Of a stretch of DNA of 64,000 nucleotides, positions 1 through 64,000 are shown piece by piece. The stretch comes from Centroscyllium fabricii (Eukaryota), in assembly GCA_051313645.2 (NCBI GenBank), contig JBNRSN020000011.1:137516001-137580000 (forward strand), written 5' to 3'. Made by a program: the position numbers and the translations under genes. Under the pieces are notes generated by a model. The model saw nothing but the letters and a program-made list of their open reading frames with translations. It was not told where the DNA came from and did not search any database. Positions within the stretch are counted from its first letter, which is position 1; every line of letters starts with the position of its first letter.

Positions 1-154
1 GACACTGGGCTTTTATCTCAGGGAGCTGAGTTTAAATCCAGCCCAGACTGACGACTGAAAAATCTCCTTTGCCGGCTGTCTGCAAGTATCCAACAAAATG
101 AAGACAGTTTTACTCTAGTTCCTTGTGCCTATATACAAAACTGCCCCTAATTTA

Positions 155-227
155 AAAAGTCACACAACACCAGTCCAACAGTTTTATTTGAAATCACAAG
201 CTTTCGGAGCGTTGCTCCTTCATCAGG
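155..227 (-). mobile_element. ~73 bp PLE pseudo-LTR insertion carrying a minimal hammerhead
   Basis: Flanked by the 13 bp direct repeat TGCCCCTAATTTA (142-154 and 228-240). The same sequence family occurs at 25076-25636, 49116-49186 and 49287-49440. Confidence 0.75.
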
Positions 228-229
228 TG
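195..229 (-). ncRNA. Minimal type I hammerhead ribozyme (PLE type)
   Basis: Minus strand reads CAC-CTGATGA-A-GGAGC-AAC-GCTCC-GAAA-GC-TT-GTG: helix I CAC/GTG, intact CUGAUGA and GAAA core, 5 bp helix II, palindromic AAGCTT in place of helix III. Confidence 0.75.
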
Positions 230-270
230 CCCCTAATTTAGCATTGATTGTCTTAAAGAGGGCATGCAGG

Positions 271-654
271 ATAGAAACATAGAAACTAGGAGCAGGAGTA
301 GGCCATTCGGCCCTTCGAGCCTGCTCCGCCATTCAATGAGATCATGGCTGATCATCCAAACCCAGCACCCCGCCCCTGCCCTCTCCCCATATCCCTCGAT
401 CCCTATCTGACATATATCCCACACTATCCCCACATATTCAATCCCCCTAACACTAAGGGTCAATTTATCCTGGCCAATCAACTTAACCCGCACATCTTTG
501 GACTGTGGGAGGAAACCGGAGCACCCGGAGGAAACCCACGCAGACACGGGGAGAATGTGCAAACTCCACACAGATAGTACCCGAGGCTGGATTTGAACCC
601 GGGTCTCCAGTGCTGTGAGACAACAATGTTAACCACTGTGCCACCATGCCACCC
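271..654 (-). mobile_element. V-SINE (HE1-like), full length
   Basis: tRNA-like head (A box TGGCACAGTGG, B box GGTTCAAATCC), V-domain CTCCCCGTGTCTGCGTGGGTTTCCTCCGGGTGCTCCGGTTTCCTCCCACAG, CR1-derived tail ending in (CTATGTTT)n. Confidence 0.9.
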
Positions 655-1719
655 ATGTGGGAAATGGGATGGCTTGTGTGGGAAATTAAAAAAATGTCAC
701 ATTGGTTCATTTGGGGATGGTCTTTTAGGGTTAAGTCATGTTGGTAGCGCAGAGTAGAGGAAACTTTCCTCTGCATCTATCTGTATTACAGCTGGCCTGG
801 GAGTACTTGATGCCGATACTGGGTGCCTGAAATGAGAAAAGTTCCATTCTCCAGCACTAACATTCCTCACCTTGAGCACAAATAGTTCAATACTTAGATC
901 AGGTGGGCATTTATTTGGAGCTAACTGTATGCTTCTCAACAAAGGGGCAATTGACCCTCATGCAAAGTTTAGTCAATGCCTTAAACAAGTTCTGGTCAAT
1001 AGTTGGTAGATTGCACCTGTTAACGTATATATAATTTCCATTTATTCATGTTATGTTAGGTTTGTATATTAGAATTAGAATACTAGCAGTAGTTGAGAAC
1101 TGCAGCACATCATAGATTGGAACAGACATTCATCTGTTTTTACAAGGTTTTGAACCAGATCTATTATCAAGAGATGCTTACTGTACAACGCAGGCAGTTA
1201 TACAAAAGTCGTGATTGATGAATATTCAAATATCAAACAGACTTGCATTGAAATAAAATGCTTAATGGGGAGCTATTTTTATATTCGCGTGTAGGTCATC
1301 TGGGTTTTCATGTGTGTCATTTTTAAGGAGCATTTATGCTGCAAAGTTAGCATCAGTGCAAAGGGATTTCAGCTTTGCATCAAACAAAATTGGAAATTTA
1401 AATCTGGAGTGAGGACCTGACCTGCCTCTGGAGTAAAGCAGAGTGAGACTCCCTGGAGGGGCTGCCTCACATTGCTTAAGGTCTGACACTGTGTGGAGTG
1501 TAAATCCAGTGCAGTGTCAAACCTGGTTTACAAAGTGCTCAGTGGGTCTGTTGTGCCCCATGGACACTTTATTAACCTAGCCAATCTTCATTTAAATGTA
1601 TGGAGGGCTGGCATTCCCCCTCCCCATGCTCTAAATATTTAAATGTTTAACTTTTGGGAGACAGCTCTGGTGTGGTTGTATTCAGGCACATGCACAGCTC
1701 TCTCCTAAACAGGACACTT

Positions 1720-2460
1720 AGGGGGAGAAATTCGATGGGTTAGCGCCTCCTGTTAACGCCCTTGGGGGTGGGGAATAGTGGGGCACTGGGGAATAATGGG
1801 GCGCTAACGACTTACCACCCAGGCACGGCGAGATGAACGACTCCCACTAACTTGGCCAGGAGGTTTGCGGCGGTGTTAACAGTTTGCAACACGATCGCCT
1901 GTGCCCAAAGATCGTGACATCATTGCCATACGCATCGCCCCGATAGTGCCCTGGACCCGAACTATGGTTCCGCCCCCTGCAGCATCGCTGAGCGAAAACA
2001 CCGACAGCTGCAGGAGGGGCTATTCAGGAGGCTGGGCTCATCAGGGGCGGAGGTTAAAGGGGATGTTGCTGAGCTAAGTAGGAAAATTTCTAAGCTGCTT
2101 TTTTTCCCCCAATTTTTTTTCAGTTCTCCTGGGCTGCGATTGATCAGCCCGGTACTCTGCTGGAGTTCATGGGGCTGATCGAGCTGGATCACGGCCACCG
2201 TCGGGGACCAGCTAACTGGTCCCAATGCAGAGCCTGCAGCGGTGGCCCTTCCTTTAAGGGAGGGAAGGAGCCTCGGATTATGGCAGTTGCACCACGACCA
2301 CCCCGCCTGCGTCCTTTAATGCTCCAGGAAAGAAGTGGTATGCTTGATTTAGCACTCCACTTCTTTCCTGGAGCGCAAACACCGAATTTAGAAAAAGCTG
2401 GGAATCATTAGTTCCTGGCACTAAGTTTCTGATTAGTTTTGTTGGGAAGGAGAGGGAGGT
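1720..2460. mobile_element. Degenerate GC/CpG-rich non-autonomous DNA element (Harbinger-like MITE fragment)
   Basis: Starts GGGGGAGAAATTC, similar to the GGCCCAGAAATT termini elsewhere in the window. Other end not found; CR1 follows directly. Confidence 0.4.
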
Positions 2461-2461
2461 C

Positions 2462-3225
2462 ACTCATTACTTGGAGGGTGCGTGTCTAGGTGGGGTAGAG
2501 GAACAAAGGGATCTCGGAGTACAAATACACAAATCACTAAAAGTTGCAACACAGGTTAGCAAGGCCATAAAAAAGCAAACCAAGCACTAGAGTTTATTTC
2601 TAGAGGGATAGAATTGAAAAGTAGGGAAGTTATGCTAAACCTGTATTGAACCTTGGTTAGACCACACTTAGAGTACTGCGTACAGTTCTGGTCACCGTAT
2701 TATAAAAAGGATAGAGAGGCACTGGAGAGGGTGCAGAGAAGATTTACAAGGATGATACAAGAAATGCAAGGTTATACCTATCAGGGAAGGATGAACAGGC
2801 TGGGTCTCTTTTCTCTTGAATAAAGAAGGCTGAGGAGTGACCTAATAGAGGTCTTTAAAATTATGAAAAATTTTGATACAGTAGATTCAGAGAGAATGTT
2901 TCCACTTGTGGGGAAGAGCATAGCTAGAGGCCATCAATATAAGATGGTCACCAAGAAATCCAATCGGTAATTCAGAAGAAACTTCTTTACCCAGAGAGTG
3001 GTGAGAATGTGGAACTCGCTACCACAGGGAGTGGTTGAAGCGAATAGTATCGATCCATTTAAGGGGAGGCTAGACAACCATATGAGGGGGAAGGGAATAG
3101 AGGGTGATGCCGATAGATTTAGATGAGGAAAGACGGGAGGAGGCTCAAGTGGAGCATAAACACCGGCATGGACTGGTTGGGCCGAATGGCCTGTTTCTGT
3201 GCCGTATATCCTATGTAATCCTATC
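2462..3225 (+). mobile_element. CR1 LINE 3' fragment (ORF2 C-terminus and tail)
   Basis: Decayed motifs [42 protein letters not shown]; tail GGGCCGAATGGCCTG...CTATGTAATCCTAT. Confidence 0.9.
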
Positions 3226-5351
3226 ATTTTATTATTTAATAAAGAGGCATAACGGAAGATATGAATTTTCTGGTGCTCATCGTAATTCAGTTCAGTCTTG
3301 AAACCATGAGTTGGAAAGTCAGTAATAGGAATAAAATTGGTAGCTTTGATGTTTAAAATCACAAATCACTGTTTAAACAGGCTTCTAAACACCTGGAGGC
3401 TGGGGCGGGGGGACTTCGTTTTGTTTTTAAAAAGTGTCTTCACTTTATTTTCCTTGTAATATTTTGTAAGTCTGCAGTACAAAAATAGACTGCAGAAGCA
3501 ACAGTTGAAATCTCTGCAATATTATTGATGGGAATTTGCTTGGATGTGATATCCATTTGTTCAGGTGTACATCACCTTAAAACGACAAATTATCTTATGA
3601 CCTGGTAGTATTTACCAGCCTGGAGGAGTGGCCACACACAAATATATACATTTTGAATAAAAGTTCTTTGTATAAAGTTTAAATATTTAATGTTCAAAAT
3701 CCTGAAATGATACATTACTCAGTCATACTGGCCTACTTCTGGGCCAAATGACCTCCTCCTGTGCTGTATTTTTATTATTCTATAGAAGTTGCAACTGACA
3801 CTATTCTAATGTCATTAATATAAATTATGCATCCTGGAGATGATAAGACGATCGATTCCAGTAGGGGTGGGCCCATAGCAATAATACTCCCTCTAATTTG
3901 CACGAATTGGAACTAAATTTTCAATTTTGCTACAAAGGACAAAAACATTTCTAGTGTAGGAAATTGAAAAGTTTCACTTATGCAGCGGAGTATGCTCTTT
4001 TGCAATTTGGGCTGATACCCGTTATTGAGGCTGAGTAGAGATTTATTGTCCACATAACCACATTGACTGAGGATTGCTTGGTGCTGGTGTTGGGTGCCCA
4101 AAAACGGAAACTGTTTCATTTTAAGGCACTGACAAGCTCACCTTAATGAGCACACAAGACATATCATGATTGGGCAGTTATGGATATTTCCAGCACTGTA
4201 AAATAATTGTTAACATAAGGATACATTTTATGAATGAGTACTCCTGGCACAGACCCTCACCTGCCGGGAGTGCATATTGGGAAATCACGGATGCATGCCT
4301 ATGATTTCCCATTCGTAAAATGTACTCTATGGTCTTAAAAACTGACATCAGATAAGCATTTGGTATCAGGAAGGCAGTCTCATGCCACTTCTGTTTCAAA
4401 CAGTTTAACTGCAACTGGTGCAAAGGCAATTTTCTAAACTTCAATTTTAAAGTTTAAAAAGTGCCCAGCCAGTCCATTAGACTGCCCTTAAAATCAAGTT
4501 GTTAGTGAAGAATCAACAGTTCAGTTGTGTCTTTACAAGTCAGTTATATTTCAGTTTGCATCCATACAAAGCAGTTTTGGTTTCACATTGATGTGAACTG
4601 TGCAGTATAATGAAGTTAATCAGATTGTATTCTGGCAAGCTGTGTGAAGTCACTTTGGAGAGATGATCTCGCACCATTTTGGGGGATCATTGGGAACTTC
4701 TAACCTTCATTTTCAAACAGCTCAATGTTCACAAAGAACTGACTGTCCCGTTGACATTAAAACTTGAACTAGTGTTTGCACACTGTTGGACAGAGCTCTG
4801 CACGGACTCCACTTCGCCTTGCGGAAGAATGGTGCAGAGTAGGAAGAATAACTCAAACCTGTACTATAACAGTGCCATTACTAACCGTAAATACTTCACT
4901 GGCATTCAAGCACTGGCAAGCACAATGCATGTGGTAGATGTATGTGTACAGTTCCGCTTTCCCCTGATTTCAAGCTGACTTTACTTTGCAGCTGTAACAT
5001 TGAGGTGAAGAACTTTTGCTTTTTACTAAAGTTAACATTATAGTGTAAATCTGGAATCAGCATGGCCTGACTCGAGCATGTGAAGAGAAGAATCATGGAG
5101 GAACGAGTCTTATTCTGTTTCACCCCAGAGTCAGGTCAGGCCCTGATTCTGAATTAGAACACCACTTCTTCGTGTTTGTGTAGTGTTTCTATAGGTGTAG
5201 TGTCATTGCAACCTTACAGCAGTGCAGAATGAAGTGTATTAACAGTAGGTGTATTTGTAACATTCATCAGATATATTTTAGTACAATGAATATGGAAAAT
5301 AATGGATAGAAGAATCATTTGACACCAACATAGGTACCAGACCATCATATT

Positions 5352-5577
5352 GGGCCAGAAATTCTGTGCTCCGATTGGCTCCCCGCGGACCACGTGATCC
5401 CGCAGGCAGCTTCGCACTAACTGCGACGCTCAGATGCAGCGGCACAGCACACTGGCATTTCAGGAGGGCCCCGCATCGGAATTCCATGTGGGTGGAATGG
5501 AGAACGTCCGGCGCGGTCCGTAAGTGTGGGTTGGAGGCTTGCACTCGCGGGAAGCCTCCAACCCGAATTTCTGGCTG
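5352..5577. mobile_element. Short internally deleted Harbinger-like MITE
   Basis: TIRs GCCAGAAATTC / GAATTTCTGGC. Body is homologous to 46843-47055 and, inverted, to 63332-63545. Confidence 0.75.
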
Positions 5578-8084
5578 TCACATGTATATCTCTATGTACT
5601 AGCATGCAACCAACTAATTTATTACAAATGCATCCCACTATAGACTCACTATACTTGCACTAAACCACTGTATGTATTACCCATGAAACAATAAAGTATA
5701 GACTGGCATTAGCCAACCTATTCAACAGACCCTTTTCTCCAAATGTAGTTTGCTCTGGGAATTATTAAGATAGACATGAACAAATAAGAAGTCCACTATT
5801 TCTATAAACGATCCACCAGGTGCTTTTGGGCCTAGTTGTCCTATCATTTCATCTTTTTTGTCCTTCTTTAAATGGAATGTGATCTGCAAAGTGATAAACT
5901 ATAGTGCTGGTTTCACTGATTCAGATTTGAAATTGAGTTCATATTAAGAACATTTTAATTCACCATTCCTTTTTTTTATTAGTGAATCCTGGAAAAGTAC
6001 CAATATTTTCCTAAACTGTCTCTGAAAGGTACTCACCAGTCTTTTTGAATATTGCTCTTTCTGTAATTGAGATCAAGAGCAGCTGTAATGTCTCACTTAC
6101 ATGGGTGAACTCTGTCAAGTGTTAGGTTAATAGGAACAAAAAAAGCTGAGCTGGAATTTCAGAGAAGCCAGTCCACAAAGAACACTTCCATAGCTTTCTA
6201 ATGGGACAGATATACTGCACATCTTGAGTAGGTGTGAATAAGTTTTCATATCATACTGATGTAAAACAAGTGGTACAAGTGGTACAACTGTAGCGTAACG
6301 GTGCTGATTTGATGTTGTGTTTTTCTAGAGGAGTTGGTCTTCCACCATTTCAGTTTTCAATTGGTTGCAATCGAATTAAAATCAGTGCAGAACCGAATTT
6401 TGAAATGTTTTAGGTGGCCCTCTGAGCTTTAAGGAATCAGTTCCATTACATGTATTAGTTTGAAATCACTACATGCTTGATTGCACACCAGCTAGATAGA
6501 TCAGAGTTATACTGCCACTCAGCTCTGTTGCACTTTTTAAGCAATAGTAAAGCTGTTATCGAGCTCCAGAATGCCCCATCCCATCAAACGATGCACACAC
6601 ATATGAATGTTTATTCATTCATACACATATCCTGCAAAAGTAAATTGAAAGTCTGTCTGAATTTGCATAAAAAGCAGTGGATTCTATAATCAGCAACTGG
6701 ATTCTGTGAGGAGAAAGAAAATCTTTAAATTGTTTCTAGTGCTTCTGGCACCATCCAACAGCCTGCTGTATAGCTAAACTCAGTCAGGCCAGAAATATAC
6801 TGCTGCTTGCACATTGAAAAATAAATGTGAAGCCCTGATTGGAAGGAGATTTGCACCTTCTGCTTTAATACACTCAGGACTCGGTATGTCAATATTTCCA
6901 TATTGTTATTTTTGCACCCTTGAAAACTGCTTTGCATCATTGAAAAGTGGCAGTATAACTGCAAGCGTGCTTAATATGACAAAAATAAATAAATGTCTTT
7001 TCTACTTTTAATCATCTCATTGGCAATTACAGGTCGGTGAACCGACCTTTGGCTTCACTGATTAGAGAGTGGTGTGATGAGGCAGAGTAATGCTGTGCTG
7101 TTTGCCAAGTTATTTCCAAACGTGGTGTTGGTATGATATTTTTGCCTTAATTTTTTCCCCTCATTTCCTGAAGACACCAATTCATGGATGGAAGATATGG
7201 AATCATGGGTACCAGCTGCCCTCCCATATCTTATCCTTACAGCCATTTTTCATGAGTGTGTCTGGACGGTGGGTGCCTGCAGGCTATTGAACATAGTGAG
7301 GGGGAGAGAATTGCAGCTCAGTCTGATCTCATCTTTCCTGAACAACCACAAATGCGCACTTTGCGGAAGTGCAAACAGGAGCTGGAACTTTGGCTGATTT
7401 CCCCCCTCTTTAGCCCAGGGTTGCTGAGGACAGCCAACACCATGATTGCCTTTACCATGGATTGAACCTGGGACCCCCCCTGGTGTGTATAGCCCACTTT
7501 CACATTAAGTAGTGCATTTCTAACTGAGCCAGTGCATATGCTCAGTATCAACAACATAATTGCATTCTTAGGTAATTACATTGGTTTCACAGCTATATAT
7601 GTGAACCAGTTAGCTAGTTACAGAAAGCCAGCATTCAAGATATTTCCAGGTTCACCACAGAGAATGACGTACTATTACATTGTCATGGTAACATGCCTCA
7701 TTATAGGTTATCAATAGGCAGGCATCACTATAGATTGATATTAGCTCAGCATACGTGTTCCACCTTATTGTGGGCAGGTATTTAATCATCGTGTTATTCA
7801 GAGTGACTCGGGATTAAAATGTTTATTATGTTCAGTGCTAGCTATAGACTGGCGCAAGTCTAATCTGTATCAAATATGCATCTAACCATAAACTGGCATA
7901 AGTCCAATTAACCTCACTGGAAATTAGCACTAGACTGACCTCACTTCACGGAGGACCCAATGTAGACTGACATTATAGGATAAATTCACCAGTTGCACAC
8001 TCCCAGCAGGGAGCCATATTTGAAGGGAGCGCAGATCAGCAAATCCATGCTATACTGTTGTAGGCCAAGCTCTAATTTTTACAT

Positions 8085-8875
8085 AGTACCTGGAACAGAA
8101 AAACAGGTAATTCGGCCCAAATGATCAATGATTCAGAAAGACTGGTGAGCATTTATACTCCATGCAAGTCTCCTCCCACTCTAATGACCTTTGCCCACAC
8201 TCTGCCCACCTCCCTCTATCCCCTTCTCCCCCATGTACGCACCAAGTCTCCCCTTAAATGTATGAATGCTATCTGTTCCAAATTCTCACCAGTGGCTGTT
8301 TAAAGACACTTCTTCCAAATTCTATAATGGCTCTGTTGGCAACGACCTTATATTTATGCTTCCTTGTTCTGGGCCCACCCACAAGTGGAAACAATTTCTC
8401 CATATCCACCCTATTAAACCCCTTTGTAATTTAAAAATAACCTCTATCAGCTCTCCTCTTAGTCTTCTCTTTCCCAGAGCATTGATCTGATCGTTGCATC
8501 CAATTCAATTCAATTCAAATTGCTTTATTGGCATGACAAGATACATCTTATGTTGCCAAAGCACAGAAAAAGGACATATACAATTGAACATACAAATGCA
8601 GAACTAGACAATTCAGGTAACATTTTGTTGCAAATCTTCTGTGCACTTTCTCCAGTGGTTCAGTATCCTTGTTGTGGCATGGAGACCAGAACTGCACACA
8701 GTACTCCAAGTGTGGTCTCACCAAAATCCTGTGTAAATTTAACATTACCTTCCTGCTTCAGCATTCTACTCCTCTAGAAATGGTCCCCTGTACATTTGTT
8801 TGCACTCGTTGTGGCCTTATCAACTTGCGTTGCTACTTTTAACTATTTCTGTATCTGCATTCCCAGATCTTTTCT
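8085..8875 (-). mobile_element. Old CR1 fragment with a nested (GAATT)n-tailed 3' end at ~8500-8565
   Basis: ORF 8548-8745 reads [16 protein letters not shown]...LEKVHRRF. The nested piece reads, on the minus strand, CATGCCAATAAAGCAATTTGAATTGAATTG. Confidence 0.75.
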
Positions 8876-9349
8876 ACGCTGCCTCATGTAGTTTCCACTG
8901 AAGAAAGTGGTCCAATTTGCACGCAGCTCCCGCTGGGCCCAGGTGATTGGTGAATTTTACACTGTGTGTAAGGCTGCATTAACACTGTCACATGTGTGTC
9001 AATGCATCAAGGCATAAGGAGACTAGCGAGCGCGTTAATGCCCCTGAGGTGGGAGGCCTCTCTTATCCACGGGGCGCTTTCACGCAGGTTTTAAGTCTCC
9101 AGAAAGTGCCGTATAGTTCCAGTCTGATGTACACGGGCTCAATACAGGCTGGCAATAGGCGAGCCTGTTTAACAGCCCCTGGTCTCCGCTCCCTCGGTTT
9201 GAAGAGCAGTACCGAGTGATGTTTGCTTCAAAGGGTGAGAGAACAGGAAGCCCGCTCTTGCTAGAACAGTTCCATCTGATGGCAGTGGGCAGCACAACTT
9301 TCCCCACTTGCCCTGATCTCGTTTCTTTCCCCTTTCTCTCTCTCTAAAT

Positions 9350-9680
9350 GGAACGTGACCTGCAGGGTGACAAAGTGTTTCGGCAACAGTGTTATCTATT
9401 ATTATCAAATTATCTGTTGGGGAAAAGGCCATTAATTATGAACCACGCGATTACAAAGAGGTAATTGGTATAATTATCTCCATCCTCTTTAATGTAGTGT
9501 GACTGATGCGTTTTTTTGTCGAATTTAATCAGGCGATTTGTTTCGTGTTAAGAGACATAAATCCGGTTAAACTCAAACTTTAATTGCATAATTACTGAAG
9601 GATATCTCTATCTCCTCCATTGATATTGATTCATTCTACCCATCCACCAGTAATCTCGTTCATGTACTCCTCATCCACAG
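9350..9680. promoter_or_regulatory. Candidate conserved non-coding enhancer
   Basis: Unique sequence dense in TAAT/ATTA homeodomain cores (CATTAATTATG, GGTAATTGG, TTTAATCAG, TTAATTGCATAATTA) in a repeat-free block. Conservation is inferred, not tested. Confidence 0.45.
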
Positions 9681-10889
9681 ATTCCCTGTTCTCTCTCTTT
9701 ACTCAGTATCGACGCATGGGTGTTCATTTTTTAAATTCAATATGGAAGTGTGTATATACATCCAGATTGTCACATTTATATAGATAACCCCCCCCCCCCC
9801 CCGTCAAGATTATACCGTGTATATTTGTGTCTTCAACTGCCATTATTGATTCAGTAAATCTGCATATAAATGGACGCCTTTCCCGTGCCTCCCCTGGGGC
9901 TTTTGGAGGCTGAGCATATTGACTATAATCTTGGACACTGAAATGCCGAACATCAGTGATGTCAAATAACCCTAATAGATTGTTAAAATGTTTCGGGACC
10001 TGCCCCACAGACTCAAGGCGCGACAGTAATTTAGACTAAGAGATTGCTCACACGGTGGACTTCCTTTAACATATAAATGTACCGCAGCAAACTAAAAGCA
10101 AATCGGGTCTCAGTGACAGACACATGCATTCCTCCGGGGTTAGAGTTGTACAAAGTTTAGTAAACTTCTATTATCACTTTGAGATGCAGTTGCAGACCTG
10201 CTTGTCTATGTTGGGGGGAAGGAAAGAGAAAGATAGAGAGAGTGGTTGGTAGAGACAGTGTCAAAGGAAGAGATGTCGCTAATGGACGAGAGAAAGGACT
10301 AGAAACAGAGACGAGGTAGAGAGATTATCAAAGGCGAAAAGATGATGAAGCTATGTACTTGTTAGCGCGTATAGGTATTGTTTTGACAACTGCTATCGCG
10401 GGAATTGTCTGAGACACAAATTGCCCGTGGAGGGGGGCCAGGCGCTGAGCGACTTCAATGCAAGAAGGGCACCATCCAAAAGTTCATTAATAATTATCAG
10501 CATCGGAACTAACCCGAATCATCTGCAGATAGCCAGCAAATACCCCGAATGAGACATCGAGTTTAGAGCCAACACAAATAGGGGTAGTTAGGCCCGGCAC
10601 ACTTAAGAAATCAAACAATAAATGTTTGTTAAATAAATTTTAAATTTAGGCCATATCTAAATCTGCATCAAATAGGTTTAACCCCCACCCCCATTTAAAA
10701 AAAATAAGATTCTGAAAGTGATGTTGACATTCCTTTGTAATATTCAGGATCGCACAAACTAAATGCCAACGGTACAATTTTTAATTGCATGTCTTTCTTT
10801 CTATTTTCCGAGTTTTTTTTCCCCATAACAACTTAGAAGGAAAACAAAGTTTCTATTTACTGCATTTTCTTCGTCAAGTTGCTCATCCC

Positions 10890-11820
10890 TTGGTTGGTAC
10901 AGTGTTAAAAGTTTGGCATGGCGGAGCTGCCGTAAGGGATCTTTGCTGCGGGACATGATTATATATTTATTACTATCATCTACATCTGCGGAGGCAAATC
11001 TAACGGCAGCGACGATCTGGAACCAAATATACAGTAATCCTAATCGAACTGCATAAATCAAAGCAAGCGAGGGAGAGATGGCGAGTAAGAGGGTGAGAGA
11101 GGACAGGAGAAATGCATGATTCTTTTTTAGATACGGCATCCGGCTTTGCAGCAGCCAGAGGATGCAACACTATACTTTCAAATGTTTGTAATCTTTTTGT
11201 CATTTTGGCATTAATTAGGTAATGTCCTTCACTCAATCACTGACTGGGTCTAAGTTTTTAAAACATATATTTTATTGGCGTGTTCATATTTACTTGAATT
11301 ATTTCCATAAACAATTAAATTTCCAATATTACTCGCACATTAATCGGCGCGCTTATTAATAATTTACAACAGAAGATAATAAAATCAACTTATCATATCA
11401 AAACCCACAAATACATTTAAATAGTTGCTATGCATTCCATGGGGTTTGTACTTATAATTGGAACATTGGCAACTTTAGTTTAAATAATTAAGTTGTGATA
11501 ATTAAATCTTTTTAGGGTAGCTTTAGGGCAGACAATATTCAAATGCACTAATTATAGTTAATTGAGATGTTTTCCCGCTGTCAAAGTGTGCTAAAGAGTA
11601 TATAATTGTGGGCCGTCGCTCCAAGTGAAATTGAAAGCAATTATATTCAGATATAAAATTAAAACCTCATGCAAAAAAATTAATTATTTCTTAATTGTTG
11701 TTAATTATTAAATAAAGTCAAATGGGCCTTGATTACATATTAGACAAATGCAAGCAAAACGCATAAGTTTAAAAATTGTGATTTATAGAACTGCACTTGA
11801 ATTAGATTAAATGCAGGACT
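10890..11820. promoter_or_regulatory. Candidate conserved non-coding enhancer cluster
   Basis: Many homeodomain cores (TAATCC, GCATTAATTAGG, TAATTA), a TCF-like ATCAAAG, retained CpGs and no repeats. Confidence 0.4.
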
Positions 11821-12216
11821 CTGGGATTTACCATTTATATGGGTTCACTCTGTTCCTTAAGTCTTTGTACATTGGGACGAAACTAATTATTTATGGACAC
11901 TTGCTAAACAGTTTAAAAAATTCATTGAAATGAGATTTACAGCGGCGCCCAGGAATGTTGATTACTTCGACAGAGGCGATTCCTAAACATTTACTTTGCT
12001 ACAAAGTAGGCCAGCATTCAGCAGTCACCTCTGCATCGGGATCATTGCCGTAGGGGCGAGTTTGGCAAGATTTATTAGATATTCCTTAAAATATGCATCC
12101 TGATCCCCATTTGGCTCAGGACCTAATAGAAGTGGAAATAGCTTTCGACTGCAGTGCGGTTCATTCATCATCCTCTCTGACACCAGGTTGATTCCCCCCC
12201 TCCCTTATTTGCTGAT

Positions 12217-12262
12217 CATATATATATATATATATAGATAGATAGATAGATAGATAGATAGA
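12217..12262. repeat. (TA)n(TAGA)n compound microsatellite
   Basis: Read directly from the sequence. Confidence 0.95.
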
Positions 12263-13050
12263 CTCAGAAGATACAGCACAGAGTTTACATACTTCTCTGA
12301 AAATCTGCTCCTTTCTCAATGTTATTTCTGTTGCAATGTTTCTTTTCAGATCCTGTGCACTCCTCGCCGTTTATTCACCTAGTTCCACGCCTTCATTTTG
12401 TTCTCTTTCTCCCCAGTGCCATATTTTTATGGCATACCTGTCCAACTATTTATATCTGCACGACTGCGAAGAACATTCCTGCTTTAGCCTATGCCTATCC
12501 GACTGTTATTTCCATTCTTATGAAGGCATAACGCACACAATATGTGTGTAGATGTATTAATGTATCATTACGCATCTATCAGCATATGCGCAGGCATTGT
12601 AAATATTTGCCATATGGACACAGACAGGCATACATCTAACACCATAAATATTTAATGAGTTTGTATCGATGTTTATTAAACTTACTCGGAGTTTTTTGCA
12701 TGCCTAATATATTTGCATACACATCTCTCAGTACCTATATTCTCTCTCTTTTCCCATACTATTGTCCCGCTGTAAGTACCTGTCAGTCAATCTGTGTATT
12801 TTTAAAAACTGTTTCTTTAACTTATTTTTCCTTTTAGATTTTTTTTTAAACATCGCGCTCGTCTCCGCAATACGCCAATTCTGAATGGTTTTACGCTTCA
12901 ACTTGATATCCCTCGCTCTATCTCCTCTTGACTTCAATCTATCTGTTTGCCCAACCTGTAACATATACAGCGCTGCTCTGTCTAACTATTGAACTGACAT
13001 ACAATGCCGGACCCCCTCCCCATACACACACGCAACCTCTCCCTATTACT

Positions 13051-13076
13051 TGTGTGTGTGTGTGTGTGTGTGTGTG
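13051..13076. repeat. (TG)n microsatellite
   Basis: Read directly from the sequence. Confidence 0.95.
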
Positions 13077-13294
13077 GTTGAGGGGGTCATTGTTTGACCA
13101 TCTTGAAAGTAAAACGCAGGTCTGTGTCCAACCAGAGCAGAGTTTACCAGATAATTAAATACTCAATTGGCAACAAAGATACTACAAATATACAGGATAA
13201 CGGTGAGTGCACTTTGAAGTGGGCCATGGCTCCTTCCATTCCAACTATGCCGTGCTTTCATGGCCAAATAATCTGATACATTATGATTAACAGC

Positions 13295-13641
13295 NNNNNN
13301 NNNNNNNNNNNNNNNNNNNNNNNNNNNNNNNNNNNNNNNNNNNNNNNNNNNNNNNNNNNNNNNNNNNNNNNNNNNNNNNNNNNNNNNNNNNNNNNNNNNN
13401 NNNNNNNNNNNNNNNNNNNNNNNNNNNNNNNNNNNNNNNNNNNNNNNNNNNNNNNNNNNNNNNNNNNNNNNNNNNNNNNNNNNNNNNNNNNNNNNNNNNN
13501 NNNNNNNNNNNNNNNNNNNNNNNNNNNNNNNNNNNNNNNNNNNNNNNNNNNNNNNNNNNNNNNNNNNNNNNNNNNNNNNNNNNNNNNNNNNNNNNNNNNN
13601 NNNNNNNNNNNNNNNNNNNNNNNNNNNNNNNNNNNNNNNNN
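13295..13641. other. Assembly gap
   Basis: Run of N. Confidence 1.
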
Positions 13642-14569
13642 AAATTAATAATTCACAAGGGTAAAAGTAATCAACTTCTTCGAAATTCTAGAAGAACCTG
13701 GAAAATACCCAGAAGTCGCTGAATGAGATAGGAGGCTGGTAGATCCGATCTCATACTGTTCCTGAACAATTTATCGCAAAGGTACGATTGCGTTTGAAGG
13801 TAAATGTACCCGACTTAGGGAGACCTTCAGAACTCCAGCTGGATTTACTCAAGGATCCATTCGGAAACTTTGTTGGGCGATTTCCTCCACGCCAATCCTC
13901 CACTATTCACAGCAACCCCTTTTCTTTAATAATCGGAACTGAGTTCAAGTGTTTTTGCAAATATTAAAAACCCACCGCAGCGCCAGAATAATTGTGCAGG
14001 GAAGTGAAGATGGGACTGAATCAGGAACCGAACATGATTTCAATCACTCTCTGCCGCCACAAAAGGACATCTGCACCCCACCAATCGCCTTTCACTCTCT
14101 CCTGTCAAAAGCGTGTCAGTGAAACACCAAGAGTGGGACTCCGAAGTGCATTACAGATCTGTCCCTAGAAAACGAGGCGTTTGGCGCGGTTATAAAATCT
14201 GACGCCGAAAAATAAACCTGGAACTATTGCCCTGTTAAAATGCGCATCCACAAGTTCTGTATCTTAAAATCTTGATTGTTAGGATCAATTTCAGAAGGTA
14301 TAATTAAATCCAATTCGAGGGCTTTTTTTTGAATATGAATCTTTTTTTCTTTCCAAAACTTGCCAACTCACCAGAGCGCTCACCTTCACAGAGCAGTGTA
14401 ACTAATGGAGACACTGGGAGCTGGGACCAGCTTATTTTTGGATGTCAGGTGGGACCTGTTTTGGTGAAGCTGCTCCCAATGAAGGGAATGAGTGTTGACC
14501 TTTAACAGAGAGAGGGACACCAAGGGACGCTTTAGAACGATTGGCATTCACTCGATGAGATATTTGAAA

Positions 14570-14830
14570 TGATCAGATTATGATTTTAAAAAAATAAGCA
14601 GAATCAATCTCCACTGCGTGCGCACTAGTTTGTTTGATAATCACATAAAATTAACAAGAAAAAATGAAAGAGAAAGAAGGAATTCAGATGGTGGGACCCA
14701 CCAGTAACCCACATTGTTACTATTAGACGAGCACAAATTAAACTTGGCAAGTAGGCAAACAGATCCGAGCTAGCAGCCTGTAAATACACCAAACAGCAGG
14801 AGAAATTCATTAATTTGCATACATTTATAC
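14570..14830. promoter_or_regulatory. Candidate enhancer with Sox, Fox and octamer motifs
   Basis: CATTGTT (~14711), TGTAAATA (~14779) and TTAATTTGCAT (~14810-14820). Confidence 0.35.
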
Positions 14831-15187
14831 ATAGATATACATAGAAACACACAGCTTCATCTATCTGGTTGTATATTCAAAGACAGAGAGAAAGCACAAC
14901 AGTTGTGTTAATTATATATATTTAATTTAAAAGACTAAATTCTGCACTTACCTTTCGAAAGCTCAGCCTTTCGCAGTGGCCCACTCCTAGTGTAAGAGCT
15001 CCTCAATAATAAGGCAGAATATGTAACACTTAGGACTCTGGATTGTTCAGTAAGACAGTTCTGTCTACAGACACCTCTTGTCTCTCTTTCTGTATCACTG
15101 CCTCCCTCCCTCTCTCTCTCTCTCTCAGTCTCTCTCACACTCCGTTCTTGCAGATTACATTGGAAAGTTACAGCCAATGACAGGGTA

Positions 15188-15203
15188 TGTTGCCATCTGC
15201 TGG
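15188..15203 (-). promoter_or_regulatory. CTCF-like motif
   Basis: Minus strand CCAGCAGATGGCAACA closely matches the CTCF core consensus. Confidence 0.45.
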
Positions 15204-16889
15204 GAAGTAGGCTGATGCAGGTTTTTAAAACAGAATCACTGGCGTGCTTCAGGAGCCAAGAGCAAGTCTGCAGGATTTCAATGGTCCTTCAATATGTCAA
15301 TCAAACCATGGCCTCTCGCTTTCCCTCACTTCTGCCCAAACTTCTTGTAAAACAACCTGCGTCACATTCCTATCGACACAGATCAAATCAGCTTCAAACA
15401 TTAAAACACAATAAGGAATTTCTAATACATTTTCCACAAGAAGGACCAATTCCCCCCTCCCCACAGGACAAAACAATGGGCAGTATTTAAGTGGGGAGCG
15501 CCTACTGTACATGCACATCACTTTGCTGTTAGTGAGAGCTGTACAGACAGTTTTTTGGTGCAGAGTTGACGAACTCAACCGTTGATTTTATTTGCTTTTC
15601 AGATTTGTCATGCTTTTCGCCGCAGAATGGACGGCTCTAACCCTCTGGATATTGCTAATAGAGCCCCGGGTCCTTCCCATACAATCTCTCCCAGCCCTGA
15701 CGGCTTAAAATGGGATTGGGGCAACACGACGCCATTCCACACACCAAAAAAACTGCCTTAAAATGACTACTGGTAAGAGGATTAAAACAATAATAGCCGT
15801 CTCTTCTTGATGTGTGTTAGATAGCGTCTCCTTCCCATAGTGCAGAAAAAAACTTTGCTCTAATACAGGGGTGGTTATACCTTTAATTAGTAACACTTAA
15901 GACATTTCTCTTCAAGATTGCTCTAAGAGATTTGTGCTAACAGATTGTGCCACTGCTTGTTGTCCTCGGATGCTCCTTCTATCTTGTTTCAAAATTTAGC
16001 TCGGCTTTCCTGTTCTTAACCAACTGCTCTGTTCAGCCTTAAAAAAAAAAATTATTTTGCATATTTCTCCAAATCCTTCTTTCAACTCTCCTTTTATTTT
16101 TCTTTCGCACCTTTTTTTTCACAGAGATCTCTTGTTTCCACGCTGCGGTTGCTGCTGTTGTTTGGAAGTGCCCGCTAAAAAACACTGGCTGCTTATATGT
16201 TTAAATTTCTGTCTAGCAGGCTCCCTTGTCTCATGCCAACTGCGGGTCTGCGGAATGAAAGGGGATTAACTTGTGAACTGCTGAAAGTAGGGACTTAAAT
16301 GGGCGCAAAATCTCTCAAATGAGTCATTGTGGGAGCCGTTCTAAAGCAATTAAAGCAAGAATAAATTCCTCTCAGCTTTTCCTTAAAGCCAGCTTTCAGT
16401 GGGGCTTAATGCAGACTAGCGTCCAGTCCATCAGAAGATTTCAAGTAAAATATTAAGAAGGTTGGTTTCTCTATAGCATTCCCTCCGTCCCTTCCACCGC
16501 CTCTCTTCATATTTTATTTGGCGAGTTCACCAAAAACTTGCCTGACATCTTTTACAAACTTATCCCATTCTTTCTTTTTATGGCTCATCTGTTCCCTTTT
16601 CTAGCTTCACGCCCGGCCTTATTTGCCTTCCTCCCTCTGGTAAAACACAGAATAACGAAGGGACATTGTTAGCGGGCCCTCAACAAGGACTCCGGTGCCA
16701 TCCATGTTATTTTTTCTCAAGGATGTGCAATCATATTTAAGACGGGCAGACAATAAAGACCCATAAAAAAAAGCTTCGCAATGACTCCGAGACTCCTCAG
16801 AGTTACAGACACGCCAACACACTGCTAACCCTGCCCCCCCCCACCCCCCACCCCACCTCCCCCCAAACAACTTAACATCTGAAAGTAGA

Positions 16890-17230
16890 AAAGGGAAGCT
16901 ATTGGCGGCTGTCAGCTAATTAATAGATCTAATCACTTTTACTTTATGAATACATTATATTTGCAGCCTCTTGCTCTTTTCTGCTTCTCCCCTTTGCATC
17001 CAACCCGTCCAAGGGTACCCAACAGCTGCTCATTTAAAGGCAATTAATCATTTTGATGTATCGTTTAAAATTGACTGGTTCCTAGGGACCTCTTCTGACA
17101 AGAATAACAAAGCAATTTGCCAGCAGCCATCTCCACGACATGTTATTAGCGCCGGCTTGGTCTGAGCAGGGCTGTGGGAGAATTAGGCAGCAGGCTGTGT
17201 GAATAGACCTACCTGTTAGCGAGAATCTCC
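16890..17230. promoter_or_regulatory. Candidate conserved non-coding enhancer
   Basis: CTGTCA (Meis/TGIF) next to TAATTAAT, plus CAATTAATCATTTTGATG and AACAAAG (Sox). Unique sequence. Confidence 0.45.
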
Positions 17231-18074
17231 TCTCCTACACCTGTACTTCACACACCCACCAAAGGAAAATCGTTTTATTGATGACAAGAGCCGCCGATTC
17301 TCCTTCTAATCTCGCTTAAGAAAGTTTTAGGTGACTGGAATGTCATTTTCTTTCATTTTTTTTTTACAACTGCCCAAAGAAGGAGTTTAAGGTGATTTGA
17401 ATGTCACAAAGGGGATGGTGTTCTACATTACCGAGTGCTCATTCACTTTAAGTGTTCCAGTAATTAATTCTTTTTAGCATTGTTTTATTCGTCGACTTTA
17501 AACCCGAATACTTTTAATCCAAAATAATGATCAAAAAACAACATCAAAACAATGCGCCAAATCCTTGCACATATATTAATAACTGATGGTTCTAATTTAC
17601 GACTGAATTTCAAATTCCTGAAGATGCTATCAAGTCTCAGTAGTTGCAGAGAGTGTCGCAATCCGCCCAGCTCTGCTCCGACACTTTCAGCAGCATTTGC
17701 AGCAAAATAGCAGGAAAGATCATTTCTAATTTCAGTGGAAAAGTTTACAGCGAGAAGGAGTCCACTCAACGTGTTGTAGTCAAATTACGGAATGTATGTG
17801 TGGGAATGGTCTCGGAATAAAATATTTGATCAATAGCGTTGAACCGTTTCAAAATTCGCTGCAATAGATGTCATTTTCTGCAGACGTGTTTTCCCTACAT
17901 TACCATTATTTTAAGTATAATAAATTATTAATCATACCTGAACCTAAGACGGCCGGTATTTGCTTACTCGCTAAACGAAAAGGGGTTCCTTGTCTAGATA
18001 TTAATTCAATTTCAATTCAATTTTCAATTTAAAAAACTTTATTGGCATACCTGAACCTAAGAATTCGTAAAACT

Positions 18075-18190
18075 ATCTTTATTTCTTTCATTCTTTCTTT
18101 CTCATTATTTATTTTTTCTCTCTCTCTTTCTCTTTCCTTCTCTATTTTCCTTTTCTTTCTCTTCTTTCTTTCTTTCTCTCTTTCTTATCT
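18075..18190. repeat. Polypyrimidine low-complexity tract
   Basis: (CT/CTTT)-rich run. Confidence 0.9.
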
Positions 18191-21100
18191 AAGTCTTCGC
18201 CTTGACTTGTGCCGATGTATAATTCCTTCTGCTGGGTAATTGGCATTTTAAACTTCATTGCTGCAGTAAAACAAAACACAGCTTCTAAGCAAATATTGAT
18301 TACTTTTATTGCCACTTCAGTCTAACAAAACGTCGAACAACTTTCTCCACACCTCTAGTTTACCATGTGTAATTGAATGAGGGCATTGCAGCAGCATATC
18401 AATAAAAACTGCCCCTCCCACACAAGATTATCAATTAAAATATACAGGAGATGGCACTTTTGATCATTACCCTCAATAGTATAATAACCAATCTGTGTTT
18501 ACAGAGATAAACATATCTTTGGAAAAAGGTTCCATTCACGCCTGACTTGTAACATCAGGGCGCACGTTTGCATAACCTGCCCAAACCTAACTCCGTTTTC
18601 ATTCCAATATGAACTTTATTCTACACTTTGAAACGTTTCTCTCGATAAATTGACAGCGATGCATAGAAATATAGATGGCCATATAATTCTTTAAAGGACC
18701 AAACTTGCAAGCAGCACTTTGGGCAGATACACAGTGAGTCAGGACACACAGATCGCCCTGGTGTGTGCAGATCTGTTGGTGTCCGGCTTGTCTTTCTCTG
18801 TTCCGTCTGCTTCGACCTCGTGTACACCGAACTTCGCCGTACACTCAGGGTACCAGATCATTTGAATTAATTTCAATCACACAGAAACTATTACCTATCG
18901 CGAGGGCCTTATCTGTGAAGGCTGCAGGGCTTGTAAAAGAAAAGCACCAGCCGATTTCTTCAATAGAATTTTATAAACGTTCTGGATTAAGGTTACATAT
19001 ACAGAGAACGTTCCTGTACATATTACTGTTGGAATCCTCTTTAAAAGTTTGGGAACGAGTTTGTTTGATTCCAAGTCACATGGAGGGAAATTCACACGGC
19101 AGGGTTCAGCAGGTTCTGTAGTTAGGAAGTACTTGGCGTACACTAGGGAAATTAGAATGGACGCTCTCTATAAACGGTAAGTACAAAAGTTGAAAGATTT
19201 CATGATTTAAAATTGGGCCTCAAGAAAAGCGGAATCAATTTTGATTAAATATTGGCGAAAGTGCTCCTACATACACAAAACAGGCCAGTTTCTGGTTGAC
19301 TGACTGTTGGATGTCCTCCGGTTTACTTTTCGCTGGTCATGGACGCGTTCCTAAAGAGAGCAATTCCGACAACCTGATGATCTGAGAGGCGCAGTCTTCG
19401 GGCAGAGCTTTCTACTTGACCAATTGCATTTCGCCCTCTTCCGTTCCCGTTACTGTCGCAGTTAGTGTTCGAATTTATAAAGAACAACTACAACTAAAAA
19501 CTAAATAAATCAAATCCATTGTGTTGATCCCAAGAAGACGTTTTTAAAGCACACCTATTATCCGAAGCACAGTAGATACAATTATCTCGGATAGTTTTTT
19601 TTACGGGAAGCAATTGGACGTTTAAACACATTCGGATATAAGTGAGTTACAGACTTATTTTAACCCTCTCTCCTTCCACTTTCACTTCTCTGACGGATCA
19701 CTTACACGCGGCAAAAATTCTCTGCCTCACTGAATAGCTGTAGGATTTTAATAAGGCAGGTCCAGGACCGACCGCAGATCTGCATTTGACTTATCTTTGG
19801 GCTTGCATATCCTCTACTAAACTACTTATAAAGACGTAATTATTTGCTTGAAAGTGCCACATAGGCGCAGGGAGGTGTTCTGTCAATCTGTCTTCCCCAA
19901 ATCCAAACATATGCCTATTACATTGTAAGCGTTTCATTTAAGTTGTTTGGTTCCCAGTAATTTTATAAAACAAGAAACGATTATAATTTTCTAAAATCAT
20001 TTCAATTATTTTCAAAATATGAAACTTAATCTGAATAGAGGTGAAGGAGACGACAGAATCCTACATGTAAGTTGGAGCCTCCACCAATGCCATAATTCGA
20101 TTTATTAAATATATTTACAATTATGAAAAAGTGACTCTCAGAATGAATAAAAATTTACTTCATATCTATAGGAACAAGCAGCTTGTCATCCCGATCAGTC
20201 GAAACATTTAAAGTGTTTCTCTGGGAGTTGGGCCAGTGAACACTGGGTTATTCAATCCTATTGGCGGGTTCTCTGGGTAGCTTTTCTAACCTGCACAGAT
20301 TACAGACACATTCTAATTTAAACGATGGAAATAACATGTTCTGGCGAACTTCTGGGGTATTCAGCATTCTGGGGCTCTGTGTGAGTGTGTGTGCATTTGT
20401 CAGTGCGTGTCTCAGTGCCAGTGTGTGTATGTTGTGTTTGGGTATAGTTGTGTTTTAGTGCATGCATCCAATCCCCCTCTCTCTCTCTCCCTGTTTCTGT
20501 ACCTTTTTTTGGACAGAGGGGAGTGTATTTTGAAACAATTGCGTTTGGTGTTAATCGCCAATTGTAAGAAGAATTTAAATCTTTACTTGATCGAGTGAGA
20601 CAGATTCATACCTCGGTGTCATACAGTTACAGGGCATTAATATCCACAAGTGAAAACAGAACCTTGTTTGCAGTATTTCTGTGATATCCGTGAGTTCTTC
20701 GTGGGGATAGGGGGCAAGCAAATAATTTATATCGACCCACCCATACACACAAACCCGCTATCATGATATCTATCGTATCCTGTCACACTTTTAATACATT
20801 TGAAGAGCTGAAGTTTAGAAAGAGGAACAAAACTCTGAAACGTGAAGATAATATATAGAATATATTACTGAAGCATTGGTTTGATGTGACCGGTATATGA
20901 TATGCTTAAAATGTCAAATGAAAATAAAATATTCAATGTTATTAGCCTAGTATTTGAATATATGTGTCAGTGTATAGTATCACAATAGCCGTGTGCTTTC
21001 GAACTAGGCGACTTTAATTACATTATTTGGAAGCCCCCTCACACTCACACATATACAAACTGCTTTAAATGGAAAACGTGATCGCCAAAAATACGTGGAT

Positions 21101-21930
21101 ACAAATAAAGGTTCCTGTTCCTTTGATACAGTATTAGGGAGCACTATCCTTGACATACTTTGACTCTACAAAAAAAAATCCTCAAGATCTTAACGGTTTA
21201 AGGAACCATGTGAAGGGCCTCGTCACATAACTCTGCGTTTTTTAAAAACTTGACTATGGAGAAGAGAAAAAAAAATCCATATTGCTGGCCACTGGATCTG
21301 GCGGCAGTCGAATTTACATGCGGATTTGTGGCCAGGAGCAACCTAGGCAAGCCTCCCATATCCGTGGATTTGCACCTATCTGCCTCAGAGCAGCACAAGG
21401 AAGGTCTTTGTAAAACCCTAATCCTGAAGCAACACAGCTTTACCAACACGAAGGGATAAAAGGACGATAAAACCACAACGTTATGGTGGCAAATCTTCTC
21501 TAATCCTTCGATTTAGCAAAACAAAGCCTCTTGCTATAATCCGGTATTGCTTTAAAAAGCTCAGATTTTGTTTTGGTAAGAAGATGATCCAAACGACTAA
21601 TTTTCTGAGAGACTAACGGACTCTGACAGCCTTAAAAAGACAAAAAAAAAGAGAAAAAATAAATGCAAACCTCATTCTTTTGCTGGGTTTTTGAATTCAG
21701 CTTTTTGGAACCCCGCAACAGGGAAATATCAACTTGTCAGCAAAGTGCGGCAAAGGAGTTTAAATTCCGTCACTAGAAAAAAGCTCCTTCTTCCGCCCCC
21801 CAAACTGAGCGCCGAGTGGCTCTGAACCCTTTTGATCATTTTTAAAGCATTTTAAAAACTGTAACAAATTACTCCCAAGAAACGCCAGAAAAAAAATCAA
21901 TTATCTAAATGAAAGGGGTTAAGGCTGTGA

Positions 21931-22334
21931 ACATAGAAACATAGAAACTAGGAGCAGGAGTAGGCCATTCGGCCCTTCAAGCCTGCTCCGCCATTCAATG
22001 AGATCATGGCTGATCATCCAAACCCAGGAGCCCGCCCCTACCCTCTCCCCATATCCCTCGATCCCTATCGAGCCTCCATCGACACATATCCCACCCTATC
22101 CCCGTAACCCCACATATTCAATCCCCCTGACACTAAGGGTCAATTTATCCTGGCCAATCAACCTAACCCGCACATCTTTGGACTGTGGGAGGAAACCGGA
22201 GCACCCGGAGGAAACCCACGCAGACACGGGGAGAATGTGCAAACTCCACACAGATAGTACCCGAGGCTGGATTTGAACTCGGGTCTCTAGTGCTGTAAGG
22301 CAACAGTGCTAACCACTGTGCCACCGCGCCGCCC
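21931..22334 (-). mobile_element. V-SINE, full length
   Basis: Near-identical to 271-654. Confidence 0.9.
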
Positions 22335-22539
22335 TACGAACAAAGAGGAATGATATAAATAGTAATTTGATCTTTTCATTGCAGGTGCGAAGTTACACAT
22401 TTATAGAAATGTATAAAATTCCAGGTACTGTGGCGTTTGTAATACCAACACATGTGGGTGCACTGTACCCGTCCGTGTTCTGTGTCTACCGCAGCAATGC
22501 GTTTCTCCGTGTGTACAGTACTGTAAATATGCAAATTGA

Positions 22540-23340
22540 ATTGATGTTTCTATATATGTATAGAATATGCACATGCATATATGCCTGTCCTATATTTATG
22601 TATGCGCTCTATATTCATGCATGCGGGCATGCACAGTATATATATGTGTGCATACTGTGTGCTCGGGTACATTGCATGCACCTGGTATATGTCGACTGCA
22701 TGAGTGTACTACTTGTGCAGTATACTCCATTTGTATAAGGTTTTCTGTCTGCTCACCAATCTGGATACATATGCTTATACATATATTTCTGCATAGTGCA
22801 TATATGCATTTATAGATGGATAAAGCGAAGTGTGTAAGCGTCTATAATATGCATCTCTGCATGGGCCAAGAACATGTTAGAAAATCAAATATCTAGTGCT
22901 GCAGCTTGACTAATTAACATTGTTTTAAACATCAGTTTGGAATTGTTTGTAAAGCAATTGGAAAGTTAACGCGCATAAGTACTACCATCAAAATGCAATA
23001 ACTGCGCGGCTCAGTGCAAATCTTCAAATGCCTCCCATAAACACCCAGGTACAACCTATTCAGACACACATACACAGGCACCAGCACACATAGACACACT
23101 CATATAGAAAAAACATGCTTACATACAGAGATAACACCACACAAGCACACACACATACACAGAACATGCTCACATACACACAGGCATCAACACACATGTG
23201 TAGTATATACGTGCAGCACATATATGTACATATATGGATCCCAACACATAAATATATAAGCAGCAAACCCAGCGCACAGACAACACAAGCACGCACACAT
23301 ATAGACACCTCCAAAAGCACAGAAACAGACGGACATACAC
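22540..23340. repeat. Degenerate (TA/TG)n and (CA)n low-complexity tracts
   Basis: Alternating purine-pyrimidine runs at ~22540-22810 and ~23060-23340. Confidence 0.8.
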
Positions 23341-24128
23341 CTTGTTTATTAGATTGCAATGGAGAGTTAACACAATCTATAACACGTCCGATAAGTTGCG
23401 CGTAATCAATAGAAATCGTGAAGAAATTATGAAATAAAGATGAATATAAAAGAACAGAGTTGTTAACAGAAATGTCAGTACTAATTATACAGATAATATC
23501 ATCATTTTGAGCAGAACATTAAATTGTTGATGCACCGTGGTATATTATTTTAACTTTTTTATTTTCGTGATTGATTTTTTACAACCATGCACGTTTATTA
23601 GCCGAGTCTTTGTATTTTACACAGGTATGCTGCACAGTTTATATTAGTTTTAAACGTGGGAACTTTCAAGCATTACTCATTTGGATTGTTGGAAACTTGA
23701 TACTGCGGAGATTAACAATTGCCGTGTGGTTCACTTTCATCCCTATTGTGGCCCAAATGCAGTCCAGAGAAAGACAGAACGGATATTCACACATGTACAA
23801 AGTACATTTTACTGAGCACATCGCACCGCTCTCGTTTGGCCAAATCCCCACTGTGCCTTTTGACAGGAGCACCGACAATTCCTAAAGGTCCTGCTTACTG
23901 GACATGAGAGCGGGCTGTCGGGCTCTCCTGTGCTCAGGAAGGTTTTTTTTCATCAGGACACTGTGGACATATTGGGACCCTTTCAGAATCCGCTTGCTTA
24001 AAACACTGAAACTAAGAGCCGTCTTTTTTGTTTTCTTCCCAATGTTTTTTTCCCGTTTCTTTTTTTCTTTCTTTCTGTCCTCTCTTTCTCCTTCCCGTTA
24101 TCCTTTTCTCTTTCTCCATTGCCCTTTC

Positions 24129-24506
24129 ATAGAAACATAGAAGATAGGAGCAGGAGTAGGCCATTCGGCCCTTCAAGGCTGCTCCGCCATTCAATGGGAT
24201 CATGGCTGATCATCCAAACCCAGGACCCTGTCCCTGTCCCTGCCCCCTCCCCATATCCCTCGATCCCTATCGAGCCTGCATCGACACCCTATCCCCGTAA
24301 CCCCACATATTTAATCCCCCTAACACTAAGGGTCAATTTATCCTGGCCAATCAACCTAACCCGCACATCTTTGGACTGTGGGAGGAAACCGGAGCACCCG
24401 GAGGAAACCCACGCAGACACGGGGAGAATGTGCAAACTCCACACAGATAGTCACCCGAGGCCGGATTTGAGACAGCCGTGCTAACCACTGTGCCACCGTG
24501 CCGCCC
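24129..24506 (-). mobile_element. V-SINE with small internal deletions
   Basis: Same family; GCCCTTTC duplicated at 24121 and 24503. Confidence 0.9.
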
Positions 24507-25159
24507 TTTCTTTACCTATTGCTTTCTGACTTTGCCTATATTCATCTCTCTCTATTCTTGCTTCTCTTTCCTGTTTATTTTTCTCTTTCTATTTCGTTTT
24601 TTAAAAATTCTTCCCTCTCTCCATTCGACACCCATTCCTTTAGAAGATGTTTATACATGCCGCTTTCATTTCTAACAGCGAGTCTGCTTAAACTCCCCCA
24701 CAGCTGACGATATCACCCGGAAGAAGCAGGAACAAAACCGGCTTCAGGAATGTCTGGGAATTTAAGCATAATTTCCAAGAACCAACAAAAGAAAGTTAAA
24801 ACCTTTCATTTCAGCCGCCGGAGCTCATCAAAACTTTAGGTGAACTTTATTTACTTAACATGAATTTAGTTTGTGTTATACTTACTTCGCCAAATTAGTT
24901 CGAGTGCAGATGACACTAAAGAAAAAAATGGATTTCTTTCCCCATAAACCCTAATCCGTTAAAAAGTTATTCATTGTGCCGATTCTTATTCTGAGACGAT
25001 TCCTTAAACAATGAGCAATGGCAGGTCTTCAAGGTGGAGCTAGTTCGGGTGCAAACCAAGCCTATTCCCATAAGGCGGAGGTGCCGGTGTTGGACTGGGG
25101 TGCACAAATGCAAGAAGTCACACAACACCGGGTTATAGTCCAACAATTGTATTTGAAAT

Positions 25160-25194
25160 CACAAGCTTTCGGAGCACTGCTCCTTCCTCAGGTG
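25160..25194 (-). ncRNA. Minimal hammerhead ribozyme
   Basis: CAC-CTGAGGA-A-GGAGC-AGT-GCTCC-GAAA-GC-TT-GTG; CUGANGA core intact. Confidence 0.72.
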
Positions 25195-25213
25195 TTTTTC
25201 TATAACCTGGTGT

Positions 25214-25615
25214 TAGAAACATAGAAGCTAGGAGCAGGAGTAGGCCATTCGGCCCTTCGAGCCTGCTCCACCATTCAATGAGATCATGGCTGATCATCCA
25301 ATCCCAGCACCCTGCCCCTGCCTTGTCCCCACATCCCTCGATCCCTATCGAGCCTGCACCGACACATATCCACCCTATCGCCGTAACCCCACATATTTAA
25401 TCCCCCTAACACTAAGGGTCAATTTATCCTGGCCAATCAACCTAACCCGCACATCTTTGGACTGTGGGAGGAAACCGGAGCACCCGGAGGAAACCCACGC
25501 AGACACGGGGAGAATGTGCAAACTCCACACAGATAGTCACCCGAGGCTGGATTTGAACCCGGGTCTCCAGTGCTGCAAGGCAACAGTGCTAACCACTATG
25601 CCACCGTGCCGCCCT
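25214..25615 (-). mobile_element. V-SINE, full length
   Basis: Same family; short GTGT(T) duplication at the ends. Confidence 0.9.
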
Positions 25616-25638
25616 CGTGTTGTGTGACTTCTTGCATT

Positions 25639-25888
25639 ATAGAAACATAGAAACATAGAAACATAGAAGATAGGAGCAGGAGCAGGCCATTCGGCCCTTC
25701 GAGCCTGCTCCGCCATTCAATGAGATCATGGCTGATCATCCAAACCCAGTACCCCGCCCCTGCCTTGTCCACACATCCCTATCGAGCCTGCACCGACACA
25801 CATCCCACCCTATCCCCGTAACCCCACATATTCAATCCCCCTAACACTAAGGGTCAATTTATCATGGCCAATCAACCAACCCGCACAT
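25639..25888 (-). mobile_element. V-SINE, 5'-truncated
   Basis: Tail and 3' half only; stops at CCGCACAT. Confidence 0.9.
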
Positions 25889-27198
25889 TCCCATAAGGAG
25901 GAAGGTTGGGGCTGCCTGGATGACAAAGGAAATAGTGATTAAAATAAAACAGAAAAAGGTTTATGACAAAGATACTGAATGAGTACTTTGCACCTGTCTT
26001 CACAAAAGAAGAGGACAAAGCTAATGTTGCAGTGGAGGAGGGGGAGTAGAGGTTTTAGCTAGGTTACAAATATACAGAAAAGAGGTGCTAAACAGGTTGG
26101 CATCACTCAAAGTTAACAAGTCACCACATAGGATGCATCCCAGGTTGCTGAGGGAAGCTAGGGTGGAGATAGCAGAAGCTCTGACCACAATCTTTCAATC
26201 CTCCTTTACTATAGAACTGATGCCAGAGGACTGGAGGATTGCAAATGTTACACCCCTGTTCAAAAACGGGAGGAGGGATAAACTTGGTAACTACAGGCCA
26301 CTCGGTCTAACATCAGTGGTGGGAAAACTTGCCGAGGACAACATTACTTCTCACTTGGAGAAGCATTGGTTGATGAGGGACAGCCAGCAAGGATTTATTG
26401 AAAGCAAATTACGTCTAACTAATCTGATAGAGTTCTTTGATGAAGTATCAGAGAGGACTGATGAAGGTACTGCAGTAGATGTTGTATATATTGACTTTTA
26501 AAATGCATTTGAAAAAGTAACACAAAGCAGACTTATTCAAAAAATAGAAGCATGCAGTATTAAAATGGATGGTGGCAACTTGGAAGGTGTCAGGGCAAGT
26601 TGATAAGGCAGTTAATAATATGTATGGGATACTTGGCTTTGTAAATAGGGCCATTGAATACAAAAATAAGGAAGTCATGCTAAACCTTTACAAATCACTG
26701 TTTAGGCCTCAGCTGGTGTTCTGGGCACCACACTTTAGGAAAGATGTCAAGGCCTTGGAAAGGGTACTGAGGAGGTTTACCAGGATGACACCAGGGATGA
26801 GGGACTTCAGTTTTGTGGAGAGATTGAAGTAGTTGGGATCATTCTACTTAGAGCAGAAAAGGCTAAGGGTAAGAGAGGTATTCAGAATTATGAGGGTTTT
26901 TGGAAGATCAAGTAGGGAGAAATTGTTTCTTCTGGCAAGTGGGTCAGTAACCAGAGGTCATAGATTTCAAATAATTGGCAAAAGAACTAGAGAGGAAATG
27001 AGGAGAATTTTTTTCCAGAGAGTGTTGCTAGGACCTGGAACGCATTACCTGAAAGGGTGGTGGAATCCAGTTCCATAGGAACTTTCAATAGGCAATTGGA
27101 CAAGTACTTGAAGAGGCCTAATTTGCAGGGTTATGGAGAAAAAGCTGGGGTGTGGGGCTAAATTGGACAACTCTTTTAAAGAGCTGGCACAGGCATGA

Positions 27199-27456
27199 CC
27201 AAAGATGTGCGGGTTAGGTTGATTGGCCATGATAAATTGACCCTTAGTGTTAGGGTGATTGAATATGTGGGATTACGGGGATAGGGTGGGATATTTCTCG
27301 GTGCAGGCTCGATAGGGATCAAGGGATATGGGGAGAGGGCAGGGACAGGGTACTAAGTTTGGATGATCAGCCATGATCTCATTGAATGGCGGAGCAGGCT
27401 CGAGGGGCCGAATGGCCTACTCCTGCTCCTATATTCTATGTTTCTATGTTTCTATG
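27199..27456 (+). mobile_element. V-SINE, 5'-truncated
   Basis: Begins CCAAAGATGTGCGGG and ends (CTATGTTT)n; inserted in a CR1 tail. Confidence 0.9.
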
Positions 27457-27619
27457 ATGGGCCAAATGGCCTCCTTCTGTGCTGTAAGATTTTATGATTC
27501 TATATTGAGATGGATAATTATTTAAAAGGGCATCAGTGGAAGTTGGAGTAATGTCTTCCTCCGTGCACTTGCAGAGCCCACTACAGACATCAGAGAAAGC
27601 CATGGAGATCAAAAAGAGT

Positions 27620-28003
27620 CAAAACTGCCCAACGAATCACCGGCACCCAGCTACCATCAATTGAATGCACCTACCTGAAACGCTGCCTATGGAGGTCTCA
27701 GAACATTATTAAAGACCCCACACACCCCAGCCATAGTCTGTTTGCCCCCTGCCCTCCGGGAGACGCTGCAGATCAATTCACACCCGCACGACCAGATTCA
27801 AGAACAGCTTCTTCCTCAGGGCTGTCAGCCTCCTGAACTCTAACAAAAAACTCCAGTATCTGCACACTTGAAATGTACTTAATTGTATGCAACCCATGTC
27901 ACTTATTTGCACTACTCTCGGGAGCAGCGAGTCTACGTTTCGTTGTATTGTACTAGTACACTGCAATGACAATAAAATTGAATTGAATTGAATTGAATTG
28001 AAA
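27620..28003 (+). mobile_element. Rex1/Babar LINE 3' fragment
   Basis: RITGTQLPSI...IIKDPTHPSHSLF...IHTRTTRFKNSFFLRAVSLLN; tail GACAATAAAA(TTGAA)n. Confidence 0.8.
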
Positions 28004-28009
28004 TTCTGA

Positions 28010-28603
28010 TCAGTTATACAGGGTACTGGTGAGGCCACATCTGGAATACTGTGTACAGTTTTGGTTTCCATATTTGAGAAAGGATATACTTGCTTTCGAG
28101 GCAGTTCAGAAAAGATTCACTTGGTTGATTCCGGAGATGAGGGGATTGACATATGAGGAAAGGTTGAGTAGGTTGGGCCTCTACTCACTGGAGTTCAGAA
28201 GATTGAGAGGCGATCTTATTGAAACATATAAGATTGTGAGGGGGCTTGATTGGGTGGATGCGGTGAGGATATTTCCACTGATGGGTGAGACTAGAACTAG
28301 GGGCCATAATCTGAGAATAAGGGGCTGCCCTTTCAAAACTGAGATGAGGAGGAATTTCTTTACTCAGAGGGTGGTGAGTCTGTGGAATTTGCTGCCTCAG
28401 CGAGCTGTGGAAGCTGGGACATTAAATAAATTTAAATCAGAAATAGACAGCTTTCCTAGCTGATAAGGGAATAAGGGGTTACGGGGAACGGGCAGGGAAG
28501 TGGACGTTAATCTAAGTTCGGATCAGCCATGATCCTATTGAATGGCGGAGCAGGCACGAGGGGCCGTATGGCCTACTCCTGCTCCTACTTCTTATGTTCT
28601 TAT
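28010..28603 (+). mobile_element. CR1 LINE 3' fragment
   Basis: ORF 28029-28463 reads [11 protein letters not shown]...RRLRGDLIETYKI...FFTQRVVSLWN; tail ...CTTATGTTCTTAT. Confidence 0.92.
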
Positions 28604-29869
28604 ATGTTGCACACTCATATATGCTCATTTACATACACACATATCTATATACAGGTACAGGTGATAGACACACATACTCGTCTGGATAAAGAGCTCTCCT
28701 AAACGTCTCTATTGTTTAGATGCGCACACAACGGTTGGACGCGTAGGTACTACTGAAGAGAGCTTTTGTCTGGACTGTTTTAGAATAACCCTATTTACAA
28801 AGTAGTACATGGTGACTGCATGTTCTAGCACTCTCACCTCTTACTAGGAACTTAGTAATCGAAGCTGTATATGTGGAGCCGGAACTATTAGAATGAACAG
28901 ATTCACTCACATTGTAGCAAGCTGAAATGAACTTTCCCAGCCTCATATCAAACTTATCTGCAGCGACTCAAACTCAAGTAAAAAGTAAAGTTACTTCTTT
29001 TGGGAGGAAGTGGGAATGTGTGGGGGTGGGGCGAGGAACGGAGAATAGGCGGAATAATATTGGAACAAAATTTGGGCAGAATTACAAAGCGAAAACTTTA
29101 AAGTCTACGACTTACATTCTCGCTTTCTCTACATCTAATAATGTATGCATACAATTTCTGTCGGCATGTAGTTATATGTATCTGTAGAGATTTCTCATCC
29201 CGATCTGTCTCATTGCATTGCTCCTCTCCCCTAACCTGTTTTTAGGCCTTAATAGCGTTGCATTTTTTGGGGGGCTTCTCTTCTTCAGGGGAGGGCATAC
29301 ATGCTAAGGTTCTTCTCCCCTTGCAGCTCGGACAGTTGTAATTGTAGAAAATTAGATTCTCAAGTGTCTTTACTCAAGTCAAATGTTTCCAAATTACAAC
29401 GTAAAACGTTGCAATAGACAACAGTATCGACGTACTGAAAATATGGGCAGAACTGAGCAATTCTAGTCCTATTTTATTTTCAAGGTGCTACTGCGATCTC
29501 CAGACGGTTTTGAAAACTGTTGTAACAAATACAGATTCTCGCCTTTCTACTGTCTACTATCCACAATGATTTTCTGCAGTCCCAACACAACGCTATTCGG
29601 TGCAGTGTTTTTGAGCAAAGGCAAATCTGGCAGGTGTCATCTTTAGTGCACCAGGGAATGTCAACTCCCAGCAGAGCGGTGCTTCCCGGGAACACTTCTA
29701 GTGCCCTACATTAGAAGTGTGTGTGTGTCCCGACACCCACATGGGCTACTGGCCTTCTGAAAGTGGCCCTGAATAATGTGCGTGCTACAGTTAAAGGATC
29801 CTGAAAATTGATATTCAGAATTTAATTCCCTGAGAACACATTTTATATTTCAATATTTTTATTCGGCCC

Positions 29870-30878
29870 TGGGATGTGGGCGCCACCCTCAAGGCCAACA
29901 TTTATTGCCCATCCCTAATTGCCCTGGAGAAGGTATCGGTGAGCCGCCTTCTTGAACCACTGCAGTCTTTGTAGCGGTTTGTCATGACTGAGTGGCCTGC
30001 TACTACATTGAATAAATTTAAAACAGAGATAGACAGTTTCCTGGAAGTAAAGGGAATTAGGGGCTATGGTGAGCGGGCAGGTAAGTGGACGTAAGGCTAG
30101 GTTCAGATCGGCCAAGTGATCTCCTGGACCAGTTTTCGATCGCCTAGATGAGTCGGAGAGGAATTTCCCAGATTTTTTCTCCCAAATTGGCCACTGGGTT
30201 TTTAATCTGGTTTTTCGCCTCTCCCGGGTGATCACATGGGTTTGGGTGGGATGGAGAGTAAAAGTAAAATTGAGGTTCGGATCAGATCAGCCATGATCTT
30301 GTTGAATGGTGGAGCAGGCACGATGGGCCGATTGGCCCACTCCTGCTCCTATTTCTTATGTTCTTATTTCAGAGGGCAGTTAAGAGCCAACCACATTGCT
30401 GTGGGTCTGGAGTCACATATAGGCCAGACCACATAAGGATGGCAGATTTCCTTCCCTAAAGGACATTAGTGAGCCATATTTTTACAACAGTCACCATTAC
30501 TGACAGTAGCTTTTTATTCCAGATTTAATTAACTAAATTTGAATTCCCCAGCTGCTGTGGGAGGATTTGCACTCATGTCTTACGGATCATTAGTCCAAAG
30601 ATGTGCGGGTTAGGTTGATTGGCCATGATAAATTGACCCTTAGTGTTAGGGAGATTGAATATGTGGGGTTACGGGGATAGGGTGCAGGTTCGATAGGGAT
30701 CGAGGGATATGGGGAGAGGGCAGGGACAGGGTGCTGGGTTTGGATGATCAGCCATGATCTCATTGAATGGCGGAGCAGGCTCGACGGGCCAAATGGCCGA
30801 CTCCTGCTCCTATCTTCTATGTTTCTATGTTAGGCCTCTGGATTACTGGTCCAGTAACATAACCGCTATGCTACCATA
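29870..30878 (-). mobile_element. Second tRNA-derived SINE family (SINE-B), interrupted
   Basis: Inverted homologue of 34346-35222: tail GGGATGGGCAATAAATG...GCCCACATCCC, head at 30831-30878. Contains a CR1 3' end at ~30003-30367 and a V-SINE. Confidence 0.75.
30592..30831 (+). mobile_element. V-SINE, 5'-truncated
   Basis: Begins AGTCCAAAGATGTGCGGG. Confidence 0.9.
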
Positions 30879-30899
30879 CTTCTTAAAAGAAATTAAAAA

Positions 30900-31285
30900 T
30901 AAAAATTATGAGGGGCATAGATAGGGTAGATAGAAAGGAACTTTTTCCTTTAGTAGAGGGGTCAATAATCAGGGGGCATCGTTTCAAGGTAAGGGGCAGG
31001 AGGTTTAGAGGGGATTTGAGGAGGAACTTTTTCACCCAGAGGGTGGTTGAAATCACTGCCTGAAAGGGTGGTAGAGGCAGGAACCCTCACAACATTCAAG
31101 AAGCATTTAGATGAGCACTTCAAATGCCATAGCATACAAGGCTACGGACCAAATGCAGGAAAATGGGATTAGAATAGACAGGGCTTGATGGCCGGCGCGG
31201 ACACGATGGGCCGAAGAGCCTCTTTCTAGTCATACAGTCATACGGCACAGAAAGAGGTGCTGTATAACTCTATGATTCTATGAAA
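30900..31285 (+). mobile_element. CR1 LINE 3' fragment
   Basis: KIMRGIDRVDRKELFPLVEG...RNFFTQRVV; closely similar to the inverted copy at 35237-35668. Confidence 0.85.
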
Positions 31286-32756
31286 TTGAAACCGGGTATA
31301 ATAGACACATGGAACTATATTGAAAGAGGCACTGCATAAAATTAACGGAACACGCATGTTCCAAACTTTAAAAGTTGGTCCAGGTTTTCAATTACAACAG
31401 CTGGCTCGGCGCAGCTGAGCTGATGACCCAGATGTGCTTTCCCATAAAAATAAACCCCGGCATTGTTAGTTACATAACGCGGGGCTTTAACCAAACAATT
31501 CAAGGATGCCTTCTGTTTCCGACCCGACCTTTTGACTTGGTCATTGCAAACTGAAGGCTTGAGCGCTGAAGAGCCTCGAGACACATACAAAGAGGCTGCT
31601 ACTGATTGACTCGCATGTTTGACGTGGCGACCTCAATGCAGAACAGGTTAAGAAAATATGTCAAAAATGTTAAGCTTATTTAGGAAACGTAATAAAGTGC
31701 ATATTACAAATAGGTTGAATAAACTACTTTTTAACTTATTGCCTCCCAAAGATCTTGTTTATAATTTAAAATATCGGTATTATTTCAGATTTCCGTCAGT
31801 TATGCTGCCTGGTGCATGAGGCTCCCTGCCTGGGGTTTGCAGCTTCAGCACTTTAATCCGGATATGCACCAGTATAAGTGTTCTGCTTTCCTATCCTAGG
31901 TTGCAGTTACAATACAAATTTCGCTCCAATATGATATCGTTTTGGATTTGGATTGAGATAAAACTGACGCTATATAGCAGGACCTCATCTGACCCCCGCC
32001 AGCATCAACATTTCGAGGCGAAACACTACTTGGCTTTCAGACTGGGTGGAGTGTACCCCCAGTCCGGCGCGAAATCTCTTGGCTCTCTCTCCCACTTTAT
32101 CCATTCAGTATCGAGTCCTTAATGTTAGAGGCAACGGGCACCTCCAACCGGCGCTTTCCGAACTTAAAAAAACAACCGGCGACAGAGCTCTGCGCATGTG
32201 TGCAAGGTCTATTGATGGCCAGAATGGCAAATGCCGAGTTGCAGGCGAGCGCAGCCCGCTGTATAACTTTGATCCAAGCAACTGCACTTCGGAACCTCAG
32301 ACTATTAGTGTAATAACTGCAACCCTGTCTTCTGGATATTCCATTTGATTAAGTCAGGGCCCTATCAAGCAGGAAGATAACTTTACCAATTCTCAATGCG
32401 CAGTAGAATGAAAAAAGTCGAAAGTAATCAGAGTTTGAGTTTTGGTTCTGATATTTTTTTCCGCACAGCCTATACATAGAGAGAGATGTGTTGCACTGAG
32501 CACTGTGTGAAATAGATTAGGAAATGGAATCTTATTCCTGCCTTCAGAGCGATGTGGAAATTCTGCCGGAAGTATTCGCTCAATGCTTCAAGTCCTCCAG
32601 CTTTCTACTGGGATTCAGATCCCCGTTTAATAGTCTAACTAGTGGAAGGCTCTCAATCAGCTCTGCAATTTCACTTCACTAACTCAGTCTGACCCAATTC
32701 ACTCTAACTTTTCGCTATCTACAAACAATATATGGAAGATATGAGAGCTGTATGAA

Positions 32757-33490
32757 TCGGGCACAGCAGTGCAGTGGATATGTTACTGGACTAGTAATCC
32801 AGAGAATATAAATTCAAATTCCCGCCATGGCAGTGTTAACATTTGAATTCAGTTAAAAAAAAATCTGGAAATAAGAGGCTGGTTCCAGTAAGAGTGAACG
32901 GGAAGCTGTCTGTTTGTTGTAAATACCCAACTTTAGAGAAGGAAACCCGCCATCTGGTCTATGTGACTCCAGTCCCACACCAACGGGGTCGACTCAACTG
33001 TCCTCTGCAGCGGCCTAGCAAATCCACTCAACTGTAACAAAACCACTGAAGCAAAAGGCCCACCTTTATTGCCCATCTCAACCAGCGATGGGCAATAAAC
33101 GACAGTCTTGCCAGCGAGACCCACATCCACATCACAAGAATACATTTCATGAAAAAGAGTTACCTAAAATATTTTGAAATGCTATTTCATGAGTGCTGTA
33201 TGACACGATGACATGTGTCTCCGGGGGTGGCCATGGGACTGGACGAGTAACCCAGAGACCGGGAGTTCAAAACGCAACTTGTAAATTCAACAAAGCTGGT
33301 AATTTATGGGCTGGCATCAGAAAAAGAAAGTCAAATGTTTAACATTAAAAACACAACTGTTTCACCAATCTCCTTCAGGGAAGGAAACCGGCCACCCCTT
33401 GCACGCGACCCTAGCCCCACATTATATGGTTGACACTTAAAGTTCGGGATCGGGCAATAATGGCAGCATTGCCAGCGTTTCCCACAAAAC
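32757..33490 (+). mobile_element. Two degenerate SINE-B copies in tandem (~32757-33140 and ~33225-33490)
   Basis: Head TGTTACTGGACTAGTAATCCAGAG, middle GAAGGAAACC...GTGACTCCAG, tail GGGCAATAA...TTGCCAGCG...CCCACA. Confidence 0.65.
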
Positions 33491-34345
33491 GCAAGAAGAA
33501 ATTAAAAGGAAACGTGGCTCGGGCTCTACAGTGAAGTGTCCCTGCGGTCCGCTAACATTCAGCGCTCACAACGAAGGATGTATATTTGGACACATTTCTG
33601 GAAGAGTGCGGCTGGTGCCAGTGAAACTCTAACCTGAGTCCGGGGAGAATGGAGATTTGTTGGCAAAAAAAAATGGGAAAAAAAGTTAACACATTTTAAT
33701 GTAAAGAATTACAAAATTTGGCAGTAAATGTAGGATAGTCATTTAATAATACAATATCAATGGAACACGCAATTGAAGCAGTGGAACTTATCGTCAGACA
33801 ACCATGATCCTCTGTGCCTTAATGTAAATTGACACTTGAAGCGATGCAATCATTTGAGATTTTGTTTGGACTTTTTATTTTTATGGCGTAACTGATGTTT
33901 CTCGGTATTTTAGTGTTTTTTTAAATACTAATTTTAAAATTATATTTTCAGATTTAGGACTCCACAAATCACACATTATTCACTTTGCAAAAATGGATTG
34001 GTAAGCAACCCTCACCCGGATCTCTGCCAATGGCGTTATTAAGCAGAGAGACGCATGAACGCGTTTTGTACAGCACTCGTATGGCATTTCCATTTGCTCC
34101 CCCAGCCCTTCGTACGATTTTTTCGAGTCAGACTGTCCAATTGAGCCAATTAGTGTTACATTCCGGGAAATTGTCTCAGGTTGCCTTATTCCCACCAGGA
34201 ACTAAGTTAAGACTACCCCGTGGCCATGTCAAATATTAGTCCTTACAGCTCAGTGAGCCAAGCAACTTTCATGCCATGTGCTGGATTCCATCGCCCATTG
34301 GTGGCTACAGATTGTTTTCAGTCATAGAGTTATACAGCACAGAAA

Positions 34346-35222
34346 GGGGAGGCGGTGGCGTAGTGGTTATGTCACTAGGCTAGTAAGCCAGAGGCTCAGT
34401 CAAATGCTCTGAGGATATGGGTTCAAATTCCACCACTGCAGCTGGTGGAATTTAAATTCAATTCAATTTAATTCTGGAATTAAAAATGTTAGTCTTAGTA
34501 ATTAGTAAGGGCGGCACGGTGGCATAGTGGTTAGCACTGTTGCCTTACAGCACTAGAGACCCAGGTTCAAATCCAGCCTCGGGTACTATCTGTGTGGAGT
34601 TTGCACATTCTCCCCGTGTCTGCGTGGGTTTCCTCCGGGTCCTCCGGGTGCTCCGGTTTCCTCCCACAGTCCAAAGATGTGCGGATTAGGTTGATTGGCC
34701 ATGGTAAATTGACCCTTAGTGTTAGGGAGATTGAATATGTGGGGTTACGGGGATAGGGTGGGATATCTGTCGGTGCAGGTGCGATAAGGATTGAGGGATA
34801 TAGGGACAGGGTGCTGGGTTTGGATGATCAGCCATGATCTCATTGAATGGCGGAGCAGGCTCGAAGGGCCGAATGGCCTACTCCTGCTCCTATCTTCTAT
34901 GTTTCTACGTTAATGGCGACCATGATACCATTGGCGATTGTTGCAAATAAAACCCATCTGGTTCACTAATGTCCTTTAGGGAAGGAAATCTGCTGTCCTT
35001 ACTTGGTCTGGCTTACATGTGACTCCAGACCCACAGCAATATGGTTGACTCTTAATGCCCTCTGAAATGGCCCAGCAAGCCACTCAGTTGTAACCAACCG
35101 CTACGAAAAACAGTAAGACTGCAGCGGTTCAAGAAGGCGGCTCACCACCATCTTCTCAAGGGCAATTAGGGATGGGCACTAAATGCAGGCCTAGCCAGCC
35201 AGCGACGCCCACATCCCATCAA
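34346..35222 (+). mobile_element. SINE-B, near full length, interrupted by a V-SINE
   Basis: A box TGGCGTAGTGG, B box GGTTCAAATTC, tail GGCAATTAGGGATGGGCAC...GACGCCCACATCCC. Confidence 0.8.
34509..34911 (+). mobile_element. V-SINE, full length
   Basis: GGGCGGCACGGTGGCATAGTGG head; V-domain with a duplicated CCTCCGGGT. Confidence 0.9.
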
Positions 35223-36479
35223 TTAATTTGAAAAAAGAGGCCCTTCGATCCATCGTGTCCACGCTGGCCAACAAGCCCTGTCTATTCTAATCCAATTTTC
35301 CAGTATTTGGTCCGTAGCCTTGTATGCTATAACATTTCAGGTGCTCATCTAAATGCTTCTTGAATGTTGTGAGGGTTCCTGCCTCGACCATCCTTTCTGG
35401 CAGTGAGTTCCAGATTCCAATCACCCTCTGGTTGAAAAAGTTCTTCCTCAAATCACCTCTAAACCTCCTGCCCCTTACCTTGAAACTGTGTCCCCTGGTT
35501 ATTGACCCCTCTACCAAGGGAAAGAGTTCCTTTCTATCTACCCTATCTATGCCCCTTATAATTTTGTACACCTCAATCAGGTCCCCCCTCAGCCTTCTCT
35601 GCTGCAAGGAAAACAACCCCAGCCTGTCCTGCCTCTCTACATAGCTGAAGTGTTCCAGCCCAGGTAACATATATAATCTTAGTGTGGAATTTGAAAGGTG
35701 CAAGGGAGACTTTGGTCCTCCAAGCTTAAAACTGGAGACATTTAAATAACGCAGGCTGGGGTACAAGAGGACCAGCTATATCAATAGAAATGCTATCTCG
35801 GTAAAATCTTCTTATAACCTGTATGTTCATCCTATAGGACAAATATTTCACGGCCTTTCAGATTTTATTGGAAATAGCACTCCATCGTTATCACCCCAAA
35901 AAATTAAAAGTGCATTTAAATTACACATAAAACAGATGAACTATTACTTATGAGCCACACGCTCCCCTCAAATACCCGCAGTGGTTGTCACCGCTGTATA
36001 TCTGTATGGTCCATCCGAACACGAAGGCCTGTAAGATCCTCATAACCGGACGAGCAGATTCTGTCTAAAAACATAAATACAATAATAATTACGCTGTTAG
36101 CGACTCCCCTGGATACATGAATCGTGTGAGCATTACCAAATAGAATGGTTTGTACCTATGATTTATTGTCAAGTTGGAGAACACTGTAATAGATGTTGGT
36201 GCATTTTTATTGACTATTTAAAAATATGTTTACATTTGCTACTGAGTTTTATATAAATGCTATATTGGAATTCTGATACTTGGAAACCACTGGAAAAAAA
36301 ATCATTCTATTGTTTGACAACCCAGCGCAGTTCTCAACTGAAGTCGAAGAATTGATATGTCATGGATTACTGCCTTCTGCCTCGGCTCAGACCCAAACGA
36401 GCCACCAGGGTGGAACTCTTCTAACCAGAGTCCCTTAAATCTGCTGGCTGGGGACAGGGATATTTCATTCGCAGTTGAT

Positions 36480-36960
36480 AACAAGCGCCTTCCAGCACTT
36501 ATTTTCCACAAGTAATCTGCCCGTGCAGCCTGCAGATTGCTGAGGCCGTGTTCTTTCTCCGGCCATTGCAACCAACGGTCACCAGTGACCATACATCACT
36601 TTCCCTTTTTGTCAGGGCGGCCTCCCGAAGGTCTTTTTACTAGCTCCAAGTGTCACTAAGGAGCAGCAAATGCACATGTACGTGTCAATAATCTAGCCCC
36701 CAAGTCAAGTCAAATAGCTCCGTGAAAGGAGAAACAATGAATAATGCCCCTGGCCCATCAATAGCTGAAAGTCAAGAGGCGTGATAAGGTATCGATCAAA
36801 AGGCAGTGGCATTTGTTGCAATTTCAGCTCCTTAATGTATGACCATCAAGCCAGAATAAGACCTCATTTTAAACAGTATCATTTGTGACAGGAGGCTCTC
36901 TTGAACCTCGTAGACTGCTGAGCATTAGGACGGGGAATCGCATCAGAAGATGGGCAGGTG
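36480..36960. promoter_or_regulatory. Candidate conserved non-coding enhancer
   Basis: Unique sequence with AACAATG (Sox), TGATAAG (GATA), GATCAAAAG (TCF-like) and TGACAG (Meis) in a repeat-poor block. Confidence 0.45.
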
Positions 36961-38539
36961 CCTTCAGGCTGTGCCTCACTTAAGTCCTGTCTCCCTGCAG
37001 CACATTCATTCACCCAGTCCTTCGTAAGTCTAGCCGGCACTGATACTATTAACAAATCCTTTCACTTACTTCGAATTTCAGCATTGTATTAAATATTTCA
37101 TGCACTTGTTTGATGCTAACTGGTGGCTTCATCCAGTGGCAAAGTACTTTAACGCCACCCGCCCCCCCAACTCACCCCACCTTATTCTTTCATTTGGGAT
37201 AAACACTCAGTCAAGTGGGACAGCAAAACAGATGGGAATCAATTATTAAAACGCCGACAGTGTAAAATCGTGCAATTTTCTATGCTTACAAGTACGTTTG
37301 CACGACAATATAAATAGATGTGCTTAATCAATAATATTCTGCTGGCAGACACCAATGTTGTATACTGCGTTCAACTGCAGTGGAATAAATCACAGCATTG
37401 TTCTGTTATGTGATCGTTATTTTTCCAGATTATCGTTAACAGCCCTCAGAGTACAGAGCAGTGTTTAATTGGGATAGCACTCGATGAACCCCCATACAAC
37501 TAGTAACTGGGAATTAGATGTAGAATTACAAAACAGGTTGCTCGGATCTGCAGTTTAAGTTATGCAAAGCTGTGTGTTGGCTATTTAATTCAAAAGTTTT
37601 ATGCTTCTATTATTATCCATATTTCCGATACGGAGAGGCAAGCATAAGGATGTATCTTGAATGATTATTGATACATTACAATCTAATTTCATATTTTCGG
37701 TTGCATTCATTAGGGGGGGGGGGGGGGCGGCGTTGGGGGCATGGTTTATCTATATTTGTGTGGTTTCACGTTAAACTTTTACATTTTCTCCTGAATAACG
37801 AGATAGGTTTGTTCGAACGGCCATTTCGAGAGTAAAGATAGCATCATAAGAAGTTTAAAGTTACTTTTTATAATGTCGTATTGAACGCTTCCACTTAAAC
37901 TTAGAATCAGCTTCTCTTGCCCTAAACAGACGGCAAATACAAATTTTAGTACTTATAAGTGTCACTGTTAAACATATATATAATTCATTAATATACTGTG
38001 CTATATTTGAACATCAGCTCTCAGTCTGTCTTCTAAGGGTGGTCTTGTATAGACTTGATGTCCAAATCTGTACTTTTAATCATTCATATTATAATGTATT
38101 AATACGATTGTTATACTGTTGTATTGTTCCAAACTAAACTTTAAAAAAAAAGTAAGCCCGTTTCCTGGAGGACCCCTCGGTAAGCCCATTATGCAGGTCT
38201 TCTTAATTTTATATTTGAATATCTCGTTCAGATGATCTGCGTATATATAACAAAAAAAAACACTCACCAGCAATAGCACTTCATCATCCTAATGAGCTCA
38301 CTGTTGTGTGGATCTGAATAAGCTCGCTGTTGTTGAATATTAATTGTAGGAAGAGGCTTGGGGTGCAGGATACAAATGGGCCTGTCCTCAAACAGGAGCT
38401 CTTGGCCTGAGGGGGAGGAAAGCTGGAGAAAGCTTCATTTAGCAGGGTGGTGTGGAGAGCCTGTCTGCTCTCCCACCGGTTCCCCCCACCCCCCTCCACC
38501 CACCACACATACCCCCACCATCGGTATACCCAAAGACAA

Positions 38540-39560
38540 CGGCCACAAGGGTGAAACAACAGGACGTGAAATTACAGCAAGAGCTGTCGTGGTGGGCCCT
38601 AAGAGAATGGAAACAGGTTGAAATGGGTTAATTAACAGGATAATCACCCAACAAGGCGTAATTTCTTTTCAATGTTTCAATGAGGATCTCATTACGAAGC
38701 TTAATGTAACTTTACAATTCCAAGCAGAGAGAATGTGAATTGATCGCCAGCAGAGTCAGTATTTGCCCAGCGACCTGTCTATTTCAAGCGGTTAATGGAG
38801 GCGCGGGGAAGGGTCGGCGGTGAATAAAATTGGGGAATAAAAATGAAAAGAAACAAAAACATGATTTACCTCCAGACAAGAAAAAGTCAGTGAGAATGAG
38901 AGGTTTATTTGTTTTAATAAGACGCTTATTTTCTTCAAAGCGTACAATGCGTTGTAAGCGCTGTCCCAAAGTATTGCAGTTTATCTGTGTGGGTCAGGTT
39001 AATATCTCATTATTTACTGAGCTGATCTGCATTTTTTTTTGAGTGCTGTGATATTCGACTCCCATCGCAGCCTGGCAATGTTCAGGGGCTGCAGTTTTTT
39101 TTTATGGCTTATTCTGGCTACTGGGCGAATTCATTGAAACCCGCGTTTTGATTTATAATTGCACCCCCCGCCCACCACACACACACACACCCACCCCACC
39201 TAAAAATAATCCCACTTAATTCTTTTCGGACAGCTCAGCGACAGAGTAATATCGCGCAAAATGTTTTAACAGGTCGGTTTATGGAGTCAACATTATGGAA
39301 CATATATTTAAATTTATAATAAAAATGTTGAATATGTCAAACAGTGTTTCATTGTTAATTGTTCGCCTTTATTAATGACTAAGTAGGAATGGAAACCAAG
39401 TTGCCAGATCTACAAGCCGATTATTAATTATTGATGAGGTGTTTACCACGGTGTCAATCAATAGGGTGGCTTCGGTTTTGCTGTCGAGAAGCGTTAATCA
39501 TAAGAAGCTCCTCTTAATAACTCAAAGCTTAATAAAGTAGGTGGGGGCGAGGGTCATTTG
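38540..39560. promoter_or_regulatory. Candidate conserved non-coding enhancer cluster
   Basis: TTAATTAA, TGATTTAC / TGATTTAT (Pbx-Hox-like), TTTATGG and TTTATT (posterior Hox/Cdx-like), CATTGTT; retained CpGs. Confidence 0.4.
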
Positions 39561-40524
39561 AAAAGCCGACCTTACAAGAGGGGCTTTCGGTCCAGGTGTC
39601 TGCGGATGGCATCGCCGTGAATCGCGGCGCCCCAACCCCAACTGAAGGATAAATCCACTGCAGACCCTCGCCAGGACTGGACTGAACGCTCTCCGCACTG
39701 TCAGCTTCCCCCGCTTATGAAACTATAAATCTTACAGTTTATAGAATTATCGACTCGCCGAGGCAGATTGTTTTATTTTGCTTTAATCCGGCGTTAACCC
39801 CCTGCTTTACAAATTGCACTTAAAAAAAAAGACGTGTTCTCAGTTAAATATCATCTCCTATTAACCCGCTGCCCTGACCGTTTATCACGTTCTGCCCCGG
39901 GGTCCTCGTTTGATCCGAGCGAGAATGGTGTCGTTCCTGATCTGAACAGGTTGGGAGTCATTTAAGCTCATCCCAGATGCAGATCTTTCTTCTCCCTCTC
40001 CCCTGCCCCCCCACATACAACACCCCCCCCCCCCACCAAAGTCGGAGCATTCTGTAAAGGGGCAGATTTTAAGCCGCAGCTGTAAGCCTCTCTTGTCTCT
40101 GATAAAGAGTCTCTTGCTGGGCCCAAGTGGGCATGTAAAGAGCTGGGCTGAACTCTCAGCAGTCAGTCGCTCGATAGCCCAGGGCTTGCCTATCTGTCTC
40201 CCAAAGGCTCTCATCAACTCCCCGATGCTTCCTTTTCTCCGTCCCCTCTAAGAAGAGATGGTGGAAAGTGGGGGGGGGGAGGGGAGGATGGGGCGGGGGG
40301 GAAGGCGAATGTTCCCAAAGCAGCATCTGCCCCACTGGTGCGACCACCTGGCTCACCAGACTGGTACCAAATGGCACCGAACTCTCAGCCAATTGGTGTG
40401 AGGGGGGCGAGGTCTTGTTAAGTGAGTGTAGGGAAACCTATCAATCGAGGAAGAAGTGAAGCGCCGCGAGCAGGGTGGAACCTCAGCAATATGATAACAC
40501 ACATCACACAGGGCTGGCTAAACT

Positions 40525-40751
40525 CAAATTCACACCAGCAGGACTAGATTTCAGAACAGCTTCTTCCCCAGGGCTGTCAGCCTCCCGAACTCTAAAAATA
40601 AACTCCGTACCTGCACGCCTGATAATGTACTATACTGTATGCAATTTGCATGTAATTTATTTGCACTACTCTCGGGAGAGTCGAGTCTTCGTCTCGTTGT
40701 ATTGTACTTGTACTCTGCAATGACAATAAAACTTGAATTGAATTGAATTGA
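40525..40751 (+). mobile_element. Rex1/Babar 3' fragment
   Basis: Homologous to 27775-28003; NSFFPRAVS motif and (TTGAA)n tail. Confidence 0.8.
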
Positions 40752-41779
40752 TCAGCGCCCATTCTGATACCTTAGCATCAGTGTGAAAGGAAAGTGATCC
40801 AGATCTCCTTCAAGGTTGCTATAATTAGTCATGTTGCGCATGACTGCTCCATGCCTGCATTTCTAGCCCTAGACTAATTATTGATTGGTGCCTTTTTGCA
40901 GCTCAAAAGAATAAGACACAGGGTTTGGTTTGATGGTGTTAGGGTTTTGAGTATGGACTTTCAGGTAATGGGTGCGGGGCCCCATTGGGTCAATAGGTTC
41001 AGTTGGCCTCAGGCCGGCTCTGCTCCTCGACTCCAAGGGGATGGGGGCGGGGGGGAAGTAGGCGCCGCGGGTATGGCTCCGTGGGCACAGGGCCTCCGAG
41101 TGAGCAGCCGCACTCAATATGAAGCACACGAGAAGTTTGGGAGAGTCGCAGCATCTAGATCAGCCGCAGAATACAGCACACGACTGGCTCAGGCACAGAA
41201 CCCATTCACCTATACTTAAGATAACTGGCATTATTGTTTTGCCCTTTAAAATTTTTAATATGCCCATAAAAATCTACAGAACTTTGTTAATGTACACCGC
41301 CCCCCACCCGCTTAGAGGCGGCACATCTACACAGCCCTTCTCCTAACACAGCTTTACAACCCAGTTCAATTATTTGGCTTGCCTTTTACTGCAAATATTT
41401 GATTCCCATATTCCAGCAAATATAATCACAACCTATAAAGTAAAATGTGCAACATCTTGTTAAGTCGTTGTTCGGAACTGAAATCACACGATAGGAGCAG
41501 CGCAAATTGTTATTTAATGACATAAACGACTGGTATTGATTTTTTGAAATTCTGACGATAATATTAGGCATTGCACAGTCGAGGTAAACTCGGCTGCTTG
41601 GTAAACGTTGCCTGTTTAAATAGCAGAGGGTCCCACACTGAAAGATGCTGTGGGGATGGATACTCCACGCAGAGATCCTTCTCGTCTGGGCATTCTGTGG
41701 CTGTGTTTTGTGTGCTTGTATTTTTGTCTCTGTTTGGTGTGACATGTGCGGCCTATAAGCGATTGCCCTCTCGCACAGG

Positions 41780-42320
41780 GGGTATTCCAACATCACATAT
41801 GCAAGATTTCATCTTGCGATCAATAGCGCAAAATTTGCTTTTATGACAAGCCCGACAAATCAGTGATGGATCAGAGCAGGCCCTGGTTGGGCTGAGCCTT
41901 GGAAAAGTCAACGACATTTGACGCATTTGTCAAAGTCCTCATTGACCCCTGACCCTTAAGGTTCCTAAAGTATTGATTCCCAGCGTCTGGACTCAATTGG
42001 CCTGCAGACATTTGAAGGAAAACGCAGAGCTGCTGGACTGGCAGGACTTTATAAAAAGACTGGATCGATGAGAAATGATTTAGCTTCGGCCAAAAAAAAC
42101 AACAACCGTAAGCTGTGCGTGAAACTTAAGCAATAATGAGGGTTTGCGGAAGAGTTTTATTTAAAAGGGCAATGACCGTTTTCACATTAATTCCGGGGTG
42201 GGAGATGGGCCCCACGGAACATCAACTTTACTAATGGTCAGGGTAGGCAGATGAGAGATTACATTGCTGCTCTTTCACAATTTAAACGACTGGGACATGC
42301 TTCTGGTTTACTGAACAACT
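41780..42320. promoter_or_regulatory. Candidate conserved non-coding enhancer
   Basis: TTTTATGAC, TGATGGAT (Pbx-Hox), TGACCCCTGACCC (nuclear receptor DR1-like) and TTTTATAAA-like motifs. Confidence 0.35.
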
Positions 42321-42631
42321 TTAAGAGTAGATTTTGCTGTCTCTTTAAAAAAAAGAAAGTCCTTTCATGTTATTTATCATTTTCGTTTATACTCCACCTT
42401 CAGTCCACTTGGTCTTAACATCTCTGCTGCTGTCGCGTTAGGCACACAACCTGCTCCCAGGCTGCCTCAGTGACCCATGCAGTCTGTCACCAGAAAGCAA
42501 CAGGAACTACCAAGATTTACCCTTCTGATTTTTGGCCTTCCCCTTAGAGAGATGTACCAGCTTCAAAATGCACCTTTGCAACGGTAGTCAATTGGAAATA
42601 TACACCTAACTATTCTTTTATTATATTTTGC

Positions 42632-43432
42632 ATAAGAACATAAGAAATCGGAGCGGGAGTCGGCCATTTGGCCCTTCGAGCCTGCTCCACTATTCAATAA
42701 GATCCTGAATGATCATCTACCTCATCTCCACTTTCCTGAACTATTCCCATATAGAAACATAGAAAAAACATAGAAGATAGGAGCAGGAGTAGGCCATTCG
42801 GCCCTTCGAGCCTGCTCCGCCATTCAATGAGATCATGGCTGATCACCCAAACCCAGTACCCTGTCCCTGCCTTGTCCCCATATCCCTCGATCCCTATTGA
42901 GCCTGCACCGACACATATCCCACCCTATCCCCGTAACCCCACATATTCAATCTCCCTAACATTAAGTGTCAATTTATCCTGGCCAATCAACCTAACCCGC
43001 ACATCTTTGGACTGTGGGAGGAAACCGGAGCACCCGGAGGAAACCCACGCAGACACGGGGAGAATGTGCAAACTCCACACAGATAGTCACCCGAGGCCGG
43101 ATTTGAACCCGGGTCCCTTGATTCCCTAAATATTCAAAAATCTATCAATCTCTGTCTTGAATGTACTCAACGACTGAGCCTCTACAGCCCTCTGGGGTAG
43201 ACAATTCCAAAGATTCACCACCCTCTGAGTGAAGAAATTTCTCCTCATCTCAGTCCTAAATGGCCGACCCCTTATGTAGTTCTAGACTCCCCAACCCGGG
43301 AAAACATCCTCCCTGCATCTACCCTGTCAAGCCCTGTAAGAATATTTTATGTTACAATGAGATCACCTCTCAGTCTTCTAAACTCTCGAGAATATAGGCC
43401 TAGTCTACCCAATCTCTCCTCATAGGACAATT
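42632..43432 (-). mobile_element. CR1 3' fragment interrupted by a V-SINE
   Basis: Tail CATAAGAACATAAGAAA at 42632. ORF2 motifs (RNFFTQRVVNLWN, GDLI) at 43116-43432. Confidence 0.85.
42751..43115 (-). mobile_element. V-SINE lacking the first ~45 nt of the head
   Basis: Same family; ends just after the B box. Confidence 0.9.
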
Positions 43433-43749
43433 TTATTTACAATTAACTCACAAGAATCATTTTTATCAGGTTAGGAGGTAAATAAGCTATCCATGCTGGA
43501 ACATTTTATTTTGAGTGTGAACCTGTATTAATGTTAACATGCAAATTTTCAGTAAGGTGCAGTATATGTACTGAACTCTGTTCTATCCATTGAGTTCCAA
43601 TTCTGTAGTTGGCAAAACCCAAAGAGGACATGAGTAACCCACTTAAGAAATTGATCTCTGTTGCAAATATGTGAACACAAAAGCAAAATACTGTGGATGC
43701 TGGAAGTCTGAAATATGTGAATGTGTTTACAACGGAAAATCAGAATGGA

Positions 43750-45263
43750 GGACTGTGTACAGTTTTGGTCGCCATATTATAAAAACGATATAGAGACGCT
43801 GGAGAGGGTGCAGAAAAGATTTACAAGGATGATACCAGAAATGCGAGGGTATATATATATCAGGAAAATATGAACAGGCTGGGGCTCTTTTCTCTTGAGG
43901 GGGTGACCTAATAGAGATCTTTAAAACTATGAAAGGTTTTAATAGAGTAGACACAGAGAGAGTGTTTCCACTTGTGGGGAAGAGCAAAACTAGAGGCCGT
44001 CAATATAAGACAGTCACCAAGAAATCGAATAGGCAATTCAGAAAAAACTTCTTTACTCAGAGAGTGGTGAAAATGTGGAATCATAAGAAGTTACAGCATG
44101 GAAGGAGGCCATTTCGGCCCATCGTGTCTGCGCTGGCCAACAAAGAACCATCCAGCCGAATCTCACGCCCCAGCTCTTGGTCCGTAGCCCTGCAGGTTAC
44201 AGCCTCCAAAGTGCACATCCAAGTACCTTTTAAATGTGGTTAGGGTTCCTGCCTCTACCACTCTTTCAGGCAGTGAGTTCCAGACCCCCACAATCATCTG
44301 GGTGAAGAGATTTCCCCTCAAATCTCCTCTAAAGCTTCCAGCAAATACTTTAAATCTGTGCCCCCCTGGTTGTTACCCCCTCTGCTAAGGGAAATAATTC
44401 CTTTCTATCCACCTTATCTAGGCCCCTCATAATTTTATACCCCTCAATATTGCCTCCCCTCAGCCTCCTCTGTTCCAAGGAAACAAATTCAGTCTTTGCT
44501 AAGATGATCTACTCCCAACAACATCCTTGTAAATCTCCTCTGTACCCTCTCTGGTGCAATCACATCTTTCCTGTAATGTGGTGACCAGAACTGCTTGCAG
44601 TACTCTAGCTGAGGCCGAACCAGTGTTTTATACAGATGAAGCATAACCTCCCTGCTCTTGTATTCTATGCCACGGCTAATAAAGGCAAGCACTCCGTATG
44701 CCTTCTTAACCACCTGGCCTGCTACCTTCAGGGATCTATGGACATGCACCCCAAGGTCCCTTTGTTGCTCTACACTACTCAGTATCCTACCTTTTAATTT
44801 GTATTCCCTTTCCTTGTTAGCCCTCCCCAAATGCATTACCTCATATTTCTCCGAATTAAATTCCAATTGTCACTGTTCTGCCCACCTGACCAATTTATTG
44901 ATATCGTCCTGCAGTCTACAGCTTCCTTCTTCAGCATCAACCACACAGCCAATTTTAGTATTACCTGCAAACTTCATAAACATACCCACTATATTCAAGT
45001 CTAGATCATTCATATACACCACAAAAAGGAAGTGACCAAGTACTGAGCCCACTCGCTACCACAGGGCGTGGTTGAGGCAAATAGTATAGATGCATTTAAC
45101 GGGAGGCTAGATAAGCCTATGAGGGAGATGGGAATAGAGGGTTATGCGGATAGAGCTAGATGAGGTAGGATTGGAGGAGGGTCGAGTGGAGCATAAACGC
45201 CAGCATAGACTGGTTGGGCTGAATCGCCTATTTCTGTGCTGTATATTTTATGTAATTCTATGT
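43750..45263 (+). mobile_element. CR1 3' fragment split by an antisense CR1
   Basis: RVVKMW|N at ~44080 resumes as ACTCGCTACCACAG at 45051; closely similar to 2670-3225. Confidence 0.85.
44081..45050 (-). mobile_element. Nested CR1 RT fragment
   Basis: ORFs 44870-45052 (GSVLG...YMNDL...KFAGNTK, a decayed FADD) and 44489-44866 (RDLGVHV...LVRPQLEYC). Confidence 0.9.
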
Positions 45264-45498
45264 AGTCATTTATCTCCAACCAAAATAAAAAGATGAATAT
45301 TGTGAAATGTATACGACCCACTTGCTTTACTTGTTAAAGTGCTAGTTTGAACTTGTTTAGTTAATTAACTTTTTCAACCTTAATGTGTCTGTTATTTTCT
45401 CTTTTTCTCTTTAGATCTTCCTGCATCACATGCTATTCCTCACTCCAGATAATGACTAGACAATGTATTCCAACCTTCTGCAAATAATACTAAGTATA

Positions 45499-45757
45499 AT
45501 AGAAACATAGAAACATAGAAACTAGGAGCAGGAGTAGGCCATTCAGCCCTTCGAACCTGCACAGCCATTCAACGAGATCATGGCTGATCATCCAAACTCA
45601 GTACCCCGCCCCTGCCCTCTCCCCATATCCCTCGATCCCTATCGAGCCTCCATCGACACATATCCCACCCTATCCCCGTAACCCCACATATTTAATCCCC
45701 CTAACACTAAGGGTCAATTTATCATGGCCAATCAACCTAACCTGCACATCTTTGGAC
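45499..45757 (-). mobile_element. V-SINE, 5'-truncated
   Basis: Stops at GCACATCTTTGGAC. Confidence 0.9.
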
Positions 45758-45767
45758 ATCATAATGC

Positions 45768-46120
45768 CAGGGTATGGTAGTATAGTGGTTATGTTATTGA
45801 ATTAGAATCCAGATGGTTCTGGACTAATAATCCAGAGAACATGAGTTCAAATCCCACCATGGCAGTTTGAGAATTTGACTGAAGTTTAAAACGATATCTG
45901 TAAATAAAGCTGGAATCAGTAAAAGCCTAATTAGTTCACTAATGTCCTTTAGGGAACAAAACCTGCTGTTCATATCTAGTCTGGTCTGTATTCTGTACCA
46001 CAAAATGTGATTGACTCTTAACTGCTATCTGAAATGGCTTAGAAAGCCACGCAGTTGTACCAAACCACGATAGCAGAATGACCACCACCACCAGGGATGG
46101 GCAATATCCCGCGAATGTAT
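45768..46120 (+). mobile_element. SINE-B, degenerate
   Basis: Homologous to 34346-35222. Confidence 0.75.
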
Positions 46121-46308
46121 TTAAAATAGGCCGCTGGGATCTGTGTGAAAATTGCTTAGTGATGCTTTGTCCTCTGTTTTCCCCTATTACCTCAGTGATC
46201 CTGATGGGAAGCAGTTACATGCTGCAAGCAACTTAAGCAACTTATGTGGTTGCCTACCTTGTGCTACCATTGACGCCAAAACCATCAGTTATGTTGTGGT
46301 GATACACT

Positions 46309-47056
46309 GGCCCAGAAATTCGGGTCCCAATGCGTGAGTACTCACCCGTAGGCCCATCCAAAGTGCCGGTTTCGTGCATGCACAGCGCATGCGCGCGAAT
46401 CCGGCACTTCCGATCCCCTGACAGAAGGAGTCATGGGTCGGAATGCGTGCGCGGGAGCGGCAGCGCGTGCACACTGCACTTCCAATTTTTACAGGTTCTG
46501 TGCCCGGGTAAGTATGGAAAAAGTTATGGCTGCTTTTGTAATGTGCAAAGACTGGTTTTCAGAAGGTAAGTGGTGAATTTATTCAAATTAAAACATTTTT
46601 TCCACAGGTTTTTTATCTTTAAATACTTTAAAGAAAGATAAGTTTATTTTTAGCCCCATTCAAAACTTTATTAATTTTTTCCAAAATTTAAATTATTGTT
46701 TATAATAGTTATTTTATGTAATTGATCGTTATTTAAAAAAATGTGATGTTTAAAAAAAATTTATTTGAAGATTTAGCGATGTTTTGGGGCTTGTAGTATT
46801 CATACTTTTGACAGGTCTTCCTGTCAAACTTATGAATGGAGCATTCTGTGCTCCGATAGGCTCTCTGTGGCCCACGTGATCCCGCACGATCCATCGCACT
46901 ATCTTCGCCGCTCGGATATGGGAGCGCGGCGTGCCGGCAGTTGAGGAAGGCCCCGCATCGGAATTCCATGCGGGCCCACAGCTCAACGTCTGGCGTGCTA
47001 GGTAAGTGCAGATTGGAAGGTTGCACACGCGGGAAGCCTCCAACCCGAATTTCTGT
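46309..47056. mobile_element. Harbinger-like MITE (GC-rich arms, AT-rich core)
   Basis: TIRs CAGAAATTCGGGT / ACCCGAATTTCTG; homologous to 5352-5577 and 63332-64000. Confidence 0.8.
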
Positions 47057-47059
47057 ATA

Positions 47060-48280
47060 CAGGTTGTGCACCGTTAATCCATTACCCGATAAGCCGACAG
47101 CTTCAGTCTTCCGGAACAAATTGCCCCGACTATCCTGTGCATGCGCAAAATGGCAGCCGCGATAGATGCTTCGGCGAATGATCTGCACATGCGCTAGCCG
47201 TTCAGCGGCGCATGCACAGATCATATCAAAACCTCCGGCGGCCCAAGGTCTTTGATGGTAGGGATAAGTGTCATGACTTGTCTGAGGGTGACGCCCACCA
47301 CCAGAAGTGCGAAGCAGGAGAGCTACGTGACCATAGCCCTGAAACCCTTGGGGCTTGAACTCGAGGCGCTCCTGGAAAGAGAGCACGAACACGGAGAAGA
47401 CTATATGGCAAGGATGGAACGGCGCCGTGCAGCACGTTCACGGTCACCTGACCCGCGAGATGGGGGCAGCTACTGCCAGGAACAAGGTAGCATAGAAACA
47501 TAGAAACTAGGAGCAGGAGTAGGCCATTCGGCCCTTCGAGCCTGCTCCGCCATTCAATGAGATCATGGCTGATCATCCAAACCCAGCATCCCGCCCCTGC
47601 CCTCTCCCCATATCCCTCGATCCCTATCGAGCCTGCATCAACACATATCCCACCCTATCCCCGTAACCCCACATATTCAATCCCCCTAACACTAAGGGTT
47701 AATTTATCATGGCCAATCAACCTAACCCGCACATCTTGGGACTGTGGGAGGAAGCCGGAGCACCCGGAGGAAACCCACGCAGACACGGGGAGAATGTGCA
47801 AACTCCACACAGATAGTACCCGAGGCTGGATTTGAACCCGGGTCTCCAGTGCTGTGAGGCAACAATGCTAACCACTGTGCCACCGTGCCGTAGCGACTTT
47901 CATTTTCGTTTAAATATCCGTTCAGAATCTGCAAAATTCCCCTCCGTTGTCTCCAGCCTTGTGCTCTAGAATGAACGGAGAGGACAACTTTGATGAAGGA
48001 AGGTGACTTCCAAGAAATGCAGCAAATGGTTGGACACCCTGTCTGACAGCACGTGTGGTGAGGTTAAACTGCTTTTGGTGAAACTATGGCTAATGCTGTA
48101 TTGGGGTTGGTCTCCGGGACCTATAGACACAGATTGCTGTGGGGAGAAAGGCTCTTTTCTGGCTGCAAATCCGGGCAGTTGGCAGATCATTCAAAACGGC
48201 CGCCGGAGATTGTTCCATTTTTTTCGGTATACCGGCGCGGGCGTAGTCCCGCCCGTGCCGGTATAACGGTGCGCAACCTG
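47060..48280. mobile_element. Tc1/mariner (Tigger/pogo-like) non-autonomous element
   Basis: TA|CAGGTTGTGCACCGTTA...TAACGGTGCGCAACCTG|TA: 17 bp TIRs with one mismatch and a TA target duplication. Confidence 0.8.
47492..47889 (-). mobile_element. V-SINE, full length, nested in the Tigger-like element
   Basis: Same family; GTAGC duplicated at 47487 and 47890. Confidence 0.9.
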
Positions 48281-49151
48281 TATCTACACTTGAGAAGGCA
48301 GGAATGATGAGTAGTAGCACATAATCCTGAAAAAAATTAAACTTTGGTTATAGTTATATAGTCACAGTTAGCATGTTAATAACAGGACAAATGGAAATTA
48401 GTACACTTGCTAATATTCAAGTTATTTTTATGACATTATTATATTTTCCATACAATAATGATATTCAAATTGAAGTTATAAAAAGAATACCTGAGCATCA
48501 GCTGCATTTGTCTGATGTGCCAAAACACAGGACTTGGCTACTGCTGCCAGTTCATGCGTAGTTGGCCACTTCGAACTTACAAACCTGAATTGTCAAAAAC
48601 ATGTCTTTCTTGAGTGTCACTTCTAAAAAATTGACAGTTTTTTGAATGCTTGTAATTAGCCCATGGGAACAGTAAGACTGAAAAGTCTCATCTGTTATTG
48701 GTCCACGTTAACCACTCCCATTGATCCCTTGAGTGTCATTTTGAACATTGGCATTTTTTTCTGAGCACTATGATTGGTCATGGGAACAACCAAGCGATTT
48801 AACAATTTGCATTGCCATGGATAACATCATAAAGCAGCTTCAAAGCAACTGTTATTTCAGTGGCACTACATTTCCAGGTTTCCTGTTTTTACACTCACAA
48901 TGCACTCGAGTAACTTCAACTGAGAATTATAAGGTGCAGCTGCTGCCAGGATCAGCTGAGACAGACAGAGTTTGCAAACCTCAAGTGTGTTGAGAGTTTC
49001 TGCAGTGACTTCTGCAGCTGAGAAAGACTTTTCCCTGCGATTTTCCTGGGGTATTTTGCCTACACAGATTTGCTTCTGAGATTGTAAATCAATTCAATAC
49101 ACAACCTGGAATAATAACACCAGGTTATAGTCCAACAGTTTTATTTGAAAT

Positions 49152-49186
49152 CACAAGCTTTCGGAGTGCTGCTCCTTCCTCAGGTG
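49152..49186 (-). ncRNA. Minimal hammerhead ribozyme within PLE fragment 49116-49186
   Basis: TCAC-CTGAGGA-A-GGAG-CAGCA-CTCC-GAAA-GC-TT-GTGA. Confidence 0.7.
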
Positions 49187-49286
49187 AAAGAGAAGTTAAT
49201 TTAAACACAGCACAGATAGCAATCTAATCTCTCCAACATCACACTTCAGCAGACACAGAGCAGCCAAAGGTGTTTTAACATATTTT

Positions 49287-49440
49287 GATGTGGAGGTGCT
49301 GGTGTTGGACTGGAGTGGACAAATGCAAGAAGTCACACAACACCAGGTTGTGATTTAAAATAAAACTGTTGGACTATAACCATCTTGTGATTTAAAATAA
49401 AACTGTTGGACTATAACCTGGTGTTGTGTGACTTCTCGCA
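49287..49440. mobile_element. PLE pseudo-LTR insertion: one inverted and two tandem partial copies
   Basis: 13 bp duplication TTTAACATATTTT at 49274-49286 and 49441-49453. TTGTGATTTAAAATAAAACTGTTGGACTATAACC occurs twice. Confidence 0.75.
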
Positions 49441-49689
49441 TTTAACATATTTTAACATATTCATCAGATCATGAGATCAATGAGGTACAGTCACAAAGGG
49501 TCAAATGTTGCAGTCTTGTCTCTGTGTAAAAACACACAGAATGATTTTTTTTTTAAAAGGAGATTTTCCTTACTGGAGAACTCCGCAACGAACAAGACAA
49601 AGATGACTCGAGTCTGGATGACTCTACGTCAGGCGGGGTCACATGTAGCGTGACTTGAAGCCAATATCACGGTTGAGGCCCAGGCGTGT

Positions 49690-50058
49690 CAGGCGTGGAC
49701 AGGTTAGATGCAGAAAGGATGTTTCCGATGGCCGGGGAGTCGAGAACCAGGGGGCATAGTCTAAGGATAAGGGGTAAGCCTTGTAGGACTGAGATGAGGA
49801 GGAAATTCTTCACACAGAGAGTGGTGAACCTGTGGAATTCCTTGCCACAGAGGGCGGTGGAGGCCGGTTCATTGAATATATTCAAGAGGGAACTGGATAT
49901 ATTTCTTCAGGCTAAAGGGATTAAGGGATATGGGGAGAAGGCAGGGACTGGGTACTGAACGTGTAAGATCAGCCATGATCTCGTTGAATGGCGGAGCAGG
50001 CTCGAAAGGCCGAATGGCCTACTCCTGCTCCTATCTTCTATGATCCTATCTTCTATAA
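49690..50058 (+). mobile_element. CR1 3' fragment (subfamily sharing its tail with the V-SINE)
   Basis: ORF 49686-49958 reads TRGHSLRIRG...FFTQRVVNLWNSLP...GIKGYGEKAG; tail nearly identical to the V-SINE tail. Confidence 0.92.
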
Positions 50059-51229
50059 TAAAGGTTGCAACTGCAACATGCTGTTTAGTAACGACATTAA
50101 GCAAACATGGCCACATGCATGGTTGTTCAAATGATGACCAGCACTTATGAATCACTGCATTAATGCTGTCCCAGGCATCTCAGCTGCAGACATGCAGGTT
50201 GAAATGGTCAAAATGTCATTATCAGCAATGCTGAACCTCAGCCAGTCCAGTTTTGAGCTTGCAAGTTCATATCCATTGTCAATCATGTTCCCCCCCTTTC
50301 ACATGGTGCCCCTCCCTTTTCAAGAGTGACACATATTCTGACAAACCATTGACTCTGCTGTGGGGGTCACAGTGAAATCGGGGTCCCTGATCAGCCAATC
50401 GAAATGGACATCCCCCCGGAGGTTGTCAATGCCTTCATTTGAAAAACGGAGAACAACATCAGCCATGTATAGAAAAATTATGCAGCCGCTGTCGGGTTTC
50501 TTTCTGCGGGTGGGGCTGATGTGTTTCCAAATATCGTGGAGGTGCTTCAGGGCAGCGCACCCGGACATGGGGCAGGAGCTGTGGAGGGCGGTGAGGGACA
50601 ATGTCTGGTGGGTCTTCACCCACCTGATCTTGTTTGATGTGTGAGAGCTGAGGCATGCTGGCACCATGGCTCCTTGGCCATTCCATCAGGGTCAGTTGCT
50701 GTGAGGGGCCAGCTGCAGCCAGATGATGTTGGATGCGTGGGTACTTTGGCCAGTTGGCCCATCTTTTCTTTGCCCACCTCTATCCTTTTAAAGTTTTGTT
50801 CATGTTAAAGTTCAGCCCTGAGGCTTGTTTGCTGGTGTTGCGAAAACATCAGGTGGTTTGTTCAGTTAACCTGGTCATCATTTGGACCACACATTGTTCA
50901 TACAGTCCCTCTGGTCGCTGGTGTGCGTCACCATGAAGGTAGGCCAATTTCAAGGACCTTCACTCTTAACCATTGAGCTGCAGTCTGTTATTGAACCTCA
51001 TGCGTCTTGCTGTAAGTCCTTGTGCCATGTTGCGTCTGCATCCTACCATATCTGTGAGGCCTGCCCAATTGCTGTCCAGCTTGCATAAGGCTTCAATGTG
51101 GAAGGGCCATTCGCAAGATTTCAGAATTGACAACTGCATCAGGTGGCACCTGCAGTGGTCTGCTGTCTGACCACTGCTATGGACACCTAAATGTCTGTTA
51201 CACTAACACTCAAGTGACTCCCGTTGTGC

Positions 51230-53220
51230 CTAAGGGTGCTTAAGTTTTCTTTTGCGAGTGCTCCTACGTGTTGGTGGCCCTGTGGTGTCAGCAGATATGG
51301 AGGCCCACTGCTGAGTGCCCTGCTGCTCCTGTCTGGACACCTTTGGCGGTCATCCTCTGGGGCAGCGAGCCTGTGGGGGCTCGCTACCAGTCTGCTGCTC
51401 CTGCGGCTGGGCAGGGTATGAGACTTCCATCTCAGGTGCATGGGGACTCCGGCGGGCCTCTGACCGAGGGCTCTGCAGTGGTGTGGACGTGGGAGCGCTT
51501 GGAGAGGAGCCCCCATTTCCTTCAGCTGCACCACCAACCTCCCTCTCATGGGGCACCTCCCCCTCAGCGCCAGCAAGTGGCTGGACATCACTTTGCTGCA
51601 CTTCAGGGGGGCCATGGGGACCCGTTTCTGCAGTGGAAGTCCTACTGCGAGGGAATTCCATGAAGGTCTGGTTCCTCTGCTCAATAGATGCCACTCGCTG
51701 CTCAAGAGATGTGAATCTATTGTGGACAGTGCCCATGTCTTCGAAAGACTGGTGACTTATGTGCTCGATGGCCATGGCCATCCTCTCATCCATGGTCGCT
51801 ATCCTTTCAATGGTGGTTGCCATCCTTTCCATGGTGATGCGATCATGCGCCACTGACTCCGTAAAGGAGCTTCTCATGCTTGCGACAGACTCCTCCATTC
51901 GCATGACACTCGCAGCTACCTGGGAGACAAAACCTGTCAGAGATGCCTGCATCTGTGTCTGGAGTCCCATCATGTGTCCTCTGCCTGATAGATCCAAAGG
52001 TGCTGGGTTGACATGCTGCTTAGCTAAGCTGGCAGAGTCCTGCGCCCTCCGACTAGGACTCTGCAATGCTGTCCCTGTCTCCACAATCTGCTGAGGCTCA
52101 CTTGTGTTGTGTGAATCACCCGGTGACAAGTCAGATGTAGCTCTAGGGGGGCCCACCATGGTGCTAGTATCTGTGCTGGTGCCGGGTGGAGTCTGTGGTG
52201 CTGACGGTGCACCCTCAGAGGTGGCAGGTTCCTCTGAGGACTGAACAGGGGCGGCCTCGTCCTCAGCTCTGCTTGGCCGTCCAGCTGCGGATGTGCCTGT
52301 GGGGCAGTAAAGGAAGAGGTTAGAAATATGTCAGCAAGGTTACATACAGATAGCATTCAGGAGCTGAGCAGAGCTGCCTCTGCAGTGCTTTTACATTCAT
52401 TGTGCCAGTCTCATGTGTTAGTTCTTAGAGAAAAGATGAAACCATGCTGTTACCAGCTTGAGATTGCATGCCTGCCTCGCTGTCACCCACTCCCGGGGCT
52501 TGCCCCTCCCCAACGAGGTCTAGAACAGCCTCCTCCCAGGTGGTGAGCTGCTGGATGGTGGGGGGTCCTCCTCCGGTCCTGGCGCTGTGCTGCTTGTTGG
52601 CGGCTGTCTTTTCCTGCAATGAGGGAGAGAAGTGGAGGTTGAGTGAGAAGGAAGGAGTTGGTGCAGCGAGTGACCAGCAAAGTTTGTTGGAGGGTGACAA
52701 AGATGCAGTGAGCCTGCAAGACCAAAGGCTCTCCCTGTGTGGTGCCAGATGTGCAGCAAGCATGAGAGTGAGAGCGAGTGTGAGGGCTGAATGGAGGGAA
52801 AGGACCGTGAGTGTGAGCATAGATAGAGAGGGAATGGGTAAGGTTGCTTGAATGTGATGGACAAGTGGGATGTGCAGGAAGGAAGTGGTGAAGATAAGTT
52901 GTGGTGAGGAGAGATGAGGGGGATGAGATTGAGGGTGTGGGGAAATGAATATTTACTTTCGCAGTGCGATGAAGGTCATGCAATCTCTTGCGACACTGGA
53001 GCCAGGACCGGGGTTTTGTGCCCAAGGAGCTGACCCCCTCAGCCACCTGCTGCCATGCAGCCGTGGTCTGTGAGGGAGGTCTCTTCCTCCCTGAGGAGGG
53101 GAAGAGAACCTCCCTATGGGTCGTTGCCCCCTTGAGTAATGCGTCGAGGGAGGCGTCATTTAATTTGGGGGCGGGTTGTCCACTTGCGCTGCCCAATGCA
53201 GCACCCTCATGCTCTGCCAT
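51230..53220 (-). pseudogene. Three-exon Myb/SANT-like DNA-binding protein gene (Harbinger ORF1 type) with a premature stop
   Basis: Exons 53220-52957 (phase 0, AAA|GTAAAT), 52613-52454 (ttgcag|GAA, G|GTAACA, phase 1) and 52296-51230 (ccacag|GC) splice in frame. N-terminus has LDALL...VLF...AWQQVAEGV...RSWLQCRKRLHDL, then TGGGP. TGA at 51352-51350 lies within PRG*PPK, and the frame continues to RRSTRKRKLKHP-TAG. Confidence 0.8.
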
Positions 53221-53269
53221 CCTGCTGAAGGTTGCAGAATGCTGAGCAGTGCGGGAGGCGAGCTGTGTT

Positions 53270-53300
53270 CATTAAAAGAAACCCGAATTCTGACGTCATA
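53270..53300 (-). promoter_or_regulatory. Candidate promoter of the Myb-like gene
   Basis: Full CRE TGACGTCA at 53291-53298 and a TTTTAA TATA-like box ~55 nt upstream of the ATG. Confidence 0.35.
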
Positions 53301-53671
53301 CTGTGCGACTTTCTGACTGGAAATCGGTGATTGAGAAGGCTTCCCACAGGCGGGTAATTAATTGGGTACTTGGACTAAAATCTCGTGGGAAACGCAGGCA
53401 CTTTATCGGGCGGGCCAAAAACCCACCCCGACCAATCCCCGCCAGTTCCCCGCCATTCTGGGAAAATTCCGGCCTCCATTTCCAGCAGTGGCCCACGGTA
53501 GTGCTGTGGGGCTGAGATAAACAGCCCTGCTCCACATTAAAGAAAGTTTCAAAAAAGACTTAATTTTGGTGGTGGCTTCCAGTCGTCCCTTTAAAAAGCT
53601 GGAAAACCTAAGCGGAGGATGCCCAGTGCTGACCAATTAGCCAGGGAGCTTGTTAAACAGGCGTTAAAAAG

Positions 53672-54503
53672 GGATTGACCTATGAGGAGAGATTGAGTAG
53701 ACTAGGCCTATATTCTCTAGAGTTTAGAAGAATGAGAGGTGATCTCATTGAAACATATACAATTCTTACAGGGCTTGACAGGGTAAATGCAGGGAGGATG
53801 GGGAGTCTAGAACCAGGGGTCGCAGTCTCAGAATAAGGGGTCAGCCATTTATGACTGAGATGAGAAATTTCTTCACTCAGGGTGGTGAATCTTTGGAATT
53901 CTCTACCCCAGAGGGCTGCGGAGGCTCAGTCGTTGAGTATATTCAAGACAGAGAGCGATAGAGTTTTAACTATTAAGGGAATCAAGGGATATGGGGATAG
54001 TGCACATAGAAACATAGAAGATAGGAGCAGGAGTAGGCCATTCGGCCCTTCGAGCCTGCTCCGCCATTCAATGAGATCATGGCTGATCATCCAAACTCAG
54101 TACCCCGCCCCTGCCCTCTCCCCATATCCCTCTCGAGCCTGCACTGACACATATCCCACCCTATCCCCGTAACCCCACATATTCAATCCCCCTAACACTA
54201 AGGGTCAATTTATCCTGGCCAATCAACCTAACCCGCACATCTTTGGACTGTGGGAGGAAACCGGAGCACCCAGAGGAAACCCATGCAGACACGGGGAGAA
54301 TGTGCAAACTCCACACAGATAGTACCCGAGGTTGGATTTGAACCCGGGTCTCCAGTGCTGTGAGGCAACAGCGCTAACCACTATGCCACCGTGCCGCACG
54401 AAAGTGGAGATGAGTTAGAAGATCAGCCATGATCTTATTGAATGGCGGAGCAGGCTCAAAGGGCCAAATGGTCTACTCCTGCTCCTATTTCTTATGTTCT
54501 CAT
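53672..54503 (+). mobile_element. CR1 3' fragment interrupted by a V-SINE
   Basis: LTYEERLSRLGLYSLEFRRMRGDLIETY...VNLWNSLPQ; the tail resumes at 54398. Confidence 0.9.
54005..54397 (-). mobile_element. V-SINE, full length
   Basis: Same family; GCAC at both ends. Confidence 0.9.
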
Positions 54504-55613
54504 ATTAGGCCCCTTATTAACATATGCTTCAGTTTCAGATGGTGGCTTGAAAGCCACCATTACCAAAATGGCAGTCCCCTAATGCAGGTGCAGATTGGGC
54601 ATGGGATGTTGTTCCCTGAAATTGGTTCTTCCCCCCGCCCCATTTTATGCCCAGAAAATAGGTGCAAAGAGGGCCGATTTCTTTGCCACTGAGTCTAGTG
54701 CAGTTCCTTACTTACCTGCTGCTCCATCCAACCTGCTGGTGAAAACTTCAGTCAGACATTTTAAATGCTGCATTCTAATTTCCATACTCATTACTCACAT
54801 TTTACATGAGTTTTGGGCAAGTCATAATTCCAATGGGAATGAAAATGGGATTAAACATGAAATTCTGGTGGAAATACCTCTCCAGCCCACCAGATAAATA
54901 AGTGTAAAATCTACCACTGTTCTGGCTCTATGGGGCAAGAATGAAGTCTTTAATGAAGCGTGTTTTAGACAGGTTAATTGATACTAAATAGTGTCTTCTA
55001 ACCTATGAAACTCAGCACAGCTGGTAAATATGTAACTGAAAAAACAGTCACTTTGAAGCTGCTTTTTGATTTTATCAATGACAATACAATTGTTTAATAG
55101 TTTGGTTGTTCCCATGCCCATCAGCGGGCTCAGAAAAAATGTCAAAGCTACCGACCGCTTTGTGACCCCATCAAAGTTGAATTTTACCCTTGCTGTGTAT
55201 TTCTAGCATTTTCTGCTTTCATTCAGATTTTCAGCATTTGCAGTAACTTTCCTCTCAAACATTTAATTTCATTCCCTGTCCATGATGGTGTATTGATATT
55301 TTACTCTTAATGCATTTCTGCTGTTGAGTTATGTTACCTCATTTTATCGTCACAGCCTGTTTCATGATCATATGTAACCCGTATGCAAAGAACAGCAACG
55401 TTTTCCCGCAAACATTGGTTTCAACATGTAACCCCTTCACGGTTCTTTAGATATGTGTGAGATGTGGTCTCTGTTATATGCAGTATTCTATAGTCCAGTA
55501 AGGAGGTCACTACTACAATGGCTTAATTCTAATGATCTTACTTTATAGTTTTAACATCAAACAGTATAAGAAGATTTCAGGTCAATGAACTAAATTAGAC
55601 ATTTGTACACATT

Positions 55614-56510
55614 GGGCCCTGTTTTCCTGTGCTCCAGAAGAGCTGCACCCCCACGAAGGGGGGTCAGAAATGCCTCATGGGGGTGCAGCTCGGTTGATTA
55701 CCAGAAACGTGAATTTCCTGTGCTGATGGGCAAGGGGCTTCAGCTTCCTACCCAGGAAGACTTTGAGCTGCAGATTTCCTGTGGCAGCTGCTCAAAATGC
55801 GGGTGTATCACGTGGGCAAGTCTCTCTTTTGCTGCACATTTAAAAAGGAGTCTTAGAGGGCTGCAGGCAGGTTTGAGAAGTGAAAAAAACACGTTTAAAG
55901 TAAAAAATTTTTTTATTCCTTTGGAGATATTTGTCTGTGGTCTTTCAGCTTGTAAATGTGTAGGGTTTTATATTTTTTGGTGAAAGTGGAAAAAAACGGG
56001 GATTTGAACGCGATGTCAGCAGCTCTGATGGCCATCACAGCTGCTGACATCGCGTTCAAATCCCCGTTTTTTTTCACTTTCACCAAAAAATATAAAACCC
56101 TACACATTTACAAGCTGAAAGACCACAGCCAAATATCTCCAAAGGAATCAATTTTTAAAAAACTTTAAACGTGTTTTTTTCACTGGAGCAAAAAAAAACC
56201 CTAACATCAGAAAAGGCAGAAACTTAAAAAAACCAGCTTCCTAGAAACTGAAAAAAACCAAAAAAAAGGTGCTTCCCTACCCGATCTTCTTCATCCCGCA
56301 GGCCGATTCTGTGCTTTGTGCGGGGGGAAAGCCGACCTCAGTGGGCGTGGCTTGCACCCCGCACCAAAAAAAAGACGTCCCCTCCGCTGGAAAAAAACCC
56401 GGCATTTCCCACAGGAAATTACCGTCAGAAAAAAAAAAGTACGTGCGCGTGCGCCGCGGGTGCTCGGGAGCGTGCACCAGCGGCAAACGGGCCACAGGAA
56501 AACATGGCCC
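55614..56510. mobile_element. Harbinger-like MITE with a central palindrome
   Basis: TIRs GGGCCCTGTTTTCCTGTG / CACAGGAAAACATGGCCC (17 of 18 complementary); flanks ATT and AAT. Confidence 0.8.
55879..56184. repeat. ~306 bp near-perfect palindrome with no loop
   Basis: Centre TGATGG|CCATCA at 56031/56032. The inner ~115 bp of the arms differ at only a few positions. Confidence 0.95.
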
Positions 56511-57167
56511 AATGGATTGAATCTAAACATAATAAACATACATTCCCCATTTAAATGGATTCAAAGGAGAATCTGTCCATGTGTCGAAATTTGAGTGCAC
56601 TCTAGAATTTGTTCAATTAATACAACCTGTATCAGGCCTCTTTCATTGGCGCACTTAAGTTGGAGCTTATGGTATGTATAATGTCTGCAAGACTTACAAA
56701 TCCGAACCTCTTCGTTGAATTCTCTTCAATGTTCACTGGATTCCACTTTGAGTTCTGGATGCAGAGCACACAGCAGCAGCTGGAGTTGGTGACTCTCTCT
56801 CTCTCTCGCTCTCACACAACGATCCCCCGGTACTGGTGACTTGCAGCTGACCAGTTCAGGATGCAGTGCTACTAATAAAAAGGGCGGCGGCTGAGTTTGG
56901 AAGCCCGGGAAAGGATGCGGCAGCCATTTGCCTCCTGAGCCCTCTTCAGAGCTCCTGCCTGTCTGTCTGTGTCTCCAGCTCTCTCTTCCAGTCTGTCTCT
57001 CCAGCTCTCTCTCTCTCTTCCAGTCTGTGTCTCCAGCTCTGGCCGTTGTCTCTCCGCCCCCAAAATGTAACCCCGAGGGTCACATGGGGCCTGTTTTTCC
57101 TGCCAAAACAGGTCAGCTGTCCTAGGGTTGCTGCTGGAGACTGCACAGCCTCACATTGTGCAACATT

Positions 57168-57931
57168 GGCCCAGAAATTCCCGTTTTTGCATATCGGGTT
57201 TAAGCTCTGGTGCGAGCGCACCAGAGCTTAAACCCGCAGGAAGGAGCCGGTGCGCACGCTCCAGGACTTCCTGTGCTGCCCAGCGGGGGTGGGGGGGGGT
57301 TGTCAGTGCTCCCTGCAAGGTCCATCGCAGGGAGCATCGCACTACAGGACCGCCCAGCCATCACGATGTTTAAAAAAAAAAATTCAGCGGACCAAGAGAA
57401 GAGAAATCAACGCTGGAAAAAAGCAGTCGTTAACACCCGTTTTCATCTGGTAAGTGTATATTTTATTGATTTTAATTGTTGATTTTTCAGGTTTTTAATT
57501 GTTGATAACTTTAAAGCCAGGTAAGTATTTTTTTAGACCTGTTTGAAGTTAAAAACATTTCTACAAATTTTTATTTTTTCTTTAAAATAGGTTATTTTTG
57601 TTAGTTGGGGTAATATTTAAAAAATGTGGTGTTTGTAAAATTTTATTTTTGTGTTTAGGTGTCTTTTGAGAATATCTCCATTCAAAACTCGCACAGATTT
57701 CTCTGTGGAAGTTTTGAACGGAGAATTCCTTCCACTGATTGGCTCCCTGCCAATCAGCTGGTCTCAAAAGCCACTTCGCAGTAATTACGCCCTTCAGAAC
57801 TCGCACGGAGCACTGACAGACAGGGCTAATGGGAATTTCTCTGTGCAAAAAATCAAAAGTGAATATGGGCAATTAAAGTGCGTTAAGCAGCTCTGCACCC
57901 GCATGAAAGGCTCCACTGCAATTTCTGGGCC
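57168..57931. mobile_element. Harbinger-like MITE, intact ends
   Basis: TIRs GGCCCAGAAATT / AATTTCTGGGCC with a 3 bp duplication ATT (57165-57167 and 57932-57934). 3 bp TSDs are typical of PIF/Harbinger. Confidence 0.85.
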
Positions 57932-58137
57932 ATTGTGTTTTTAAAAGTTCGTGCTGTACCTGACATTGGCAACTTTAACCCAGGGAATTATAGCAATGAT
58001 AATACAGTGTCTAAGTTAAAGATTTGTAACATAACATAAATGTATTTATAACATAACATAAATATATTTCTAATATAACAAATAATATTTATAACATAAC
58101 ACTTCCAGTGGGTATTACAAACATATTTGTAATACGA

Positions 58138-58680
58138 TAGCAAAATACTGCGAATGCTAGAAATCCGAAATAACAACAGAAAACGCCTGAAAAACTCAGC
58201 AGACCAGGGCAGCATCCACGGAGAAAGAAACAGAGTTAACGTTTCAGGGCAATGACCTTTTGTCAGAACTGGAAAAAAGCAGGAAAAGGAATAGATTTTA
58301 AAGCAAGTTAGGAGCTGGGAAAAGGGGGAGGGGATGAAAGAACAAAAGGGAAGGTCTGTGATAAGATAGAAGGCAGGAGAGATAAGAGACATTGAGAGAC
58401 ATTACGATATATTCAAGGCAAGAGGAGGTGGTAGTGGGACAGGTTAAGGAACAAAGGATGGCTCTCGAAGTGTGAATTGCGCTGGCAGAATGAAGGACAG
58501 CTGTCATGTGGGAAGGAAGAAAAAAGGCCAAACAAAAGTGTGGATAAAAAAATAAAAGGTGTATGTGATAGGAGCCGAGGTTATGATCTGAAATTGTTGA
58601 ACTCTATGTTGAGTCCAGAGGGCTGCTGAGTGCCTAATTGAAAGATGATGTGCTGTTCCTCGAGCTTACGCTGAACATTT
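58138..58680 (-). mobile_element. Penelope-like retroelement 3' end (GIY-YIG C-terminus, 3' UTR, pseudo-LTR)
   Basis: QRKLEEQHIIFQLGTQQPSGLNIEFNNFRS* ends at 58581, followed by a pyrimidine-rich UTR and a hammerhead-like motif. Confidence 0.85.
58234..58270 (-). ncRNA. Degenerate minimal hammerhead in the PLE pseudo-LTR
   Basis: AGTT-CTGACAA-A-AGG-TCATTGC-CCT-GAAA-CG-TT-AACT. Core G8 is changed to A; palindromic AACGTT. Confidence 0.55.
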
Positions 58681-58959
58681 GCTATATTTGCTATATTTTG
58701 TAACACGTTTAAAAGTTGAATTGTTGGTATTAATACAAGTCCTTCTGGGTACATTGGGGTTCCTACACTGACACCTGAGCTAATTAGCACCAAAGGCGCA
58801 AACACAACACAGGAGAGTTGGGCAACATTTACAAGTTTGAGCTCATTATATGCATGGTTAACAAGTTAACAAGTACTCCAGCATTATTGCAGTTGCATTC
58901 TAATTGACTTCTCAGCTGTGCATTAGTTGTACTGCATCCAAATGCACAGAAAGCAGACT

Positions 58960-59720
58960 GAGTATCATTAAAACATATAAGATTCTGAGGGAGATTGACT
59001 GGGTAGATGCTGAGAGGTTGTTTCCCCTGGCTGGAGAGTCTAGAACTAGGAGACAGAGGGCTCGATTTTCCAAGCCCCGAGGAGGCGGGTTTGGAGGCGG
59101 GAGTGGTGGGAAAATTGCAGAATCGGGTGGCAGGCACCCATCCTGCCCCCAACCCACCTCCATGCCAATGTCCCAGGAAGCAGGTACCCGACATGTGCTG
59201 GGAGCTGCCTCCCCGAGGCGGGAAGGGGATTAGTGCCAATTAACTGCCTGTTAACAGGTTGTTAACAGGCAGTTTTCTGCCTAATCCCTATTTTTAGCCC
59301 TGAAGTGTGGGCTGTCCGATGGCTCCAAACCACACCAAGTTAGCGAGGTGGACCGTCGGTCAGCAGGGGTTGGAGGGGTAGAGATGTCCATTGTGCAGGC
59401 GAGTGATGAGTGCATGTGTGCAGAGGTAAGTGTGTGAGGTAAGTGTAAAGTGTTTTAATAAGTTTTACTTACCTTTACTTTCTCCTGCAGGCTTCCTTCC
59501 TTCAGTTCTCGGGAGTCTCTCAGCTCACCGGCACAGAAAGCAGAATGGTTGCTGAACTGTCAAAAGCTGCAGCCTCTGCTTTCTGGTCTGGAGAGCTCTC
59601 TAACTGAGTCTAAGTAGAAGGACTCAAGTTAGAAGACAGATGTTCAGTGTTTGACAGCTTCACAGAGCTGTCAAATGCTGATTTTTCATCTGTCAAAAGC
59701 TCTTGATAGATGAAATGTCA
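58960..59720. mobile_element. Short CR1 fragment (58960-59055) followed by a degenerate MITE-like element
   Basis: IKTYKILREIDWVDAERLFPLAGESRTR, then a GGGCTCGATTTTCC terminus. Confidence 0.55.
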
Positions 59721-59721
59721 A

Positions 59722-60570
59722 TCATAGAAACATAGAAACATAGAAGATAGGAGCAGGAATAGGCCATTCGGCCCCTCAAGCCTATTCCGCCATTCAATGC
59801 GATCATGGCTGATCCTCCAAATTCAGTACCCTGCTCCTGCCTTCTCTCCATATCCCTTGATCCCTTTAGCCTTAAGAAATATATCCAACTCCTTCTTGAA
59901 TATATTTAATGAATTGGCCTCTACTGTCTTCTGTGGTAGAGAATTACACAGGTTCACCACTCTCTGGGTGAAGAAATTCCTCCTCATTTCTGTCCTAAAT
60001 GGCTTACCCCTTATCCTTAGACTGTGACCCCTGGTTCTGGACTCCCCCGCCATCGGGAACATTCTTCCAGCATCTAATCTGTCCAGTCCTGTTAGAATTT
60101 TATAAGTTTCAATGAGATCCCCTCTCAGTCTTCTAAACTCCAGCGAGTATAAGCCCAGTCAACCCAATCTCTCCTCATATGTCATTCCTGCCATCCCAGG
60201 TATCAGCCTGGTGAATCTTCGCTGAACTCCTCCCATTGCAAGAACATCCTTCCTCAGATAAGGTGACCAAAACTGCACACAATACTCAAGATGTGGTCTC
60301 ACCAAGGCCCTGTACAACTGCAGCAAGATATCCTTGTTCCTGTACTCAAACCCTCTCGCTACAAAGGCCAGCATACCATTTGCCTCCTTAACCGCCTGCT
60401 GCACCTGCATGCTTACCTTCAGCAACTGGTGCACAAGGACACCCAGGTCTCGTTGCACTTCATCTTCTCTCAATCTATTGCCATTCAGATAATAATCTGC
60501 CTTCCTGTTTTTGTCACCAAAGTGAATAACCTCACATTTATCCACGCTATATTGCATCTGCCATGCTTCT
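59722..60570 (-). mobile_element. CR1 3' fragment
   Basis: ORFs 60159-60656 (QRDLGVLV...[15 protein letters not shown]) and 59823-60062; (CTATGTTT)n tail. Confidence 0.92.
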
Positions 60571-61269
60571 GCCCTACAGAAGCAGCCTGACGGCATAAAT
60601 AATAAATAATCGGCCTTCCATTCCAATGACCTGCCTGCCAGTGAGAACTTTGGCAATCTACTAGTTCTGCACCTGACACAGTTTAATGGGGAAACATAGT
60701 TGGCTTGTCATACTGTAGAAATGCTTGGGGCTTAATTTTCCCTCAACACAAATAAGGAAGACAAATGGCTCCTCTTTCAGTAAGGCCACTTTGCAACTAG
60801 GTTTACCACTTTGGTGGGCCCCACTTCCACCAAATAACAGTCTTGTATGCTTGCTTCATGCAGGCGTACAGTATGTTGCCAGTGCCATAGGCAGGACTGG
60901 CAGGAATTTCAGTGAGTGACGCCATCCTGCCAGCCCTGCTTACTTCCATGATGTCAGTTTCCAAAGAACCATCTACTCTCAGTCACCAGGAAACCACGTT
61001 ACATGACAAACTGAGTGGAGACCCAGTGTCACCAGGTTCTGTCAGAATTTATGCCTCTGTTAGCCCCCACCCATGCAATAATGCCTCCAGTAGGTCTGAC
61101 GCCCTGAGGAAATACAGAGCCTAACAGAAGTTTTGACGATCTGTACCTCCATGCTACTTTCCATTGATTACTGAATTGTTCAGGTCACAATGCATCAGCT
61201 TGTGTAACTGAAACAATATGCAGAAAGAGTGTTAGAAATAGCCCATCCTAATACAGGTACACAATCCCT

Positions 61270-61937
61270 TTGTAGCAAGAGGGTTCGACTACAGGAACAA
61301 GGATGTCTTGCTGCAGCTGTACAGGGCCTTGGTGAGACCACACCTTGAGTATTGTGTGCAGTTTTGGTCGCCTTATCTGAGGAAGGATGTTCTTGCAATG
61401 GAAGGAGTGCAGCGAATATTCACCAGGTTAATACCTGGGATGGCAGAAATGATGTATGAAACCCTTGATTTCTTTGACTGCCACCTGGGTGAAACGGCGG
61501 TGGTGGTGGAGTTCAGACGATTGAGGGGATCTAACCGAAACGTATAACATTTTGTCAGGCCTGGACAGACTAGATGCAGGAAGGATGTTCCCGATGGTGG
61601 GGGGAGTCCAGAACCAGGGGGCACAGTCTAAGGATAAGGGGTAAGCCATTTAGGACTGAGATGAAGAGGAATTTCTTCACCCAGAGAGTGGCGAACCTGT
61701 GGAATTCTCTGCCACAGAGGGCAGTGGAGGCCAGTGGAGGCCAGTTCATTAAATATATTCAAGAAAGAGTTGGATATATTCCTTAAGGCTAAAGGGATTA
61801 AGGGATATGGGGAGAAGGCAGGGACAGGGTACTGAATTTGGATGATCAGGCATGCTCTCATTGAATGGCGGAACAGGCTCGAGGGGCCAAATGGCCTACT
61901 CCTGCTCCTATCTTCTATGTCTCTATGTTTCTATGAT
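61270..61937 (+). mobile_element. CR1 3' fragment
   Basis: ORFs 61308-61547 and 61574-61786; same subfamily as 59722-60570. Confidence 0.92.
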
Positions 61938-62719
61938 CTGCCTGCTCTGCGCTAACCCATTTACCATTATGGCGTCTGGCGCATTTCACATCAGACGTGT
62001 GCGTGCACACTGTGGATGTCATTTTGGAACCCCGTAGCACCAAAAAACGGGCACTACCGATCGCAATTTCATTTCCATAGTGCTTGATTGTTCTTGGAAA
62101 GGCAAACGTCTTAAAAAGCTCTTTCCAAGTTTAAATGCTTGGTCTTCTGCCAGGGCCACTTGTCACTTTACACTGTGGCGGGCATCACGTCTCCATCCCA
62201 CCAAGGGCAGGCAACCTGGTGATGGTAGAAACACTGCTGAGTGCCTTGCAAAATGACGTTAGTAGCAATGACCCTGGCAAATCAGCTGCGGTCAGGGGAG
62301 CAACTGCACAAAAGTTATGCCCAGAGGTAAATGTGTCCTGGAGGTAACGTATTGATTGAATTGTAAGAGATTGGTGGCACAATGGGTTAGAATATCTTGA
62401 GCCCAGATTAATCATGAAATTGCTACCTTTCCCAGCTGCAAGAATATAAAATGAGAAGATATTGGGGCAGTCCCAACCCAGATTATAATGAATGTGAACT
62501 ACAGTGCAAAAGTAATTTGTCACCAATTGCCATTAAATTGGTAGTTTCACTCAATGTAAAACACAACAATGAATTGAATGGGAAATGGAAATGTCACATC
62601 GGTGCAGAAAGGGTAGCTCTAATGCGAGTCATATTAAGGTACATTAGGTGAAGAATTGCTCTGCCTTGCTAAATATATTAATGTAATATATTATACTATT
62701 TGCTGAATACATCATGTGG

Positions 62720-62965
62720 TGAGGTGATGAAGTTAAGAGATTGGTAACATCCAAAGGGAACTGGACCAATTTAAGATGAATATATGGTGATTCTTAATGT
62801 CCTCTGAAATGGGCTAGCTGTGTATAAACCCCTGCTACAAAACAGAACCATCAGCACAATGACGACAGCGGTTCAAGATGAAGAAGGCCTATCTGTACCT
62901 TCAGGGCAACTAGAAGCGGGCAATAAATGTGGCCTTGCCAGCGTCACCCACATCCTGAGAACAAT
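62720..62965 (+). mobile_element. SINE-B 3' fragment
   Basis: CCTCTGAAATGG...CAGCGGTTCAAG...GGGCAATAAATGTGGCCTTGCCAGCGTCACCCACATCC. Confidence 0.7.
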
Positions 62966-63264
62966 TAATAAATAAAATGAATGGAGTAAGGAATGGAACA
63001 TGGATTTTAATGTAGATAAAAATGAGCTCATACACAAAAGTGACGTGTATACATAATGATCATCTGGCCATTAACAAAGGTGTAAAAGGAAAATGATTTG
63101 ACATTAAACTCAAAGCGTTACTGGGAAATGTAGTTCAGCAAGCACAGGGGTGATGGATGAATGAGTCTTGGTGCGAGTTAGGATAGGGGCAGCAGAGTTT
63201 TGGATGAGCTCAAGTTTACAAAGAGTGCAAGGTGGGTGGCCGGCCAGGAGAGCATTGGAATAGT

Positions 63265-63330
63265 CCAGGAAATGCTGGAAATACTCAGCAGGTCAGTCAG
63301 CATCTGTGGAGAGAGAAACAGAGTTAATTT
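63265..63330 (-). mobile_element. PLE pseudo-LTR fragment
   Basis: Homologous to 58178-58240; cut by the MITE at the hammerhead helix I. Confidence 0.6.
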
Positions 63331-63331
63331 T

Positions 63332-64000
63332 GGCCCAGAAATTCGGGTCGGAGGCTTCCCGTGGGTGCAAGCCTCCAACGTGCACTTACCTTGCATGCCG
63401 GCCGTTGTGCTGTGGGCCCACATGAGATTGTGATCCTGGGCCTGCTCCAACTGCCGGTGCACAGTACTGGCGTATCCCAGGGGCGCAGTTAGTTCGATGC
63501 GTCCCCTGGGATCACGTGGGCCATGGAGAGCCAATCGGAGCAGGGAATGCTTCATTCATAAGTTTGACAGGAAGAGCTGTTAAAACTATGAATACTATAA
63601 GCCCCAAAACATCACTAAAACTTCAAATAATTTCTTTTTTAAATCACATTTTTAAAATAACTATAAATTACATGAAATAACTATTTTAAACAATTAAACA
63701 ATTTTAAATTAATTATATTTTCTAACTAGGCTAAAAATAAACTTACGTTTCTTTAAAGTATTTAAAAATAATAAACCTGTGGAAAAAATGTTTTAATTTG
63801 AATTAATTCACCACTTACCTTGTTAAAAGCAGGCCTTATGCCTGCTTTTTACATGTGTAAAATCTGCAGACTTACCCGCACAGAAAAACCTGTAAAGAAT
63901 ACGTAAGTTCAATGCGCACGCGCTGCCTCTCCCGCGCACGTGTTCCACCTCTTAACCCCTGCTTTCAGGGGAACGGAAGCTTCAGTTTCCCACGCATGTG
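63332..64000. mobile_element. Harbinger-like MITE, inverted homologue of 46309-47056, runs off the window
   Basis: Starts GGCCCAGAAATTCGGGT; collinear reverse-complement similarity throughout. Confidence 0.85.

Follow-up and report, generated by a model that had tools for sequence, protein, structure and literature searches.

Short hammerhead-bearing insertions in the Centroscyllium fabricii genome and their relation to a Penelope-like element

Minimal hammerhead ribozymes in the repeats of Penelope elements, together with dispersed truncated copies, were described in 2014, and the sequences reported here are of this known kind. According to the accessible parts of that report (Cervera and De la Pena 2014, PMC4209133), the motifs in the pLTRs of metazoan Penelope-like elements are of type I, have no helix III in the monomer and have a palindromic core end; they carry an extra base between positions 9 and 10.1 and a G10.1–C11.1 pair, and they mostly occur as dispersed single motifs from truncated elements. 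All these traits are shared by the motifs of Centroscyllium fabricii. The copy number is far higher here, as the hammerhead pattern has at least 70,245 exact matches in the 7.2-Gb genome (reversed control: 0), compared to 4,000–9,000 for coelacanth and Xenopus. In addition, neither end mapping nor an upstream TATA box appears in the accessible parts of that study, whereas both are present here. The supplements of this study and of a 2026 preprint on retrozymes (see below) may list shark motifs.

The element Poseidon PAc from Anolis (Frangieh et al. 2024, PMC11167929, seen in part) has, like ours, two 3′ ends 30–40 nt apart, referred to as the tail, and no ends at the hammerhead cut. In that system the main template is unprocessed RNA with no reads at the cut; an uncut RNA would also be the template of our element. 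The anole protein requires ORF sequence downstream of the reverse transcriptase (RT) start site. Both elements differ in their organization, as in PAc the ORF begins within the hammerhead and the RT starts on coding sequence, whereas here the ribozyme belongs wholly to the 5′UTR and the tail extends as far as the start codon. Moreover, the protein described below has a cysteine linker of the Neptune/Nematis type, unlike PAc.

As far as the accessible part of the report goes, the Penelope transcript of Drosophila virilis begins within the pLTR, a short distance upstream of the hammerhead (Schostak et al. 2008, PMC2377424), as we propose here. That element uses a TATA-less internal promoter and has a 75-nt intron ending at helix I. 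In contrast, our element has a TATA consensus upstream and lacks both an AG acceptor at position −4 and a shared upstream exon. Finally, non-LTR retrozymes (PMC7229834; Li et al. 2026, bioRxiv 10.64898/2026.07.22.740005; both seen in part) share with our sequences the type I hammerhead, the short non-coding copies and a link to Penelope. They form head-to-tail tandem repeats and circular RNA, whereas our copies are dispersed stubs, solo or inverted, that derive from a coding element.

Three copies in the window and the element they derive from

The window, that is the whole stretch of 64,000 nucleotides that was analysed, contains three copies with a hammerhead motif. The element lies on the minus strand of the window, and its unit is numbered from the first C of helix I (+1, window position 229). 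The copies have the following parts.

142..154, no strand: target-site duplication, left copy, 13 bp, exact 13-mer identity
228..240, no strand: target-site duplication, right copy, 13 bp, its last two letters doubling as the start of helix I
155..227, minus strand: solo 73-bp Penelope end-piece, 5′ end at unit +1 to +3, 3′ end near +83
195..229, minus strand: minimal hammerhead motif, unit +1 at 229, predicted cut between 198 and 197
25077..25194, minus strand: copy 2, arm with the hammerhead and most of the tail, unit +1 to +118
25200..25638, plus strand: copy 2, inverted second arm, ∼+57 to +90
49116..49680, minus strand: copy 3, 5′-truncated Penelope copy with ORF end, 3′UTR, and hammerhead (49152–49186)
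49286..49443, no strand: second short insertion, inverted, of the same Penelope family, nested in the UTR of copy 3

The initial annotation had described a 73-bp insert within a 13-bp duplication, and this is confirmed: the identical 13-mers at 142–154 and 228–240 are the only two occurrences in the whole window, and helix I begins within the duplication, which contains its first two letters. The insert consists of the hammerhead and ∼45 nt of 5′UTR, has a 7-nt deletion and is devoid of the tail. The three motifs named in that annotation were likewise recovered, since a window scan with the 13-letter core pattern yields exact matches at 214–226, 25179–25191, and 49171–49183; the remaining 10 of the 13 matches have one or two mismatches and are chance-like (shuffle mean 4.8). 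However, the description of the units as little more than a hammerhead does not hold, as 50–90 nt of conserved sequence follow downstream in each of the three copies. The statement that homology stops at helix I is true only when the three are compared with one another; it fails against other genomic copies because copy 3 extends over 49116–49680, across the 3′UTR and into the ORF end. We read the second arm of copy 2 as split by a high-copy SINE-like repeat at ∼25214–25612, and the arms of the insertion nested in copy 3 lack the 5′ half of the hammerhead.

This SINE-like composite repeat has at least a dozen copies in the window (270–655, 21933–22335, 24129–24507, 25214–25888, and others) and often adjoins or interrupts Penelope stubs. 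In the 190 kb beside the window (L062–L080) ∼13 hammerhead-bearing copies are found, one per 15 kb. This density is far above the expectation from exact matches, and the true total may be several hundred thousand.

The ribozyme-shaped insertions are short end-pieces of an autonomous Penelope-like element with an ORF for an RT and a GIY-YIG-type endonuclease. The unit, which comprises the hammerhead (+1 to +35) and then ∼90 nt of 5′UTR, is found both 5′ and 3′ of this ORF. Most of the 30 best matches extend upstream into a UTR of 250–390 nt and several reach the ORF end. The layout is complete in the copy L131, with unit, start codon at +124, RT, endonuclease region, UTR, and unit. Among 28 loci selected by their ORF, 10 have an upstream repeat including the whole hammerhead, one of the ten being the source copy of the query, and 9 of these reach the TATA region as judged by eye. 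None of the eight long copies fetched has an unbroken full ORF. The element shows a partial tandem pLTR, inverted 5′-truncated copies and the 30–40 nt tail, all of which are listed as features of endonuclease-containing Penelope elements in the accessible part of PMC8557442.

The RT was matched to RVT_1 with an E-value of 8e-7, just below the curated cut-off. Sharks provide the nearest named proteins (89% and 82%); the relatives have RVT_1, and some also GIY-YIG. The element's own ORF gave no Pfam match to PF01541 (GIY-YIG); its C-terminal part has a GIY-YIG-like motif recognizable by eye and is 38% identical over 338 amino acids to a turtle protein (P0027) that passes the Pfam GIY-YIG model. 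Between RT and endonuclease a CX4CxxC linker is present at residue 211 of the L134 ORF, in line with the Neptune criterion CX2-5CxxC. In PMC8557442, as far as accessible, this type of linker is assigned to both Neptune and Nematis, and by this trait our element may belong to one of these two clades.

Structure and conservation of the hammerhead motif

In the motif of the 73-bp insert the minus strand reads in order CAC (5′ strand of helix I), CUGA-N-GA, an extra A, a helix II of 5 bp, GAAA, GC, UU, and GUG. The minimal hammerhead of Penelope type is thus present with its core (CUGAnGA/GAAA/UH) and helices I and II. CUGA occupies +4 to +7, the strands of helix II +12 to +16 and +20 to +24, and GAAA +25 to +28. 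By standard hammerhead numbering we take the cut to lie between +32 and +33. Substitutions among the three window motifs fall, as initially annotated, at N7 and in or next to the helix II loop, including one closing pair of helix II which is broken in copy 3.

An Rfam search returned nothing at the gathering score, and the folds of the three 43-nt monomers are not more stable than those of shuffled sequences (z −0.08 to −0.93); both results are expected from the small size of the motif. Folding energies on their own give the motif no support. The proposed palindrome for a shared helix III is present as AGCU at 15.1–16.1 and would allow pairing in a dimer. By nearest-neighbour energies the catalytic dimer fold (−12.5 kcal/mol) is not the favoured one (best dimer fold −22.5 kcal/mol), in keeping with the accessible parts of PMC4209133 and PMC11167929, where activity is reported to be low or to depend on help from a protein.

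The covariation check suggested for helix II turned out positive: across 12 rows, namely the three window copies and 9 of 17 metagenome loci, both sides change in four of the five pairs and none of 500 shuffles reaches the score. The test is partly circular because pairing guided the choice of rows and the search pattern itself imposed the core. Inside the genome, the observed changes concern only the loop, N7, and wobble pairs. Between subfamilies the motif is ∼89% identical and the 60 nt upstream of helix I ∼62%, the latter value being biased low, as the clustering itself used this upstream sequence. The core deteriorates once a copy has been inserted, with the G at +25 replaced by A in 6 of 54 copies. 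The hammerhead is conserved across subfamilies and would probably cleave weakly, as a dimer or with the aid of a protein. The inserted stubs themselves are probably dead and decay neutrally.

Where the copies end

For end mapping we used a 28-nt pattern downstream of the hammerhead, which has 107,760 exact matches in the genome (reversed control: 0). The sample comprises the first 100 listed matches, which stem from one contig and have +51 to +78 intact by construction. In this sample the 3′ ends fall at +82 to +94 in 54 copies, at +124 to +135 in 43 and elsewhere in 3. The two main sites (∼+89 and ∼+125) are ∼35 nt apart and thus correspond to the Penelope tail, which the accessible part of PMC11167929 links to two internal RT start sites.

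The 5′ ends of the same 100 copies are concentrated around helix I: 31 lie in −9 to +20 (0.014 per nt at risk) and 35 in −10 to −350 (0.003 per nt), a ∼4.5-fold enrichment (p 6e-9). Only one lies at +25 to +35, and 50 of the copies reach −40. Of the 36 ends in −10 to +22, 25 are inversion junctions, 10 join host sequence and one is direct. Target duplications of 10–14 nt with at most one mismatch flank 9 of 30 host-flanked copies. The initial annotation had called for a map of ends and duplications; the 5′ ends peak at −4 and not at the cut.

To resolve single bases, we searched with patterns in which one site may hold any letter except that of the element, so that copies which end or are mutated there are collected; 100 listed rows per pattern were classed manually, and a script gave the same result for the first 30 rows at −4. 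At the predicted cut 47 junctions per 100 listed of 1,881 matches correspond to ∼880 copies, and one base further 24 per 100 listed of 3,287 correspond to ∼790 copies. Each is ∼1% of copies when the 107,760 downstream-pattern matches serve as a rough denominator. Cut-defined 5′ ends were rejected on this basis. The initial annotation had expected a ribozyme-defined boundary, which is not found, and the predicted cut lies 32 nt inside the 5′ edge of helix I. At −4 there are 70 junctions per 100 listed of 3,559, or ∼8% of ∼37,900 copies at risk in CACTT-type subfamilies, and at −5 ∼12 per 100 listed of 4,098. The peak is thus sharp to a single base, with ∼3,200 copies at −4 against at most ∼900 at −5. 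In a separately sampled lineage with 3,576 exact matches, 13 of 30 copies end in −7 to −1, none in −8 to −33, and 8 are longer. Accordingly, the ribozyme cut is not what sets the ends; for a large minority of copies a site just upstream of helix I does.

These counts bear directly on a retrozyme model, that is a non-autonomous family whose RNA is excised by the hammerhead, circularised and inserted with ends set by the ribozyme. In its favour, the motif is a genuine minimal hammerhead whose helix II covaries across families, and vertebrate retrozymes have been linked to Penelope repeats (bioRxiv 10.64898/2026.07.22.740005, accessible part). The full-length copy at L131:2530, a single case, has its 5′ end at +28 to +31, a few bases from the predicted cut. 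Nevertheless, there is no excess of ends at the cut, and the hammerhead unit belongs to elements with an RT and endonuclease ORF, whereas retrozymes lack coding capacity. Instead of tandem monomers, the 13 pairs within 1 kb comprise 12 inverted (head-to-head) and one direct by hand count, and tandem arrays are absent among the first 100 listed hammerhead matches from the start of one contig. At the DNA level the retrozyme model is largely refuted, and we consider it very improbable overall. From the initial proposal of an abundant retrozyme-like family mobilised by a Penelope RT, the abundance, the insertion by such an RT and the excess of ends near helix I stand, but a separate non-autonomous family does not. 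The ∼100,000 countable copies represent a DNA-level test of the idea that hammerhead cleavage defines the Penelope template, and the lack of a boundary defined by the cut agrees with the anole in vitro work.

A putative transcription start upstream of the ribozyme

A TATAWAW sequence starts at −32 to −36 in 27 of 47 long copies and in 7 of 12 upstream clusters. It is missing in the other five clusters, which also yield short copies as judged by eye, and this speaks against a start at −4, as does the TATA-less promoter of the D. virilis element. Position −4 is an A within a pyrimidine-rich, initiator-like context. A metagenome scan with the same core gave 40 loci, 17 of which have both helices paired and fall into 7 families by eye. 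TATAWAW is present at −33 to −37 in 13 of the 16 both-helix loci with upstream sequence (4 of 6 families) versus 0 of 23 others; only 2 of the 17 paired loci have a Penelope-like ORF upstream. Contigs from sequencing runs, of which the two best sources may be DNA, show a depth that increases toward the 3′ end of the element and is silent on expression and starts.

An untemplated G is a mark of cap copying in LINE-1 and SVA according to the accessible part of PMC4859970. At −4 the letter before the junction is G in 24 of 40 junctions without a partner-arm explanation (28% expected, p 2e-5). Compared to controls the signal is weak: G precedes 18 of 28 junctions at −4, and three control positions together give 18 of 42 (p 0.065). 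Among six host-flanked G cases three are explained by the duplication, one is clearly untemplated and two are unclear. Thus, the evidence for cap copying is suggestive only. A second start at +2 was also considered and rejected, as G in 21 of 51 free junctions is weak. Splicing onto helix I, known from D. virilis, was likewise rejected, since 30 copies share no upstream exon and there is no AG at −4.

Ordinary 5′ truncation would explain the excess at helix I without any start, by pausing of the RT and microhomology-guided joining of arms in the self-complementary hammerhead. It is true that the zone of excess is broad (−9 to +20, ∼30 nt), that inversion junctions make up the majority of its ends and that microhomology could shape them. 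The partner arm explains the junction letter in 28 of 70 junctions at −4 (hand tally), and the over-representation of G at the control positions also fits. However, with pausing one would expect ends at the 3′ base of the stems (+25 to +35), where only the single end mentioned above is found. Furthermore, the wall of ends at −4 lies in an unpaired pyrimidine stretch, is sharp to a single base and is placed 30 nt below the TATA box with conserved spacing. We therefore regard truncation without a start as rather unlikely.

We suggest that the stubs are end-pieces of the autonomous Penelope element and that the shortest result from an RT start within the repeat, near the 5′ end of the mRNA, followed by run-off at a probable transcription start at −4, a reading to which we assign a probability of about 0.6. 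RNA polymerase II would start at −4, ∼30 nt downstream of the TATA-consensus box. The sites at +89 and +125 would correspond to the pair of internal RT start sites described for the anole Penelope, and in an mRNA from −4 they would lie ∼95 and ∼130 nt behind the 5′ end and upstream of ORF sequence. Initiation at these sites would give a run-off cDNA with little beyond hammerhead and UTR, and two such cDNAs, one per nicked strand, could be joined head-to-head. The copies have variable 5′ ends, are often head-to-head and in some cases are flanked by duplications of 10–14 bp. The template of the short copies would be an uncut, probably capped RNA, and the long truncated copies may derive from an RT start in the downstream repeat of a read-through RNA.

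A related possibility is that short copies are mobilised in trans from solo repeats which have kept the promoter and give an ORF-less RNA from −4, so that part of the population would be a SINE-like non-autonomous offshoot. Half of the 100 sampled copies reach −40 and could keep the TATA region, and in the lineage with 3,576 matches 73% are short (22 of 30) and none of the 30 reaches the ORF end in direct orientation. On the other hand, 8 of these 30 extend to −34 to −282 and one lies beside an inverted ORF end. The commonest unit variants occur in short and long copies alike, in a pool enriched for short copies. One variant that was short in 5 of 5 cases from this biased pool had been considered as a short-only subfamily and was rejected, as 8 of 30 fresh copies are long. 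In addition, the RNA of the anole element must contain part of the ORF beyond the site where the RT starts, and solo copies are without such sequence. We consider an offshoot of this type improbable.

If −4 is a capped start, ribozyme-sized stubs filling genomes would be explained without a separate retrozyme family. Removal of the capped ∼36-nt leader would then be a testable role for a poorly active ribozyme. More tentatively, and with somewhat less than even odds in our view, the TATA box may place the hammerhead so that it is transcribed first, here and in related hammerhead families of other animals; because the RT starts internally, every mRNA from that start would be turned into a ∼95- or 130-nt run-off cDNA resembling a strong-stop product, inserted by the tens of thousands, the ribozyme would act as a self-decapping switch and the genome would preserve a fossil map of start sites. 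The enrichment of 5′ ends around helix I, with its sharp peak at −4, is the one result that goes beyond the known picture of Penelope hammerheads. In the titles and abstract openings of the non-subscription papers searched, no report was found of a Penelope-like hammerhead together with a TATA box and a transcription start, or of run-off to such a start.

Another repeated hammerhead-like family is present in the metagenomes (L271, L279, L280, L282, L284, L306), with a 5-bp helix II in four of the six loci, a different register of helix I and no TATA box. A close relative of the shark element is found on the metagenome contig Ga0075479_10080686 (L300), which has the hammerhead, a TATA box at −36, the shared downstream motif and an upstream ORF piece with 64% identity to the shark protein P0001. 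It is a possible lead to horizontal transfer.

What had looked like a subfamily with a changed helix I was rejected, as it is one stub captured by a DNA transposon. This ∼865-bp element (L258–L270, for example, L260:2928–3796) has TA flanks and terminal inverted repeats beginning CAGGTACAC, and is presumably a Tc1/mariner-like MITE. It carries and has amplified a single Penelope stub (+4 to +125) which has lost the 5′ strand of helix I. As 14 of 100 listed rows stem from this element, it has perhaps several hundred copies.
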